The position numbers were made by a program, and so were the translations under genes. This document shows positions 1 through 64,000 of a stretch of 64,000 nucleotides of DNA, piece by piece. This DNA is from an uncultured virus (IMG/VR IMGVR_UViG_3300027229_000005) (taxonomy: Duplodnaviria; Heunggongvirae; Uroviricota; Caudoviricetes). The notes under the pieces are model-generated. The model saw nothing but the letters and a program-made list of their open reading frames with translations, had not been told where the DNA came from and searched no databases. The stretch is taken from the IMG/VR virus record IMGVR_UViG_3300027229_000005; one strand, 5' to 3'. The stretch's first letter is position 1. The number at the start of each line of letters is the position of its first letter.

Positions 1-5
1 CAGCG

Positions 6-191
6 ATGGTCTTCAACGGCATGACAGGTTTAAATGTTACCGGTCGTGAAATGTACATGGCTCTAATCGCTCTTAAGTTTTCACGTGAAAGCTACAATCA
101 CAAGCGCGATAATCTCTTAGATGCGGTTGGTTATATTCAAGGTTTAGAAAACTACATCAACGAGAAGAATGAGTACCCAATTACTGAGTAA
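6..191 (+). CDS. C-terminal part of a DUF6378-like protein (5' end outside the window)
   Basis: M-ALKFSRESYNHKRDNLLDAVGY resembles the DUF6378 signature LK-x-R-x4-HK-x-D-x3-D-x2-GY; the frame is open from the window edge. Confidence 0.55.
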   Translation: MVFNGMTGLNVTGREMYMALIALKFSRESYNHKRDNLLDAVGYIQGLENYINEKNEYPITE

Positions 192-339
192 AGGAACCCA
201 AGTCCACCATCCAAAATTTGGACGTGGATCCATCAAGGATTTCTACGAGTTTTATAACGTTATATTCGTTGATGTGGTATTTGAAAACCATGGAAATGAA
301 CCAGTCTATGTTAAATTAGACGACTTAAAAACGGAGTAA
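169..339 (+). CDS. 56-aa protein resembling a stand-alone UvrD/PcrA C-terminal Tudor-like domain (not in the ORF track)
   Basis: ATG169-TAA339, MSTQLLSKGTQVHHPKFGRGSIKDF...; G-x-x-V-x-HPKFG-x-G-x-I motif; stop/start overlap with the next ORF. Confidence 0.6.
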   Translation: MSTQLLSKGTQVHHPKFGRGSIKDFYEFYNVIFVDVVFENHGNEPVYVKLDDLKTE

Positions 340-515
340 TGAAAAGAATTATCGAACATTTTGAATCTAAAAGGTTAGGTCACAAACTACACCAACTTCA
401 AAAGCGCTACAATCGAGCCATCGAAAACGGTTACACTGAAAAGGCTGAAGCGTATAAACGAAGAATAAATTCAATGGTCGAAAAACTATCACATATCAAA
501 GGACATGGAAGCTAA
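339..515 (+). CDS. 58-aa basic hypothetical protein (not in the ORF track)
   Basis: TAATG coupling at 337-341; MKRIIEHFESKRLGHK...KGHGS, stop TAA 513-515; fills the gap between neighbouring genes. Confidence 0.6.
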   Translation: MKRIIEHFESKRLGHKLHQLQKRYNRAIENGYTEKAEAYKRRINSMVEKLSHIKGHGS

Positions 516-864
516 CTTCACAATCAAAAAGAACGGTCAAGAATTTATGACCGCAGACAAATTAAACTGGATTTCTTACACGGCTAAAGACAAAGTTGGT
601 AAGAGAATTGAAACCAATCCAGCCCTAAATTATGCAATGGCGCTCGAACTCGAGGTTGCAGATATTAATTCATTAGATCTAGCAAACTTGAAAAAAGCAC
701 AGGTAAAAAACTCAGCTGCATATACAAGCCCATTGATTACAAGTGTGGTTGAAAACTCAAGAGAGTATGTCAAATTCGAGTGCGGAGAAGACGTGTTTGA
801 AGTATTGATCAAAATCAATACCACTCCAAAGCCTCGTACATCACCTGTAGGCCCTGCAATGTAA
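505..864 (+). CDS. hypothetical protein
   Basis: 119-aa ORF in a tightly packed operon, TAATG coupling to the next gene. Confidence 0.7.
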   Translation: MEANFTIKKNGQEFMTADKLNWISYTAKDKVGKRIETNPALNYAMALELEVADINSLDLANLKKAQVKNSAAYTSPLITSVVENSREYVKFECGEDVFEVLIKINTTPKPRTSPVGPAM

Positions 865-1076
865 TGGCTAGAATGCCTAAACTTGATGAGTTTCACTATC
901 ATGAAATGACAGATCGATTGAGCGTCATTATGATGGTGATTGAAAACAATTTGACTCAGCATCCAGTTGCTAAGTTGAATAAAGACATTCAAACGCTAAT
1001 TGACGAGGCTAACGACAAACTGGCCGAAGCGTATCAAATAGCTGGAAATCTTGAAATAAAATATGAAAATGATTAA
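864..1076 (+). CDS. hypothetical protein
   Basis: 70-aa ORF, translationally coupled to its neighbours. Confidence 0.7.
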   Translation: MARMPKLDEFHYHEMTDRLSVIMMVIENNLTQHPVAKLNKDIQTLIDEANDKLAEAYQIAGNLEIKYEND

Positions 1077-1545
1077 AGATATTTTTAGAAGAATACAACG
1101 TGTCATCGACTTTCTACCCATGATTTGGAAGGGTTATGACTTTGATTTCCGTTACTCAGTAGAATTATTCAAGCACCAACTTGAACGTCAGGCCAAGTTC
1201 TTTGAATCTTCTAAATCTTATCGTCGTGATTCTCTTCATCAAGCTTCTAGAATTAGAACTGTCATCAAACTAATGGACATTGTATATGATGAAAAGTATA
1301 ATGACGAAATGGCAGTCATGATGGAAAAGATATACGGCGAGCAAAAGTTTGAGTTTATTGAAAACAAAGCAACTGGCATGTATTCTCTTGACATTAGATG
1401 GGAAAAGGCAGTTGATGATCAACACAACGAAGAGATCATGCAAATTTGGTCAGAGCAGATGAAAATAACTGCATATAAAACCAAACGAGCCCATGACATC
1501 CTGTGGAGAATGATTGAACATAACATAAGATACTGGTGGGATTAA
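1063..1545 (+). CDS. hypothetical phage protein (C-terminal WWD)
   Basis: 160-aa ORF ending IRYWWD, a terminus common in phage hypothetical proteins. Confidence 0.75.
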   Translation: MKMIKDIFRRIQRVIDFLPMIWKGYDFDFRYSVELFKHQLERQAKFFESSKSYRRDSLHQASRIRTVIKLMDIVYDEKYNDEMAVMMEKIYGEQKFEFIENKATGMYSLDIRWEKAVDDQHNEEIMQIWSEQMKITAYKTKRAHDILWRMIEHNIRYWWD

Positions 1546-1567
1546 ACAAATCCCACTTCGTGTATAA
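1543..1567 (+). promoter_or_regulatory. putative phage promoter class A, (T/G)AAAC-N15-18-TATA(A); first of about 12 copies
   Basis: Same architecture at 1543, 5841, 7726, 9732, 12051, 18295, 27511, 29797, 43391, 45147, 45324 and 47018, each just upstream of a gene or tRNA. Confidence 0.65.
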
Positions 1568-1588
1568 AATAACTAAACGTTTCTTAAA

Positions 1589-2809
1589 ATGAAGATAGCA
1601 TTAGTACTAGCTAAAGGAGTAGAAGGATGTGGATTGACTCGCCACACCATTGAATTTTACAACTGGTTGATTAAAGAAGGTCACGAAGCAACCATTTACG
1701 CAGCAACAGAAAAGATGTGGCCTCGTCACAAGTCAACTGACATTATTGCAACTAACTTTAAGCGCAAAGACATTCCTAAGGTCGCTAAAGAATTGAACGA
1801 ATGTGATGTGGTCTATTACACTTCATTCCCTCACAAATCAGTAGGTGATGAATTTAACGAAGACTTTATCGAACATTGTGTATATGGTCTAACCAAACCA
1901 GTAAAGGTTGGTAACTGCCTTGACCACAACATGGCGAATCTTAATAAGAACCATCGCTATTGGGAGATCATGAGTCAAATGGATGCAATGTTCAATTACT
2001 CGTTGACATCTAACTTCGCAAACAAAATGCGTGAGCACGCTCCAAACACTCCATTGATTGAGATGAATCTCAATCCTTACGATTACGATGCTTGGAAGCC
2101 TGTTTGGAAATCAGCTGAAAAGCAGACTCGAAGAATCACTTACTTTGGTCGTTTCGCTGGATTTAAGGATCCATTCAGAATGTTTGATTTGATGAACCTT
2201 TTGAAAAATGAAGACGTGGTAACTGAAGCTCGAGGCGTTGAACGTTCTATTGGTGCCCTACCAATGTTCTTGAACGATGATCGCACTCCACGTCAAGATG
2301 TATTTGAAGTCCATGACACGAAGAATCCAGTCACATATCCTCAACTCACTGATAAGGTCTACATTTACGGTCCTTATAATCTAGCTGAAGGTATGGGTGA
2401 GTTGTCAAACTCAATGTTTGGTGCAGAATTCTTTAACCTACCCGAACGCCTTTACGGCTCAATGATTGAGTATGCAATGTGCGAGGTAATTGCAGCAGGT
2501 ACCATTCCTTTGTTTGATAAACACTGGGGAGATCACGTTATTCACCGTACTGAAGGGGTTCCTTTCAGTCAACTAAAAGATTTTGCAATCTTCGTTGATA
2601 AGAATAACGTTGAAGCTTCAATTCCTCAGATTCTAGAATTGGCAGCTGATCACAAGCGTCGAGATGAATTCAGACAGAATTCATTCCGTCTAGCTAAATT
2701 GCACAATGCACCTGAAGTTGTTAACACTGATTTGTTCAATGCTATCGCAAGTGTTAATAAAAGACAAACAGAAAAGCCAATTACTTTACAAACAAATTCA
2801 CTTTTCTAA
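1589..2809 (+). CDS. agt: DNA alpha-glucosyltransferase-like GT-B enzyme (T4 a-gt homologue)
   Basis: MKIALVLAKGVEGCGLTRH parallels T4 AGT MRICIFMARGLEGCGVTKF; GRFAGFK, GVERS and IEYAMCEVIAAGTIPLF parallel AGT LEYTHLELGACGTIPVF; similar length. Confidence 0.8.
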   Translation: MKIALVLAKGVEGCGLTRHTIEFYNWLIKEGHEATIYAATEKMWPRHKSTDIIATNFKRKDIPKVAKELNECDVVYYTSFPHKSVGDEFNEDFIEHCVYGLTKPVKVGNCLDHNMANLNKNHRYWEIMSQMDAMFNYSLTSNFANKMREHAPNTPLIEMNLNPYDYDAWKPVWKSAEKQTRRITYFGRFAGFKDPFRMFDLMNLLKNEDVVTEARGVERSIGALPMFLNDDRTPRQDVFEVHDTKNPVTYPQLTDKVYIYGPYNLAEGMGELSNSMFGAEFFNLPERLYGSMIEYAMCEVIAAGTIPLFDKHWGDHVIHRTEGVPFSQLKDFAIFVDKNNVEASIPQILELAADHKRRDEFRQNSFRLAKLHNAPEVVNTDLFNAIASVNKRQTEKPITLQTNSLF

Positions 2810-2820
2810 GTACAAGATAT

Positions 2821-3285
2821 ATGGCAAACACAGATAATAAATGCTCAGACCTTAACGTAGAAGATTTCTACACAGGCGTTGAAGACACCTTTGGTCTAAT
2901 CTACAACAAGCAAAAAGAATTACAAGCTCGCCTTGGATTTGACTTCACAGGTTGGACCCTTAAGCAGATTGCAGACTTTTGGATGGTCAACAAGCACGCT
3001 CTAAGTGATGAACTAAACGAAATGTTCGATTCACTAGGAGGTGTTAACGATGGAATTGGTTCAGCTGCATGGAAGTACTGGAAGAAGGATAACGCTAAGG
3101 CAGTTGACATGAAAGTTGAAGATCTTAGTGAAGCAGATCGATTGGAACTCTACTATGAGTGGGTTGATGGCTTGCACTTCTTCATGAATTTCGCAATTTC
3201 AATCGGTATGACTTCAAAAGATGTAGTCAACCTTTACATGGCCAAGAACGCAGAGAATCACGATCGTCAAAACCGAGGATACTAA
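2821..3285 (+). CDS. dCTP/dUTP pyrophosphatase (T4 gp56-like, all-alpha)
   Basis: EWVDGLHFFMN...YMAKNAENHDRQNRGY matches the gp56 C-terminus; WKYWKK motif. Confidence 0.85.
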   Translation: MANTDNKCSDLNVEDFYTGVEDTFGLIYNKQKELQARLGFDFTGWTLKQIADFWMVNKHALSDELNEMFDSLGGVNDGIGSAAWKYWKKDNAKAVDMKVEDLSEADRLELYYEWVDGLHFFMNFAISIGMTSKDVVNLYMAKNAENHDRQNRGY

Positions 3286-4688
3286 TGTTATTAGACGTAG
3301 AACAAAGAGACAAAGAAGTCATTATTTCATATTACGACAAGGAAGGCAAGGTTAATTTCAAGCGCTACCCTGTTGAGCAATTTAAGAACTGGTACATCAC
3401 CGATCCAATGGATCGTTATAAACATGAGACCTTGACAAACTGGGACGGTCGTCCTATCAAGTTGGGTCCTGCTCGCCAGTTCAATAAGTTCTCTTTGATC
3501 TATTACTTAGACAATTTACCCGAACGAGACAAAGAAGAAATCTTTGCATACAATCTTCCTCGTACATACTTTGTCGATATTGAAACCGAGATCGTAGATG
3601 GTTTCCCTAAAGCTGAAGAAGCCAAATCACGAATCCTAACATTCTCAATCATTACGCCAGAACGTAAGGCCATTGTTCTTGGATTAGAAGAACTTTCTCT
3701 TGAAAAAGTTAAGAAAATCGAAGCTGACACTAATGAATACTTCAAACAATTCGATCAGGATTGGACCTTTGAATACCGTCAGTTTAAGAATGAACATGAC
3801 ATGGTGGCAACATTCATTTATCGGTTCTTACCTAAGTTTCCGATGATGACGGGCTGGAACTTTATCAACTATGACTGGCAATATATCGTTAACCGATGTA
3901 AGCGTCTCCAGATTGACATCAAAGAAGCCTCAATGACTCAATCACTTGATAAGAATGATTCTAGACCGCTGCACATCGGCATCTTAGATTACATGCAATT
4001 GTATGATAAGTACGATCGCACGGTCAAGGTAAAAGAATCTAATGCTTTGGATTATGTATCTGGTCAAGTACTGAAGACAAATAAGATCAAGTATAATGGA
4101 TCCTTACAGGACCTTTACGAGAATGACTTTACAAAATACGTATTCTATAACGTAGTTGACTCATGTCTAGTCTATTATATAGATCAACAGCTTAAGTCAA
4201 TGGAAGTTCTATTGACCCTGGCTTCAATCACCAAGATGCCTCTCTATAAAGCTGCATCACCAGTTGCTGTAACGGAAGCTCTGATTGCACGTAAGATGTC
4301 AGCCCTTAATAAGAGAATTGGATCAGAACAAAGAGATGAAGGTTCAAAGGATGGCCAATATGCTGGTGCTTATGTTAAAGAACCGGTTGTTGGTTTCTAT
4401 CAAGGTGTATCTGCATTTGACTTTGCTTCACTGTACCCCTCAATCATGCGACAGTTTAACATCTCACCTGACTCATATAAAGAAATCATTCCAAAGTCTG
4501 AGATTCCTGAAAGACGAAAGAATGAAGATGAAATCGTCTGTGTTAACGGAGTTGTGTACGATAAGAAAGATTCAATATTGAAGCAAATTCTTTCAGATCT
4601 TTACACACAGCGTAAAGAATATAAGGCAAAATCTTACGAGTATTTCACTAAAGCTGAAGAAGCTAAAAAGGTACTAAAAGGATTTTAA
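3285..4688 (+). CDS. family B DNA polymerase, N-terminal subunit (exonuclease, motif A, first finger helix; gp43A-like)
   Basis: ExoI DIETE, ExoII GWNFINYDWQY, ExoIII YNVVD, YAGAYVKEP, motif A FDFASLYPSIM; ends after RKEYK without motifs B and C. Confidence 0.9.
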   Translation: MLLDVEQRDKEVIISYYDKEGKVNFKRYPVEQFKNWYITDPMDRYKHETLTNWDGRPIKLGPARQFNKFSLIYYLDNLPERDKEEIFAYNLPRTYFVDIETEIVDGFPKAEEAKSRILTFSIITPERKAIVLGLEELSLEKVKKIEADTNEYFKQFDQDWTFEYRQFKNEHDMVATFIYRFLPKFPMMTGWNFINYDWQYIVNRCKRLQIDIKEASMTQSLDKNDSRPLHIGILDYMQLYDKYDRTVKVKESNALDYVSGQVLKTNKIKYNGSLQDLYENDFTKYVFYNVVDSCLVYYIDQQLKSMEVLLTLASITKMPLYKAASPVAVTEALIARKMSALNKRIGSEQRDEGSKDGQYAGAYVKEPVVGFYQGVSAFDFASLYPSIMRQFNISPDSYKEIIPKSEIPERRKNEDEIVCVNGVVYDKKDSILKQILSDLYTQRKEYKAKSYEYFTKAEEAKKVLKGF

Positions 4689-4724
4689 TCAGTTATTATA
4701 TTTAGAGCCCCTCGTAACAGCCAT

Positions 4725-4732
4725 GATATATA
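4725..4732 (+). promoter_or_regulatory. putative late-type promoter GATATATA upstream of nrdB; one of 12 exact copies
   Basis: Exact GATATATA at 4725, 16656, 17459, 21831, 25761, 30908, 34061, 36593, 38930, 49523, 50241 and 55023; variants at 19803, 21447, 24115, 31433, 41015, 47271, 57149 and 61531; resembles T4 late TATAAATA. Confidence 0.7.
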
Positions 4733-4832
4733 CAATGTATCGTAAAGTTACACCCCGGGTCCATCAGTTCTAATGAATTAAGGACCCTTTGTCGTCTAAT
4801 AGCAATAGTAAAAAAAATACGTTTTTTAAAAA

Positions 4833-5843
4833 ATGTCAAAATCTCAATTATTTAAAGAAAGAATAGAATTTAAGCCCTTTGAATATCCAATTTATTACAC
4901 AGAGGGATGGCTAAAACAAGCACAGGCCTTTTGGCTTCATACGGAGATTTCGATGCAAGGCGACGTGAAAGATTGGAATGAAAATCTTTCAGCATCTGAA
5001 AAGAATTTGGTCGGTAACATTTTATTGGGGTTTGCACAGACTGAATGTGCAGTTTCTGATTATTGGACCGGCATGGTAACCAATTGGTTCCCTAAACATG
5101 AAATTAAGCAAATGGCAATGATGTTTGGTTCGCAAGAAACCATCCATGCAACAGCGTATTCATATCTAAACGAAACATTAGGCCTTGAGGATTTTAAGGC
5201 ATTCTTACATGAGCCTTCAACAGCTGCACGTTTTGAGTTCTTGATGGGTACTACAGCGGATTACACCCATGAAGATTTGGCTAGGTCAGCGGAAGCTCGA
5301 AAAGACGTTGCTCGTTCATTGGCTATTTTTTCAGCCTTTGCCGAAGGAGTAGCTCTATATTCTTCATTTGCGGTTCTATACTCGTTTCAAATGAGAAACC
5401 TTTTAAAGGGTATTGGTCAGCAAATGAAATGGTCAGTTAGAGATGAATCTCTTCACTCAAAAATGGGATGTCAATTGTTCCGTCAAATGTGTGAAGAGTA
5501 TCCAGACCTAAGAAATGCAGTACAATCACAGGTTGAAGAAGCTGCACATCTTATGGTCGAAATGGAAATGAATTACATCGATAAGATTTTTGAAGCTGGC
5601 GATCTAGAAAATCTAAATGCATCAGACTTAAAAGAGTTCATCAAGAAAAGAGCCAATGAAAAGCTCAATGAAATTGGTTATGAATCTATCTTTAAGTTTG
5701 ATGAATCAGCAGCCGCAGAACTTGATTGGTTCTATCACTTAACAGGCGGGCATACGCATACAGACTTCTTCGCAGTACGCCCTACGGATTACTCAAAGGC
5801 TGGTGAAGATGAAAACTGGGATGAAGACGATTTGTTTTCTTAA
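4833..5843 (+). CDS. nrdB: class I ribonucleotide reductase beta subunit
   Basis: FWLHTEI, QETIHATAYS, EGVALYSSF, VRDESLH and DFFAVRPTDY motifs. Confidence 0.95.
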   Translation: MSKSQLFKERIEFKPFEYPIYYTEGWLKQAQAFWLHTEISMQGDVKDWNENLSASEKNLVGNILLGFAQTECAVSDYWTGMVTNWFPKHEIKQMAMMFGSQETIHATAYSYLNETLGLEDFKAFLHEPSTAARFEFLMGTTADYTHEDLARSAEARKDVARSLAIFSAFAEGVALYSSFAVLYSFQMRNLLKGIGQQMKWSVRDESLHSKMGCQLFRQMCEEYPDLRNAVQSQVEEAAHLMVEMEMNYIDKIFEAGDLENLNASDLKEFIKKRANEKLNEIGYESIFKFDESAAAELDWFYHLTGGHTHTDFFAVRPTDYSKAGEDENWDEDDLFS

Positions 5844-5886
5844 ACAGATTTGAATCTAGCGGTATAAAGTACATAAGAATTATAGA

Positions 5887-7686
5887 ATGGAAGAAATTAA
5901 TCATGGTGAATTTTTAGGATGGGAAGTTGGAGTTGACTTTCCAATATGGGCCAACACTGAAGTTTACGTTAAAACAGTATCTAAAGGTTATCTTTTAGAA
6001 GGTGAAACACCAAAGGATGCATATTGGAGAGTTGCTACCACTGTAGCAAAGAGATTACGTAAGCCTGATTTGGCTAGTAAATTCTTTGATTACATGTGGA
6101 AGGGTTGGTTGAACCTAGCAACTCCAGTTTTCTCAAACACTGGAACCGAAAGAGGTCTACCAATTTCATGTTTTGGTATTGATGTAGGCGATTCAATTCA
6201 AGAGATTGGTAACAAGAATCTTGAAATGATGCTACTTGCAAAACACGGTGGCGGAGTTGGAATTGGAGTTAATATGATTCGTCCTGCAGGTTCGAACATT
6301 TCACAGAACGGTACGTCAGATGGCGTAGTTCCTTTTATTAAGATCTACGATTCATCGATTCTAGCGACAAATCAGGGTTCAGTTCGTCGAGGTGCAGCAT
6401 CAGTTAATATCGATATCGAGCACGGTGACTTTTGGGAGTGGCTAGAAATTAGAGAACCCAAAGGAGACGTTAATCGTCAATCTCTAAATATGCACCAATG
6501 TGTTGTTGTCTCAGATTCATTTATGATGAAGCTTGAACAAGGAGACAAGGAAGCCCGTAAACGATGGGCTGCAGTTCTTCGTAAGCGTAGAACGACCGGC
6601 GAGCCTTACATCATGTTTAAAGGTAACGTTAACCGTCAAAATCCAGATGCTTACAAGAACAATCAGTTAAAGGTTTTTATGACCAACATTTGTTCTGAGA
6701 TTACTCTTCATACTGACGAGAACCACTCATTCGTTTGTTGTTTGTCTTCAATCAACCTTGCAAAATACGACGAGTGGAAGGACACTGATCTGGTTTACAC
6801 TGCAACATGGTTCCTAGACGGCGTCCTAGAAGAGTTTATCACACGTGCAAAATACATGCGTGGCTTCGAGAACTCTGTTCGTTCAGCTGAAAAAGGTCGA
6901 GCACTGGGTCTTGGAGTTCTTGGATGGCATACGTACCTACAAGAAAGAGGTATTGCATTTGACGCAATGGGCGCACAATTTGAAACACGTAAGATCTTCT
7001 CTCAAATTAAGATTGAATCGGAACGAGCTTCACGAGACATGGCAAAAGTGTATGGCGAGCCACTGTGGTGTGTTGGAACAGGTATGAGAAATACACACCT
7101 TCGTGCCATTGCCCCAACAGTTTCAAATTCAAAACTGTCAGGAAACGTATCAGCGGGTATTGAGCCATGGGCTGCCAACGTTTTCACCGAGCAAACTGCA
7201 AAAGGTACATTCATTCGCAAGAACCCAACCCTTGACACGGCACTGAACATGATCAAACTAAACTCTAAAGAAGTTTGGGATCAAATTTTGATAGATGGTG
7301 GATCGGTTCAAGGAGTAGAATCTCTTGACAAGTGGTACGCCAAAGAAGGTGAGAAATTCACATACATCAATCAAAAGGAATATGATAAACTTTCTGAAAT
7401 TGAAAAAGACAAGTGGGTTCCATTCAAAGATGTATTTTTGACCTTTAAGGAAATCAATCAAATGGAATTAGTTCGTCAAGCTGGTATTCGTCAACAATAC
7501 ATTGACCAAGCGGTTTCACTTAACCTTGCCTTCCCTAACGAGGCTGAACCCAAGTACATCAATCAAGTTCACCTAGAGGCATATAAGCAAGGCGTTAAGA
7601 CATTATACTACATGCGAACAGAATCAGTGCTAAGAGGAGATATTGCTCAACGAGCAATGATTGACTGCTTAAGTTGTGATGGATAG
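5887..7686 (+). CDS. nrdA: class I ribonucleotide reductase alpha subunit (short, no ATP cone)
   Basis: ATPVFSN, LPISCF, GGGVG, TNICSEI, APTVSNS, KTLYY and C-terminal CLSCDG. Confidence 0.95.
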   Translation: MEEINHGEFLGWEVGVDFPIWANTEVYVKTVSKGYLLEGETPKDAYWRVATTVAKRLRKPDLASKFFDYMWKGWLNLATPVFSNTGTERGLPISCFGIDVGDSIQEIGNKNLEMMLLAKHGGGVGIGVNMIRPAGSNISQNGTSDGVVPFIKIYDSSILATNQGSVRRGAASVNIDIEHGDFWEWLEIREPKGDVNRQSLNMHQCVVVSDSFMMKLEQGDKEARKRWAAVLRKRRTTGEPYIMFKGNVNRQNPDAYKNNQLKVFMTNICSEITLHTDENHSFVCCLSSINLAKYDEWKDTDLVYTATWFLDGVLEEFITRAKYMRGFENSVRSAEKGRALGLGVLGWHTYLQERGIAFDAMGAQFETRKIFSQIKIESERASRDMAKVYGEPLWCVGTGMRNTHLRAIAPTVSNSKLSGNVSAGIEPWAANVFTEQTAKGTFIRKNPTLDTALNMIKLNSKEVWDQILIDGGSVQGVESLDKWYAKEGEKFTYINQKEYDKLSEIEKDKWVPFKDVFLTFKEINQMELVRQAGIRQQYIDQAVSLNLAFPNEAEPKYINQVHLEAYKQGVKTLYYMRTESVLRGDIAQRAMIDCLSCDG

Positions 7687-7697
7687 CATTATTTAAG

Positions 7698-7721
7698 AAC
7701 CCGCTTTGAGCGGGTTTTTTT
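7698..7721 (+). terminator. intrinsic terminator after nrdA
   Basis: AACCCGCT-TTG-AGCGGGTT followed by a T run. Confidence 0.85.
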
Positions 7722-7776
7722 ATGTGAAACAAATTACCAATTTTACTATACAATAACTAAACGAAAATAATTAAGC

Positions 7777-8526
7777 ATGAAAATTCAAATCAATCGCGTA
7801 GATCAGAACCAATTCGTAGAGTTCGTTAATCGCCTGAAGTCAATCGATTCATTCCTGTACTTCAAGTTGCGTAACGGTAACATTCAATCTGCGGTTTATC
7901 TACCACAACGTGATGCAGTTAAAATGCATTCACAGCCAATTTCAGAGTTGTTCACTGTCGATGGTGATCTTCCTGAAGGTAAGGAAATCAAAGTTGCTTT
8001 CTTTGACGCTAACAAAGTTCTTGAAGCAATTAAGATGTTTGGTTCAGATCAAATCTCAGCAGAGATCGAATTGATCGAGAACGAAGAAGACTATGTATCA
8101 TCTACAATGAAGATTTTCAATAATGAACTTGAAATCACACTAGTTTGTTCTGAACCTTCTCTTGGTTTCAAAGATCTTACAGATTCTCAAATTGAAGGCA
8201 TCTTTTCACGTGAAGGGTCGGCATTTGATTTTACGCTTGACACTTTCACACTTGGTAAAATCAAGTCACTGTTTAATCTTGATAAAGATGAAACGTTTGA
8301 AATTAAAGCGAATGGCGAAGGTGTTCGAGTTAAAGGTAAGACTTATAACTATCAAGCAGGTTCAGAGTACAATGGTCAATCAGCTTCTGCAACCCTTTAC
8401 AAAAAGTATTTGAATCTTCTAGACCGTGAAGAGTACGCAGTTTACGTATCAGCAAATAAGGTTGTTATGAAGTCTAATGACTCTAACACATTGTTGACGA
8501 TTGCTACTTGTCAAACGGCTGAATAA
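7777..8526 (+). CDS. probable sliding clamp (gp45-like)
   Basis: 249 aa, acidic, alpha/beta pattern; TAATG-coupled to the polymerase C-subunit; a clamp loader is encoded elsewhere in the window. Confidence 0.55.
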   Translation: MKIQINRVDQNQFVEFVNRLKSIDSFLYFKLRNGNIQSAVYLPQRDAVKMHSQPISELFTVDGDLPEGKEIKVAFFDANKVLEAIKMFGSDQISAEIELIENEEDYVSSTMKIFNNELEITLVCSEPSLGFKDLTDSQIEGIFSREGSAFDFTLDTFTLGKIKSLFNLDKDETFEIKANGEGVRVKGKTYNYQAGSEYNGQSASATLYKKYLNLLDREEYAVYVSANKVVMKSNDSNTLLTIATCQTAE

Positions 8527-9734
8527 TGACTTTAGAAGAACTAAAGAATACTTCCCTAGATCGACTAGGAAAAGACGAGCTACAAAGCTTGGTGGACTAT
8601 TATCAAAAAGAGTCCGCCAAGTTTACGGCTTATGAGCAAGCGGTTAAGGTAACGCTAAACTCAGTTTACGGTGCATTTGGTAATAAGTGGTTTCACTTCT
8701 TTAATCTAGATATTGCCGAATCAATTACCTTACAGGGTCAAAACGCTATCCTGTATTCTGAACAAGTATTAAATAAGTACTTTCATGATTTTTGGCATAA
8801 AGACACTAAGTTACACGAACACATCGGCGTAACAGTTAAAGGACAATGCCACCGCCCATCTGTAATTTACATTGATACTGATTCGTGCTACGTACAGTTC
8901 GATGAGATGTATAAAACATGTGAATGGACAGGAGAACCGATGACCATTGATACATTCATCCTAGCAGTATACAATTTTAGAATTAAAGAGTATATTGTTA
9001 AAGCAATGGAAAAGTATGCAGTAGCAGCCAACACCGATAACTTCTTAGTTTTTGAGCTAGAAACAGTGGCCTACTCTGGCATTTGGATGAGTAAGAAAAA
9101 GTACATTCAGGATATTGCGTGGGATGATAAGATTCCTACGACTGAACGCCATAAGCCACTGAGTAAAGTAAAGACCATTGGATTTGATACCATTCAATCC
9201 TCTACTCCTACGTTTGCTAGGGCTAAATTAACAGAGGCCCTTAAGATTATGTTTAATGAAGAGGCTGGCCCTACAGCAGACACCCTTCAAAAACTTACAT
9301 CATTCTTAAGCGAAGCCAAGAAGCAGTTCAAGATGGCCAAGCTCGATGAAATTGCGTTCAATAAGAGAACAAATAACATTGAAAGATATATTGTTGATGA
9401 TCATATTGAATTTCAGTTTGGTCTAAAGTGTCCGCCCAACGTAAAGGCTGCAGGATATTACAACTTCTTGTTGAACAACAACCAAAAATTCAAATCAAAG
9501 TATCGACTGATTGGTAATGGTGAGAAGTTGAAGATCTATCACGCAATTGATCCAGGTGGAATTTCAGACGTATTTGCATACCTTCCAGGAGATCATCCTT
9601 ATGAATTTGCGCCACAGGTTGATTACGAAACACAGTTTGAAAAATCAATCATTGATCCCTTGAATCGATTGTTAACGTCAGTTGGATTACAGTCCATTAA
9701 TCGTAATCTAATTTACTCAACTTCTTTGTTCTAA
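8526..9734 (+). CDS. family B DNA polymerase, C-terminal subunit (second finger helix, palm, thumb; gp43B-like)
   Basis: Motif B KVTLNSVYGAFGN, ITLQGQ, motif C YIDTDS, KKKY, and a C-terminal SLF clamp-binding-like tail. Confidence 0.9.
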   Translation: MTLEELKNTSLDRLGKDELQSLVDYYQKESAKFTAYEQAVKVTLNSVYGAFGNKWFHFFNLDIAESITLQGQNAILYSEQVLNKYFHDFWHKDTKLHEHIGVTVKGQCHRPSVIYIDTDSCYVQFDEMYKTCEWTGEPMTIDTFILAVYNFRIKEYIVKAMEKYAVAANTDNFLVFELETVAYSGIWMSKKKYIQDIAWDDKIPTTERHKPLSKVKTIGFDTIQSSTPTFARAKLTEALKIMFNEEAGPTADTLQKLTSFLSEAKKQFKMAKLDEIAFNKRTNNIERYIVDDHIEFQFGLKCPPNVKAAGYYNFLLNNNQKFKSKYRLIGNGEKLKIYHAIDPGGISDVFAYLPGDHPYEFAPQVDYETQFEKSIIDPLNRLLTSVGLQSINRNLIYSTSLF

Positions 9735-9775
9735 ACAAAACACATTCACGTAGTATAAATTAAAATACACTAATC

Positions 9776-9904
9776 ATGGAAGATAATAAACTCATGACCC
9801 AATTAGTTGAACTTCACACTGAAAATCCAAACGACATGGAATTTGGAGCATCTGTTCGCAAACTAGTATGGGATTACATCCAGCAAAACAGTCCAGCTTA
9901 CTAA
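9776..9904 (+). CDS. 42-aa hypothetical protein (not in the ORF track)
   Basis: ATG9776-TAA9904, MEDNKLMTQLVELHTENPNDMEFGASVRKLVW...; directly downstream of a class A promoter motif. Confidence 0.6.
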   Translation: MEDNKLMTQLVELHTENPNDMEFGASVRKLVWDYIQQNSPAY

Positions 9905-9908
9905 AAAT

Positions 9909-10118
9909 ATGGCACTCAGACCAAGAGACCTTGAAGGTCTATCACAAAACGAAATATTCTTTGTTGAACGATATGATTTCATTTACCGTGAGTTGAATCG
10001 TCTACAGGATAACATGTCAAAGATTGAAATCGAGACAGGTAAACTATTAACAGAGCTTCAAGCTCTTCGAGAAAAAGAACAACAAACCCTAGAAAACAAT
10101 GGCGAAGAAATTAACTGA
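9909..10118 (+). CDS. small coiled-coil hypothetical protein
   Basis: 69-aa ORF with a heptad pattern, overlapping the uvsX start. Confidence 0.65.
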   Translation: MALRPRDLEGLSQNEIFFVERYDFIYRELNRLQDNMSKIEIETGKLLTELQALREKEQQTLENNGEEIN

Positions 10119-11223
10119 ATTCACATTTGAAGATCTTAACGCAGAGTTGAAGGACATCAATCCGTTAGGTTCTATCATGGAACACTCTTCTTTTAGTGAA
10201 GTTACAGAGTGGATCGACACCGGCAACTATAACCTGAACGCATGTATCTCAGGGTCTGTGTTTGGCGGATGGCCAAATAATAGAGCATGTTCGGTTGCTG
10301 GTCCTTCAGGAACGGGTAAGACATATTTGATGTTGAACACGGTGAAGAGGGCAATTGACATGGGCTACAGTATCATCTATTATGATTCTGAAGCTGCGGT
10401 GGATCGAGATCAAATGAAGAAGTTTGGCATTGATACAAACAAAGTTAACTATCAACCCGTTAATACGGTTCAAGATTTCCGTACTTCAGTCACCCGCATC
10501 ACCAAGAAAATGCAAGATGCAAAAGCATCAGGCGCAGAATTGCCTAAGATCCTAATTATTCTTGATTCTGCCGGTAACCTTGCAACCGCAAAGGAAATTG
10601 ACGATGCTGCATCGGGGTCTGATAAGTCGGATATGACACGTTCAAAGGTTCTAAAGTCAATCTTTAGAATTATCATGACTCCGATGGCAGATCTAAAGAT
10701 TCCTTTCTTGTTCACCAACCACACATATCAATCACAATCCTTTATCCCAACTCAAATTGCAGGTGGAGGTACAGGTCCTGAATATGCAGCGTCAATCGTT
10801 TTATTCTTGAACAAGGCACAATTGAAAGAAGGAGATCAGAAAGCAGGTATTATCGTTACTGCGTCACCTAACAAGAACCGTTTCGCTAAACCTTCAAAGA
10901 TCAAGTTTCACTTGCACTTCTCTAAAGGCATGAACCGTTACGTTGGTCTTGAAAACTACGTATCATGGGATATTTGCGGTGTCGATCGAGGAACTATCGA
11001 TCCTAAGACCGGTGAGAAGATCTTAAAGAAAACTGCACGCACTTGGGTTTGTGAACACCTTGACGAAGCAGTCGATAACAAAGACTTCTTCACTGATAAG
11101 GTATTCACGACTGAGGTTCTAAAGAGAATCGATGCACACATTCAACCGATCTTCAACTACAATATGGAAGAGATCGAAGATATAAACATTGATGAGATCT
11201 TAGAAGATGTTGCTAACGATTAA
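10099..11223 (+). CDS. uvsX: RecA-like recombinase
   Basis: IDTGNYNLN, Walker A GPSGTGKT, YYDSEAA, IILDSAG, TNHTY, GGGTGPEYAAS, KNRF. Confidence 0.92.
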   Translation: MAKKLTEFTFEDLNAELKDINPLGSIMEHSSFSEVTEWIDTGNYNLNACISGSVFGGWPNNRACSVAGPSGTGKTYLMLNTVKRAIDMGYSIIYYDSEAAVDRDQMKKFGIDTNKVNYQPVNTVQDFRTSVTRITKKMQDAKASGAELPKILIILDSAGNLATAKEIDDAASGSDKSDMTRSKVLKSIFRIIMTPMADLKIPFLFTNHTYQSQSFIPTQIAGGGTGPEYAASIVLFLNKAQLKEGDQKAGIIVTASPNKNRFAKPSKIKFHLHFSKGMNRYVGLENYVSWDICGVDRGTIDPKTGEKILKKTARTWVCEHLDEAVDNKDFFTDKVFTTEVLKRIDAHIQPIFNYNMEEIEDINIDEILEDVAND

Positions 11224-11512
11224 CGAAGATCGTCTCCCAATTAAATTTATCCTAGGGATTGAAAAGGATCTGGAAAGTTATCCAGATCCTTTTGACATCT
11301 TACATTTCTATATCAATCTGGCCTATCGTAATCCAGATCGTTATAAGGATAGTTTTACCAAACATGCTGTAGTCCAATATCACTTCAAAGACTTTTCACC
11401 AGAAGTGATCGATGCATCTCTAAATAAACTATTAGAAGAAGGTTATTTAGAACAGACTAAAGATCAACCGGGCAAAGAAGCCTACAAAATTATAATAAAT
11501 CCATTCGAATGA
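11207..11512 (+). CDS. hypothetical protein, possible winged helix
   Basis: 101 aa ending in a helix (LNKLLEEGYLEQ) plus a beta hairpin. Confidence 0.6.
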   Translation: MLLTINEDRLPIKFILGIEKDLESYPDPFDILHFYINLAYRNPDRYKDSFTKHAVVQYHFKDFSPEVIDASLNKLLEEGYLEQTKDQPGKEAYKIIINPFE

Positions 11513-12084
11513 TTGTAGTAATTGATAACTTCGTAAAAGATGAAATGTTGCTTAAAGATATTGCAGCTGATCAAACTTTTTTTGCCGATCCCGGTGTTTA
11601 TTATTACTGGGGAGGATGGTGGGATTCATCAGCTAATACAATTAAGAAAAGATTGATTGAATATATTTGGGGACATAATTGTCCAATCAATGAGAGCTTT
11701 AATATCAATGGATTTGAATATTGGACTGGAATTCAAACTGCTAATCCAGAAAAAGGATTCAAAAATATTCTTGGAAATCATTACGATAAAGATGAAGCTT
11801 GGTTTGAAAAAACTGGTGCTATTGTGATTCCATTAATAGGAACAGTATATTATCCAGCAGGTCAAGAATTTGAAGGTGGAGAATTAGCAATTTACACAGA
11901 CGGAGTGAACTCTCCACCTGAGATCGTAAAGGCTAAACCTAATCGATTAATTATCTTTGGAGCAGGCAATTATGTTCATGAAGTTAAACCAGTAACGAGT
12001 GGAACTCGACATGCAATTGCAATTAATCTATGGGAAAATGAACCATATAGTAAACAAGTTGGTCAATTTCGTATAGAAGCCTAA
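11509..12084 (+). CDS. 2OG-Fe(II) oxygenase (prolyl-4-hydroxylase-like)
   Basis: HYD, FEGGEL, PNRLIIF, HEVKPVTSGTR. Confidence 0.85.
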   Translation: MIVVIDNFVKDEMLLKDIAADQTFFADPGVYYYWGGWWDSSANTIKKRLIEYIWGHNCPINESFNINGFEYWTGIQTANPEKGFKNILGNHYDKDEAWFEKTGAIVIPLIGTVYYPAGQEFEGGELAIYTDGVNSPPEIVKAKPNRLIIFGAGNYVHEVKPVTSGTRHAIAINLWENEPYSKQVGQFRIEA

Positions 12085-12097
12085 AATATACTCAATA

Positions 12098-13411
12098 ATG
12101 CAGTTCGGTCAAGATTTTGAAAAGATATTCTTTAAGCTATCTCTACAGAGGGTAAAGTATTTAGATACCATCAAGGGTGGTTTCTACACTTCTGAAGAGA
12201 TTGATCACTTATCTAAATTAGCTCACAAGTTCTACGAGCGGTTTCACGAGACTCCTTCTAAGGATCAGATGAAGCTACTCGTTAAGAGTTCAAAGCAAAA
12301 AGAAAAGGTAAGTGATGAAATGATTGACCTCATCTATGATGTCAATCTACATGAATACGATGACGAATGGTTGACCTCAACCGCAGAGTCTTGGATCAAA
12401 TGGCGCAACTTCAATGAATCTCTCGCAGATTCAATCGAGTTCATTAAGACCACTACAGTTACACCTGAAAACGTTGATGCTTTAGTCAATAAGTTTAAAG
12501 GTCTAATCAATGACCGTAACTCAATTAACTTTGATTCTAACCTGGGTCTAGACTTCTTTGACCCTAATGCCCACGATCAAAAAGAAACTGAAAAGGTAAG
12601 TTCGGGTTACAACTTTATTGACCGTCTTCTTGGCGGTGGATATGATAGAGGTGGTAACTTAATTGTTTACGTTGGTGAACAAAACATCGGTAAGTCAATC
12701 TTTCTAGCGAATGATGCTGCAACCGCTGTTAAAATGGGTCACAACACTGCGGTCATTACTGCAGAAATGGCGGACCATAAGTTTGTAAAACGTATTGGTT
12801 CAAACCTTCTATCAATTCCAATCAACGAGTACCAGGAAAAGTCAAAGAATAAGGACTACATTCAACGTAGATTGGAAACTGTTGGTAATGGTCTAACTCC
12901 TCCTGGAAATCTATTCGTTAAACAGTTTCCAACTTCACAGGCGACGGTTCTCGATATTGAATCGTACCTCAAACAAGTTGAAGAAGAAAAGAAAGTAAAA
13001 CTAAATGTAATCGTAATTGACTACATTAACATTCTTTCAAATTACAGAAATCCAAACTCGGAGAACACCTATCTGAAAATCAAACAGATCGCTGAAGATC
13101 TTCGTGCAATGGGAGTTCGTAACAATTGGCTAATTGTTACAGCGACACAGATCACGCGTTCAGGATATAATGCATCTGACATCTCAATGTCTGACGTTGC
13201 GGAATCTGCAGGTCTATCACACACTGCAGATGTAATGTTGGGTATTATTCAAGATGATTTGATGCGAGCGAACTTTGAGTACTGGTTGAAAATCCTAAAG
13301 ATCAGAGATGGTGAAGGTAAGGGTACAAAATGTAGGTTGATAATCAACTATAATATGATGAGACTAAACGAAACCGAGGACATCACCGGTTCAAACATAC
13401 ATACACTATAA
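12098..13411 (+). CDS. replicative DnaB-like helicase (gp41-like)
   Basis: GEQNIGKS, ITAEM, VIVIDYINI, TATQITRSG, AESAGLSHTAD, LKIRDG. Confidence 0.92.
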   Translation: MQFGQDFEKIFFKLSLQRVKYLDTIKGGFYTSEEIDHLSKLAHKFYERFHETPSKDQMKLLVKSSKQKEKVSDEMIDLIYDVNLHEYDDEWLTSTAESWIKWRNFNESLADSIEFIKTTTVTPENVDALVNKFKGLINDRNSINFDSNLGLDFFDPNAHDQKETEKVSSGYNFIDRLLGGGYDRGGNLIVYVGEQNIGKSIFLANDAATAVKMGHNTAVITAEMADHKFVKRIGSNLLSIPINEYQEKSKNKDYIQRRLETVGNGLTPPGNLFVKQFPTSQATVLDIESYLKQVEEEKKVKLNVIVIDYINILSNYRNPNSENTYLKIKQIAEDLRAMGVRNNWLIVTATQITRSGYNASDISMSDVAESAGLSHTADVMLGIIQDDLMRANFEYWLKILKIRDGEGKGTKCRLIINYNMMRLNETEDITGSNIHTL

Positions 13412-13414
13412 GAT

Positions 13415-13861
13415 ATGTCACGCGAAAGACACGATAAAATATTTGACAACAACTTCGAATCAACTGAATTCGAATTGGATGGCTCCATGACCTTTAACCT
13501 CAGTCCACAATGGACTGATGATCGACCTGAAGAAGAAAAGATTCAACAGCGAATCCTACAGGAAAAGATTCACGCTCTAATTGAATCTTCACGATTCAAA
13601 ACCTTTAATGATCTAGACGAGTTCTCAGATTCACGTAAGTTGAAGAAGAACGACATCAATAGCGTTTATGATTACATTGAAGGAGAACTTGTACGTAACC
13701 ACTCTAGAATTGAAATCTTTTCTGAGTTATGCGATTACTTTAACGTTCACCCAACCAAGTTCTATAATTCCCTATCAAACACCTTTAAGGAGGGTTTGAT
13801 TGAAGAACTTGACAACAAAACAGGAATTCTTAAGAAGAAGAACATTAACCGATTATTCTAA
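13415..13861 (+). CDS. hypothetical protein
   Basis: 148-aa ORF coupled to the gp47-like gene. Confidence 0.75.
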   Translation: MSRERHDKIFDNNFESTEFELDGSMTFNLSPQWTDDRPEEEKIQQRILQEKIHALIESSRFKTFNDLDEFSDSRKLKKNDINSVYDYIEGELVRNHSRIEIFSELCDYFNVHPTKFYNSLSNTFKEGLIEELDNKTGILKKKNINRLF

Positions 13862-14985
13862 TGATCGATCAGAAAACACTTCAACAACCCGTTAAAAGGG
13901 TGTGGATCCTAGGTGATATGCACTTAGGGGTTCGTGCCAATTCTCAGGAGTGGTTGGAAATTCAACAGGACTTTTACGATAAGGTGTTTATTCCAACCCT
14001 TGAAAAGAACGTTCAACCTGGTGATGTGTTGGTTCAGGTTGGTGATGCATTTGACAATCGTCAGTCCATCAACCTAAAGGTTCTCCACTATGCAATCAAC
14101 CTGTTCGAAAGACTGGGTAAGATTCTACCTACACATGTTATTGTTGGTAACCACGACATTTGGGCCAAGAAATCTAATGACGTGTCTGCGATTGATTCAA
14201 TCAAGTGGATCCCAGGTGTACAGGTTTATAAAGACCCGATCGAATATAAGTGGTTAGACAAGAAGATCTTACTGATGCCATGGAGAAGAGACGTTGATCA
14301 TGAGTCTGAAACCCTCGCTGAGTTTCCTAACTCTAACATCGTTTTCTGTCACTCAGAAGTACGAGGCGTTGCATTGAATTCAAAGGTTAAGAATGAACAT
14401 GGGTCTGACTCTCAAAACTTTGATCGTTATGACGCAGTGTATTCAGGTCACATTCACTACCGTCAAAAGAAAGGACAACTCCGAATGGTTGGTACTCCGT
14501 ACCAACTAACCCGTTCAGATTCTGGAAACCCTAAAGGATTTGACCTGGTTGACTTGTCAACAATGGAAGAAACCTTCTTTGAGAACAAGTATTCACCCAA
14601 GTTTGTAAAGTACAACATTACTACACTGTACAATACCACTCTAGGTGACTTTAAGAAACACATTGACAATAACTTTGTTGATCTGTACATTCCAAGTTCG
14701 ATTGCACAGACTGCATCCCTTGGCACCCTAATTCAGAAGATTCAAAAGTCCGCTCGACGAATCGAACCCAACATCTATCAGGAACAAGACATCATCGACA
14801 AGGATCTGTATGATATGGATGAGATTGAAGGACAGTACAAAAATTATAACATCCAACACCTATTCAGAACCTACGTAGATGGGTTACCTCATGACGATGA
14901 AATGAAACAAAAGATACATCAGACTCTAAAAGATCTACATGACAGATGTGTCTATAACTACGAGGTAAACACTGAGGAAGGATGA
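13861..14985 (+). CDS. Mre11/SbcD-like recombination nuclease (gp47-like)
   Basis: GDMHLG, GDAFDNR, GNHD, SGHIH metallophosphoesterase motifs. Confidence 0.92.
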   Translation: MIDQKTLQQPVKRVWILGDMHLGVRANSQEWLEIQQDFYDKVFIPTLEKNVQPGDVLVQVGDAFDNRQSINLKVLHYAINLFERLGKILPTHVIVGNHDIWAKKSNDVSAIDSIKWIPGVQVYKDPIEYKWLDKKILLMPWRRDVDHESETLAEFPNSNIVFCHSEVRGVALNSKVKNEHGSDSQNFDRYDAVYSGHIHYRQKKGQLRMVGTPYQLTRSDSGNPKGFDLVDLSTMEETFFENKYSPKFVKYNITTLYNTTLGDFKKHIDNNFVDLYIPSSIAQTASLGTLIQKIQKSARRIEPNIYQEQDIIDKDLYDMDEIEGQYKNYNIQHLFRTYVDGLPHDDEMKQKIHQTLKDLHDRCVYNYEVNTEEG

Positions 14986-16655
14986 AGATTAAGTCGATAG
15001 AGTTTAAGAACATCGCATCTTACGGAAACAAGGTTCAAAAGATTGAATTCTCTGACGATAAGGCGGAGTTGTATTTGACCCTGGGTAAAAACGGTGACGG
15101 TAAGACCACCATTGCGAATGCAATCATCTTTGCCCTGTATGGTAAGGTTGAAGGTGTTCGAATGTCAGATCTTCCAAACCGTATTAACCGTGAATTATGG
15201 GTTCGTATCAAACTTCAGTGTGGTACGATGGACATTGAGATTGAACGTGGTCTTGCACCCTCTAGGTTCTCAGTCCTAGTTAATGGGGTTGAGTTTGACA
15301 AAGCGGGTAAGAGATCAGTTCAAGAGTATCTTGAAGAAGAGGTGTATGGAATTCCATATCACGTATTCAAGAACATTATTATCCTATCAATCAACGACTT
15401 TAAATCCTTCTTGACCATGTCCCCAATGGACAAGAAACAGATCATTGACCGTATGTTTGGGTTCTCAATCCTGAACGACATGCAACGAACCGTTAAGGAG
15501 GAACGTAAGAACCTAAAGACGGATATTGATTCGTATGACACTGAACTGCGACAGATTGAAGAATCAATCGTTCAGGTTAAAATGAAGTTGAATCAATTAC
15601 AAGCGGAGAGTGATGAAAAGTCCAAGGGTCAGATTGAAAAATTAAAGTCACAACTGGTAAAGTTTGATGACAATCGTAAGAAACTTGAAGAGGCAAGAGA
15701 TCAGATCACTGACAGGATTGGCACGTTTGAAACTGATCTTGAAACCAAGACCTCAAGTTACACCAAACTAAAGTACGAACTTGAATCTGCGAAGAGAAAA
15801 CTGTCCCTATACGAGAACAACACCTGTCCAACTTGTGAAGCACCTTTAGATTCTGAATTTCACGTTCACAAGAAAAAGGAGTACAAAGACCGAGTTAATG
15901 AAACTCCAGAACAACTTCAAAAGGCGGAACAAGAGGTTCAATTAATCAAACAAAAGATTAATGATACTCGTGTTAAAGAACGTGCGGTCTTAGATAAGGT
16001 TTCAACCCTGAATACCAACATTCGTTCAATCAAGAATGAGTTGATTAAGATCAAAGAAACGGTTGGGGCATCAGAACAGTTTGAATCCTTGAACTCCCTA
16101 ATTCGTGAGTTTGAAGACCAAGAGGTTCAAAAGAGTCAGGATAAGTCTAAACACTCTAATGATTATCAGTTCTTAGAGTTGATTGAATCAATCCTAGGTG
16201 AAGACGGTGTGAAGAATCTAGCGGTTAAGACTATTCTACCTGGATTGAACACCAACATCGCTGCAATGGCGAACACAATGCACCTTCCGTTCCACATTCG
16301 ATTCAATGACAAGTTTGATTGTATCATTACCAATCACGGTGAAGAGGTTAACCCAATGACCCTATCAACCGGTGAACGTAAGAAGGCGGATTTCATTATC
16401 ATCATTGCCATCATCAAGATCCTAAAACTCAGATTCCCACAATTGAACCTTCTATTCCTTGACGAATTGTTGAGTTCTGTTGACCAGGATGGTGTTTACA
16501 ACATCTTGAAGATTCTATCACAGGTGATCAAAGAAAACCAGATCAACACCTTTGTTATCAATCACACCGTTCTACCTCACGAAATCTTTGACAAAAAGTT
16601 ACAGATCTATCGTGATAACGGGTTCTCGAAGTTCGAGATAGAGTCCATCGAATAA
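14982..16655 (+). CDS. Rad50/SbcC-like ATPase (gp46-like)
   Basis: FKNIASYGN, GKNGDGKTT, zinc hook CPTC, signature LSTGE, LFLDE. Confidence 0.93.
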   Translation: MKIKSIEFKNIASYGNKVQKIEFSDDKAELYLTLGKNGDGKTTIANAIIFALYGKVEGVRMSDLPNRINRELWVRIKLQCGTMDIEIERGLAPSRFSVLVNGVEFDKAGKRSVQEYLEEEVYGIPYHVFKNIIILSINDFKSFLTMSPMDKKQIIDRMFGFSILNDMQRTVKEERKNLKTDIDSYDTELRQIEESIVQVKMKLNQLQAESDEKSKGQIEKLKSQLVKFDDNRKKLEEARDQITDRIGTFETDLETKTSSYTKLKYELESAKRKLSLYENNTCPTCEAPLDSEFHVHKKKEYKDRVNETPEQLQKAEQEVQLIKQKINDTRVKERAVLDKVSTLNTNIRSIKNELIKIKETVGASEQFESLNSLIREFEDQEVQKSQDKSKHSNDYQFLELIESILGEDGVKNLAVKTILPGLNTNIAAMANTMHLPFHIRFNDKFDCIITNHGEEVNPMTLSTGERKKADFIIIIAIIKILKLRFPQLNLLFLDELLSSVDQDGVYNILKILSQVIKENQINTFVINHTVLPHEIFDKKLQIYRDNGFSKFEIESIE

Positions 16656-16667
16656 GATATATAGTGT

Positions 16668-17456
16668 ATGGCAACATACAACGTAAAGTACAACAAGGAT
16701 GACAGTGTTATTAGACACTTGATCATCGGACTTCTTGCAGACCTTAACAACAAAGTTTACTTCTATCGTCAGATGGATGCAGATACTCGAGTTGAGGTTG
16801 ACGTGCCATTCTATTACTCTATTTCTGGAGATGAAGACTTTTTAAAGGATCAGTTTCTGTTCTTAACCAAGGACGGTTTGAACTGTGCTCCAGGAGATGT
16901 TAGAGCGGATGGCAATTATGACATTGTTCCAAGAGGTGTTGCAAACCTAACTTCAATGTCAATTGATTCTTCTAAACTGGTTAACAAGAGAACCAGGGGT
17001 GAATACGCTAAGATGAACGATCAAGGTGCTATGGAAGGTTACACAGCGGAGTTTGAGATGATTCCGGTCAATCTTTCATTTGATATTGAGATTATTACTT
17101 CCTCACAACTAGATAACTTTAAGATCACTGAGATGATCATTAAAAGGTTGTATAAGTCAAACTACTTTAACGTCGAGGTTGGCCACTTAGATGAAGGCAC
17201 ATATAGAATCTCTTCATACTATGCAATGCCCGAGGACTACACAACCGAGAGACCAATTGAATTTACATTCGACTCTAAAGAAGGTTACAAAATTACTTTC
17301 TCAGTTGAAGTTAGTTCATTCATTCCATCGTTTGAATTTGAAACTGAAATGCACATTGGTAACAGAATGTTTGAAATTCATTCTTACACCACTGAAACTG
17401 CGCCCGACAGGTTCGATAGAACTAATGTATCCAATCCCCCGGGCATCGTAGATTAA
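16668..17456 (+). CDS. probable tail terminator / sheath stabiliser (gp15-like)
   Basis: VPFYY, PRG-x-LTSMSIDSSK and IPVNLSFDIEI patterns; late motif upstream. Confidence 0.6.
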   Translation: MATYNVKYNKDDSVIRHLIIGLLADLNNKVYFYRQMDADTRVEVDVPFYYSISGDEDFLKDQFLFLTKDGLNCAPGDVRADGNYDIVPRGVANLTSMSIDSSKLVNKRTRGEYAKMNDQGAMEGYTAEFEMIPVNLSFDIEIITSSQLDNFKITEMIIKRLYKSNYFNVEVGHLDEGTYRISSYYAMPEDYTTERPIEFTFDSKEGYKITFSVEVSSFIPSFEFETEMHIGNRMFEIHSYTTETAPDRFDRTNVSNPPGIVD

Positions 17457-17494
17457 CTGATATATAGTTAAAGATTAAAATAAATCACTCAAAG

Positions 17495-18262
17495 ATGATT
17501 ATTTCACCATTTTTCCAACTAAGCGAGAATCAAGTTCTAGTTGCAGTAAGAAACCTACCTTATGTAGTTAACACTGAAACTAACGAGATCTCAGAAGCAG
17601 AAGGTCAAATCCCTTCAGAATTTACAAGACTTGTTGAAGCTCTTTCAGCATTCAGATTTGAAAACAATGAAATCAGATGGTTTCATGGAGTTAACAGAAT
17701 GAGATACTCGATCGAAGAAGGCAAGTTCTTCTTGGGTAATAGCGAGATTTTATCTGAATCTTTCGTTAATCACGTTTTGGCAGCCGGTGTCATTAGATAC
17801 GAACATAAAGAGACCGCTGAGCTATTCGTTGAAGCAGCTTCTAACGTTGATAAGTACATCGCTCTAGATTTCGTTCAGACATTTGAAAATGCTAATAACG
17901 TTGTAGATCTATTCAAACTAGAAGAAAACGTTTACACATCTACGTTCAACAAATCTACAAGAATGCAGAAGTTCACAAGAGTTAACACTGCAAATACAGC
18001 GATTGAGTACGTAACTGAAAAGACTGGTCTTGACGCTTCAATGTTCCTATCTAATCTATTAGAAGGTGAAGCAGCTGATAGAGTTGTAACTCTTAAGAAG
18101 ATCGAAAATCTAGAAGAAATGATTCACTTCTTAAAGGATCAGAGAAATCTTCTAGCTGACGCAGACAGATCTATCGATGAAATCAAAGCAGCTGATGCTC
18201 TGATTGAAGGTGAGATCAAGAAGATTGAGGCAGATATTGCCGAAGTCAAATCTGCACTTTAA
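17495..18262 (+). CDS. hypothetical late (probably virion) protein
   Basis: 255 aa, late motif at 17459, AGA/CTA-rich codons, C-terminal coiled coil. Confidence 0.7.
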   Translation: MIISPFFQLSENQVLVAVRNLPYVVNTETNEISEAEGQIPSEFTRLVEALSAFRFENNEIRWFHGVNRMRYSIEEGKFFLGNSEILSESFVNHVLAAGVIRYEHKETAELFVEAASNVDKYIALDFVQTFENANNVVDLFKLEENVYTSTFNKSTRMQKFTRVNTANTAIEYVTEKTGLDASMFLSNLLEGEAADRVVTLKKIENLEEMIHFLKDQRNLLADADRSIDEIKAADALIEGEIKKIEADIAEVKSAL

Positions 18263-18281
18263 TTTACTTTAACCCTACACG

Positions 18282-18312
18282 AAAAGGCCAGGAATAAACT
18301 TTCTGGCCTTTT
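18282..18312. terminator. A/T-flanked hairpin (likely terminator) whose loop is TAAAC
   Basis: AAAAGGCCAGGAA-TAAAC-TTTCTGGCCTTTT, 13-bp stem with one G-T pair. Confidence 0.75.
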
Positions 18313-18350
18313 AGGTGTATAAAAGGTATCAAATAATACACAACACAACA

Positions 18351-18722
18351 GTGGCTAGAAATTATCTTAATAACAAGGATCTTTACAACGAGATCGTTAA
18401 GTCAAAAGATCAGGACAAATTAACTTCTGATGCTGAAAAAATGCTGATGCTTTTGGCGGATCGAGCCATTCGTAAAATGAAATACGTCTACGATGAAGAT
18501 CGAGAGGACTGTCTTCAGTTTGCGCTACTAGATATGTTGAAGTATTGGAGAAACTTCAATCCACAATACCCTAATGCATTTGCATATTTTACAGAGATTG
18601 CAAAGCGAGGTTATGCAAAGGGTTGGAATAAGATTCATCCACAAAAGTATAAGGGCACACTTTCAATCGATCGTGCAGGTTATAGAACCGAAGATGGAGA
18701 AGGTGGAATTTACACAATTTAA
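18351..18722 (+). CDS. late-transcription sigma factor (gp55-like); probable GTG start at 18351
   Basis: NYLNNKDLY, EDREDC and NFNP..PNAFAYFTEIA motifs; the upstream start at 18315 overlaps the promoter TATAA. Confidence 0.85.
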   Translation: MARNYLNNKDLYNEIVKSKDQDKLTSDAEKMLMLLADRAIRKMKYVYDEDREDCLQFALLDMLKYWRNFNPQYPNAFAYFTEIAKRGYAKGWNKIHPQKYKGTLSIDRAGYRTEDGEGGIYTI

Positions 18723-19198
18723 TGTCAATTAAACGGGTTAAACCTACTAAGAAATCTGGATTCATCCAAGGTTACTATAAGCCTCACAACTTAGAAAAGT
18801 ATGTGGGTCCGCAACCCGTTATTTTCAGAAGTTCATGGGAACGTAAGTTCATGATTTGGTGCGACACCAATGAAAGAGTTCTAATGTGGTCTAGTGAACC
18901 GATTGAAATCAAGTATTGGTCAACTCTTTACAAAAAAGAAAGAACCTACCACCCCGATTTTTACATTAAGATCCTAAAGGAAGATGGTTCCCAAGAGCAA
19001 TTGATTGTTGAAATCAAACCCGAAGCTCAAATCACTAAGCCTGAACCACCGAAGACAAATTCGAAAAAGGCAATTGACGGTTATAAATTCTTAGCCGAAC
19101 AGTACGTTACGAATCGTGATAAATATATTTCAGCTAAAAAGTATGCTGAAGACCGAGGTTGTAGGTTTGTTGTTATGACAGAAAACTCGCTTAAGTGA
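18722..19198 (+). CDS. head completion nuclease (gp4-like, TnsA-N fold)
   Basis: QGYYKPHNLEKYVG, FRSSWE, WSSEPIEIKY, YHPDF, VEIKP, FVVMTE. Confidence 0.88.
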   Translation: MSIKRVKPTKKSGFIQGYYKPHNLEKYVGPQPVIFRSSWERKFMIWCDTNERVLMWSSEPIEIKYWSTLYKKERTYHPDFYIKILKEDGSQEQLIVEIKPEAQITKPEPPKTNSKKAIDGYKFLAEQYVTNRDKYISAKKYAEDRGCRFVVMTENSLK

Positions 19199-19800
19199 TG
19201 GGAGAAATCAAATCTAAAATAGCAAAGTATTCTAAGGATAATGGAGGTAAGACGGCTGCTCGAAAGGCGGCCGAGGTATGGTATAACAAAGCTTTAAACT
19301 CTTTTAGAGATAAAAGTGTTGCTAAATCGAAAACTTTACCCTTTATTCCCGGTAAAATATATGTTTTCAGGTATGATAACCCGAAAACAGAACAATATCT
19401 TGCATGGTGGGACAGAAATCCCGTTGTGTTAGCGCTCGATCCAGTAGCAGGAAATGATTGCGGAATCAATCTAAATCTATTACCGGTTGAAATTAAAGAA
19501 AAACTGTTAGACGATATTTACACACGTCTCAGTGGTTCTATTAAGACACTAACGACAAGAGCAAAGGATGATGCCAATGCTCAGGGTCGATTACAAATGA
19601 CTTATGCAGGTGCAAAAAGTTATTTAGACAGATACGGGTTTGGATTTGCTGTTAGGCAGTACATCCCGATGTTGAAAAGAAAGCAAGCGGTTGTTAGTTA
19701 TGAGAACTGGCACCTAATTGCGTTGTGCGATTTCATAGAACTAGAAGGAGCTTCATTAGCTAGCATTCAGAGACAGTTCAGAGATTACAACAAAAAATGA
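19195..19800 (+). CDS. DNA end protector protein (gp2-like)
   Basis: PGKIYVFRYD, WWDRNPVV, GINLNLLP, AVRQY; position between the gp4-like and portal genes. Confidence 0.75.
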   Translation: MMGEIKSKIAKYSKDNGGKTAARKAAEVWYNKALNSFRDKSVAKSKTLPFIPGKIYVFRYDNPKTEQYLAWWDRNPVVLALDPVAGNDCGINLNLLPVEIKEKLLDDIYTRLSGSIKTLTTRAKDDANAQGRLQMTYAGAKSYLDRYGFGFAVRQYIPMLKRKQAVVSYENWHLIALCDFIELEGASLASIQRQFRDYNKK

Positions 19801-19832
19801 AGAATATATAACGAGAAACTAGTTTTTAACAC

Positions 19833-21440
19833 ATGGCAGGTTTTGTAGAAAATAGAAACGGTCCCCTATCGACGGGCAGAAGACCATTCACTCTTAGTGA
19901 TGGTCTGAAGCGACTTTCGTCGTTCGGTATGTATTATGATGATTTGGTATTGCGCCAATCTCAAGCAATCGGACCAATGGAAGCGCAATTCGGTTACGGT
20001 CAGATCAACCCGATGGGTGTTGACAATGACGACATCTATGCTGCGTTTGCAGCGTTGTCGATGACCGACACCAACATGAGAAAGCAAATTCCTTTCTTTG
20101 ATAAAAACTATCCTGCTAAAAGAGATGAGCTTAGAAGATTCTCACTTCATGATGAAATTGAAGACATTCTTGACATTCTTTGTGATGAGACAGTTGTCTA
20201 TGATGAAAAGAACTTTTTCTGTTATCCTGACATCATCGGATTTGATGTATCAGATGAAGTAGATGCTTATTTTAAGAGAGCATTTAGAGAAATCTATCAA
20301 TACTTTGGTTTTAACCAAGATCAATCTGCATGGTACTATTTTAGAAAGTTCCTGATTGATGGTTACCTAGCGTTTGAAATCATTTATTCACCTGACCAAA
20401 AGCAGATCATTGGTTTTAAAGAACTAGATCCTGTAACCCTAATGCCAGGTTATAATAAAGAAGACGGTAAAAAGGTTTGGATTCAATATAAGGATGATCC
20501 TATTAAGGAAAGAGTTCTTTATGATGCACAGATCATTTACATCTCATACTCTTCAATTACAACTGCATCAAGAGTTTCTTATGTAGAAAGATTGGTTAGA
20601 GCATTTAACCTAATGAGAATCATGGAACACACCCGAGTTATTTGGGCAGTGACTAACGCTTCATTCAGAATGAAGTTTGTGATTCCAATGGGTGGTAAAT
20701 CAAAAACACGTGCTAAGCAATCTCTAGCACAATTGATGAATAACTATAAAGAAGTCGTTGACTTTGATTGGGAATCAGGTACACTGACAACCGACGGTAA
20801 GCCAATGATGCAGTTCAACAAAGAATACTGGTTGCCTTCAAAAGAAGGTGAATCACCAGAGATTGAAACCCTAGGAGGTGATGGTCCAGATCTATCAGAC
20901 ACGGAAGCTCTTAAGTACTTCTCTGATAAGTTGAAGCATGTATCTAAGATTCCATTCAACCGTTTCATGTATGAAGATGGCGGTGGTGAATTCAACCTTG
21001 CAGCTGACGGTATGATTAGAGACGAAATCAAGTTCTCTAAATTTGTTAGACGTTTGAGATCAGCTTTCCAAGAAGTTCTTGTAAAGCCACTGTTCATCCA
21101 GTTGTCTATTAAATTCCCAGAGTTTGCAGATGATGCTGCATTTAGAACTCAAATCGCTCTAAGATTTAATGAAGAGAACATGTTTGCTGAACTGAAGAAC
21201 ATGGAAATCATGGAACGTAGAATTGACTTCATCGGTTCATTGAAAGATAACCTAGTTATTACTGATCCTGCAACGATGGAAGAAGAACACTACTTTGATA
21301 TGGACTTCTTAGTTGACAGATACTTAAAACTAACTCCAGACGATAAAGCAGCTAACGATGCATATAAAGCTCGTAAAGAAGCTAAACAAGCTGGTGAAGA
21401 TGATCCAGACCCAATGGCAGCGATGGGCGGAGGAATGTAA
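19833..21440 (+). CDS. portal protein (gp20-like)
   Basis: FRKFLIDGYL, LMRIMEH, EYWLPSKEG-x-PEIETLGG, IRDEIKFSKFVRRLR, ENMFAELK. Confidence 0.92.
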   Translation: MAGFVENRNGPLSTGRRPFTLSDGLKRLSSFGMYYDDLVLRQSQAIGPMEAQFGYGQINPMGVDNDDIYAAFAALSMTDTNMRKQIPFFDKNYPAKRDELRRFSLHDEIEDILDILCDETVVYDEKNFFCYPDIIGFDVSDEVDAYFKRAFREIYQYFGFNQDQSAWYYFRKFLIDGYLAFEIIYSPDQKQIIGFKELDPVTLMPGYNKEDGKKVWIQYKDDPIKERVLYDAQIIYISYSSITTASRVSYVERLVRAFNLMRIMEHTRVIWAVTNASFRMKFVIPMGGKSKTRAKQSLAQLMNNYKEVVDFDWESGTLTTDGKPMMQFNKEYWLPSKEGESPEIETLGGDGPDLSDTEALKYFSDKLKHVSKIPFNRFMYEDGGGEFNLAADGMIRDEIKFSKFVRRLRSAFQEVLVKPLFIQLSIKFPEFADDAAFRTQIALRFNEENMFAELKNMEIMERRIDFIGSLKDNLVITDPATMEEEHYFDMDFLVDRYLKLTPDDKAANDAYKARKEAKQAGEDDPDPMAAMGGGM

Positions 21441-21458
21441 CACACAGATAAATAGACT

Positions 21459-21803
21459 ATGAAAAATCTAAAGACATTTGAACAATACTGGTCTTCAATT
21501 ACTGAAGATGCTATTAAAGCCGGAGAAGAATCAGAAGTTGTGATCGACGATATGATTACAACCGATGGAACTGAAATCTCTTCAGAAGAGATCTTAGGCA
21601 TTGTAATATCTTCTGAAACAGAGGAAGAAACAGTAGATAAAATGTACGATAAGTTTGGTCAATTATCATTTTCTACTGAAGACATTGAAAAGATCAAAAA
21701 GTATTTCAATGATTATCAAGCAGAAGTGAAAGAGAAAGAAAAAGAAGCTGAGAAAGAAGCTGATGGTGGAGATGGAGAGGAAGATCCTCTAGCAGATCTA
21801 TAA
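21459..21803 (+). CDS. small acidic prohead/internal head protein
   Basis: Lies between portal and protease; N-terminus MKNLKTFEQY..ITE resembles the T4 capsid-targeting sequence. Confidence 0.6.
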   Translation: MKNLKTFEQYWSSITEDAIKAGEESEVVIDDMITTDGTEISSEEILGIVISSETEEETVDKMYDKFGQLSFSTEDIEKIKKYFNDYQAEVKEKEKEAEKEADGGDGEEDPLADL

Positions 21804-21860
21804 AAAATCATTTTTCTCTTTTTTCATCAGGATATATAAACCAAATATACTATAAGGTTC

Positions 21861-23996
21861 ATGAATCAACATAATCTATTGATCCTTGAGAGATCATCGA
21901 ATACACTGGACTTCAAATCAGAAGGAGGTTCATACGTACTCGAAGGTATTTTCGGAGAGCTGGACAAAAAGAATAGAAACAATCGTATCTATACAGCTGA
22001 AGAATACTTACCACAAATCGAATCTCTACAGGAGAAAATCAAGTCATCTAAGCTATTAGGTGAGCTTGATCACCCACAAAAATTTGACATTTCTCTAAGA
22101 AACGTTTCACACGTAATCGAGGAACTTCACTACGATCAAGATTCTAAGCAAATCAGAGGTAGAATCAGACTACTAGACACAGATGCTGGAAAGCAAGCTA
22201 AAGCTCTAGTTGATTCTGGCATTCCATTGCACATCTCTTCAAGAGCTGCTGGTGTTGTTGAATCAGACGGTAAAGTTAAAATCAAGCAACTTTTCACTTA
22301 CGATCTAGTTGCTGATCCAGGTTTCGAGAACGCTGAACTTGCAAGAGTAAATGAATCTTACGGACTAGCTAACGACGATCTAATTCAAATCTATGAAATT
22401 GGAGGAGTTGCTACTCTACTTGAAACAGAAACTAAAATCGAAAATAACGATACAAACATCATGGAAAACAAAGCTAGATTTATAGCGGTTGAAGATTTCA
22501 ACAAGTACTCTGCCTACCTTGCTGAAGAGATCAAATCGCTTAAAGAAGCTCTAGCCGCCGTTTCTACTGAGACTATTGAAGAGAAGATGAAAGCTCTTAC
22601 AGAGTACGTAGAATACGTTGCTGAAAGAGCTGACAAAGGTATTCAGTACTCTGAGTACGTTGCAGAAAAATTAGATGGTAACATCGAATACTCTAACTAC
22701 TTGGCAGAAAAGTTGGACCAAGGAATTGAATACTCTGAGCACATCGCTGAGTCAGTAAATAACGTTAAGGATTACGCTAATTATTTGGCAGAATCTTACA
22801 ACGAAGGTGTTACTACAGGTGAGAATGTTCAAAAGTATCTAAACTACCTAAAAGAAAACATCGAGTCAATCTCTGAATACGCTGATTACATTGCTGAAAC
22901 TATTAATTCTAACCTAATCGTTGAAGAAGAAGGTGAAGGAGCAGCAAAAGATCACGAAGAAGCAGCAGACAAGAACGAGCTAGAAAACGTTGGTGACAAT
23001 TCAGCTGAAGGTTCAGTTGATGCAGCTGGTGAAGAAGCTGGTGTTGAAGCTGAAGACCTAGAGGCTGACACTAAAGAGGTTTACTCTGAAGATGACAAGA
23101 AAGAACTTGACGCAGCTGATCAAGACGCACCAGAAGATGAAGGTGAAGAAGCTGCTAAAGAAGTTGTTGAAGCTGAAGAGTCAGAAGAGACTGAAGAGAC
23201 TGAAGAAGTCGAAGAAGGAAGAGCTTTCGCTGCTGCAGCTAAAGAAGCTAAAGATAAAGGTGAGAAAGAATTTGAATTCGACGGTAAGACATACCCTGTA
23301 ACAGTTAAAGAAGGTGAAGAAGTTGAAGAATCTGCTGAAGGTGCTATCGACGCTGAAGACCTAGAAGCTGATATGGACGAAGTTTCTTCTGAAGACGATA
23401 AGAAAATCACTAAGCAAGCTGATCAGGAAATTCCATCTGAAGAAGATGCAATCACCGATGACGCTCTAGAGTCTTACAAAAGAGAAATCTCTGAGAAGCT
23501 TTCTTCTCTAATCAACAAAGCTACTGAAAAGAAGACTAACGATCCTCACTTCTTCAAGTTTGTATCTGAATCTACTAAGACAAGATTCAACGAACTAGAA
23601 GTTGAAGACAGAACTAAAGTTCTTTCAGCAGTTGAAGGTAGAGGTTACCTAACAGAGTCACAAATTGTTACTCTAATGGAAGGTGCTCTAGTTGAAGTTG
23701 CAGGTCAAACTACTCCTTACTTTGTGGAAGCTGCTCCAGCTGAATACAAAGAGATCTGGAATAACCTATCTGAAGCTAAGAGAAATCAATTATCTGCTCA
23801 AGCTAAGATGGTGAAGCTTTCTACTCCTTACCAAGTTGCTAACTTCTGGCAAACAAGAGATCTAAGAGAAGTTGCTCCAGTTATGGAAAAGCTAACTATG
23901 ATCACAGAAGCTAAGAAAGAAGAAGCTCCTAAGAAATCTATCGGTTACGATGTAACTGGTATTGGCGAAGAAATCGCTAAGAGATTTAAGAAGTAA
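21861..23996 (+). CDS. prohead protease (gp21-like) fused to a scaffold-like acidic region
   Basis: LEGIF, NRNNRIY, LLGELDHP, VSHVI, ISSRAAG and YDLVADPGF, followed by EY-x-EY-x-AE repeats and Glu-rich coil. Confidence 0.88.
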   Translation: MNQHNLLILERSSNTLDFKSEGGSYVLEGIFGELDKKNRNNRIYTAEEYLPQIESLQEKIKSSKLLGELDHPQKFDISLRNVSHVIEELHYDQDSKQIRGRIRLLDTDAGKQAKALVDSGIPLHISSRAAGVVESDGKVKIKQLFTYDLVADPGFENAELARVNESYGLANDDLIQIYEIGGVATLLETETKIENNDTNIMENKARFIAVEDFNKYSAYLAEEIKSLKEALAAVSTETIEEKMKALTEYVEYVAERADKGIQYSEYVAEKLDGNIEYSNYLAEKLDQGIEYSEHIAESVNNVKDYANYLAESYNEGVTTGENVQKYLNYLKENIESISEYADYIAETINSNLIVEEEGEGAAKDHEEAADKNELENVGDNSAEGSVDAAGEEAGVEAEDLEADTKEVYSEDDKKELDAADQDAPEDEGEEAAKEVVEAEESEETEETEEVEEGRAFAAAAKEAKDKGEKEFEFDGKTYPVTVKEGEEVEESAEGAIDAEDLEADMDEVSSEDDKKITKQADQEIPSEEDAITDDALESYKREISEKLSSLINKATEKKTNDPHFFKFVSESTKTRFNELEVEDRTKVLSAVEGRGYLTESQIVTLMEGALVEVAGQTTPYFVEAAPAEYKEIWNNLSEAKRNQLSAQAKMVKLSTPYQVANFWQTRDLREVAPVMEKLTMITEAKKEEAPKKSIGYDVTGIGEEIAKRFKK

Positions 23997-24003
23997 TACT
24001 AAC

Positions 24004-24035
24004 GAGCCCAGATCCATTGGGTCTGGGCTCTTCTT
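24004..24035 (+). terminator. hairpin/terminator after the protease-scaffold gene
   Basis: GAGCCCAGATCC-ATT-GGGTCTGGGCTC then TTCTT. Confidence 0.75.
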
Positions 24036-24203
24036 ATAAAACATAATCAGGTAAATAAAAAATCATATTTTTCATTTTTTTCAAAAAAATCTGAAAAGGT
24101 TATCAAATTAACTGAATATATACCCTAATCGACAAGAACGAAGAAGCAAAACGTTCAAGCATGTCGAATCAAAACCAAACGCCAAAAAAAATTATAAATT
24201 ACA

Positions 24204-25697
24204 ATGGCAAATTTAATCAATGAAGCTGAAATCAGAGCAACATGGGCTCCTATCATCGAGTCTGCTACTGGTATCAACGATTCAAACAAACTAGCTTGGA
24301 TGTCAGAATACTGCCACAATCACAAGCTTTATGAAGAAGCTACACTTTCTTCAGTTCTACCATCTATGGTAAAAGGTATGGGTGCAGTTTCTTTCCCATC
24401 AGCATTCAACACTGCAGGTTCTGCAGGTGACGGTTCTGGTGACAAGTCTCCATCACTACTTCCTCTAGCAATGCAAGTTGCTGCACAAACTGTAGGTCTA
24501 GATCTAGTTCCTGTAGTTCCTATGGCTGGTCCAATGGGTCTACTTTCTTACCTAGACTTCGTATACGACGGTGGCGCGAAGAGAGATGACGCTAAACTAG
24601 CTAACGTATACTACTTCTCAACTGATTCAGGTACTGGTGCTGATATCGCTGGTGGTGCTACTCACGCTGCATACGAGTTCGTTGGTACTTCAAGAATCGA
24701 CGGTAACGACATCTACAAGGTGATCGGTACTGCACTAATCGATGCTAACGTACAAGCTGACTTCAGATTGGCTGTAGCTGTTCCAGCTGCAACAGTTGAA
24801 CTAGTTAAGGCTCTAGAAGACCACATTCCTGGTTTCTCTGCATCTAACGCTGCTGGCGATCCTTTCAAGAGAGAAGACGGTGAGAGAAAGGCTGAGAACA
24901 TCATGGGTCTATCTCTATTCTCTAAGTCAGTTGCTGCTGAAACTTTCCAAGTTGCTGCTGCAGTTACTAGAGAGCAAGTTCAAGATCTTAAGCAATTCGG
25001 TGTTGACGCTGTAGCTCAAGTTGAGGCAGTTCTAACTAACGAACTAACTCAGTCAATCAACAACCTAATCCTAAGAGAAATGAAGGTTCTAGGTTACAGA
25101 AACGTTAAGTCTGTATTCCCAGCAGCTCCTCTTAATGTACTTGGTAATTCAACTGGTTTCGACCTAAAACTTCCTGCTGCTGCTGATCTAGCTGGTGGCG
25201 AGACTGTTGCTTCAGTTCACAGAAGACTTCTTTCACAGATTCTAGCTGCTGCTAACTTGATCGCTAACAGAGGTAGAAGAGGTGCTGGTAACTTCGCAGT
25301 TGTTGGTCCACAGACTGCAACTGTTCTTCAAGCTGTAGCTGGTTTCGTTGCAAACCCAATGGCTAACACTATCTCTCAAGCTGCTGGTGCTATCTACCCT
25401 GTAGGTTCTGTTGCTGGTATCAATGTTTACACTGATCCAAGAAAAGCATGGGACGATTACACTGTAGTAGTTGGTAGAAAAGGTGATGGTAACTCTCCAG
25501 GTCTAGTATTCATGCCATACCTAATGGCTGAATCAGTTCAGACTATCGCAGAGGGTACTATGGCTCCTAAGATTGCTGTTAAGTCTAGATTCGCTCTAGT
25601 TGAAGCAGGTTTCCACCCAGAGACTCAGTACGTATCATTCGAAGTTACGAATGACGCAGCTGGTGCTACTTGGTCTAACCTACTAAACCTAGCTTAA
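24204..25697 (+). CDS. major capsid protein (gp23-like)
   Basis: VVPMAGPMG, EQVQDLK, RGRRGAGNF, GINVYTDP, GLVFMPY, PKIAVKSRF; strong codon bias. Confidence 0.93.
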   Translation: MANLINEAEIRATWAPIIESATGINDSNKLAWMSEYCHNHKLYEEATLSSVLPSMVKGMGAVSFPSAFNTAGSAGDGSGDKSPSLLPLAMQVAAQTVGLDLVPVVPMAGPMGLLSYLDFVYDGGAKRDDAKLANVYYFSTDSGTGADIAGGATHAAYEFVGTSRIDGNDIYKVIGTALIDANVQADFRLAVAVPAATVELVKALEDHIPGFSASNAAGDPFKREDGERKAENIMGLSLFSKSVAAETFQVAAAVTREQVQDLKQFGVDAVAQVEAVLTNELTQSINNLILREMKVLGYRNVKSVFPAAPLNVLGNSTGFDLKLPAAADLAGGETVASVHRRLLSQILAAANLIANRGRRGAGNFAVVGPQTATVLQAVAGFVANPMANTISQAAGAIYPVGSVAGINVYTDPRKAWDDYTVVVGRKGDGNSPGLVFMPYLMAESVQTIAEGTMAPKIAVKSRFALVEAGFHPETQYVSFEVTNDAAGATWSNLLNLA

Positions 25698-25723
25698 TCT
25701 TTAGATTTAGTATAATCCTTCTT

Positions 25724-25756
25724 GAAGGGCTCCAGAAATGGAGCCCTTCTTTTTTT
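25724..25756 (+). terminator. intrinsic terminator after the major capsid gene
   Basis: GAAGGGCTCCA-GAAA-TGGAGCCCTTC plus a T run. Confidence 0.9.
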
Positions 25757-25796
25757 ATAGGATATATAGGTTATAGATAAAAATACATCTACAACT

Positions 25797-27011
25797 ATGA
25801 AATTAAAGATGAAATCTGCGATCAAGCTTTATGAATCTTTCTTAAAGGAAGGTGCTGAAGCCCCTGCCGCGGCAGAAACAACGTCCGCTACTTCAAGAGA
25901 GGCGGTTATTAAAGATGTCGATACTATCATCACATCACTAGAAACTCTAGTTTCTCAAGTATCTGAGGAGCTAGAAGAAGAATTCAATACTCCTGAAAAA
26001 ATTGAAGAAGCCGGCGACGACAACATTATCGTTCAATGGATTACTTCAATGAAAGCCGTTAAAGCTCAAAAGAAGGTTAATAACATTAAGGTTAATAAAG
26101 TTGCTCTTGAGATTGCAAGGGATGAAGCTCCAAACACAGAGCAAAAGAACAAGATCAAAGACAGGGAAACCCTTCTTACCAGTCAAATCAAATCTCTACA
26201 AGATGCTGTCAATGATAGATTTGCTAACAAAGGAGGTTTAGTAGATAAGAAATTATCAAACGCTAAAATTGAAGGAGAGCTAGCAGTTATCAAAGCTCAC
26301 TCAGGTGCAGGTATTGATAAAAAAGAAGCTGGTGATTTAAAGCAAAGAATGGCCGATCTTCAAAAAAGATACAAAGAAAATGAAGCTGCTCTAAAAGAGC
26401 TTGAACCTTCTGAAGAAGATAAAAAAACAGCTGCGAAATCTGCGCAAGATAAAAAGGATCAAGAAGCAGCTGCGGCGGCGAAAGCTAAAAAAACATCCAA
26501 TAATGAACCTCAACAGGAACCTGAACAGGAACCTCAACAGGAACCTCAACAGGAAGAACCTAGAAAAGACGATAACATGGAGGCAGATATTGCTCAATAT
26601 GATCAGAATATCAAAGATGAAATGGCAAGAGAAGCTGATCTTAAGAAGAAGCTAAAATCAGTTGAAGACGAAAAGGCAAAGTCAACCGATCCCGAATCTT
26701 TCGACGAAAAGATCATCAATATTAAAGCCGAAATCGATAAGTCTAAACAAGATATTAAACAGATGAAAGATGCTAAATCTGCACTGGTTAAAAAGACTGC
26801 TACAAAAGAATCATTGATTCTAAGGGCTGAAGAATTGGGTTTAAATGAACTTGCTTCTGAAATTTCAGAAAAAGAAGAATGGCAACTAAACGGAACACCT
26901 TTATATTCCAAGTACGATGCTAAAATTAAAAAGGTAGAATACTCTAATTCTTTAAACGAATCACGTTACACTATTAACACAGTTAAAGATAGATTTGCAA
27001 AACTAATCTAA
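25797..27011 (+). CDS. charged coiled-coil late protein, probable internal head protein
   Basis: 404 aa, Lys/Glu rich, IKLYESFLKE near the N-terminus, late motif at 25761. Confidence 0.7.
   Translation: MKLKMKSAIKLYESFLKEGAEAPAAAETTSATSREAVIKDVDTIITSLETLVSQVSEELEEEFNTPEKIEEAGDDNIIVQWITSMKAVKAQKKVNNIKVNKVALEIARDEAPNTEQKNKIKDRETLLTSQIKSLQDAVNDRFANKGGLVDKKLSNAKIEGELAVIKAHSGAGIDKKEAGDLKQRMADLQKRYKENEAALKELEPSEEDKKTAAKSAQDKKDQEAAAAAKAKKTSNNEPQQEPEQEPQQEPQQEEPRKDDNMEADIAQYDQNIKDEMAREADLKKKLKSVEDEKAKSTDPESFDEKIINIKAEIDKSKQDIKQMKDAKSALVKKTATKESLILRAEELGLNELASEISEKEEWQLNGTPLYSKYDAKIKKVEYSNSLNESRYTINTVKDRFAKLI
26505..26552 (+). repeat. 4 x 12-nt tandem repeat encoding EP(Q/E)Q
   Basis: GAACCT(C/G)AACAG at 26505, 26517, 26529 and 26541. 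Confidence 0.9.
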
Positions 27012-27509
27012 TCTCTTTCGAGGATTAGCATTCTTTTTGAACACTTTCATCAGCTCCTTCTGTTCATTCAGGAGGAGCTGTTGACATTTTTGGCGAAACT
27101 CAAGTGAAGATTTCAGTACACTCTGGTTAATGCCAACCTCAAGGGCATCCCAATACTCTGGGTGTACAAAGTTTCGAGCGCTAAAGTCACCCATCTTAGA
27201 TTTGATCGGACGTCCAGAGATTGCGCAAGCCCAATCGATCGATCTATAAGAATCGTATACATCGTCGATCTTTTTAAGATCACCTTCAATCCAGTCATAG
27301 AACAGCTTGGTCTTGTGACGATCATTTGAACCTCTGAATAATCCTAATACAGCCTTCAGTTTCTGCTCATCCTTTACAAAGTCTTTGATGTTTGGATGTT
27401 CTAGTAGAAAACGCTTATGTAACTTGGACAGGGTTTCAAACGCAACTCCATGTTTGCCCCTGACCCCGTCTTTATATTTGATGTGCGGATATTTCTTAGC
27501 GTATGCCAT
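27003..27509 (-). CDS. hypothetical protein on the minus strand (168 aa, start MAYAKKYP)
   Basis: ATG at 27509; the longer ORF-track version overlaps the clamp loader antisense; it fills an otherwise empty 500-bp gap. Confidence 0.7.
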   Translation of the reverse strand: MAYAKKYPHIKYKDGVRGKHGVAFETLSKLHKRFLLEHPNIKDFVKDEQKLKAVLGLFRGSNDRHKTKLFYDWIEGDLKKIDDVYDSYRSIDWACAISGRPIKSKMGDFSARNFVHPEYWDALEVGINQSVLKSSLEFRQKCQQLLLNEQKELMKVFKKNANPRKRLD

Positions 27510-27558
27510 TGAAACTAACTGTAAGCTGTGAGGTATAACCTCTGTAAACGTGTAAATT

Positions 27559-28515
27559 ATGCAATCATTGACGCAACTCTTTACTGAAAAGTACCGTCCA
27601 AAGAACTTGGACCATTTGATTCTACCCGAACGAGTGATGAACAAGTTCAAAGATGGAATCCAACAGAACATGCTGTTCGCTGGAAGCCCAGGGACTGGTA
27701 AAACATCAACTGCTAAGGCAATTGTCAATCAGTTTGAGTTACCTTACCTATATATTAACGCTTCAACAGATACATCAGTTGATGTTATCAGAACTCGTAT
27801 CACTGACTTCTGTTCAACCATGTCAATCCTAGATGACCGAAATAAATTCAAGGTAGTTATTCTTGATGAGGTCGATGGTGTATCTGATCAGTTCTTCAAG
27901 GCTCTTCGTGCTACGATGGAACAATTTGCTTCCAACTCACGATTCATTGCAACATGTAACTACATTAACAAGTTACCAGATCCAATTCTTAGCCGATTTG
28001 AAGTCATTAACTTTGACTTTGATAAGAATGAAGAAGCTGAATTAACTAAGAAATACATTCGCCGCGTTCATGAAGTTTGTAAAGACGAAGACTTGACGAT
28101 TGAAAAAGATGCATTGGTTGAGTTTGTTCGTCGTAACTTCCCAGACCTTCGCACAACTTTAAACAAACTTCAAGGTTATAAGTCACAGGGTACCACTTCA
28201 ATTGGTATCGAAGATGTAAAACGATTCAACTCGGTCTATAAAGACGTGTTTGAACTCATCTTTAACGAAATGGATCCAGTGAAGAACTATAAGCTTCTCG
28301 TTAGTGAATACTCTAATCGTGTTGATGATGTTCTACAATCACTAGGACAAGACTTCATTGAATACATCAAGCAAGAAAAAACACAGGCTGCAAGATTTAT
28401 TCCTCAAATCATCATTGTTGTCGCTGAGCATCAAGCTCAACGAATCAATGTGATTGATCCAGTTATTACAATGTTGTCATGTATTTACAAAATACAAACA
28501 ATTATTAAGCAATAA
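27559..28515 (+). CDS. clamp loader large subunit (gp44/RFC-like)
   Basis: EKYRPK, GSPGTGKTS, INAS, VILDEVD, ATCNY, ILSRF, FPDLR. Confidence 0.93.
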   Translation: MQSLTQLFTEKYRPKNLDHLILPERVMNKFKDGIQQNMLFAGSPGTGKTSTAKAIVNQFELPYLYINASTDTSVDVIRTRITDFCSTMSILDDRNKFKVVILDEVDGVSDQFFKALRATMEQFASNSRFIATCNYINKLPDPILSRFEVINFDFDKNEEAELTKKYIRRVHEVCKDEDLTIEKDALVEFVRRNFPDLRTTLNKLQGYKSQGTTSIGIEDVKRFNSVYKDVFELIFNEMDPVKNYKLLVSEYSNRVDDVLQSLGQDFIEYIKQEKTQAARFIPQIIIVVAEHQAQRINVIDPVITMLSCIYKIQTIIKQ

Positions 28516-28534
28516 TTTCCTCGGGTCACCGGAA

Positions 28535-28547
28535 TTTGTTATATTAG
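28535..28547 (+). promoter_or_regulatory. possible host-type (Bacteroidota -7-like) promoter TTTGTTATATTAG
   Basis: TTTGTTATATT recurs at 47858; resembles the TAnnTTTG -7 element. Confidence 0.4.
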
Positions 28548-28566
28548 CCCTATAAAGATAAAAGTT

Positions 28567-29799
28567 ATGAAATTAGGCAAACACACGTTAATGATCGATG
28601 GCAACTACTTTGTATACAGCCGTCTATATGTCATGCCTCGTAGCAAGTCCGGTAAACTGTTAGGAGATGAAAAGGAAAAAGCACAGTTCATGCGCAAGCT
28701 GTGTATCGATATTGCCAGCGAAATTCGTAAAATGCGACCTTTCATTGATCAGGTTGTTGTTGCTGTTGATTCTAAGTCTTGGCGTAAAGATCTGTTTCCT
28801 GAAGCTGAATACAAGGGTACTCGTGTAGCCGATGACTCAGTCGATTGGGATGCAGTGTATAGTGTATACGATAGCTTTCGTACGGTTCTTCAAAAACAGG
28901 GTGTTATTGTTCAACAAACTAATGGTGCCGAAGCTGACGATATTCTGTTTGCATGGGCAACTGAATTAAACAATCAGGGCCGCAATTGCATCGTATGGAC
29001 AGGCGACCGTGATCTTATTCAATTGGTTGATTACACCCAAGCCACTGATGGTTATACTCTTTGGTACTACAACACTAAACGTAATCTTATTGCATTTAAC
29101 GGTTTCACCGCTCTATTAGAGGGTGAGTCTAATGATACCAAGTCTGATGATGACTTACTATTTAACCTATCAGGTTCTGACATCGCAGGTAGTCTTAAAG
29201 ATGATATTAATGATTGGGTTAAACGTAATCGCGTTAGTATTGAAGAAATAGATTCACGTGAATTTCTGTTCAAAAAGATTCTTATCGGTGATAAATCAGA
29301 TAACATACCTTCAGTTGTCACTTACGATAAGCAAATGAATAATGGCAAGCATCGTACCTTTTCAATCACAGAAAAGCAATCTGAAAAGATTCTTGCACAA
29401 TATGAAAAAGACTATGGTAGTTTTCAGGTAGAACATTTGTTCATCAAAGAAAATCGTCAGCACATGTGCGATGTAATCTATAGGTCGGTTGGTAACTCAA
29501 ACGTAGAACAGATTGCTTCTAATTTGATGCAAAACATTCAACTAATGTTTCTTCACGTTCGCATCATACCAGAACCTATTCTAAAAGCAATCTATAAGGA
29601 AATCTCTAAGCCTTATGATAGTCCTAATTTCCATAATCTATCACAGATGGAACGCATCCTTGAAGGAACGGGCTTTACTGATCGCGATAAACAAGTCGTA
29701 CCCAAAGGAATGGATCCCTTTAGCGGTCTAAAATTAGTTGATGAAAAGCCAAAGAAGGAAGATCAACCTAAGACTAAGAAGCTGAACGAATTGTTCTAA
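28567..29799 (+). CDS. rnh: 5'-3' exonuclease / T4-type RNase H (FEN family)
   Basis: IDGNY, DSKSWRK, YKGTR, EADD, TGDRDLIQL, LIGDKSDNIP. Confidence 0.88.
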   Translation: MKLGKHTLMIDGNYFVYSRLYVMPRSKSGKLLGDEKEKAQFMRKLCIDIASEIRKMRPFIDQVVVAVDSKSWRKDLFPEAEYKGTRVADDSVDWDAVYSVYDSFRTVLQKQGVIVQQTNGAEADDILFAWATELNNQGRNCIVWTGDRDLIQLVDYTQATDGYTLWYYNTKRNLIAFNGFTALLEGESNDTKSDDDLLFNLSGSDIAGSLKDDINDWVKRNRVSIEEIDSREFLFKKILIGDKSDNIPSVVTYDKQMNNGKHRTFSITEKQSEKILAQYEKDYGSFQVEHLFIKENRQHMCDVIYRSVGNSNVEQIASNLMQNIQLMFLHVRIIPEPILKAIYKEISKPYDSPNFHNLSQMERILEGTGFTDRDKQVVPKGMDPFSGLKLVDEKPKKEDQPKTKKLNELF

Positions 29800-29828
29800 A
29801 CTTAACATATTTACGGGGTATAATTAAT

Positions 29829-30260
29829 ATGCTGGACGAAACTAAATTGTTCGACTTCATTAAAATGATGTTCGAAAAACCCAAAGAGTACGATGCTATT
29901 AAACAGCATAATAAGAAGCGTCATTTCTTTATGATCAATCGTTTCTTTTCGATTAAGTTTCCTGATAATGCAAACGCGTTCAATCTTAACGGTATTGAAG
30001 GTTCTCACGTGGTTGATAGTTGGAGAATGGTCGCAGGTAGATTTAAAGGCGTTCCAGGTTGGATTTACACCAAGACCAAAAAAGCTTCACCGTCTGCAGC
30101 CAAAGTAAAAGATCAATATATACCTTCAGACGAAGCAGTTAAATTCTATATGACCAAAAATGAAATTGGCAAAAGAGAATTTGAAGAACTGAAAAAGTTT
30201 GCGCAATTTGAATTGTACAAAGACCTTCAAATGATTGAAAAATCAATCAAAGTTTATTGA
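29829..30260 (+). CDS. possible clamp loader small subunit (gp62-like)
   Basis: LFDFI and FMINRFFS resemble the gp62 family; near the gp44-like gene. Confidence 0.45.
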   Translation: MLDETKLFDFIKMMFEKPKEYDAIKQHNKKRHFFMINRFFSIKFPDNANAFNLNGIEGSHVVDSWRMVAGRFKGVPGWIYTKTKKASPSAAKVKDQYIPSDEAVKFYMTKNEIGKREFEELKKFAQFELYKDLQMIEKSIKVY

Positions 30261-30907
30261 TGAAAATATACAACTCATCCGACTTCGTAGATGTGATTGA
30301 CGTGACGCTGTTCAAGTATAATCACTATGATAATTTGATTTGGACTAAATGTCTGAATCAGTTGGACTACATGAGGGTTGACGATGAATCTATTTTAGTT
30401 ACTCCATATCAATTGGAGACGATGTTTGAATATAACTTTGAGAAAGAAATTAGACGTATTAAGGCCATCACCTTTGAGTTGATTCACAAGGATGCTTCAT
30501 CTCTATTCTTTCTTCACAAGATTGTTGAAGATTTTGGCAGATTAAAATGGATCAAATTAACACTTTCCAAGCGTAGAAACTTTAGTAGAGTAATTGAAGA
30601 TTTTGAAAATACAACTCGACAAATAAAGTATTCTTATAAGATTCTTAGAGCGACCGTTAGATTGAGCGAATTTATTGATGTTCATGAAATTAAAAAGATC
30701 AATCCACTGTTGAGATCTGCTGGTTTGATTGGTGAAAAGCCATACAACTCAATGCCTATTAAGCGATTGACTATGGGAGTTGAAAGTATTTTAGGTTCAG
30801 AAGACATGTCTGATCAAACGGCCGAATCCCTTGCAATGATTTTAGACATCATTGACCATAAACTGGAAGGTGATAATCCTGAAGTACTTTTAGTCACGGA
30901 TTGGTGA
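30257..30907 (+). CDS. hypothetical protein
   Basis: 216-aa ORF coupled to the upstream gene (likely ATG at 30260). Confidence 0.7.
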   Translation: MMKIYNSSDFVDVIDVTLFKYNHYDNLIWTKCLNQLDYMRVDDESILVTPYQLETMFEYNFEKEIRRIKAITFELIHKDASSLFFLHKIVEDFGRLKWIKLTLSKRRNFSRVIEDFENTTRQIKYSYKILRATVRLSEFIDVHEIKKINPLLRSAGLIGEKPYNSMPIKRLTMGVESILGSEDMSDQTAESLAMILDIIDHKLEGDNPEVLLVTDW

Positions 30908-30936
30908 GATATATAAAAGAAAGTCTCACTTTCTGA

Positions 30937-31437
30937 ATGAAAAAACTACGCGAATTACTAAAGGATTTTGGTAAGCGTGAGGAGTTGGTTTACATTGTTG
31001 TTCTGTTATGGATTACAATGGGAGTTCTTGGAGCTTATAAAGATACTGATTTCACTCAACTTGCAGCCTACTTTGGTTCACTAACAGCATACGTTGCAAC
31101 TTATATCTGGGGAGAGTCTCGTAGGCCAAGTGAAAAGACTGGTTTAATGAAAGAGGGTCCAAACTCTAGACGAGAAGTAATGATATACATTATCGTTGCT
31201 CTATGGACCATTGTTGGTGGATTTGCAATATGGTTTAAGGCTAATTTGAGCGATCTAGCAGTTTACTTCGTATCACTTACGGGTTTCATTGCATCTTGGA
31301 TTGCGGGTGAAGTTTACAAACCTCAGGATATTGTCAAATCTAAACCGGTTTCAAAGCCAACTTTCAGTCAGAAACCATCGGTTCCAAAGATCATTGGTGA
31401 AGAACCTTCCGACGAGGCCAAAAACATTGAAGTATAA
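30937..31437 (+). CDS. 4-TM membrane protein made of two homologous halves; holin candidate
   Basis: KREELVYIVVLLW..LAAYFGSLTAYVATYIWGE repeats as RREVMIYIIVALW..LAVYFVSLTGFIASWIAGE; late motif at 30908. Confidence 0.65.
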   Translation: MKKLRELLKDFGKREELVYIVVLLWITMGVLGAYKDTDFTQLAAYFGSLTAYVATYIWGESRRPSEKTGLMKEGPNSRREVMIYIIVALWTIVGGFAIWFKANLSDLAVYFVSLTGFIASWIAGEVYKPQDIVKSKPVSKPTFSQKPSVPKIIGEEPSDEAKNIEV

Positions 31438-31444
31438 ATAGTTT

Positions 31445-33382
31445 ATGGTAACTGGCTCAACAGCAAATGAGATCGGAGATTTCATCATTGGAAAACTTGT
31501 CGATCCGTATGAAAACGTAATTCGTGTGACAGATTGGTCTATTTTGGCCGGTCTAAGTAACGATTATACGGTAGGTAAAATTAGTTTTACTGAAGGGTCT
31601 ACGACCGTTTCAGGGTACGGTACTAATTTTAATCTAAGTCCTGGTGATTCTATCATCGTAGGTAATCACGTACTTGAAGTTGCACTTCAAGTTACTCCAC
31701 TTCACATTGAACTTGCTGATCCAGCACCTTTCACTGCATCGATGGCAACTTTCATGATTTTGCCAGATGCAAACAATGAGTTTATTTACGAATACCGATG
31801 GTCTCACACTAATGAAGAATTCAGTGAATTCAAATTATTGACCAAAGATATGAATCCTGGTGATCTGATGTTTATCGCATGGGATGGAACGAGACCACTT
31901 TGGATTGACGTTAAAGGTACTGTTGATCGTTTAACGCTAGGTGCGTCATTAACGATGATCAGTATTACGTTCACACTTGAAACCACTGAAGGAGAAATCA
32001 TAGCTTGTCCACAGTATTGCTTAGGATGCGATGATCCATATTCATATATTGGTTGCGCCAACATTAAACCATGTACGACTGATGAAAATATCTTTAAGCC
32101 ATACGAATTAAATAAGAGCGATAATCTGTACAGACAGCTTGTAGAAATTTCAACTGACATCTTTGGATGGCCAGTAAGATATTACAGAACTGAACCCGAT
32201 GAAAGAACCAGAGACGTTACTTTCATGGAGTATTCTTTGTTTAACGTAGTTGCCCAAGGAGACGTTAAAGTTTCGGTTCCAGATAATGAAATGCCAACAC
32301 AACAAATCAATTACGACATCTTCGGCATGGGCTTTGAAGATTTTGAAATTCACATTGCTGACTATCAATTTGAAAAGACTTTCGGACCATTTAAGAGACC
32401 AAGAGTTAAAGATTACTTGTACTTCCCAAAACTAAACAGGATGTACGAGGTCAAATCTGTGTCACTGGCAGATGAGTTCAATGTTAACCATACATACTGG
32501 AGAGTGATGCTAGCGAAATATCAAGATCGTTCGGCGGTTATCAAGTCTCCAGAGGCAGAAGCAGAATTGCAAGACCTAGTAGTTGGAATGGATGACATTT
32601 TTGGAGCTGAAATTCAGGACGAGAGCAAAAAGGTTACAAAGCCGCAACAACTTCAAGGAGTATCTCATATTTGGGAAGATGGCGTTAGAACTGGTGCAAA
32701 TGCCCTAGTTAAAATAGTTGACTATGATTTGAAAAACAGATGGACAATTGTATCTAAGCATCACTATAATCTAAGTACTGTTCCAAATGATCAGACTGCA
32801 GTTGAATATATTCAACCTGCAAAACAAACGCAAGAAGAAAACTTAGCATTTACATTCTGGGTTCAACCGACCTTTGATAACTTAGATACAACCAAATATG
32901 TTTTGATCCAAGGCGAACAGTTTGGCGTTGGTTTAACGGCAAGACTTTCATCATCAAAATTAGAGTTGATGATTAATAATCAACCATACACTTTCATGCA
33001 CGGTATGATCATGTCAACTGACGAATGGTATGCGATTGTTATCAATCTATCAAACGACTTTAGAGAAATTGGAGTGTATATGTACTATCTAAATGAACAA
33101 CTCAATTACGTTAGACCACAAGATGGTAATAACAACCTTGAACTTCAATTTAGAGAAATTAGACCTACAACACAATCATTTATTTGGGATGTGGATAGAG
33201 GTTATCAATTAAGAGGTGGTAAATTAAAGATGACAAACATTAGAATTTGGAAAAAGACCATTGAGGAAGAACAACATTCCAATGTGTTAAACCAATCTCT
33301 AGTTAGAGACGCACAATACGCATTGGTGATAGATAACGCCATTCCATCTCTTTCGTACCAACGATATAGAAACGCAAGATGA
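31445..33382 (+). CDS. neck protein (gp14-like core) with extra N-terminal beta domain and C-terminal LamG-like domain
   Basis: FGMGFEDFEIHI..FEKTFG..RPRVKDYLYFPKLNRMYEV matches the gp14 pattern; FTFWV, EWYAIVIN and TNIRIWKK resemble LamG. Confidence 0.65.
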   Translation: MVTGSTANEIGDFIIGKLVDPYENVIRVTDWSILAGLSNDYTVGKISFTEGSTTVSGYGTNFNLSPGDSIIVGNHVLEVALQVTPLHIELADPAPFTASMATFMILPDANNEFIYEYRWSHTNEEFSEFKLLTKDMNPGDLMFIAWDGTRPLWIDVKGTVDRLTLGASLTMISITFTLETTEGEIIACPQYCLGCDDPYSYIGCANIKPCTTDENIFKPYELNKSDNLYRQLVEISTDIFGWPVRYYRTEPDERTRDVTFMEYSLFNVVAQGDVKVSVPDNEMPTQQINYDIFGMGFEDFEIHIADYQFEKTFGPFKRPRVKDYLYFPKLNRMYEVKSVSLADEFNVNHTYWRVMLAKYQDRSAVIKSPEAEAELQDLVVGMDDIFGAEIQDESKKVTKPQQLQGVSHIWEDGVRTGANALVKIVDYDLKNRWTIVSKHHYNLSTVPNDQTAVEYIQPAKQTQEENLAFTFWVQPTFDNLDTTKYVLIQGEQFGVGLTARLSSSKLELMINNQPYTFMHGMIMSTDEWYAIVINLSNDFREIGVYMYYLNEQLNYVRPQDGNNNLELQFREIRPTTQSFIWDVDRGYQLRGGKLKMTNIRIWKKTIEEEQHSNVLNQSLVRDAQYALVIDNAIPSLSYQRYRNAR

Positions 33383-34062
33383 TCATACGATACTCTGAAT
33401 TTCAAGCCCTATATGAAAAGGGAGCTAAACTTGACGGAGTTGCAAGTCAACTTCTAAAAGATTGTTTTAAGAAGTGGGTCACTGACCATAAATCTGGTAA
33501 AAGTCAAGGTAGCTTCTATCAGCAAATAGAACTTCCAGGATTGGAGTTTGATTTTGACGCAAACATTCATTTCAAGTCAAAGGGATTTGACATTCACAAT
33601 ACAACCGGAGCAGACGGTCGAGACATCGATGACGATGACGAAGATCAAACACCTTACATCATTATTGACTTTGACGTTAACCCAAAGTGGTTACCAGGGT
33701 ATTGGTCTGAAATTTATATGCACCTTGCAGATGTTATTAGACATGAAATTGAACACATCACACAAGACGGTCCAAACATTGGCAATTATAGGGGTGGTAA
33801 ACCGAATGAAGACGATCAACAGATGAGACTGTTAATTAAGTCTGGAATTCTACCACAACACATGTATCTATTGCTACCAAAGGAGGTTGATGCAAATCTT
33901 CAAGGTTTAAGATACGAAGCCAAGAAAAGAAAGATGTCAATGATTGATACTGTCAATCAATACTTAGACACACAGGATTACCTAACCCCTGAAACCAGAG
34001 AAGAGGTGATCAACCACTGGAGATTCAGAGCCGAAAAGATCGGCGGTATTCCGAAGTTCTGA
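33379..34062 (+). CDS. HExxH zincin-like protein
   Basis: IRHEIEHITQ and a downstream YLLLPKEVDA supplying a candidate third ligand. Confidence 0.6.
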   Translation: MIIRYSEFQALYEKGAKLDGVASQLLKDCFKKWVTDHKSGKSQGSFYQQIELPGLEFDFDANIHFKSKGFDIHNTTGADGRDIDDDDEDQTPYIIIDFDVNPKWLPGYWSEIYMHLADVIRHEIEHITQDGPNIGNYRGGKPNEDDQQMRLLIKSGILPQHMYLLLPKEVDANLQGLRYEAKKRKMSMIDTVNQYLDTQDYLTPETREEVINHWRFRAEKIGGIPKF

Positions 34063-34092
34063 TATATACTACCAGAATAACTTATTACCATT

Positions 34093-34746
34093 ATGTCGGA
34101 TAAGAAAACTCTTCGTTCCCAAGCGGACGAGATTAGAAATGAATTGGATAGTTTGATCGGAGACAATGAATCCCTTGAAGGAATCATTGACGTAGATCCA
34201 CAGCTTCCAGCACACCATAGACCAACATTTAACTTCTTAGAGGTTAAAACTGGTGCAGATAAACAGGCTAAAAAGACCATTGATGCCTTGATGAGGTTCT
34301 ATCTAGATTCCGACATCATTGAACATAATGAATACGTTAAAGCCAAGAGAAAGATGGACGAGATGACGATGTCATCTCTAGTGTATCAACTCCAAGCGGG
34401 TGAAAGAGCACTAACTCGTTTATTAGAGACCATCGAGGATGGCGACATGGCTCCTAGGATGTTCGAGGTTCTTGCAACCCTACAAAAGTCAATGTTGGAC
34501 ATCATCAAATCACAAACGATGTATTTGATGGCAACTGAAGAATCAATGAAGCGTATCGCTAGAGATTCTGAATTATATCAGGAAAAGACAAATCGTCAAA
34601 TCTCTGAGGACTTTAACAATGAAAAGGGTTCATCTAACGTTCAGCGTGGAACCAAAGATCTGATGTCAAAGATTCAGGCTTCAATCGCAGGTAACGTCGA
34701 AGACGCTGAAATTGAAGAAGATACAACAGATAACACTGAAGAATGA
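34093..34746 (+). CDS. terminase small subunit (gp16-like)
   Basis: APRMFEVLATLQKSMLD and GTKDLM; immediately upstream of the large subunit. Confidence 0.75.
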   Translation: MSDKKTLRSQADEIRNELDSLIGDNESLEGIIDVDPQLPAHHRPTFNFLEVKTGADKQAKKTIDALMRFYLDSDIIEHNEYVKAKRKMDEMTMSSLVYQLQAGERALTRLLETIEDGDMAPRMFEVLATLQKSMLDIIKSQTMYLMATEESMKRIARDSELYQEKTNRQISEDFNNEKGSSNVQRGTKDLMSKIQASIAGNVEDAEIEEDTTDNTEE

Positions 34747-36572
34747 GCGATTACGTAGGAGATAACGTTTGGATCCCAAAGGATAACGATGATTCCACCG
34801 CAGCAAAACTAGTATGGTCATCTAAAAAGGTATCTGATCTAGTAGTTGCGATGGACCAGGGTTATCGTCCAAAGATTTCTTTGCCCTTCTATGAGGGTAA
34901 ACAATTTCTACGAAAGGGTAACATTGTATTTGAATACACTGACGAAGAAATTCAAGAACTTGCAAAATGTGCAAGTGATATTGTATACTTTGCTGAAAAG
35001 TATGCAGTGGTTATGACTGACGAAGGTATTCGTAAAGTTAAGCTTAGAGACTATCAAAAGGACATGTTACGTAACTTTCAAAATGAAAGATTTAATGTAG
35101 TTCTAGCTTCTCGCCAAATGGGTAAAACCGTTACAGCTTCAATCTTTAACGCATGGTACCTAACTTTCCAAGTTGACAAGAACACTCTACTTCTTGCGAA
35201 CAAGTCAGATACAACTAAAGAAATTATCGATAAGGCCAAAACCGTAATTGAGAACCTACCCTTCTTTATGAAACCGGGCATTATTAAGTATGACGTTATG
35301 AACGTTAAAGCTGATAACGGTTGTCGTCTTGTAGGTCAATCTACCACTGCTAAAGCAGGTATCGGTTTTACGATTCACACTCTATTCTTGGACGAGTTTG
35401 CACACATTCACGGTTCAATTGTAGATACGTTCTATGAAAACGTATATCCTACCCTGTCGGCGTCAAAGGTATCACGTATCATCATCACTTCTACACCTAA
35501 CGGTTTCAATAAGTTCTATGAAATCTATTCAGCTGCAGAGAAGGGGCTAAATGCCTATAAAGCCACTCGTATTGACTGGTGGCAACACCCCGACAGAGAC
35601 GATGAATGGTATGAACGTGAATTAGGTAACCTGGGCTCTGAAGAAGCCTTTAACCGCCAATACGGTAATGAATTCGTATCATCATCAAACCTACTATTTG
35701 ACCCCGTAACGATGAAGAAACTTCGCAAGGGAATGGCTAAATACGAATACGAAGATCTTGAAGAGTTTGAAAACATTCACATGGATTTGAAGGGATACCT
35801 TGGGTTTGCTCCGGATTTTGATGTTGAATACGCAAAGGAAGAAGGTAGATATTATGTGTTCTCAGTTGACATTGCCGAAGGTAACGGTGGCGACTATTCT
35901 GTAATCAACCTATTCGAGATAGTGCCAATGAAAAAGAAGCAAATGAAGTACGTTCAAAACCCAGGGGCAATGTACGATTTCTTCACGTTAAAGCAGATTG
36001 GTCTATTTAGGTCTAATGAGCACGTAATTGAAGACTTTGCTAAAGTACTTTATACCCTATCAGTTGAAATCTTTGAGCCTGAGAACGTTAAATTGATCAT
36101 TGAATACAATACCTATGGTTCTATTCTAATTAAGTATTTGACAACTCTATTCCCACAGAGAAACGAGTTTGATGAAGAGATGATTGTTAGATTCAGACAC
36201 CGCCACGATGCAAGGGTTTTGAAACCAGGCATTAGAGTCAAATCCGACAATAAACCTGTGATGTGTCAGAACCTTAAAAAGCTAGTTGAGGGTAATAGAA
36301 TTGATTTCACTGAACATCAAACAGTAACAGAAGCATCAATGTTCGGTACTCTTGTAAATGGTTCTTATGGTGCTCAACATGGTAATGACGATACTCTAAT
36401 GACGTGTGTCACGATCACTGAATTCTTCTTAACAGTTGATTACGCTGACTTCATTGAAGAGGTTCTTGATCACATTGATGAAGAACTTCACAACTACATG
36501 GAGAAAATTCTTTATAAAGATCAAAACACTGACGGAGATCTACAATATGACATTTATGATCTGTTGAATTGA
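34743..36572 (+). CDS. terminase large subunit (gp17-like)
   Basis: LRDYQ, SRQMGKT, FLDEFAH, STPNG, VDIAEG-x-GGDYS, GNDD. Confidence 0.95.
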   Translation: MSDYVGDNVWIPKDNDDSTAAKLVWSSKKVSDLVVAMDQGYRPKISLPFYEGKQFLRKGNIVFEYTDEEIQELAKCASDIVYFAEKYAVVMTDEGIRKVKLRDYQKDMLRNFQNERFNVVLASRQMGKTVTASIFNAWYLTFQVDKNTLLLANKSDTTKEIIDKAKTVIENLPFFMKPGIIKYDVMNVKADNGCRLVGQSTTAKAGIGFTIHTLFLDEFAHIHGSIVDTFYENVYPTLSASKVSRIIITSTPNGFNKFYEIYSAAEKGLNAYKATRIDWWQHPDRDDEWYERELGNLGSEEAFNRQYGNEFVSSSNLLFDPVTMKKLRKGMAKYEYEDLEEFENIHMDLKGYLGFAPDFDVEYAKEEGRYYVFSVDIAEGNGGDYSVINLFEIVPMKKKQMKYVQNPGAMYDFFTLKQIGLFRSNEHVIEDFAKVLYTLSVEIFEPENVKLIIEYNTYGSILIKYLTTLFPQRNEFDEEMIVRFRHRHDARVLKPGIRVKSDNKPVMCQNLKKLVEGNRIDFTEHQTVTEASMFGTLVNGSYGAQHGNDDTLMTCVTITEFFLTVDYADFIEEVLDHIDEELHNYMEKILYKDQNTDGDLQYDIYDLLN

Positions 36573-36631
36573 TAAATTGTCGTAGTTTCCTTGATATATA
36601 GTTAAAGCAAAAAAAAGTCCAATATAAAATT

Positions 36632-38926
36632 ATGGCACTAAGTCCACAACTTCTACAATTCAAGAGCTCTGGTGTATACAGACTTGAATTCGATAAGTCG
36701 CAGACTGTCAACATTCCAGCCGAAACAATCAGATTGATTGTTGGTCACTCTAAGAAAGGACCATACAATTCTCCTGTTTTGATCGACTCAGTTGAACAGT
36801 TCATCAATGTTTTTGGTAGCATTGATCGCAACTTGGAGAAAAAAGGCATGTTCTTCCACAGATCAGCTCTTACAGCTCTAACAAGAGGTCCTATCCTAGC
36901 TCTTAACCTAGCTAAATTTGATAGCAATGACAAAATTTCTTATGCAGCACCTGTAACTGATGCTTCAGATGCACTTTCAACTGCAATTGAGAATGAAAAT
37001 GAGTACTCAAAGTTTTTCAACATTGAAAAATTCTGGACTCCTTCTGACGACGCAGTTAACAATGTAGTCGGTAATGCTATTAAAGGTAACGTTCTAAGAT
37101 TTGCTAACATTAAGCAAGATCCTATCACTGTTATTGTTAGACAAGCACAAGACGTTAAACCTTTCAATATCACTGCAAGAGAGTGGTACGGAGAAGGTAA
37201 CGTTCCTGCATACCTAAATGACTTTGATTATATGTCAGACTTCATGGTTGACGTATTCGTATTCAAAGGAGGCTTTGATGCACTTGTAATGGACACAGAT
37301 CCTATTTATGGCGAATTCTTTACAGCTGATGGTCTAGATAAGACTAAGCTTGCTGAATTTGCTAACCTAAGACAAGTATCTCTAATTGCACAATACACTG
37401 GTTCTATTCTTCCAGGTTTCACAGATCTAGAAGGCAACCAAATGTACGTTGAGACAATGATCAATTCTGAAGCAAGAAGAACAGGTTTGTTCTGCGCTGT
37501 TCTAGAAGATGCAGTTCTTGACGAAGCAAACGGTACTGCAGTTGATTTAATCGGTCACACTGGTGATTCTCTAGACGCTCTATCGTATTCTTTAACTACA
37601 GGTGATAGAGATGTTATGATTGATGCTGCATGGGTATATGCTGCTGGTTCAAACACCGCAACATTCACATACCAGGGTATACTTACTCCACCAACGTTTG
37701 ATCTAAAGGTTGGTCACTACATTCATGCTGACGCTACCAATAGACTTGCTAAGGTAACTAGAATCATTAAAAACGTTATTCCAGCTACTACAGCACCAGC
37801 ACCTCCGGCAGATCCAATTACAACTTACACAGTTTACGTACATACGACACCAGCTGCAGTATTTGCAGGAGCTTATTCTTCATACGAAGAAGCAACTGCT
37901 GTCTATTACCCATTCGTTCTAGATGGAGCGAAGATTGGTACACAGTCTATCCTAGATTGCCTAGACGCAGTAAACACTGGTACAAACCTAGGTAACACTC
38001 TAGCAGACAAAGATAACATCACGTACAGATACATTGTTGATACATTTGGTTCTTATGAATCTGCGAACGGTATTCTAAATAAGTCACAGCTTTCAAACCT
38101 AGCTAAGACTAGACAGAATGCTTCTGCCATCCTAAACGCGCCAATGATCTTTGAATTCAAAGCATCTACAAACCCATCTTTCATCGATGATAATGGTGCA
38201 TTCAATGTAAATTACGTTGCGAATGGCGGTAACCTAGACAAGAACCCAACTTCATTGTATTCTCTACCTTCAATCAACGAAGGTGCTAACTTTGCATTCT
38301 ACTACGGTCCAGGTCTAGTTGTTAGAGAGAACAATAAAGATCTAATCGTTCCTCCAGCATCTTACGTTTCTAACAACTTCATTGACAAGTACACTGATTC
38401 TCTACCATGGGCAATCGTTGCTGGTCCAAGAAGAGGTGTAGTTTCTGGTTCTGGTGTATCAGGCGCAGAATACGCATTCGACAAGGCGGACAGAGATGTT
38501 CTTGAGCCATTCGGTTACAACCCAATCGTCTTCCAAAGAGGCGTTGGTCTAACAATTCTCGGTAACAAGACTGCACAGCAGTCTGTTCAATCAGCGCTGT
38601 CATCGGCTCACGTAAGGGAGGTGTTGATCTTCATACAGGAAGGTATTGCCAACATTCTTAAGGATTACGTATTTGAGTTCAACACTGCTCAAACAAGACT
38701 TGAAATTAAAACTCTAGCTGACTCATTTATGGAATCAGTTAAAGCTGACTTTGGTGTTTACGATTACAAAAACGTAATGGACACTACAAACAATACCAAT
38801 GATGTGATTGATGCAAATATGGGTATCGTCGATACTTATGTTGAACCAGTTAAAGGTCTAGAGATTGTTGTTCACAGAACTACGATCCTAAACACTGGAG
38901 AAATCTCAACTGGTAACTTCAGCTAA
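36632..38926 (+). CDS. tail sheath protein (gp18-like)
   Basis: SSGVYRLEFDKS, GHSKKGPYNSP, PWAIVAGPRRG, YNPI, GNKT, YVFEFN, YVEPVK. Confidence 0.93.
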   Translation: MALSPQLLQFKSSGVYRLEFDKSQTVNIPAETIRLIVGHSKKGPYNSPVLIDSVEQFINVFGSIDRNLEKKGMFFHRSALTALTRGPILALNLAKFDSNDKISYAAPVTDASDALSTAIENENEYSKFFNIEKFWTPSDDAVNNVVGNAIKGNVLRFANIKQDPITVIVRQAQDVKPFNITAREWYGEGNVPAYLNDFDYMSDFMVDVFVFKGGFDALVMDTDPIYGEFFTADGLDKTKLAEFANLRQVSLIAQYTGSILPGFTDLEGNQMYVETMINSEARRTGLFCAVLEDAVLDEANGTAVDLIGHTGDSLDALSYSLTTGDRDVMIDAAWVYAAGSNTATFTYQGILTPPTFDLKVGHYIHADATNRLAKVTRIIKNVIPATTAPAPPADPITTYTVYVHTTPAAVFAGAYSSYEEATAVYYPFVLDGAKIGTQSILDCLDAVNTGTNLGNTLADKDNITYRYIVDTFGSYESANGILNKSQLSNLAKTRQNASAILNAPMIFEFKASTNPSFIDDNGAFNVNYVANGGNLDKNPTSLYSLPSINEGANFAFYYGPGLVVRENNKDLIVPPASYVSNNFIDKYTDSLPWAIVAGPRRGVVSGSGVSGAEYAFDKADRDVLEPFGYNPIVFQRGVGLTILGNKTAQQSVQSALSSAHVREVLIFIQEGIANILKDYVFEFNTAQTRLEIKTLADSFMESVKADFGVYDYKNVMDTTNNTNDVIDANMGIVDTYVEPVKGLEIVVHRTTILNTGEISTGNFS

Positions 38927-38956
38927 TTAGATATATAAAAAAAGCTTAAGAAGAAA

Positions 38957-39511
38957 ATGCCTTTACCACACTATTCAAACGATCAGACCAGCAGAAAGGG
39001 TAGAAACTTTGAACCAGTACAACAGTCACTGTTCGAAGTAACAATTATCCCACCTGCAGGTGTACAAGGTGCTAACATGCTTCTTCAGCAAGTTAAGTCA
39101 ATTTCTGGTCTAGCAATCAACAAAGAGATTGGTACTCAGGAGCAGAAGTTTAAGTTTGTAACACGTTCATTTGCATCTCAACCAGATTCAACTGCACTAG
39201 ACGTTGCAATCGCTTTCGAACTTAACTTGAACGAAGCTAACGAAGCATACGTATACAAGACGCTAAAACAATGGTATAATTTGATTTACAATCCAAATAC
39301 CGGTGCTTTTGGCCTAAAGAAAGATTACGTTGGTACTATCATCGTAACACAATTTAACAGAGCAGGTGACATCTTTAGAACAGTTACTCTAGAAGATGCG
39401 TTCATTTCATCAGGTCTTCCATTCCTAGAGGGTGGTGACTATTCAGACGCAGCTCCTCAAACCCTAGAGGTTACTTGGAGAGTTGATTCTTGGAAAGAAC
39501 AACTTGCATAA
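38957..39511 (+). CDS. tail tube protein (gp19-like)
   Basis: FEPVQQSLFEV, WYNLIYNPNTG...KKDY; directly after the sheath gene. Confidence 0.85.
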   Translation: MPLPHYSNDQTSRKGRNFEPVQQSLFEVTIIPPAGVQGANMLLQQVKSISGLAINKEIGTQEQKFKFVTRSFASQPDSTALDVAIAFELNLNEANEAYVYKTLKQWYNLIYNPNTGAFGLKKDYVGTIIVTQFNRAGDIFRTVTLEDAFISSGLPFLEGGDYSDAAPQTLEVTWRVDSWKEQLA

Positions 39512-39523
39512 TTTTATAAAAGA

Positions 39524-39555
39524 GGAGCAGGTTCATAAGATCTGCTCCCTTTTTT
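39524..39555 (+). terminator. intrinsic terminator after the tail tube gene
   Basis: GGAGCAG...CTGCTCC followed by CTTTTTT. Confidence 0.75.
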
Positions 39556-39591
39556 GACACTTTTTAAAAGATAATATCTTATCAAGGTAGT

Positions 39592-39816
39592 ATGAACGAT
39601 ACATCAAAGCTTACCAAAAAACTTCAGGTTCTTCTGTCTGAAGATGAGGTGGCAATTCTCAACAGAATCATTCTTAATGACGCAATTGAAAACGGATCAA
39701 GACCAATTTCAATGTCAGCTTTCATTAGAGAATTAATCCGACTTAAAATCGAATCTACGTCAGATGATCAGAAGACATTTGACAAAACCAGGTTAAAGCA
39801 ACTTAAAAACAAATAA
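39592..39816 (+). CDS. small ribbon-helix-helix-like protein
   Basis: KKLQVLLSEDE...SMSAFIRELI pattern. Confidence 0.6.
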   Translation: MNDTSKLTKKLQVLLSEDEVAILNRIILNDAIENGSRPISMSAFIRELIRLKIESTSDDQKTFDKTRLKQLKNK

Positions 39817-39818
39817 TT

Positions 39819-40745
39819 ATGAGCGAAGAAAACGATTACAAATCAATGGTTGACGAGAAAGACGGCATCGTTGAAGAAGTAAAAAAGAACGGTCTTGGCA
39901 AAGCGTCAATGACTAGGTTTAACAATGACACATTGGATTCAGACATTCATTTGGGATATGTTGATGTTAAAGTCGAAGATGTACCATCTGAGGGTATGTT
40001 TTATCCAGTCGATACTTCAATTAAAATTAGATCTGCGAGAGTAGCTGAAATTAGACACTTCTCAACACTTGACGAAAGCAACATTCTCGATATCGAAGAA
40101 AAGTTAAATCAAATCATTAAAGGTTGTGTCAGAATTCAATCAGGTTCAAGAATTCTTTCATATAAGGACATCCTTGAGGAAGATAGAATCTATTTACTTC
40201 TTTTGATCAGAGATCTTACTTTTCCTGAACCAGAGAATAAAATCATGATTAAGCATCAACACGATGGTAAAAACATGGATGTAGAATTATCAATTAAGTA
40301 CCTTCAGACCGAAGATATTGATTCAGAGATTGCTCCATATTACAGTGAAGAAGCTCGCGCATTTGTTATTCAAACTAAATCTGCAGGTGAAGTTGTAATG
40401 AGACCACCTTCAATCGGTGTGATGGAAGAGGTTACAAAATTCATTCAACTTCGTCAAAGAGAGCGTAAGACGTTTGATCAATCATTCTTACAAATTCTTC
40501 CATACATTACAACTGATTGGAGAGGATTTGGTTCTAAGGTTATTTTTGAAAAAGAAATTGAGTTCCAGGGTTGGAATGAAAAGAAATACATGGTCATCTA
40601 TAGATTAGCTGAAAAGATGAAGGTCGGTGTTAAAACTGATTTGAAAGTTGACCACGAGGGTGAGGAGGTCCTCGTACCTATGAACTTTCCCGGTGGGATC
40701 AAATCTCTTTTCCTTATTTCAGATCTCTCTGGAGAACTTCTTTAA
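39819..40745 (+). CDS. baseplate hub assembly / tail assembly chaperone (gp26-like)
   Basis: VPSEGMFYP, DILEEDRIYLLLLIRDLTF; lies between the tube and tape-measure genes. Confidence 0.65.
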   Translation: MSEENDYKSMVDEKDGIVEEVKKNGLGKASMTRFNNDTLDSDIHLGYVDVKVEDVPSEGMFYPVDTSIKIRSARVAEIRHFSTLDESNILDIEEKLNQIIKGCVRIQSGSRILSYKDILEEDRIYLLLLIRDLTFPEPENKIMIKHQHDGKNMDVELSIKYLQTEDIDSEIAPYYSEEARAFVIQTKSAGEVVMRPPSIGVMEEVTKFIQLRQRERKTFDQSFLQILPYITTDWRGFGSKVIFEKEIEFQGWNEKKYMVIYRLAEKMKVGVKTDLKVDHEGEEVLVPMNFPGGIKSLFLISDLSGELL

Positions 40746-41016
40746 GACTAAGTTCTATCTTGCGCATCACATTCGACTACAACCGAGTGAGATTGAACAG
40801 ATGCCATACTATGAGTACTGGTATTATGTTAAGCACCTGATAGACCACTTAAAAGAGCAAGATAAATCAAATAAGAAGGAACAAGAGCAGTATGATGACC
40901 AATCTGCTGAAATGAAGTCACAAGCTAAAATGCCAAAGATGCCAAATTACGGTAACTTTAACGCAGGTAGCATGGGAGGAATGAAGATGCCTTCAGTTAA
41001 AATGCCAAAGCTCTAA
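40693..41016 (+). CDS. downstream chaperone segment, probably expressed as a frameshift fusion with 39819-40745
   Basis: SLENFFKTKFYLAHHIRLQPSEIEQMPYYE resembles the conserved small T4-like post-gp26 ORF; its first ATG (40801) lies inside the conserved block. Confidence 0.6.
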   Translation: MGSNLFSLFQISLENFFKTKFYLAHHIRLQPSEIEQMPYYEYWYYVKHLIDHLKEQDKSNKKEQEQYDDQSAEMKSQAKMPKMPNYGNFNAGSMGGMKMPSVKMPKL

Positions 41017-41053
41017 TATATAGACTAGAGTAAAAAACATCTATGCTAAATAA

Positions 41054-43309
41054 GTGAAACTTTTCAGTTCTCCATTCGAGAAACTTTCATCTCAAAGTCT
41101 TCAAAACATTGAAACCGCCACTAGGGTGACAGCAGAGTCTGTTTCACCCGGCGGTGCTTTGTTGGGTAAGATTGAAGAAATGATCGGTTACTTGAAAAAA
41201 ATAGAAAAGAATACATCTGTATATAAATCTCCACTGACTGGTTTAGATAAAGCTACATTAAAGCTAATTGGTCCAGCAGCTCAAGGCATTGCACAGGCTT
41301 TTAAAATTATCATTGATTCTATAAATGCCGCTCCGTCTGGAGAACAAATGGAGAAAAAGATCAATTCAGTCGTCAAGGGTATATCAGCCGTTGTAGGACT
41401 AGGTAAAGCTATTTTCAAATTTGCAGCAATGTTGGCGCTTTCACTTCCTCTATTAATCATAGGTATGGTGGCCCTACCATTAGCGGCCTTCATGATCTTA
41501 GCAGTTGCCAGTATATTCTTTTTGATCCAGGCAATGGGCATTGATAGAACAATCAAAAAGGTTGCAACAGGATTAGCTATTGCAGGTTTAGCATTTATAA
41601 CACTTTCAGGTGGATTGGCAGTGAGTTATCTAATCATTGAATCTACGTTCGGTGGAGTTGGTAATGGAGCCATTGCTAGTATGGGAGTTTTCCTAGCTGT
41701 CTTAGTTTTAGGAACCGCAATAGTATTTAGTATCGCAGGTCTTTTATCACCGCTTATTCAACGAGGTGCAATCGCGATTGGATTGTCGAGTCTACCGCTT
41801 TTAATTTTAGCAGCTTCATTTGCGATTTTTAGAACTGCCGTTCCACCAACCTCAGAAGGTTGGACTACGATTGCTCAAGTCGGAGCAACTGTCACCGGAC
41901 TTGGAGTTTTAATGGCAGCTGCCGGAGCCGCTGCAGTACTTATTATTCCTGGCGCGGCAGCAATGGTGATATCGGGTTTAGCATTATTATTAGTCTCTGC
42001 TGGATTTGCAGCCATTGCAGCTGTAATGAAACCTGGAAAGTTTGATTATTTGTTAGCGGATTCAGGCCATGTAACCGAAGGTTTCTTAGGGTTTGGTGCT
42101 GGTAGAATGATGTCAAACATGGAATGGGCAATTCTATCCCTTGCACGATCGTTTACATTACCTGTTAAATCAATTGCTTCAATGTATGCCGCTGCGCCGG
42201 CCTTGATCATGTCAGGTTTAGCTCTAATATCGATTTCGAAAGGTATCGAAAAGTTTCAATCGATGCAAATTGATTATGAAACTCTACCTGGTCAAATTGA
42301 TAAAGTCACGACTGTTTTAGCCGACTCATTTGCTAAAGTGGGCATGAAATATCCTGGAGGAGGTGCTGGACTAATCGGTGCAATGTTCGGTAGCGGTTCA
42401 GATACATCTGTGGTTGCACAAGGTATTTCAGCTGTTTCGGGTATGGGTAGAGCACTAACCGGTATTGCAACTGGAGTACAAGAAATGGCGTTACTAAGAT
42501 TCCCTACTAAGTGGGATAAAAACGGTAACCCTATTGCATTTAGACAGCTAAAGGATGAAGACTTTGACGCCGTCACTCGCAACACTCAAAAAATCGTAGT
42601 TGCTCTATCATCTACATTTGGTAAGATTGGCGCAATGCCAGAAGCAGCTGACCCATGGGGTTGGTTTGGTAACTCAAAGGTAGAAGAAGGTATTGAGATT
42701 GTTCAAAAGATGTCAGATCCGCTGGTTAAATTGTCAGAGTTCATTAAAACGTTTTCTCAGCAAGAAATTGATGTTAAAGGAACCGTTGATAAGACCAAGC
42801 AAATTATCGGTGCAATGACAGCTGTTTTTGTGGAAGCCGGCAAGAGTATGACGGTTGATCAAATTGAAGCCGCTGCAGAAGCATACGAAGATATGGCCGA
42901 TGCAATGGAAGACATGGCCGATTCAATGCAAGATTGGACCAAAGGTGTTAATTCACTTGATCTAAAGAAAGTCACAGAGGTCAGAAAGTTATATGAAGGT
43001 CTTGCATATCTTGCAAAGAACGATGGAGAAACTGCCATTGAGAAAATGGGATCTTCACTAGTTGAAGCCTTGAATCACTTGTCAGAGCTATTAGAAAAAG
43101 CAGGAGACAAGAAAGGAAGCTTCCTCGATGGTTTACTTCCAGGTGGTGGTGAAACTGCTCCTCCTAAAAAGCCAGGCACAGGTGCTGAAGTTCCAGGTAA
43201 AGAGAATAATAAATCTGAATCTTCTGCAATTTCAACGGCCGAACTCAAGAAGCTAGCGCAAATCCTTCAGTCAGGTATTGACGTTAGAGTAGTCAACGAC
43301 AGATTCTAA
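41054..43309 (+). CDS. tape-measure-like protein with a hydrophobic segment
   Basis: 751 aa, Ala/Gly rich and helical with several TM-like stretches; follows the chaperones; GTG start; late motif at 41015. Confidence 0.65.
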   Translation: MKLFSSPFEKLSSQSLQNIETATRVTAESVSPGGALLGKIEEMIGYLKKIEKNTSVYKSPLTGLDKATLKLIGPAAQGIAQAFKIIIDSINAAPSGEQMEKKINSVVKGISAVVGLGKAIFKFAAMLALSLPLLIIGMVALPLAAFMILAVASIFFLIQAMGIDRTIKKVATGLAIAGLAFITLSGGLAVSYLIIESTFGGVGNGAIASMGVFLAVLVLGTAIVFSIAGLLSPLIQRGAIAIGLSSLPLLILAASFAIFRTAVPPTSEGWTTIAQVGATVTGLGVLMAAAGAAAVLIIPGAAAMVISGLALLLVSAGFAAIAAVMKPGKFDYLLADSGHVTEGFLGFGAGRMMSNMEWAILSLARSFTLPVKSIASMYAAAPALIMSGLALISISKGIEKFQSMQIDYETLPGQIDKVTTVLADSFAKVGMKYPGGGAGLIGAMFGSGSDTSVVAQGISAVSGMGRALTGIATGVQEMALLRFPTKWDKNGNPIAFRQLKDEDFDAVTRNTQKIVVALSSTFGKIGAMPEAADPWGWFGNSKVEEGIEIVQKMSDPLVKLSEFIKTFSQQEIDVKGTVDKTKQIIGAMTAVFVEAGKSMTVDQIEAAAEAYEDMADAMEDMADSMQDWTKGVNSLDLKKVTEVRKLYEGLAYLAKNDGETAIEKMGSSLVEALNHLSELLEKAGDKKGSFLDGLLPGGGETAPPKKPGTGAEVPGKENNKSESSAISTAELKKLAQILQSGIDVRVVNDRF

Positions 43310-43438
43310 CCTTCAACCCAGGATTAGAACCAATCCTTCTATGCCTTCTAATGTAATTGGTTTCATAGGTAGACAACTTTATTTCTTAGTGAAACAAACT
43401 CCTTAGATGTTATATAAATTACATTAGTCGATAAGATA

Positions 43439-44890
43439 ATGAACAAGGGAGTAACATTTGTTTTAACATCATGTGGAAGAGTTGATCTTTTAGAAAAGAC
43501 CCTAGAGTCTTTCTTTAAGTTTAATACATATCCAATCGACAGATATTTGATTACTGAAGATTCTGCTGATTTAAAAGTTTTCGAACAATGCAAAGTCTTA
43601 AATCAAAAATACGATAATAAGCTCGAATTCATTTTCAATTACGAGAAGTTAGGACAGACAGGATCCATAGATAAAGCGTATTCAATGGTGGAAACAGAAT
43701 ACGTATTCCATTGTGAAGAAGATTGGGATTTTAATCGATCGGGTTTTATTGAAAAATCAATAAAAGTTTTAGAAAAATATCCAAAGATTTTACAAGTTTG
43801 GATTAGACCAAAGTCAGACAAGATTCTTAATAGTATTGATTCGCAAATTCACTCGGTAGAAGAAGGGGTATCTATAAGAATAGTAAAGCCCGTCAGTTTT
43901 ACTGTCAAAGGAGCTAATGACGATGGAACCGATATGATAATTAAAAATTATATGGGTTTTAGTTGGAATCCTGGATTGAAAAGATTAAGTGATTGGAAAC
44001 TTTTAAGTGAAGGTTACTCAGGCCTTAACAGAGAACACCTAGTCGACGCATATTATAGAGATAGAGGATTTTCAGTTTGGAGCCTTTCTGAAAATGATGA
44101 AGATGGATATGTTACACATTCCGGATGGGATAGAAGGGCTGATAATCCTGTTCTTAAAGAACAAAAGGTAGGCATTTCAGTTGTAATGCCATCTTTTCTT
44201 GGTGAATACGCTGGCAGTAGATCAAATCCCGTTGAAAAGTTTATCAGAGCTGTTGAATCATTTAAAGCACAGATTTACAAACAAAAGGAATTAATCATCA
44301 TCAGTGATGGCTGTGAAAGAACTAATCAGATCTACGAAGAAAGATGGAAACAAGATCCTTTAATTAGGTTGATTAAATGTGAAAAATCAGATTCAACTTG
44401 GCCTGGAACACTAAGAGAAGTAGGAAGGTCAGTAGCGAGATATAATTGGATATGTTACCTAGACACAGACGACATCATTTTAGAAAATCATTTATCTTTA
44501 ATTAGTAATGCAATTACGACAGCGCCAAATGGAACTACTGTTTTATTTGACATGTATTACATGCTTCCTTTAATTGAAAATCCAAATAAGCTAATGCTTC
44601 AATATTTTGGAATGGATAATAATGTTAAAGGATATGAAGAATTAAGAAACGCATGTCAATTAATTGTAATTAATCAAAAGATTGCATCTACTAAAGCAAT
44701 GGGCCAAAATGGAACTTGGCAAATCGTTCATCATAAAGAAGTTCCTCATCGTTGGAGGAATTCATTGACGATGGGAGAAGACCTAGACTTTATCAATCGT
44801 TTAAAAACAACTGAAAAGTATTCTACATTTAGAGGGCAATTTCTTTTATGTCACAATACCAATAATAGAAAAACAATTTGGGAAATCTAA
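43439..44890 (+). CDS. two-domain glycosyltransferase (GT-A + GT2)
   Basis: N-domain TSCGRVDLL..FHCEEDW..FSWNPGL; C-domain ISVVMPSF..ELIIISDGC..YLDTDD. Confidence 0.85.
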   Translation: MNKGVTFVLTSCGRVDLLEKTLESFFKFNTYPIDRYLITEDSADLKVFEQCKVLNQKYDNKLEFIFNYEKLGQTGSIDKAYSMVETEYVFHCEEDWDFNRSGFIEKSIKVLEKYPKILQVWIRPKSDKILNSIDSQIHSVEEGVSIRIVKPVSFTVKGANDDGTDMIIKNYMGFSWNPGLKRLSDWKLLSEGYSGLNREHLVDAYYRDRGFSVWSLSENDEDGYVTHSGWDRRADNPVLKEQKVGISVVMPSFLGEYAGSRSNPVEKFIRAVESFKAQIYKQKELIIISDGCERTNQIYEERWKQDPLIRLIKCEKSDSTWPGTLREVGRSVARYNWICYLDTDDIILENHLSLISNAITTAPNGTTVLFDMYYMLPLIENPNKLMLQYFGMDNNVKGYEELRNACQLIVINQKIASTKAMGQNGTWQIVHHKEVPHRWRNSLTMGEDLDFINRLKTTEKYSTFRGQFLLCHNTNNRKTIWEI

Positions 44891-44901
44891 ACTCATTTAT
44901 A

Positions 44902-45144
44902 ATGATAACTTCACAAACAAATCAATACAACTCATCAACTGTTAAATCTAGTTCTTACAACTACGAGCACAAGGTCCTAACAGTTCACTTTGATCACGCA
45001 ACTTACGTTTATGAAAACGTGTCAGTCGAAGACTACGTATTCTTCGCTTCAGCCTCCTCACAGGGTCGCTCTCTAAATGAATTTATCAAGGGTAAGTACG
45101 AGTTTCAAAAGATTAACGAAATCAAAGAAGCTTCGGCCAAGTGA
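44902..45144 (+). CDS. KTSC domain protein
   Basis: SSTVKSSSYN..LTVHF..TYVYENV..Y..F..ASSQGRSLNEFIKGKY. Confidence 0.8.
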   Translation: MITSQTNQYNSSTVKSSSYNYEHKVLTVHFDHATYVYENVSVEDYVFFASASSQGRSLNEFIKGKYEFQKINEIKEASAK

Positions 45145-45185
45145 TTGAAACAAACTCTCAAGTTAGAGTATAAATAACTGAATAT

Positions 45186-45197
45186 CGTTCTTTAACA
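45186..45197 (+). promoter_or_regulatory. boxA-like antitermination element
   Basis: CGTTCTTTAACA versus rrn boxA TGCTCTTTAACA; lies between the promoter and tRNA-Arg; second copy at 45533. Confidence 0.5.
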
Positions 45198-45228
45198 TAC
45201 TGTAATCAAAGACAAAAATTAACTCTTT

Positions 45229-45302
45229 GGACCCATAGCTCAATTGGATAGAGCAACACACTTCTAATGTGTAGGTTACAGGTTCGACTCCTGTTGGGTT
45301 CA
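45229..45302 (+). tRNA. tRNA-Arg(UCU)
   Basis: GGACCCA/TGGGTTC acceptor, ACACA-CTTCTAA-TGTGT anticodon arm, GGTTCGACTCC. Confidence 0.95.
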
Positions 45303-45425
45303 CAAAAAAAGTTTAAACCCGATGAAACTATAACATACCATCAGGTATAAATAACACAACAAAATAGTTCTTTGTTTTTGGTTACACAAAGACGGGAGAC
45401 CCTGGAAACAGACTCCCTTTTTAAT

Positions 45426-45507
45426 GCGGATGTGGCGAAATTGGTAGACGCGCCAGACTTAGGATCTGGTTTCTTACGAAGTGAAGGTTCGATTCCTTTC
45501 ATCCGCA
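45426..45507 (+). tRNA. tRNA-Leu(UAG)
   Basis: GCGGATG/CATCCGC acceptor, CCAGA-CTTAGGA-TCTGG, long variable arm, GGTTCGATTCC. Confidence 0.95.
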
Positions 45508-45532
45508 CAAACCCAGACGTGTACTAAAACAC

Positions 45533-45544
45533 TGTTCTTTGACA
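45533..45544 (+). promoter_or_regulatory. boxA-like antitermination element
   Basis: TGTTCTTTGACA upstream of tRNA-Ser. Confidence 0.5.
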
Positions 45545-45561
45545 TATTAGTTCTAATAAAG

Positions 45562-45646
45562 GGAGGCGTGGCAGAGTGGTCGATCGCGGCAGTCTTGAAA
45601 ACTGTTGACTGTAACAGGTCCGTAGGTTCGAATCCTACCGCCTCCG
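45562..45646 (+). tRNA. tRNA-Ser(UGA)
   Basis: GGAGGCG/CGCCTCC acceptor, GCAGT-CTTGAAA-ACTGT, long variable arm, GGTTCGAATCC. Confidence 0.95.
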
Positions 45647-45707
45647 CGAAGAGATTGCAATTCTATTGAGAATTGATTCTCTTTATTAACCTTTAAACAA
45701 GAGTAAC

Positions 45708-45872
45708 ATGAAAAAATCTCTTTTTCTAGCTGCAATGGCATTCGCCGCTGTAGCTTGTAACAACACTGAAGAGGTTGTAACTGAGGAAACTACTACCGTT
45801 GAGGAAGTTGTTTCTGAGGAAGCTACCACTGAAGTAGTTGCGGAAGAAGCTACCGAAGTAGTAGCTGAGTAA
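45708..45872 (+). CDS. 54-aa acidic lipoprotein (not in the ORF track)
   Basis: MKKSLFLAAMAFAAVA-C lipobox, then NNTEEVVTEETTTVEEVVSEEATTEVVAEEATEVVAE. Confidence 0.85.
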   Translation: MKKSLFLAAMAFAAVACNNTEEVVTEETTTVEEVVSEEATTEVVAEEATEVVAE

Positions 45873-45931
45873 TCCCACTGAGTCTAGCCTAGGGGACGGG
45901 ACTAACACTCAACTCGATACCGTCCCCTAAT

Positions 45932-46007
45932 GCCTCCTTAGCTCAGTTGGTAGAGCCACTGATTTGTAATCAGTAGGTCGTTGGTTCGAGTCCGACAGGA
46001 GGCTCCA
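45932..46007 (+). tRNA. tRNA-Thr(UGU), CCA encoded
   Basis: GCCTCCT/AGGAGGC acceptor, ACTGA-TTTGTAA-TCAGT. Confidence 0.95.
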
Positions 46008-46008
46008 A

Positions 46009-46104
46009 GGTGGTAATTAGACGAAAATGAAATTCATGCTGTGATGTTAACCTAATCAGCACATTCAGAAGTAGAAATGAGTAACCGCAAATTACTCGCC
46101 ACCA
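46009..46104 (+). ncRNA. candidate ~96-nt structured RNA
   Basis: GGTGGT/GCCACC closing stem, GAGTAA-CCGCAAA-TTACTC arm, TGCTG/CAGCA stem; ends CCA. Confidence 0.4.
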
Positions 46105-46110
46105 AGAAAA

Positions 46111-46204
46111 TGGAGAGATAAACGTAAAACCCTAAGAGCACAGTCGACGGACTGCTTAGGTTGGGACCTTGATGCTGCAAGCGCGCTAAAAAGGTGAAGC
46201 TCCA
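46111..46204 (+). ncRNA. candidate ~94-nt three-way-junction RNA
   Basis: TGGAG/CTCCA closing stem, CCTAAG/CTTAGG with CAGTC-GACG-GACTG, ACCTT/AAGGT. Confidence 0.45.
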
Positions 46205-46211
46205 AAAAATT

Positions 46212-46284
46212 GCGAAAGTAGCTCAGTTGGTAGAGCATGACCTTGCCAAGGTCAGGGTCGCCGGTTCGAACCCGGTCTTTCGCT
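46212..46284 (+). tRNA. tRNA-Gly(GCC)
   Basis: GCGAAAG/CTTTCGC acceptor, TGACC-TTGCCAA-GGTCA. Confidence 0.95.
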
Positions 46285-46285
46285 C

Positions 46286-46585
46286 AAAATAGTAATGTGA
46301 CCGAACAAGGGGTTAAGAGTCCTTAAGGTACTGGCTGAACTGCTGAAAAGCAGGAATGTTGGATCACACAGATCTATGAGATAAAACCACTCAAACTACA
46401 GGGTAGAATGCGCAACCTGGTAGTCAATGAGGTCCCGCCAAGATACGCTATCTGATCTTTGCAACGGGTGCTGGTATGCAATCCAGCTGGTCATTACAAC
46501 AGAACTAGCTACTCTGTTGGACCATGGGTGAAAAGGGGTAGATCCAAGGTGTATGGGTAGTCAGGAATCCCATTATTACTATTTT
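46286..46585 (+). ncRNA. candidate ~300-nt multi-stem non-coding RNA
   Basis: 11-bp end-to-end helix AAAATAGTAAT/ATTACTATTTT enclosing about ten internal stems; no convincing ORF. Confidence 0.6.
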
Positions 46586-46589
46586 TCAT

Positions 46590-46666
46590 GGGGGTATAGC
46601 TCAGTTGGCTAGAGCATCTGCCTTGCACGCAGAGGGTCGTGGGTTCGAATCCCTCTACCTCCACCA
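46590..46666 (+). tRNA. tRNA-Ala(UGC), CCA encoded
   Basis: GGGGGTA/TACCTCC acceptor with G3:U70, TCTGC-CTTGCAC-GCAGA. Confidence 0.95.
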
Positions 46667-46718
46667 TGAGTTTCTTTGTTCTCAGGCAAAACAAAGTGGA
46701 GCTAATGTGGCGAAATTA

Positions 46719-46755
46719 GACGGTTGAGCTTCGGTTCAACCGTCCATTTCTTTTT
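46719..46755 (+). terminator. UUCG hairpin, probable terminator of the tRNA operon
   Basis: GACGGTTGAGC-TTCG-GTTCAACCGTC then CATTTCTTTTT. Confidence 0.7.
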
Positions 46756-46758
46756 AAT

Positions 46759-47019
46759 ATGAGTAAGATCAAAGAAATCATTGAAGGTTGGGGAAGATTG
46801 CTCTTCCAAGATTACGATAACCTAGCACCTGCCCTGAAAGAAAGAACAGAGCAGCGTCTTTCAATTTGTCATGATTGCAAGATTCGTAACGGTGTAATTT
46901 GCGATCCAACCAAAACAGGAACTCATGCGGAAACAGGTAAGATTGTTCGAGGATGTGGTTGTCACCTAAGAGCTAAAGCTCTATCTGTAAATTCTTCTTG
47001 TCCACTTGGTAAGTGGTGA
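46759..47019 (+). CDS. small Cys-rich (zinc-binding) protein
   Basis: RLSICHDC..GCGCHLRAK..SCPLGKW. Confidence 0.75.
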   Translation: MSKIKEIIEGWGRLLFQDYDNLAPALKERTEQRLSICHDCKIRNGVICDPTKTGTHAETGKIVRGCGCHLRAKALSVNSSCPLGKW

Positions 47020-47053
47020 AACAATTTTAGATTTGACTGTATAAATACTAAAC

Positions 47054-47127
47054 GGCCCGTTCGTCTAGCGGTTTAGGACATCTCCCTTTCACGGAGAAGA
47101 TCACGAGTTCGAATCTCGTACGGGTCA
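47054..47127 (+). tRNA. tRNA-Glu(UUC)
   Basis: GGCCCGT/ACGGGTC acceptor, TCTCC-CTTTCAC-GGAGA, AGTTCGAATCT. Confidence 0.95.
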
Positions 47128-47148
47128 CGAATCTTAATTCAATTCAAA

Positions 47149-47283
47149 ATGGCAAAAGAAAAATGTGTAAGCTGTAGCGTTGAAACTCAATACGAGGAGT
47201 CAACTCACATCGATTTTCGTTATCATTATGTTGAGGGTGCTGGACAATTGTGTTCAAGCTGCCACGACGAAATATATAACTAA
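47149..47283 (+). CDS. 44-aa CxxC...CxxC zinc-finger protein (not in the ORF track)
   Basis: MAKEKCVSCSVETQYEESTHIDFRYHYVEGAGQLCSSCHDEIYN. Confidence 0.75.
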   Translation: MAKEKCVSCSVETQYEESTHIDFRYHYVEGAGQLCSSCHDEIYN

Positions 47284-47489
47284 TGAAAGTCTATATCTAC
47301 ATTTCACAAAAAGACTTGTTGGTTTTCAACGGTCTATTGGCAGACAGTTCGTATATGGGTTCAGGTATTAAAATTGAATATTTTGAAGAGCACTCGCCTG
47401 GAACCCTAATGGTATCAATGGCACTTGATACGTTCATTTATTTTCAAGATCAAGATGTGCTCTTTCAAACTGAATTAATTCAAAACTAA
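47283..47489 (+). CDS. hypothetical protein
   Basis: 68-aa ORF with TAATG coupling. Confidence 0.65.
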   Translation: MKVYIYISQKDLLVFNGLLADSSYMGSGIKIEYFEEHSPGTLMVSMALDTFIYFQDQDVLFQTELIQN

Positions 47490-47490
47490 C

Positions 47491-47805
47491 ATGAATCGAA
47501 GAGACAAACAAACTCGAGTCTTCAAACAGCTTGTTGATCGTCAGCTTCTTCCTTTCGGTAAAACGTATGAAGACGTAATTAGTGACCCGATGTGGTACCT
47601 TCGTTACAAGACTACGCCTGAAGCCGAAAAAGAATTCATTCAATGGGGTGTTGAGTTCTTGCGTAAAGAGCTTAGCATGACCAAGAAGGGAGCTGAAAAC
47701 GAGATGAGCTGGTTTGTTCTACAATGGGGTCTTACAACCAATCAAGAGCTTAACGTTGAGGATTTCATCGCTCAACCAGCTGACAAAGTGGCCAAAGCCA
47801 GCTAA
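47491..47805 (+). CDS. hypothetical protein
   Basis: 104-aa ORF followed by a terminator. Confidence 0.75.
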   Translation: MNRRDKQTRVFKQLVDRQLLPFGKTYEDVISDPMWYLRYKTTPEAEKEFIQWGVEFLRKELSMTKKGAENEMSWFVLQWGLTTNQELNVEDFIAQPADKVAKAS

Positions 47806-47829
47806 TTTGAAACTTTTTTCAATTTTTTT

Positions 47830-47860
47830 AACCCGAGATTTTTTAGTCTCGGGTTTTTTT
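47830..47860 (+). terminator. intrinsic terminator
   Basis: AACCCGAGATT-TTTT-AGTCTCGGGTT plus a T run. Confidence 0.85.
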
Positions 47861-47902
47861 GTTATATTTACTAAGTAATCAGATAACTAATAGACAAAAA
47901 AC

Positions 47903-48229
47903 ATGGCAAGAACTACTTTCACCGCAACAGAAGACATGATTGGTAAGTACATCAACGAGTATCTTTACTCTGACGTTAATCCAGTTGGAAAAATCGTTGG
48001 TATCAAATCGAAGACAATTCTTTATGTACAACCGATCGAAGCTACCAAGAATAAGACTGAGATGGAATTCATTCCAGGTGGTTTTTCAGCACATTGTACC
48101 AACAACAGTGCCCAAGAGTGGGAGTTTGAAGAAGTTGGTGAAGTTGTTGAAATGCGAATGACCCTTGGACGTTATGATTGGCGCAAAATCGCTGATGCTC
48201 CACGTAAACACTATGATTATAACTTCTAA
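47903..48229 (+). CDS. hypothetical (probably early) protein
   Basis: 108 aa with FIPGGFSAHC and terminal HYDYNF; preceded by TTTGTTATATTTAC. Confidence 0.75.
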   Translation: MARTTFTATEDMIGKYINEYLYSDVNPVGKIVGIKSKTILYVQPIEATKNKTEMEFIPGGFSAHCTNNSAQEWEFEEVGEVVEMRMTLGRYDWRKIADAPRKHYDYNF

Positions 48230-48236
48230 TAAAAAT

Positions 48237-48470
48237 ATGGTACTAGACTTAAATCAAGAAATGGCCTGGGTAACTTTCTTCAACGAAGGATGGGAAACCA
48301 TCTGGCACCCAGTAACCGACATCACCGGCAAGCAACTCCACTTTGATGAAACTATCATGGACTATTGTCGCGAACGGTACAATGCTCGCGAAGGCCGCGA
48401 TTGGACTTACTTCGGTATTGCACCCACCTCCCAAATGTTACTAAAGAACGCTGTAAGAGACAACCTATGA
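48237..48470 (+). CDS. hypothetical protein (start MVLDLNQE)
   Basis: ATG 48237 after an A-rich spacer, inside ORF 48165-48470. Confidence 0.65.
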   Translation: MVLDLNQEMAWVTFFNEGWETIWHPVTDITGKQLHFDETIMDYCRERYNAREGRDWTYFGIAPTSQMLLKNAVRDNL

Positions 48471-48664
48471 GATATACTGTAACCTTTCAAATTGACATTG
48501 AATCACGCGATGATAAGCATGCAGTTTCAAAGGCACAAATGATTGCCAATCGGCAGAACGATAAGCACCCTGCACAGCGTTGGATCGTGTCAGATGTATC
48601 TACTCGCCCATGGGCATCATTTAGTTTTAAGAAAGTTGACATCAGTAGTTTAACCGGTAAGTAA
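48467..48664 (+). CDS. hypothetical protein (start MRYTVTFQ)
   Basis: ATGA overlap with the upstream stop. Confidence 0.6.
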   Translation: MRYTVTFQIDIESRDDKHAVSKAQMIANRQNDKHPAQRWIVSDVSTRPWASFSFKKVDISSLTGK

Positions 48665-48921
48665 TGGAAGATCATCATTATTTTGAAAATCCAGCACCCG
48701 AAGAAAAGGTGCTACGTTACGATGCCATCGTGCCAAACGTATGGGACTACACTATGTCTGAATATGCAAGTGTCTTAGCTTCTCACCACAATCGAGTTGG
48801 TGGTTTCGCTAAAGAATCAAAACGTCAATTGGTTGAAGAACACTTTGCTCCTCACAGGGTTCACTGGCGCACACAAACACGGTATTGGGAAGATTACGAT
48901 AAACAAGATGCATGGCGATGA
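48664..48921 (+). CDS. hypothetical protein
   Basis: 85-aa coupled ORF. Confidence 0.6.
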   Translation: MEDHHYFENPAPEEKVLRYDAIVPNVWDYTMSEYASVLASHHNRVGGFAKESKRQLVEEHFAPHRVHWRTQTRYWEDYDKQDAWR

Positions 48922-49499
48922 ATCACAGACAATTTACATGGTGGCGTAGGTTTTACACAACACGACACTTAAAGCAACTGCCCTGGAAAGGTTACTCCGA
49001 GCTTCTCCAGAGAATCGATTATGGTGAGTATGAATTCAATCATCTTGGGTTTGAAGTGTACTTAGAGGATAAGGTTTATCTTGCAGAGATTGAAAAATTA
49101 AAGCAAACCTTAAAGTCAAAGAGTCAAGATGTGATTGAAGAAGCCATCATTCACCTGCGTAAGAAATTCCACAAACGCAAGGAATTTATCATGGAACGAC
49201 ATTTGATTGAAGAACAGAAGTCTTTGAATCGACTTGCGCAGGACTTAGCTTCAGAATTTGGAATGGAAAAGGAACATGTTGAAGAGGTGATGGAAACCTT
49301 TGATGGAACAACACGGCACATTTACTATCATTTACAGTCTATTAATAATAATCGCGTACCCCCGACCGCGGAGGAAGTAGAAATGATCCCAAAGACCGTT
49401 GAACCCCAACCTCGACACGTGCTCAGATATGATGAAATGAAGTGGCAGCCCCTATGGCAAGAAGTTATCACAGAAAAAAAGGTCTGGGGAGCACTTTAA
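48912..49499 (+). CDS. hypothetical protein
   Basis: 195-aa ORF with FTWWRRF near the N-terminus. Confidence 0.75.
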   Translation: MAMNHRQFTWWRRFYTTRHLKQLPWKGYSELLQRIDYGEYEFNHLGFEVYLEDKVYLAEIEKLKQTLKSKSQDVIEEAIIHLRKKFHKRKEFIMERHLIEEQKSLNRLAQDLASEFGMEKEHVEEVMETFDGTTRHIYYHLQSINNNRVPPTAEEVEMIPKTVEPQPRHVLRYDEMKWQPLWQEVITEKKVWGAL

Positions 49500-49534
49500 A
49501 ATAAACAGGCGGAGTACCATGTGATATATACTCT

Positions 49535-50236
49535 ATGATGGAGTTTGATCAGGATTGGTTTAGCCAAGGGCCTATAGATTACGAGTTCAAGAAATACACT
49601 TTAATGGCGAAAATTAAGCGCCTTGAAGGTATGATTAAACTTGGTATAATCTGGCCTATTATTCAGGAGGTTGAGTACCACTTGGATTACCTGTATCGTT
49701 TCAAATATGAGAAAGAAACTCTTGACGATAAGTTAAAGATTGCTAAGGATATTGACTTCGTTAACTTTAGAATTATTTACGAAATTCCTGATGATCAAAT
49801 AGGAGATCAGATGGACGTTCTTCACCGTATTGCAAACGAAGCGATAGTTAAATTTGAAGACGTTTACATGGAAGCAAGATTGGCTTGGAGAGACATTGAA
49901 CCGCATATTAGAATAACGTGGATTCCTTCTAAAACTCCAATTTTAAAGTCAGGATTTGCAGCGATGGTTGACAATAGACAAAAGATTCACCTGTGTAAAT
50001 TTGAAAAACCATCAAAGTTAGGAGGAGATTGGAGAACTTTCAAACTTGAAAAGATTGAAGAAGTTCCATTCACACCAGAAGCAATGGGTAAAATGGTAGA
50101 GATCCATACGCAAATGGACACTCGGATTCCATTTGCAAGAATGGACTATAATATCAATTGTTCGTTTGAAGACGCAATCTTCCCGATAGCCAAGAGTATA
50201 TTATATTCTTCCTTAATGAAGGATTTCACCTCATGA
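49535..50236 (+). CDS. hypothetical protein
   Basis: 233 aa beginning WFSQGPIDYEFKKYTL; GATATATA 4 nt upstream of the ATG. Confidence 0.75.
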   Translation: MMEFDQDWFSQGPIDYEFKKYTLMAKIKRLEGMIKLGIIWPIIQEVEYHLDYLYRFKYEKETLDDKLKIAKDIDFVNFRIIYEIPDDQIGDQMDVLHRIANEAIVKFEDVYMEARLAWRDIEPHIRITWIPSKTPILKSGFAAMVDNRQKIHLCKFEKPSKLGGDWRTFKLEKIEEVPFTPEAMGKMVEIHTQMDTRIPFARMDYNINCSFEDAIFPIAKSILYSSLMKDFTS

Positions 50237-50276
50237 GGGTGATATATAACCAAACATAAAATAAGATAGCATAGAC

Positions 50277-53000
50277 ATGCCTTACGTTTCAAAGGATGAC
50301 ATAATGGTTTATATCGGCAGTAACCTTTCAGTGGTTGCTGGCCAACCATCGACCGTCGAGCTAATCTTGTACAAAGACTACATCAACAATCAGTTGAATG
50401 CCGCTGATGCCGATTCAATTACGGTATCTCTGTACAATTCATTAGGACAAAAGATGTATCAGTACTCAAACCCAGTTATTTCGGGTATTACTGATCTTCT
50501 AACAATGGGTAACCCAGCAACAGCAACGCAGGGTTACATCTCTTTCTCGATCACACCAAACCAGAGCGCAAATCTGGCCAATGGTAACCTTTATGCTCAA
50601 GTAACAATCACATACTCTAACTACTATCCATCAGCGAAGACTTACATTATTCCACAGTTGATGATTGGTACAGTTAGCGGATCAAGTATTACAGGTACTG
50701 GTTCAGGTTCAGGTTCTGGTTCAGGATCGGGTTCAGGATCAACTTCACTTTCAGGTTCAAGTAACGCTTCAAGCCCTTACGTTAGATACCAAGTATCTGC
50801 AGTTGATGGCTCAAACCCATCACTGAAATCAGTCACGTTCAATGCCTCTGATCCTTCACTGGTAACTTCAATCAAGTTTTACAACTTAGATCAGAACAAC
50901 GTTAGAAACGTACTGCTTGAAAATTATCTGATAAAGAGAGACCCGGGCGGTTCTAACGTCAACGCTAACATCGTTGTTACAAACGCAGGTTCTCCAAACC
51001 AATACGCTATCTACGAAATTACAGGTTATAATAGAATTAACGCTGAAGCCGGTGGAGGAGACGATAACGATAATGATTACACTGAAGTTCTAGTTACATA
51101 CGAAGATAGCTCATACTCTCCAGTTGCTTCACCATACGTATGGGAAGTAGGACAGTACATTAGTTATGACATTGATATGTTTGGTGGAGCAGGTTCTGGT
51201 TCAGGAACTGCAGGATCAGACGGCACTTCAGGTTCTTCAGGTACAGACGGTACTTCAGGTTCATCAGGTACTGATGGCGTAGCGGGTCCACAGGGTCCTG
51301 CAGGTGTAGATGGTGTAATAGGTTCTGACGGTTCATCTGGTTCTTCAGGTACTGATGGTACTTCAGGCTCATCTGGCTCTTCAGGTACTGATGGTACTTC
51401 AGGCTCATCTGGTTCTTCAGGTTCTGATGGTACTTCAGGCTCATCTGGTTCTGATGGTACTTCAGGTTCTTCAGGTACTGATGGTACTTCAGGCTCATCT
51501 GGTTCTTCAGGTACTGATGGTACTTCAGGTTCTTCAGGCACTGATGGTACTTCAGGTTCTGATGGTACTTCTGGTTCATCTGGTACAGATGGCGTTGGAG
51601 GTATTACACAGGCTGGAACTAACATTGATGTTTCGGGTTCTGGTACAGTTGCAGACCCTTATGTAATTAGTGCTTCTTCATTAGCAAGTGGATCTTCAGG
51701 TTCATCAGGTACTGATGGTACTTCGGGTTCTTCAGGTACAGACGGTACTTCGGGTTCTTCAGGTACAGACGGTACTTCGGGTTCTTCAGGTACAGACGGT
51801 ACTTCGGGTTCTTCAGGTACAGACGGTACTTCGGGTTCTTCAGGTACTTCAGGAGATAATGGTACTTCAGGTTCATCAGGCACGGACGGCACATCAGGTT
51901 CATCTGGCACAGACGGTACATCGGGTTCTTCAGGTACAGACGGCACTTCAGGTTCATCAGGTACTGATGGCACTTCTGGTTCTTCAGGTACTTCAGGTGA
52001 CAATGGTACTTCGGGTTCTTCAGGTACTTCAGGTGACAATGGTACTTCGGGTTCTTCAGGAACTGATGGTACTTCAGGATCATCAGGCACGGACGGTACT
52101 TCAGGTTCTTCAGGAACTGATGGTACTTCAGGTTCATCGGGTACTTCAGGTGACAATGGTACTTCGGGTTCTTCAGGTACTTCAGGTGACAATGGTACTT
52201 CGGGTTCTTCAGGAACTGATGGTACTTCAGGATCATCAGGCACAGACGGTACTTCAGGTTCTTCAGGAACTGATGGTACTTCAGGTTCATCGGGTACTTC
52301 AGGTGACAATGGTACTTCGGGTTCTTCAGGTACTTCAGGTTCATCTGGCACGGACGGCACTTCTGGTTCTTCGGGTACTAATGGTACTTCAGGTTCTTCA
52401 GGTACAGATGGTACGTCAGGTTCTTCAGGTACTAATGGTCTTGGAATTCCTTCAGGTGGTACATCAGGTCAAGCGCTTGTTAAAATTGACTCTAACCCAT
52501 ATAACGTACAGTGGTCTACTATCTCAGGAGGTTCTGGTTCAGGAACTAACAAGTATCTACTAAGACTTGAATATGATTCATCAAACCACCTAGTTAATAA
52601 CACTACAGATAACAAGTTTGTTTCTGCAACTGGATTCTTGACTGCAAACGCATCAGTTGACTCAGTTTCAGTTAATACTTCAACGGCAATTTATACAGCT
52701 ACAGTTTCATTCAATGAATCAAATCCACCACTTGCAATTCAGGTTCTTGCATGGGATCCTGCAACTTACAAGTATGAAGTTCACGCCTACAGAGTTGACG
52801 CTGCACTAGCTAAAATTGATTCTGCAGCTGCAAACTTCTCTACGTCTGGCACAAATCAACTTGTTCCAAACTTCTTAAATGGTGCATTTACAACATCAAT
52901 GACACTTGACGTAAGAAAAGACTTTATTAAATACGGTAATAAATCAGGTTTGGGTTCTTCTGCAAGAAACGCTCACGCATACGTAATATTTGTATTCTAA
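50277..53000 (+). CDS. virion fibre/surface protein with Ser/Thr-rich Gly-X-Y repeats
   Basis: 907 aa; beta-rich N- and C-terminal domains flank two (GTSGSSGTD)n blocks; late motif at 50241. Confidence 0.8.
51202..52440 (+). repeat. 9/27-nt coding repeats (GGT ACT TCA GGT TCT TCA GGT ACN GAY) in two blocks, about 51202-51600 and 51690-52440
   Basis: Visible tandem repeats with synonymous variation; Gly at every third residue. Confidence 0.92.
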
Positions 53001-53004
53001 GACT

Positions 53005-54951
53005 ATGGCAATCTACAATCCAACCAATCCACCCCTATTTCTATCCGGTAGAATCACATCTATTAACGGTTTAGATCAGTATCCTTATGAGGATTCAACT
53101 GGCATTAAAGCAACCGGTGCATATTACACCTTTGAAATCACAGTTGATCAAGTAACTTCGCAATCCATCGGTACTGCTAATTCTCGTTCAGGTAACGTTA
53201 AAGAGTACAATGGATTGGACATTAAGGCTGGAGATTGGGTTACAAGTGAAAATGGTCAGATTGTTCTAAAGATTGAATCAATCGAAACTAAATCCGAAAC
53301 GTCTATTTCTTTTATCGCAAAAGACGTAGATATGATTGCGTATAAACTTTACGCTTCAAATTATCTTACAACAAATTCTAAGCTAGCTTTCTTTGAAGTT
53401 TCAGATAACAATGTGCCTCTTCTAACTACTGGGGCAGTTCAATCTTTCTTTCCAACTCCAGCGTCAATGGATAAGATCCAAGGTCGCTTTGCAGCTGAAG
53501 AAGAAACAGAAAGATACAGATTTGAATTTTCAACTTCTCAAACAGGTTATAATTCAGGCGACATTATTACAGTTTCAGCTGAAGGCGAGTTTGTAAAGCT
53601 TGGAACTCCGGGTGCTGCAGAAGTTCCAGTTGGTTTGGTTCTTGAAAAGACAATGAATGACACTGTAGTTTACATTAAGCCATTTAACACGTTAATTGAT
53701 AACCACTCAAACCCTGAACTTCTTAATGGTAATGCTGGTGAAATCTACTACATGGACCCTACAGTTCCTGGTGGAATCACAACAACTGCTTCAAGAGGAG
53801 CTAAAGCACTTTTCCTACAAGTTAAAGATCCAGTTCAAACTGAAGTTAGAGCTACTATTTCAAACTACTTACCGGGTTCTTCAGACATGATTATCTTTAA
53901 TGAGATTCCAGTGTTTGATGGTTCTTCAGATGAAGTTTCAACAGTTCAAGATTTTGTTGACCTAATTAACGTATCAACTGATGATCACCATATCACAGCA
54001 TCTAAAGAATCAGAGTTTTCATCTTTGCTTTCTAACGCATCTGTTGCAACTAATGGTGTATCAATCCTAGCGCTATCAGATAACACAGGCGCAAGTTACA
54101 CCCAGATTGATGTAACAATCAGCGATGGTACAAATTCAACAACAGTTCTATTTGACCAAACAACAGTAACTTCTCCAATCGCATATCCAGATGCACCGGA
54201 ATACCTATTGGTTAATGCTCAGATCGCAGCTGATCTTTTTAACGCTGCTTTTCAAGCTGATGGCCTAGATCTTGAAGCAATCGCAATCATACCAGGAGAC
54301 GGAGCTTACTCATCTACCTTTGGACAATTGAAGATTCAAGCTATTACATCAACGGCTTCAATCTCTATCACAACAACTGACGTTGACGTTCTAGGAGATA
54401 CATTCCTATCAGGTTTTGGTATCGCGGCTTCAGCCCCTGCAAACGGAGCTGACTTCTTGATTTTAACAAGACAAGATGGTGGAGATCTAATGATCACCGG
54501 TAATGGAACATATATCAACCAAAACGGTATCACATCTTCATCAGCGGGTTCTTCTGCAGTTCTTCTAATGCTAGAAGGCGTTAATGACGAACCAGAAACG
54601 GGAGTTAATGTATCAGTTGATAAAAACCAGGTTGTGGCTTCAACCACAACACACGATCACTATGTGACAGGAATCAATATCGACTACACTCCATTCCAGG
54701 ATAGCGATGTAATTGTTAAAATTAACGGTGTTGAAGTTAACATCGGAGATGGAGACAACGAAGATGATTGTTACTTTACAGATCCTACCCTTTCAGGTTA
54801 CAATACTGATGGAAACGCAATGGTCGCCAAGCTGATTAAAGACATTGCATCCGGCGACGTATTGATCTGGAACCCTACCTATGCAGGTTATGGACTAGAT
54901 CCATCAGATGATATTGACGTTATTTACCAGGCTTCTTCTTACGACCTGTAA
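53005..54951 (+). CDS. putative virion structural protein (start MAIYNP)
   Basis: Acidic, beta-rich; its C-terminal domain is homologous to that of 61592-62350. Confidence 0.7.
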   Translation: MAIYNPTNPPLFLSGRITSINGLDQYPYEDSTGIKATGAYYTFEITVDQVTSQSIGTANSRSGNVKEYNGLDIKAGDWVTSENGQIVLKIESIETKSETSISFIAKDVDMIAYKLYASNYLTTNSKLAFFEVSDNNVPLLTTGAVQSFFPTPASMDKIQGRFAAEEETERYRFEFSTSQTGYNSGDIITVSAEGEFVKLGTPGAAEVPVGLVLEKTMNDTVVYIKPFNTLIDNHSNPELLNGNAGEIYYMDPTVPGGITTTASRGAKALFLQVKDPVQTEVRATISNYLPGSSDMIIFNEIPVFDGSSDEVSTVQDFVDLINVSTDDHHITASKESEFSSLLSNASVATNGVSILALSDNTGASYTQIDVTISDGTNSTTVLFDQTTVTSPIAYPDAPEYLLVNAQIAADLFNAAFQADGLDLEAIAIIPGDGAYSSTFGQLKIQAITSTASISITTTDVDVLGDTFLSGFGIAASAPANGADFLILTRQDGGDLMITGNGTYINQNGITSSSAGSSAVLLMLEGVNDEPETGVNVSVDKNQVVASTTTHDHYVTGINIDYTPFQDSDVIVKINGVEVNIGDGDNEDDCYFTDPTLSGYNTDGNAMVAKLIKDIASGDVLIWNPTYAGYGLDPSDDIDVIYQASSYDL

Positions 54952-54992
54952 AAAAACGCATTTTTTCCAGAAAATATCACTATATTATATCA

Positions 54993-55017
54993 AAAAGGGA
55001 GCTAAACGCTCCCTTTT
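54993..55017. terminator. A/T-flanked hairpin (likely terminator) whose loop is TAAAC
   Basis: AAAAGGGAGC-TAAAC-GCTCCCTTTT. Confidence 0.75.
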
Positions 55018-55086
55018 GTTTTGATATATAGTCTTGAAGCTGGCACAAAGTCGGCTTCAAGAACAAAAAATACGAAAACCACATAC

Positions 55087-57078
55087 ATGGCACAAATTCG
55101 TTCAAAACAAATTTCAGATTTCTTAGCACAGGTTAACTGGGCAACTGTTAAGACAACTGAAATCCCTAACGCATTCGACGTTGACGCAAGATTCGACACA
55201 GTAGAATCTGATCTAGTAGACGAAAGCGCTGCAAGAGGCGCCGCTGACTCGGCTCTATCTGCATCTGTCGATTCTCTAGAAACTGCTCTATCTGCTGAGA
55301 TTGAGGCTACTAACACTGATGTTACTGAACTTTACGCAGCTCTATCTGCTGAAGCTGACACAAGAGAAACTGAGATGAACACTCACCACGATGAGCACGT
55401 TAGTCTTATCACCGCTGAGTCTGGAAGAGCTATCGCTGCTGAAGGTTTCCTAGGCGCATCTGTTGATTCTCTAGAAGTTGCTGTTTCTATCGAATCTGAA
55501 AGAATCAATGCGATTCTTGACGGTTCTACAGTTGATCTAGACCAATTTGCAGAAGTTGTTTCTTACGTAAACGGTCTTGACCTTGTGAATGATAACTCAT
55601 TCATCTCAAGAGAGACTTTCGTTGATGGTAGACTAAACAGACTAGACTCTTCAGTTGATTCTCTAGAATCTGCTCTAGCTGGCGAAATCGAAGCTACTAA
55701 CGGCGACGTTACTGCAATCAATGCTTCTATCGACTCTCTAGAAAACAAGGCTGGTACTGACGTTTCAGCTCTTATCGCTTCTGTTGATTCTCTAGAAGGT
55801 GTTGACGCAGACCTACAACAGGCTATCAATTCTCTTGAAGAGAAGCACAATGATGAGATGAACACTCACCACCTTGAGCACGTATCTCTAATTACAGCTG
55901 AAGAAGAAAGAGCTATCGCTGCTGAAGGTTTCCTAGGCGCATCTGTTGATTCTCTAGAGCTTGCTCTAGCGAACGAAATCGAAGCTACTAACACTGATGT
56001 TACTGCACTTTACGCAGCTATCGATGCTGAAGAAGGAAGAGCTGGCGCTGCTGAAGGTTTCCTAGGTGCTTCTGTTGACTCTCTAGAGCTTGCTCTAGCG
56101 AACGAAATCGAAGCTACTAACACTGATGTTACTGCACTTTACGCAGCTATCGATGCTGAAGAAGGAAGAGCTGGCGCTGCTGAAGGTTTCCTAGGTGCTT
56201 CTGTTGACTCTCTAGAGCTTGCTCTAGCGAACGAAATCGAAGCTACTAACACTGATGTTACTGCACTTTACGCAGCTATCAACACTGAGTCTGGAAGAGC
56301 AGGCGCTGCTGAAGGTTTCCTAGGCGCATCTGTTGATTCTCTAGAAGTTGCTGTTTCTATCGAATCTGAAAGAATTAACGCAATTCTTGACGGTTCTACA
56401 GTTGATCTAGACCAATTCGCAGAGGTTGTTTCTTACGTACAGGGTCTTGACCTTGTGAATGATAACTCATTCATCTCAAGAGAGCTTTACGTTAACAACT
56501 ACCTAACATCTCTAGACGCTTCAGTTGATTCTCTAGAATCTGCTCTAACTGGCGAAATCGAAGCTACTAACGACGACGTTACTGCAATCGGCGCTTCTAT
56601 CGACTCTCTAGAACTTGCATTGAACAACGGTTCAGGCGCTCTAGTTGATTCAGTTGACTCTCTAGAGCTTGCTCTAGCAGCTGAAATCTCAACTACTAAC
56701 GCTGAAGTTGCAGGTATTAACTTGTCAATTGACTCTCTAGAGCTTGCTCTAGCGAACGAAATCGAAGCTACTAACGGCGACGTTCTAGCTATCATCGATT
56801 CAGTTGATTCTCTAGAGCTTGCTCTAACAGCTGAGACTAATTTAAGAATTTTCGGTGATACATACGCTGAAGTTGAAGTTACTGGTATTACAGCTGCTGC
56901 TGGTCCAGTTGTTATTTCATCTCCAGTTCTATTCGCAGAAGGTTCTTTCGATACAGAAGTTTACGTTAACGGTCTAAGAGTAGCATTTACTCAAATGAAT
57001 CCTAATGATTTCGATCTAAACCTAGTTTATGCTATCGAAGCTTCTGACATCATCAGAATCGTTGGTGTTCAAGCTTAA
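55087..57078 (+). CDS. acidic coiled-coil fibre protein with S(V/I)DSLE repeats (start MAQIRSKQ)
   Basis: 14 S[VI]DSLE motifs; strong late-type codon bias; ATG 55087 lies after the late motif and leader hairpin. Confidence 0.8.
   Translation: MAQIRSKQISDFLAQVNWATVKTTEIPNAFDVDARFDTVESDLVDESAARGAADSALSASVDSLETALSAEIEATNTDVTELYAALSAEADTRETEMNTHHDEHVSLITAESGRAIAAEGFLGASVDSLEVAVSIESERINAILDGSTVDLDQFAEVVSYVNGLDLVNDNSFISRETFVDGRLNRLDSSVDSLESALAGEIEATNGDVTAINASIDSLENKAGTDVSALIASVDSLEGVDADLQQAINSLEEKHNDEMNTHHLEHVSLITAEEERAIAAEGFLGASVDSLELALANEIEATNTDVTALYAAIDAEEGRAGAAEGFLGASVDSLELALANEIEATNTDVTALYAAIDAEEGRAGAAEGFLGASVDSLELALANEIEATNTDVTALYAAINTESGRAGAAEGFLGASVDSLEVAVSIESERINAILDGSTVDLDQFAEVVSYVQGLDLVNDNSFISRELYVNNYLTSLDASVDSLESALTGEIEATNDDVTAIGASIDSLELALNNGSGALVDSVDSLELALAAEISTTNAEVAGINLSIDSLELALANEIEATNGDVLAIIDSVDSLELALTAETNLRIFGDTYAEVEVTGITAAAGPVVISSPVLFAEGSFDTEVYVNGLRVAFTQMNPNDFDLNLVYAIEASDIIRIVGVQA
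55918..56345 (+). repeat. about 3.3 near-identical tandem 129-nt (43-aa) coding repeats
   Basis: GCTGAAGGTTTCCTAGG recurs at 55921, 56050, 56179 and 56308. Confidence 0.9.
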
Positions 57079-57112
57079 TTGAATAACAACCTTTAAGTGA
57101 TTTAATTCACAG

Positions 57113-57141
57113 AGGGCTTCCCGCAAGGGAAGCCCTTTTTT
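57113..57141 (+). terminator. intrinsic terminator
   Basis: AGGGCTTCCC-GCAA-GGGAAGCCCT plus a T run. Confidence 0.9.
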
Positions 57142-57188
57142 ATTGACGAATAAATAAAACAAAGCCAGTAAAAACACTTACAATATAG

Positions 57189-58379
57189 ATGAAGATAGGA
57201 ATCACAATCGGTCTACAATCCGATTACGAAAGTATATGGATCAACGGTATTAAATTGAATGCCCTGCTCTTAGCAAATGCTCTAATGAAAATAGGCAAAT
57301 ATGAAGTTGTAATTCTCGATACTAGCCGAAAGGTAACAGATCTATCAAAGGTTTCATGGGACGTTAATAAATTTCCAATCGAAGATTATTGGAAAGTATA
57401 TCCAACCGTGGATATTTTAATAACACTTGGAACTTCTTTTCCAACTGAGATTTTAGATCAATTCAGAAAATCAGGACCAAATAAGAAGGTTGTCAAATAC
57501 ATGTGCGGTAATTCTTATGTAATTGATATGGAGCGTTCTATTTTTAAAGAAGGTAATGATCTGGGTAAAGCACCATGGGATCCAGGAGCCGATCAATTAT
57601 GGTACGTACCCCAACAGGGCTATCAAAATCATGAATACTATAAGGTTGCATTTAGAAATGAAAACGTTTTCCCAGTTCCTTTTGTATGGGATCCTATGTT
57701 TTTAGATATTGAGGTGCTTAGGGCAAGAATTAAAAAGACAAAAACGCCATACTACATTCCAGGTAAAGAAAACTCTGAAAAGCTTCTATCAGTATTTGAA
57801 CCTAACTTAAACGTAGTCAAATATGCAATGATACCTATTATGATTGCAGAGAAAGCACTTAGAGAAGGTGTAGAATTTAAGAAAATGAATGTGGCGAGTG
57901 GACAAAGACTTCTTAAGAATGGATACTTTAAGTCAATGATTGCGACTATGGATATTGTCAATGGCTCACAAGGTCCAAAGATTAGTTTCACATCACGATA
58001 CCCCGTTACTCACTACTTAGCTAATGGAGCTGACGTTATAGTTTCACATCAGTGGGAAAACCCACTAAATTATTCTTATCTAGACGTGATGTACTTTGGA
58101 TTTCCACTAGTTCACAATGCTGATATGATCAAGGATGCAGGGTACTACTATTCAGATTTCAATGTCAATGAGGGATACAATCAATTAAAATATGCAATTG
58201 AAGAACACGATAATAATCTAGAAGAGTATAAGCTAAGAAATCAAAAGGTACTAGACAGATACACTGTCAAAAACCAAGATCTATTAGATACTTACGAGAA
58301 GTTAATCGAAAATCTCTTTGAAAAGGATAAACATCAATTAAGTTACAATTACAATTGGCAAACTAATACATATTTCTAA
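57189..58379 (+). CDS. DUF2827-like protein (predicted GT-B-fold glycosyltransferase)
   Basis: MKIGITI..SIWINGIKLN, FEPNLNVVK, VSHQWENPLNYSYLDVMYFGFPLVHN, GYYY. Confidence 0.7.
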   Translation: MKIGITIGLQSDYESIWINGIKLNALLLANALMKIGKYEVVILDTSRKVTDLSKVSWDVNKFPIEDYWKVYPTVDILITLGTSFPTEILDQFRKSGPNKKVVKYMCGNSYVIDMERSIFKEGNDLGKAPWDPGADQLWYVPQQGYQNHEYYKVAFRNENVFPVPFVWDPMFLDIEVLRARIKKTKTPYYIPGKENSEKLLSVFEPNLNVVKYAMIPIMIAEKALREGVEFKKMNVASGQRLLKNGYFKSMIATMDIVNGSQGPKISFTSRYPVTHYLANGADVIVSHQWENPLNYSYLDVMYFGFPLVHNADMIKDAGYYYSDFNVNEGYNQLKYAIEEHDNNLEEYKLRNQKVLDRYTVKNQDLLDTYEKLIENLFEKDKHQLSYNYNWQTNTYF

Positions 58380-59135
58380 ATGAAAATCAGCGTTATCATG
58401 ATGAGCTACTTGGATGAATATCCAAATGCTAGAACCAATTCTATTCCAAAATTCAAAAGAGCTGTAAATTCTTTTTTAGAACAAGATTATGAAAATAAAG
58501 AATTGGTAATAGTAGCAGATGGATGTGACATAACTAAGAGCCTATATGAAAAGCATTTTTCAAAATACGATAATGTTAATTTAATTTGGGTTGAGAAATC
58601 AAAATCTAGATGGCCTGGAAAGATTAGACAATTAGGCATTTATTATTCAACAGGTGATTATATTGCATATTTAGATGCAGACGATGTTATTATGCCTACT
58701 CATTTAAGCTCAATTTCAAAAGCAATTACTGAATCTAATGGTGCAAAGTTCTTGCTTAATACCGGCGGATCTGTACCCATCATCATTGATGAACCCTATA
58801 AGTTTGAAAAAACTGGAATAATTGAAATAACTTCAAGCTTTAAGTTGGATATGCAAACTATTGAGAACAATGCTAAGGCCGGCAAAATTTACATTGTAGA
58901 CCTGCCATTGTATGGCAAGTTAATGTTATACAAGTTAACATTTGAAGATCCTTCAGGCACACATCTTGTCGTCCATTCCAGAAATGTAAATTCAAAATGG
59001 AGCAGTATCGATGATCCAATGGGCGGTGAAGACAAAGTATTTATTGAGGAATTGAAAAAAGAATACAAACCTTATATGTTCAAAGAGTATACATATATAG
59101 TCTGCCACTCTAAAATGAAAAATCATGACGTATAA
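58380..59135 (+). CDS. GT2 glycosyltransferase
   Basis: KISVIMMSY, ELVIVADGC, GDYIAYLDADD, GED. Confidence 0.88.
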   Translation: MKISVIMMSYLDEYPNARTNSIPKFKRAVNSFLEQDYENKELVIVADGCDITKSLYEKHFSKYDNVNLIWVEKSKSRWPGKIRQLGIYYSTGDYIAYLDADDVIMPTHLSSISKAITESNGAKFLLNTGGSVPIIIDEPYKFEKTGIIEITSSFKLDMQTIENNAKAGKIYIVDLPLYGKLMLYKLTFEDPSGTHLVVHSRNVNSKWSSIDDPMGGEDKVFIEELKKEYKPYMFKEYTYIVCHSKMKNHDV

Positions 59136-59137
59136 CC

Positions 59138-60268
59138 GTGAAAAACTATTTAGATCTATTAAACGAGTTTAATAACACTCCAAAACCGGTTGAATCTGAA
59201 AAAACTCAGGAGATTCAAAAGCCTATTCCTCCTTCTCCAGTTCTAAGACCTAGACCCGAAATTAAAAAGGTTGAATCCAAGCCAAAGATCGAAGATAAGA
59301 AAGTGGAACCTGCGCCTCCAAAGAAAAGTAGATTTGAACAAGCAAAGGAACAAATAGAAAAAGAAAAAACACTTCCAAGGCAAGAACCAACTCAAACTAA
59401 AATAGAGCCAACATCGCAGCCAACGATAAATGTTAAAACTTTTACAAGACCTATCATGAAAAAACCCGATCCAGCTCTAACACCCGCTCCAAAGGTTGAA
59501 TCAAGAAAAGCTATTGATTATCCTAAAATCTCAATTATAATGCAGACTTATCTTGGAGATTATCCAGGTTCTCGTATAAATTCTGAGCTTAAGTTTAAAA
59601 GAGCAATTGCAAGTTTCATTAAACAGACTTATGAAAATTGTGAGTTGATTATCGTTTCTGATGGATGTAGTGTAACTCATAATTTATGGATCAATGAAAT
59701 TCAAGGAATTAATCGCATCAAATATGCCTATGTAGATAAATCTGGATATGGCAATATGTATGAAAAAGATCAAACTGGAGAAAAGATCTATAGAGGAATT
59801 CCAAGAGCAGTGGGCGTAACTATCGCAACCGGTGATATTATTACATATTGTGACTCAGATGATTTTATGCTTCCGTATTTTTGTGAAATGCTAGTTCTTC
59901 AACATCGTGCAAATCCAAATTCAGATTGGATGGTAAATTCAGCATGGTTTGATCATGAAGCAATGATAACTTCATCCGCTGCTGCCGGAGAAGTCTTAAA
60001 ATCTTATGAAAATGCTAGAGTCTTAAACTCTCCTTTTTCTAAAGATTATAAATTTGTTGAATCAAGGGTTAAGGAAGGTTTTGTAGTTAATACACCTTGG
60101 TTGCTAGCTCACATGTCAAGTTGTGAAGTTAAATGGGAAGATTCTAAAGGAGGTGTTAGTGAAGATACGCTATTCGGTAGAAAGCTAAGATCTAAATATC
60201 CAACTGGCCACGTCTACTCAAGCCCAACGTATTTGAGATGTCACTATTCAGGCCTCTGGGACGTTTAA
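59138..60268 (+). CDS. GT2 glycosyltransferase with a Pro/Lys/Glu-rich disordered N-terminal extension
   Basis: PKISIIMQTY, ELIIVSDGC, GDIITYCDSDD, SED; about 125 aa of low-complexity N-terminus; GTG start. Confidence 0.85.
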   Translation: MKNYLDLLNEFNNTPKPVESEKTQEIQKPIPPSPVLRPRPEIKKVESKPKIEDKKVEPAPPKKSRFEQAKEQIEKEKTLPRQEPTQTKIEPTSQPTINVKTFTRPIMKKPDPALTPAPKVESRKAIDYPKISIIMQTYLGDYPGSRINSELKFKRAIASFIKQTYENCELIIVSDGCSVTHNLWINEIQGINRIKYAYVDKSGYGNMYEKDQTGEKIYRGIPRAVGVTIATGDIITYCDSDDFMLPYFCEMLVLQHRANPNSDWMVNSAWFDHEAMITSSAAAGEVLKSYENARVLNSPFSKDYKFVESRVKEGFVVNTPWLLAHMSSCEVKWEDSKGGVSEDTLFGRKLRSKYPTGHVYSSPTYLRCHYSGLWDV

Positions 60269-61453
60269 AAATACGGGATCATATCCATATTTTTGACAAT
60301 AGGCGTTCATTTTCTTTTGTAGCTCTGACGAAACTGATTGAAGTTCATTCTTTAAACTTTCAAATCCTTGATGTTTTCGATCATTAACCACGCTCTGTGG
60401 AGAAACCCATTTTACGTTTAGATTCTTATCTTTTAAGAAATTGAACAAATCTATGGCTTGATCTTCAACCCGATATGTAAACTTGGGTCCCATTTTAATT
60501 ATTAATTCGTCCCATCTTAAGATAGAATGAATAGCCTGTTCAACGGGATTCGATGATCTAGATACCCTGCCTCTTCTAATTCTAAATTTAAGAGATTCGG
60601 GCCTAACGTCTTCAGTGAAAACAATTGATGGAATAGAATCCTTAGGGTTTCTGACGTTATAAATTAAGATTTCAGGTTTTAACTTATCAGTGTGCTTAAT
60701 CCACGGCCATGGCCCATTTTCAATTACATGTTGCCACGCTACAATTCCATCCTCCATAAGTTTTTCGTGACCTATTCTTAAACCCCAGCTACTTAATATA
60801 GAAGCTGTAAAACCTGTCCCAGTTCTAGGATGTCCTACGCCTAAGATTAAAACCTTTTTACGATCTAATCCTAGCGATTTTTCCATGTGCTTAACATACT
60901 GTTGCATTATTTTGGGCTTTTCTTCTTCACTAGCGTGATACCAAGTCCATGCAACTGAACCCTGAATACCTTCAATTTCTTTTTGGACTTTATCACTTTC
61001 ATGTTTTAATTCATTAACATGATCATAATACTCTTCACCGAGTTCAATCTCCAACTTAATTGCAGTAGTAATTAAAAGAGCCCAGTTATAATCATCATTA
61101 GCTTTAATACTGCTCTCATATAACTGCTTAAGTCTTAATCTTTCGCTATCAGAAGTATCAGGTGATAGTCTGTCAGGGTGACACTTAACCACCATTTTTC
61201 TAAAAAGTTTCTTAAATGAAGGATCTCTTTCAGGCTCTTCTTCTGAATCTTTCGCTTGATTGGCCTGTTCAGCTGCATCTGAAGTTACCTTACTATCAAA
61301 TAAATCTGGCCTTTTTAATCCTGCAATCGCGGAGCTAAAATCAGAATTAATATTAGATTGTATTTCCTTTAGATCATTCAAGTCCTCAATGAAGAACTCA
61401 TATTGTCTAATCATTCGTTTGAAATCTATTATCTGAGAGCCTAGCTTTTTCAT
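60248..61453 (-). CDS. J-domain (HPD) / sulfotransferase-like fusion protein
   Basis: FKKLFRKMVVKCHPDRL; GVGHPRTGTGF (5'-PSB-like), VRNPKDSIPS (3'-PB-like), RVED, KYGY. Confidence 0.75.
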   Translation of the reverse strand: MKKLGSQIIDFKRMIRQYEFFIEDLNDLKEIQSNINSDFSSAIAGLKRPDLFDSKVTSDAAEQANQAKDSEEEPERDPSFKKLFRKMVVKCHPDRLSPDTSDSERLRLKQLYESSIKANDDYNWALLITTAIKLEIELGEEYYDHVNELKHESDKVQKEIEGIQGSVAWTWYHASEEEKPKIMQQYVKHMEKSLGLDRKKVLILGVGHPRTGTGFTASILSSWGLRIGHEKLMEDGIVAWQHVIENGPWPWIKHTDKLKPEILIYNVRNPKDSIPSIVFTEDVRPESLKFRIRRGRVSRSSNPVEQAIHSILRWDELIIKMGPKFTYRVEDQAIDLFNFLKDKNLNVKWVSPQSVVNDRKHQGFESLKNELQSVSSELQKKMNAYCQKYGYDPVFLNVPEA

Positions 61454-61529
61454 GCAATTTACGTAGATTAAGTCTTTGATTAAAATGATTAAAAATCAGC
61501 CAGTATGTAAACTTTAACCCAATCTTTGT

Positions 61530-61539
61530 GTATATATAC
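61530..61539. promoter_or_regulatory. palindromic late-type motif GTATATATAC between divergent genes
   Basis: Perfect 10-bp palindrome in the 138-bp divergent spacer. Confidence 0.55.
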
Positions 61540-61591
61540 CATAGTGAGAAAACCCTCAAACATAAACCTCAAATAAACAATCTAGTAAGAC

Positions 61592-62350
61592 ATGTCTCAA
61601 ATCAAAATCAAACAGATTGATGGCTTGCAAGAGATTCTTGACGCTATCATTCTTTCGATCACGTCTGGATCGCTAAAGTCAACCTTTACACAGGTTGGCC
61701 ATGGCTTCTCAGCAGGTCAGGTTGTTGCCTTCGACGGTGGTACATGGGTCCTTGCTGATGCATCTATTGAGGACAAACTAGGTAGAATTGTTATTGAATC
61801 AACTCCATCCGCCGACACTTTTGTCGGTGTTCAGGTTGGTAAGGTAACAGTTGCTACTTGGAATCTTGTCCCAGGTGCGTTTTATGTTGTTGACGATTCA
61901 GGAACGGGTAATCCTGTATTGTTCACAACAAACGACGCGTATGCATACAGTAACCCAATCATGCAGGCAATTACCGAAACGACAGCACATGTCCTTCCTT
62001 GGAGACCATCAGTTGGTGGCGCACCAGTCGACACAGGAGTCGAAGTGTACCAAAGAGATCAAAACCCTCTACCAACCAACGGTGATTATTCAGCGACGGG
62101 CATTACAATTAATTACACTCCTTTCTTGGATTCAGCGGTTGACATTCTAGTCAACGGTGTTGGTGTTCAAGAAGGAAACGGTGTTAGAACATCAGACTGT
62201 TACTTCTCCAATGACGGAGGTCTAACAGCTAAGCTGATTGCTGACATCGAAGCCGGCGACGAATTATACTGGAACGGCGAACTTTCAGGATTTGATTTGA
62301 CTGCAGATGACATTATTGACATCATCTACAACAAATCAGCTCTAGATTAA
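61592..62350 (+). CDS. putative virion structural protein
   Basis: MSQIKIKQI N-terminus similar to 55087; QVGHGFSAG; C-terminal domain shared with 53005-54951. Confidence 0.7.
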   Translation: MSQIKIKQIDGLQEILDAIILSITSGSLKSTFTQVGHGFSAGQVVAFDGGTWVLADASIEDKLGRIVIESTPSADTFVGVQVGKVTVATWNLVPGAFYVVDDSGTGNPVLFTTNDAYAYSNPIMQAITETTAHVLPWRPSVGGAPVDTGVEVYQRDQNPLPTNGDYSATGITINYTPFLDSAVDILVNGVGVQEGNGVRTSDCYFSNDGGLTAKLIADIEAGDELYWNGELSGFDLTADDIIDIIYNKSALD

Positions 62351-62380
62351 ACCTAAACCAAAACAGACATTTATTATAAA

Positions 62381-64000
62381 ATGGCAATTCCTTTAATTAA
62401 AACGACAGGTACCTCAGGTTCTTCTGGTTCTTCAGGTACTAACGGTACTTCAGGTACTTCCGGCACAGCCGGAACTTCGGGTACCTCGGGTTCATCAGGT
62501 ACGTCTGGCTCGTCTGGTACTTCTGGTTCTTCAGGTACGTCTGGTTCGTCTGGTACTTCTGGTACTTCTGGTACCGCTGGTACTTCAGGAACTTCAGGTA
62601 CATCTGGATCTTCAGGTACATCTGGTTCTTCAGGTACTTCGGGTACTTCAGGTTCTTCAGGCTCATCTGGTTCATCAGGTACAGACGGTACCGATGGTAC
62701 GGACGGTAGTTCCGGTTCATCAGGTACTTCGGGTACTTCAGGCACTTCAGGTTCTTCAGGTTCATCTGGTACTTCAGGTCTATCTGGAACTTCGGGTCTA
62801 GATGGTACGGACGGTAGTTCCGGTTCATCTGGTACTTCAGGTTCATCAGGTACAGATGGTACATCAGGTACTTCAGGTACTTCAGGTACTTCAGGTACTT
62901 CGGGTTCATCTGGTACAGACGGAACTTCAGGTTCATCTGGTACAGACGGAACTTCAGGCTCATCTGGTACAGACGGAACTTCAGGCTCATCTGGTACAGA
63001 CGGAACTTCAGGCTCATCTGGTACTTCAGGTACTTCAGGTACTTCGGGTACTTCAGGTACTTCAGGTTCATCTGGTACTTCAGGTTCATCTGGTACTTCA
63101 GGCACTTCAGGTACTTCAGGTTCATCTGGTACAAATGGTACTGGCGGTTCTTCAGGTTCATCTGGTACTTCTGGTACTTCTGGTACTTCTGGTACTTCTG
63201 GTACTTCTGGTACCTCTGGTTCATCAGGTACAGATGGTACATCAGGTACATCAGGTACTTCAGGTACTTCGGGTACTTCAGGTACTTCAGGTTCATCAGG
63301 TACAGATGGTACATCAGGTACATCAGGTACATCTGGTACTTCAGGTTCATCAGGTTATGATGGCGCTAAATCAGGATGTTACGGCGATCCAAATGGTGAC
63401 GTAACAGGTTCATTCGTTGGTCAACTTTATTTTGACTGTGACGGTGGTATTTGGGAATGGTCAGGCTATGGTCCTGGTAACCCTGCACCATGTGATCAAG
63501 GTATGGACGTTGTGTTCTTGGTTGACTACACCGGTTCAATGGGTGGAGCAATCAACAACGTTAAGTCTTCAATTGCAGCTATCGCTTCAACGATCGAGAC
63601 AGAATCTAATAACAACTACAGACTATCTCTTGTAACATTTGACGAGTACGGAGTTGACGGTACACCAACTTACGGTGCAACTGCAACTTACAACGCTCTT
63701 CCATCTACACAGAGATACATTCTAAACAATTACACAGCTAGCAGATCTTCACACATCACTGCTCTAGAGACATTCTCGTCAAACAACATCTCTTCGTTCA
63801 CTTCACAGTTGAACAAGATGAATACAGTTGACTTCCCTCTAGGTAATGGTCAAGGTACTCCAGAACCAGCAGGTATTGCTCTTGATAGAGTAATCAACTC
63901 TGGTATGGTAGGTGGCTTTAGAGAAGGTGTTGCTAAGTACATTGTTCTTATTACAGACGCACCTGACGGTGGTAGCGACGACGCATACACTCAAGCAGAT
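62381..64000 (+). CDS. Gly-X-Y (Ser/Thr) repeat protein followed by a vWA domain; runs off the window end (not in the ORF track)
   Basis: ATG62381 MAIPLIKTT-(GTSGSS)n; in frame MDVVFLVDYTGSM (MIDAS), LSLVTFD, PE, YIVLITDAP. Confidence 0.85.
   Translation, partial: MAIPLIKTTGTSGSSGSSGTNGTSGTSGTAGTSGTSGSSGTSGSSGTSGSSGTSGSSGTSGTSGTAGTSGTSGTSGSSGTSGSSGTSGTSGSSGSSGSSGTDGTDGTDGSSGSSGTSGTSGTSGSSGSSGTSGLSGTSGLDGTDGSSGSSGTSGSSGTDGTSGTSGTSGTSGTSGSSGTDGTSGSSGTDGTSGSSGTDGTSGSSGTDGTSGSSGTSGTSGTSGTSGTSGSSGTSGSSGTSGTSGTSGSSGTNGTGGSSGSSGTSGTSGTSGTSGTSGTSGSSGTDGTSGTSGTSGTSGTSGTSGSSGTDGTSGTSGTSGTSGSSGYDGAKSGCYGDPNGDVTGSFVGQLYFDCDGGIWEWSGYGPGNPAPCDQGMDVVFLVDYTGSMGGAINNVKSSIAAIASTIETESNNNYRLSLVTFDEYGVDGTPTYGATATYNALPSTQRYILNNYTASRSSHITALETFSSNNISSFTSQLNKMNTVDFPLGNGQGTPEPAGIALDRVINSGMVGGFREGVAKYIVLITDAPDGGSDDAYTQAD
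62408..63361 (+). repeat. about 105 consecutive 9-nt Gly-X-Y coding repeats
   Basis: GGT at 62408 and 63353 are 945 nt (105 x 9) apart, with GGN-ACN/TCN-TCN units throughout. Confidence 0.9.

Follow-up and report, generated by a model that had tools for sequence, protein, structure and literature searches.

By comparison of its homologs, the RNA encoded at positions 46286-46585 of an uncultured phage appears to consist of an outer manA core and, inside it, a second, circularly permuted set of the same core elements. This long RNA is probably a trans-acting, self-assembling non-coding RNA that would have been derived from manA by internal duplication. The window refers to the whole analysed stretch of DNA, 64,000 nucleotides in length.

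Locus and phage

The window is part of a T4-like myophage, as portal, head protease, major capsid, terminase, sheath, split DNA polymerase and clamp loader were identified among the 30 proteins scanned. The capsid protein was closest to that of a 462-kb uncultured phage (52%), followed by those of Lak megaphages (35-38%). The nearest relative record of the phage, 170.6 kb and about 70% complete, contains one copy of the RNA. The relatives suggest a Bacteroidota host, since the Lak records name Prevotella and 4 of 4 GTDB matches belong to Bacteroidales. The family-B DNA polymerase is encoded in two genes (3285-4688 and 8526-9734) with ribonucleotide reductase genes between them, and a 907-aa protein with a long S/G/T/D repeat is encoded at 50277-53000.

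Seven tRNAs were determined within 45229-47128 of the window. The features around the long RNA are as follows.

46212..46285, + strand: tRNA-Gly(GCC), abutting the 5′ end of the RNA
46286..46585, + strand: long (double-core) manA-like ncRNA, supported by covariation; 125 bits, E 2e-36 against covariance model R1 built without the window copy
46590..46666, + strand: tRNA-Ala(TGC), beginning 4 nt past the closing stem
46719..46744, + strand: terminator-like hairpin after tRNA-Ala; one found vs 1.6 in shuffles, weak alone

As stated in the preliminary description, made from the sequence alone, the RNA fills the gap between the two tRNAs, which end at 46285 and start at 46590, respectively. The absence of a real ORF also holds: none of 40 aa or more lies inside 46286-46585, and a 61-aa minus-strand TTG frame overlaps the 3′ end. 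The RNA had been called GC-richer than other spacers. Its GC content of 44.3% is higher than that of the window (39.1%) and of six of the seven nearby spacers, but lower than that of one spacer with 54%.

The tRNA cluster also contains a 54-aa ORF (45708-45872) with a lipoprotein-like signal, acidic repeats and no PHROG match. Between tRNA-Thr and tRNA-Gly, two closed-stem elements of about 95 nt were observed at 46009-46104 and 46111-46204. They are separable in relatives, the second being present in locus L145 and the first in L148 and L139, and display some compensatory changes; no credible Rfam match was obtained and the folding z was -1.21. Both are candidate small phage RNAs.

Homologs and distribution

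A search with the 5′ manA motif resulted in at least 120 viral loci, most spanning 155-170 nt to the 3′ motif; among the loci listed, two span about 280 nt, and 54 matches were without the 3′ motif. Patterns with long spacing yielded 7 viral, 30 metagenomic, 4 GTDB and 9 further viral loci, 3 of the last group not being the RNA. Three later scans gave 7 more distinct sequences. The family comprises 42 distinct homologs of about 300 nt in all, with identities down to 43%, including copies in Lak megaphages, a 735-kb phage and Bacteroidales genomes. Duplicates and L164, L166, L167, L187 and L191-L193, which had no long-RNA match, were left out.

The sequences fall into three subclasses, namely the window-like A, B with Lak, gut and Bacteroidales copies, and C. 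With a class-B query, 15 Lak records and two 735-kb records were retrieved, and 5 of them were examined in sequence. Blastn of the window RNA against phage records returned a 47-nt piece in two records only, and a blastn-type search of phage records with a class-C query gave no match. The distribution is patchy. Only the 735-kb record among five huge-phage records had the RNA, and the phage with the closest capsid was without it. A single copy per genome was detected in 9 of 9 genomes searched. The 735-kb phage copy (L173, 893-1246, LR756501) has a larger domain with GNRA-type loops in place of palindromic loop 2 and no tRNA nearby.

Secondary structure

Folding energy alone did not exceed chance (z -1.42, a level equalled by 19 of 200 shuffles), and the covariation model, without its tertiary pairs, lies 16.5 kcal/mol above the MFE. 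The helices were drawn by hand from the alignments and the pairs were then counted. In class A (7 sequences), 92.9% of cells were paired with double changes in 36 of 87 pairs; the corresponding values for class B (17 sequences) were 90.5% and 44 of 76. For all 35 sequences, in an alignment fitted to the model, 95.7% of cells were paired and 52 of 63 pairs were double-changed. Each set exceeded 500 of 500 shuffles on pairing and covariation; relatedness is not taken into account by these shuffles, and the sequences tested are also those from which the helices had been drawn. Slid controls were 30-47% paired. The covariation establishes a predicted fold of about 300 nt with at least 14 covarying helices, and the parts are listed below with the support for each.

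46286..46297, + strand: closing stem, 5′ strand, pairing with 46574-46585 (end-helix inspection, covariation)
46297..46330, + strand: 5′ part of the outer manA core with GUGACCGAACAA, a 3-bp stem 46300-02/46327-29, P3 46308-13/46319-24 and UAAGGU (Rfam alignment, covariation)
46315..46318, + strand: L3 (AAGA), partner J8* 46456-46459 (covariation scan, permutation, later homologs)
46331..46362, + strand: hairpin replacing manA P4-P7, with a near-invariant C-UGAAA-A-G cap at 46343-46350, which we take to be a T-loop-like motif (alignment, covariation)
46367..46376, + strand: linker helix, 5′ strand; GATCTA 46371-76 pairs with TAGATC 46539-44 (5 of 6 pairs double-changed)
46386..46388, + strand: 3-bp stem of the inner core, ACC pairing with GGT 46527-29 (GGU/ACU in class B; 100% paired, 8 and 14 double-change cells)
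46390..46431, + strand: arm with palindromic loop 1, UGCGCA 46409-46414 (covariation, column scan)
46434..46468, + strand: P8* arm, its 3′ strand with CUGA 46452-55 (complementary to L9), then J8* UCUU 46456-59 (pairing with L3) (covariation)
46470..46487, + strand: P9*, second P9-like hairpin with the loop shortened to 8 nt (motif search, covariation)
46488..46524, + strand: closing stem of the inner core, 46488-92/46520-24, and capping hairpin with palindromic loop 2, UAGCUA 46506-46511 (covariation)
46524..46538, + strand: second, diverged occurrence of the 5′ core motif, AUGGGUGAAAAGGGG in the window and GUGACUGAAYAA in class B; with its 4 mismatches, the window copy is not significant by itself
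46553..46573, + strand: P9/L9 of the outer core, UCAG 46561-64 (Rfam alignment, covariation)

The preliminary description had proposed a possibly new structured phage RNA, and the homologs together with the double changes in 52 of 63 pairs, a level reached in 0 of 500 shuffles, confirm that the RNA is structured and conserved. All the sequence words it listed occur in the RNA. The 11-bp helix of the ends is present and supported by homologs, and homolog pairing backs CTGCT/AGCAG, ACTACAGGGT/ACCTGGTAGT, CCCG/CGGG, GCTGG/CCAGC, CAACAGA/TCTGTTG and ATGGG/CCCAT. The AAGG/CCTT helix is real with its register shifted by one base. TGACC/GGTCA, GGATC/GATCT, TGAG(46377)/CTCA and ACC-TGGGT/ATCCA-GGT were unsupported, as was the CTAC/GTAG loop-loop contact: these five together had double changes in 3 of 26 pairs, and 168 of 500 shuffles were as high. 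Their bases pair elsewhere (ACC 46300/GGT 46327, GATCTA/TAGATC, CTCA/TGAG 46428 and TGGTC/GACCA). The suggestion of tertiary structure was thus right in general, with contacts other than the one proposed.

Relation to manA

Only tRNAs scored at threshold in Rfam. In agreement with the preliminary description, no match to tmRNA, RNase P, group I intron, GOLLD or ROOL was obtained. Its suggestion of novelty stands in so far as no Rfam family is reached at threshold, and the relation to manA had been missed: RF01745 matches the RNA over the full model with 25.5 bits (E 8e-5 on 331 bases), the gathering cut-off being 55.2 bits. Both ends were aligned, 137 nt remained unaligned and P5 was deleted. 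The homologs also scored below the cut-off, the best with 36 bits among 15 loci and 31.7 among 12. The full-model match means that the RNA is a new architecture within a known kind and not an unrelated RNA.

The order of elements in Rfam manA is closing stem, GUGACUGAAYAA, P3, UAAGGU, P4-P7, P8, P9, closing stem; loop numbers for the comparison were mapped from this helix order. The 5′ core motif with the P3 arm and UAAGGU, and the P9 hairpin GGUA..CAG.AAUCC with the closing stem, are present in the long RNA. The L3 x P8-strand and L8 x L9 complementarities are present as well, the L9 contact being invariant and not covarying. The P4-P7 multiloop with complementary L5 and L7 is absent and a single hairpin is in its place. 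The core spans 264-289 nt in the long form vs mostly 155-170 nt in manA, which is defined by less than 200 nt and a single core. A manA RNA is also expected in a potential 5′ UTR; here, tRNA-Ala follows. With model R1, built from 17 class-B sequences only, short manA-like loci scored 17-56 bits vs 115-309 for 35 distinct long RNAs. The 46286-46585 RNA is therefore outside RF01745 by score, length, P4-P7 and position, and works from the same core.

Short manA-like RNAs with core spans of about 130-170 nt, unlike the cyanophage type and some of them beside tRNAs, were observed at L051, L054, L060, L065, L086, L102 and L167. They are possibly further manA subfamilies.

The second core

The outer frame of the long RNA corresponds to manA with one hairpin for P4-P7 and a long linker helix for P8. 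Inside the linker, the elements follow in rotated order: P3 3′ strand, UAAGGU, an arm, a P8-like arm, a P9-like hairpin, the closing stem capped by a new hairpin, GUGACUGAAYAA and P3 5′ strand. The linker helix takes the P8 position of the outer core and the P3 position of the inner one.

The second 12-nt motif deviates at no more than one position in all 18 class-B sequences (p 0.005 or less, with 200 shuffles per sequence) and at 2-3 positions in 5 class-C sequences. It was not significant in 7 of 7 class-A sequences including the window (shuffle p 0.2-1.0). The inner 3-bp stem pairs in all 35 sequences, with GGU/ACU switched to ACC/GGU in the window, and this stem, the inner closing stem and P9* were 100% paired with double changes. 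The motif of the window's second core appears to have diverged while its predicted pairing was kept. When rotated inner segments were compared with short manA in an nhmmer profile test, they did no better than random rotations, and only the 12-nt motif was caught. As this test adds nothing, the case for the permutation is built on the order of the motifs and the topology of the helices.

Contacts of L3 and L9 and palindromic loops

In a scan of the columns left unpaired by the model, 23 column pairs passed, forming three stacked sets and the extension of one stem. One set is the 4-bp helix L3 x J8*: its 15 types give 58 paired cells out of 60, against a mean of 36.7 in permutations, none of which (0 of 100000) was as high, and a separate count gave 97.1% paired. 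By eye, L3 x J8* also pairs in 7 of 7 later homologs, in three of which the search pattern had fixed J8* but not L3. The (C)UGA just 5′ of J8* is complementary to UCAG of L9, fully in 28 of 35 sequences. Since 3 of the 4 pairs never vary, there is no covariation of this contact within the family. A fifth pair, CUGAU x GUCAG, was dropped because that base pairs with L3 instead. No partner for L9* or for the GUU after the T-loop hairpin passed the scan. Short manA has counterparts of L3 x J8* and of the L9 contact, namely L3 x P8-strand and L8 x L9, and these covary in 86 sequences. L3 x J8* is equally compatible with pairing within one molecule and between molecules.

The two loops stay self-complementary in the aligned sequences. 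In loop 1, the adjacent columns pair with each other in all 34 rows that have letters, as three types. The loop is a Watson-Crick palindrome in 38 of 42 sequences (GGCC 25, GCGC 9, GUAC 4) and a G-U variant in 4; GUAC arose 4 times on the tree. A 4-nt palindrome was present in loop 1 in 28 of 30 rows vs 6, 2 and 1 in the control loops L3, L9* and L9, respectively. Loop 2 is found as six palindromes (AGCU, AAUU, GGCC, CAUG, GAUC and CUAG), in 34 of 35 sequences by eye. It is palindromic in 6 of 7 later homologs, with L189 failing and L218 marginal, and absent from the 735-kb phage copy.

As adjacent bases cannot pair in one chain, changes which keep the palindrome point to pairing across chains, with another copy of the RNA. 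In OLE and GOLLD, cross-chain pairs were marked by such covariation of adjacent bases (10.1101/2024.12.08.627333). That the palindromes act in DNA, as sites of dimeric proteins, or that the element is selfish, non-functional DNA, is hardly credible. The palindromes do double as dyad DNA sites and a patchy spread would suit a selfish element, but RNA is indicated by the G-U-tolerant variants of loop 1 (4/42) and by the G-U pairs found throughout the stems, the palindromes change freely in sequence, and the single copy in 9/9 genomes argues against a selfish element.

Gene neighbourhood and transcription

A tRNA lies within 1.5 kb in 28 of 35 copies, and the flanking tRNAs differ between phages. 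The tRNA start is at most 120 nt downstream in 18 of 35 copies, and a tRNA is at most 100 nt upstream in 12 of 35. The layout fits a release of the RNA by tRNA processing. Rather likely, the RNA would be part of the tRNA-cluster transcript, from which the tRNA-end processing of the host would release it.

In all four RNA-library runs examined, out of 24 listed, many of which may share one campaign, contigs from close variants extend over the RNA. The contig depth was 99-747 over 46284-46505 vs 0-4 over 46728-47023, and one contig spans the cluster to 46717. Because contigs give no level, strand or ends, the data are only consistent with transcription. The promoter scan was at chance level, and no Bacteroidota-type -7 motif was found upstream.

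A role of the RNA as a ribozyme or processing element (RNase P-like, self-cleaving or intron-like) which matures the flanking tRNAs is very improbable. Its size and complexity, the two-core junctions, conserved and potentially catalytic, and the tight 5′-side tRNA fit in 12/35 copies would agree with it. However, 7/35 copies were without a tRNA inside the 1.5 kb examined, no RNase P, group I/II intron, ribozyme or tmRNA was matched (Rfam up to E 10; ARAGORN for tmRNA), and no catalysis of the related manA is reported in the available parts of PMC2864571 and 10.64898/2026.07.01.735769.

Of 30 loci scanned, 7 have RtcB or TROVE genes (rtcB or Ro60) beside the RNA. Three of these also contain a divergent WYL regulator, and four gave YrlA-like matches below threshold. 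The seven loci form one clade and thus represent one event. No match to RtcB, TROVE or DUF2828 was obtained in the nearest record of the window phage or in a complete class-A phage. The operons of L128, L129, L133, L134, L142, L152 and L158 are of an rtcB/Ro60/tRNA/YrlA-like type with a divergent WYL-WCX regulator, on Bacteroidales-type contigs, and their YrlA-like RNAs score under the Rfam cut-off. Y RNAs beside Ro60 are known (PMC4201824). DUF2828 genes occur near the class-C copies L132, L135, L154 and L163, and beside rtcB in LR756501, near 341-343 kb. A relationship of DUF2828 to Ro60 was not supported (phmmer E 0.86 or worse, no paper found).

Weinberg 2010 (PMC2864571) lists manA as cis-regulatory and a riboswitch candidate, and in L134, L142 and L152 the rtcB start codon is 20 nt past the RNA. 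A cis-regulatory leader or riboswitch is nevertheless a most unlikely reading here: tRNA-Ala and a terminator-like hairpin follow in the window, 18/35 copies have a tRNA start within 120 nt downstream, the ends of the RNA are locked in a long covarying stem and no downstream gene is common to the copies.

Assembly and function

In the manA pentamer-based decamers and 60-mer determined by cryo-EM (10.64898/2026.07.01.735769), L3-L8′ and L8-L9′ are intermolecular kisses. The continuous linker helix of the long RNA would be a covalent stand-in for the inter-protomer L3-L8′ contact, so that one molecule equals two fused protomers, which we regard as fairly probable. The shortened, variable L9* would fit a contact that is no longer needed. 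Molecules would join at two-fold axes via the two palindromic loops and probably head-to-tail via docking of P8* on L3 and L9. As the two loops can pair only with another copy, an RNA-only complex is probable; formation of some oligomer is likely, and the product would be a closed RNA-only oligomer like manA, GOLLD and ROOL.

Alternatively, the RNA could be monomeric or simply dimeric, with the cores docked in cis (L3 x J8*, L9 x CUGA) and the palindromes making only a dimer, as in OLE; it would then bind protein or tRNA elbows via T-loop-like motifs. Cis pairing would account equally well for the long-range helices, several UGAA-type loops are near-invariant, and one clade adjoins Ro60, YrlA-like RNAs and tRNAs. 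Against this, the homologous contacts are intermolecular in the solved manA forms (10.64898/2026.07.01.735769) and no protein gene accompanies all copies, RtcB or TROVE being found at 7/30 loci. We consider the monomer or simple dimer unlikely.

For the self-assembling RNA, a role as a stable scaffold or decoy in the conflict over tRNA supply and tRNA damage in infected cells would be the likeliest single one, although doubtful. A more far-reaching proposal can be put forward tentatively. The long RNA may be a natural covalent fusion of two manA protomers, in which the permuted copy was cut open in L3 and inserted into the P8 arm of the other, and even-numbered rings joined by palindromic loops may build a new RNA-only cage. 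It may be used by Bacteroidota-linked phages of up to 735 kb and may, on a single occasion, have been taken up by a bacterial rtcB/Ro60 RNA-repair operon, where it would shield or store tRNA. If the fusion reading is true, the turning of the kissing-loop interface into a continuous helix makes the odd-numbered manA pentamers impossible.

The RNA-only cages (GOLLD, ROOL, manA) are a new class of unknown function. The family offers a 300-nt target whose sequence-predicted interfaces can be swapped one by one, and would be a natural example of duplication, permutation and fusion shaping the quaternary structure of an RNA, as they do in proteins. It also represents an ncRNA gene without annotation, with matches in 15 Lak megaphage records and a 735-kb phage. 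The RNA-repair operon in Bacteroidales is the first gene-context lead for a manA-type RNA, and a cultured host may allow genetics.

Comparison with known RNAs

No long or double manA was found in the freely accessible literature searched. None is present in the available parts of PMC9964418, PMC10085705, PMC7779021, 10.1101/2020.02.04.933952, PMC12990946 and PMC10690425, and four motifs are absent from the searched supplements of PMC10690425. In the comparison with manA (Weinberg 2010, PMC2864571; 10.64898/2026.07.01.735769), the 5′ core GUGACYGAAYAA-P3-UAAGGU, the P9 hairpin and the closing stem are common to both RNAs, as are the L3 x P8-strand and L8 x L9 complementarities and the occurrence in T4-like phages. 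In contrast to manA with about 190 nt, the long RNA has about 300 nt and is under the Rfam cut-off. It is without the 5′ hairpin and without the P4-P7 multiloop and L5-L7 kiss, and it has, unlike manA, a second permuted core, two homotypic palindromic loops, and tRNA-cluster and Bacteroidota-linked contexts.

The Y RNAs (YrlA) of Ro60 loci (PMC4201824) share operons with one clade of the long RNA, which is situated there beside YrlA-like RNAs and Ro60. The long RNA itself has no YrlA match, and most carriers checked were without Ro60. OLE is a cellular Gram-positive RNA with protein partners, and the long RNA has no Rfam match to it. The tetranucleotide of the OLE dimer loop switches between GGCC, GAUC and AGCU, as loop 2 of the long RNA likewise switches (10.1101/2024.12.08.627333).

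The long RNA has no Rfam match to GOLLD or ROOL, which are about 580-800 nt in size, and its core is different. Like the long RNA, GOLLD and ROOL are phage ncRNAs near tRNA clusters with unknown function (Kretsch et al., 10.1101/2024.12.08.627333). According to the same source, they form RNA-only cages with symmetric kissing loops. By their adjacent-base covariation, the two loops of the long RNA would be symmetric kissing loops of the kind found in GOLLD, ROOL and OLE.
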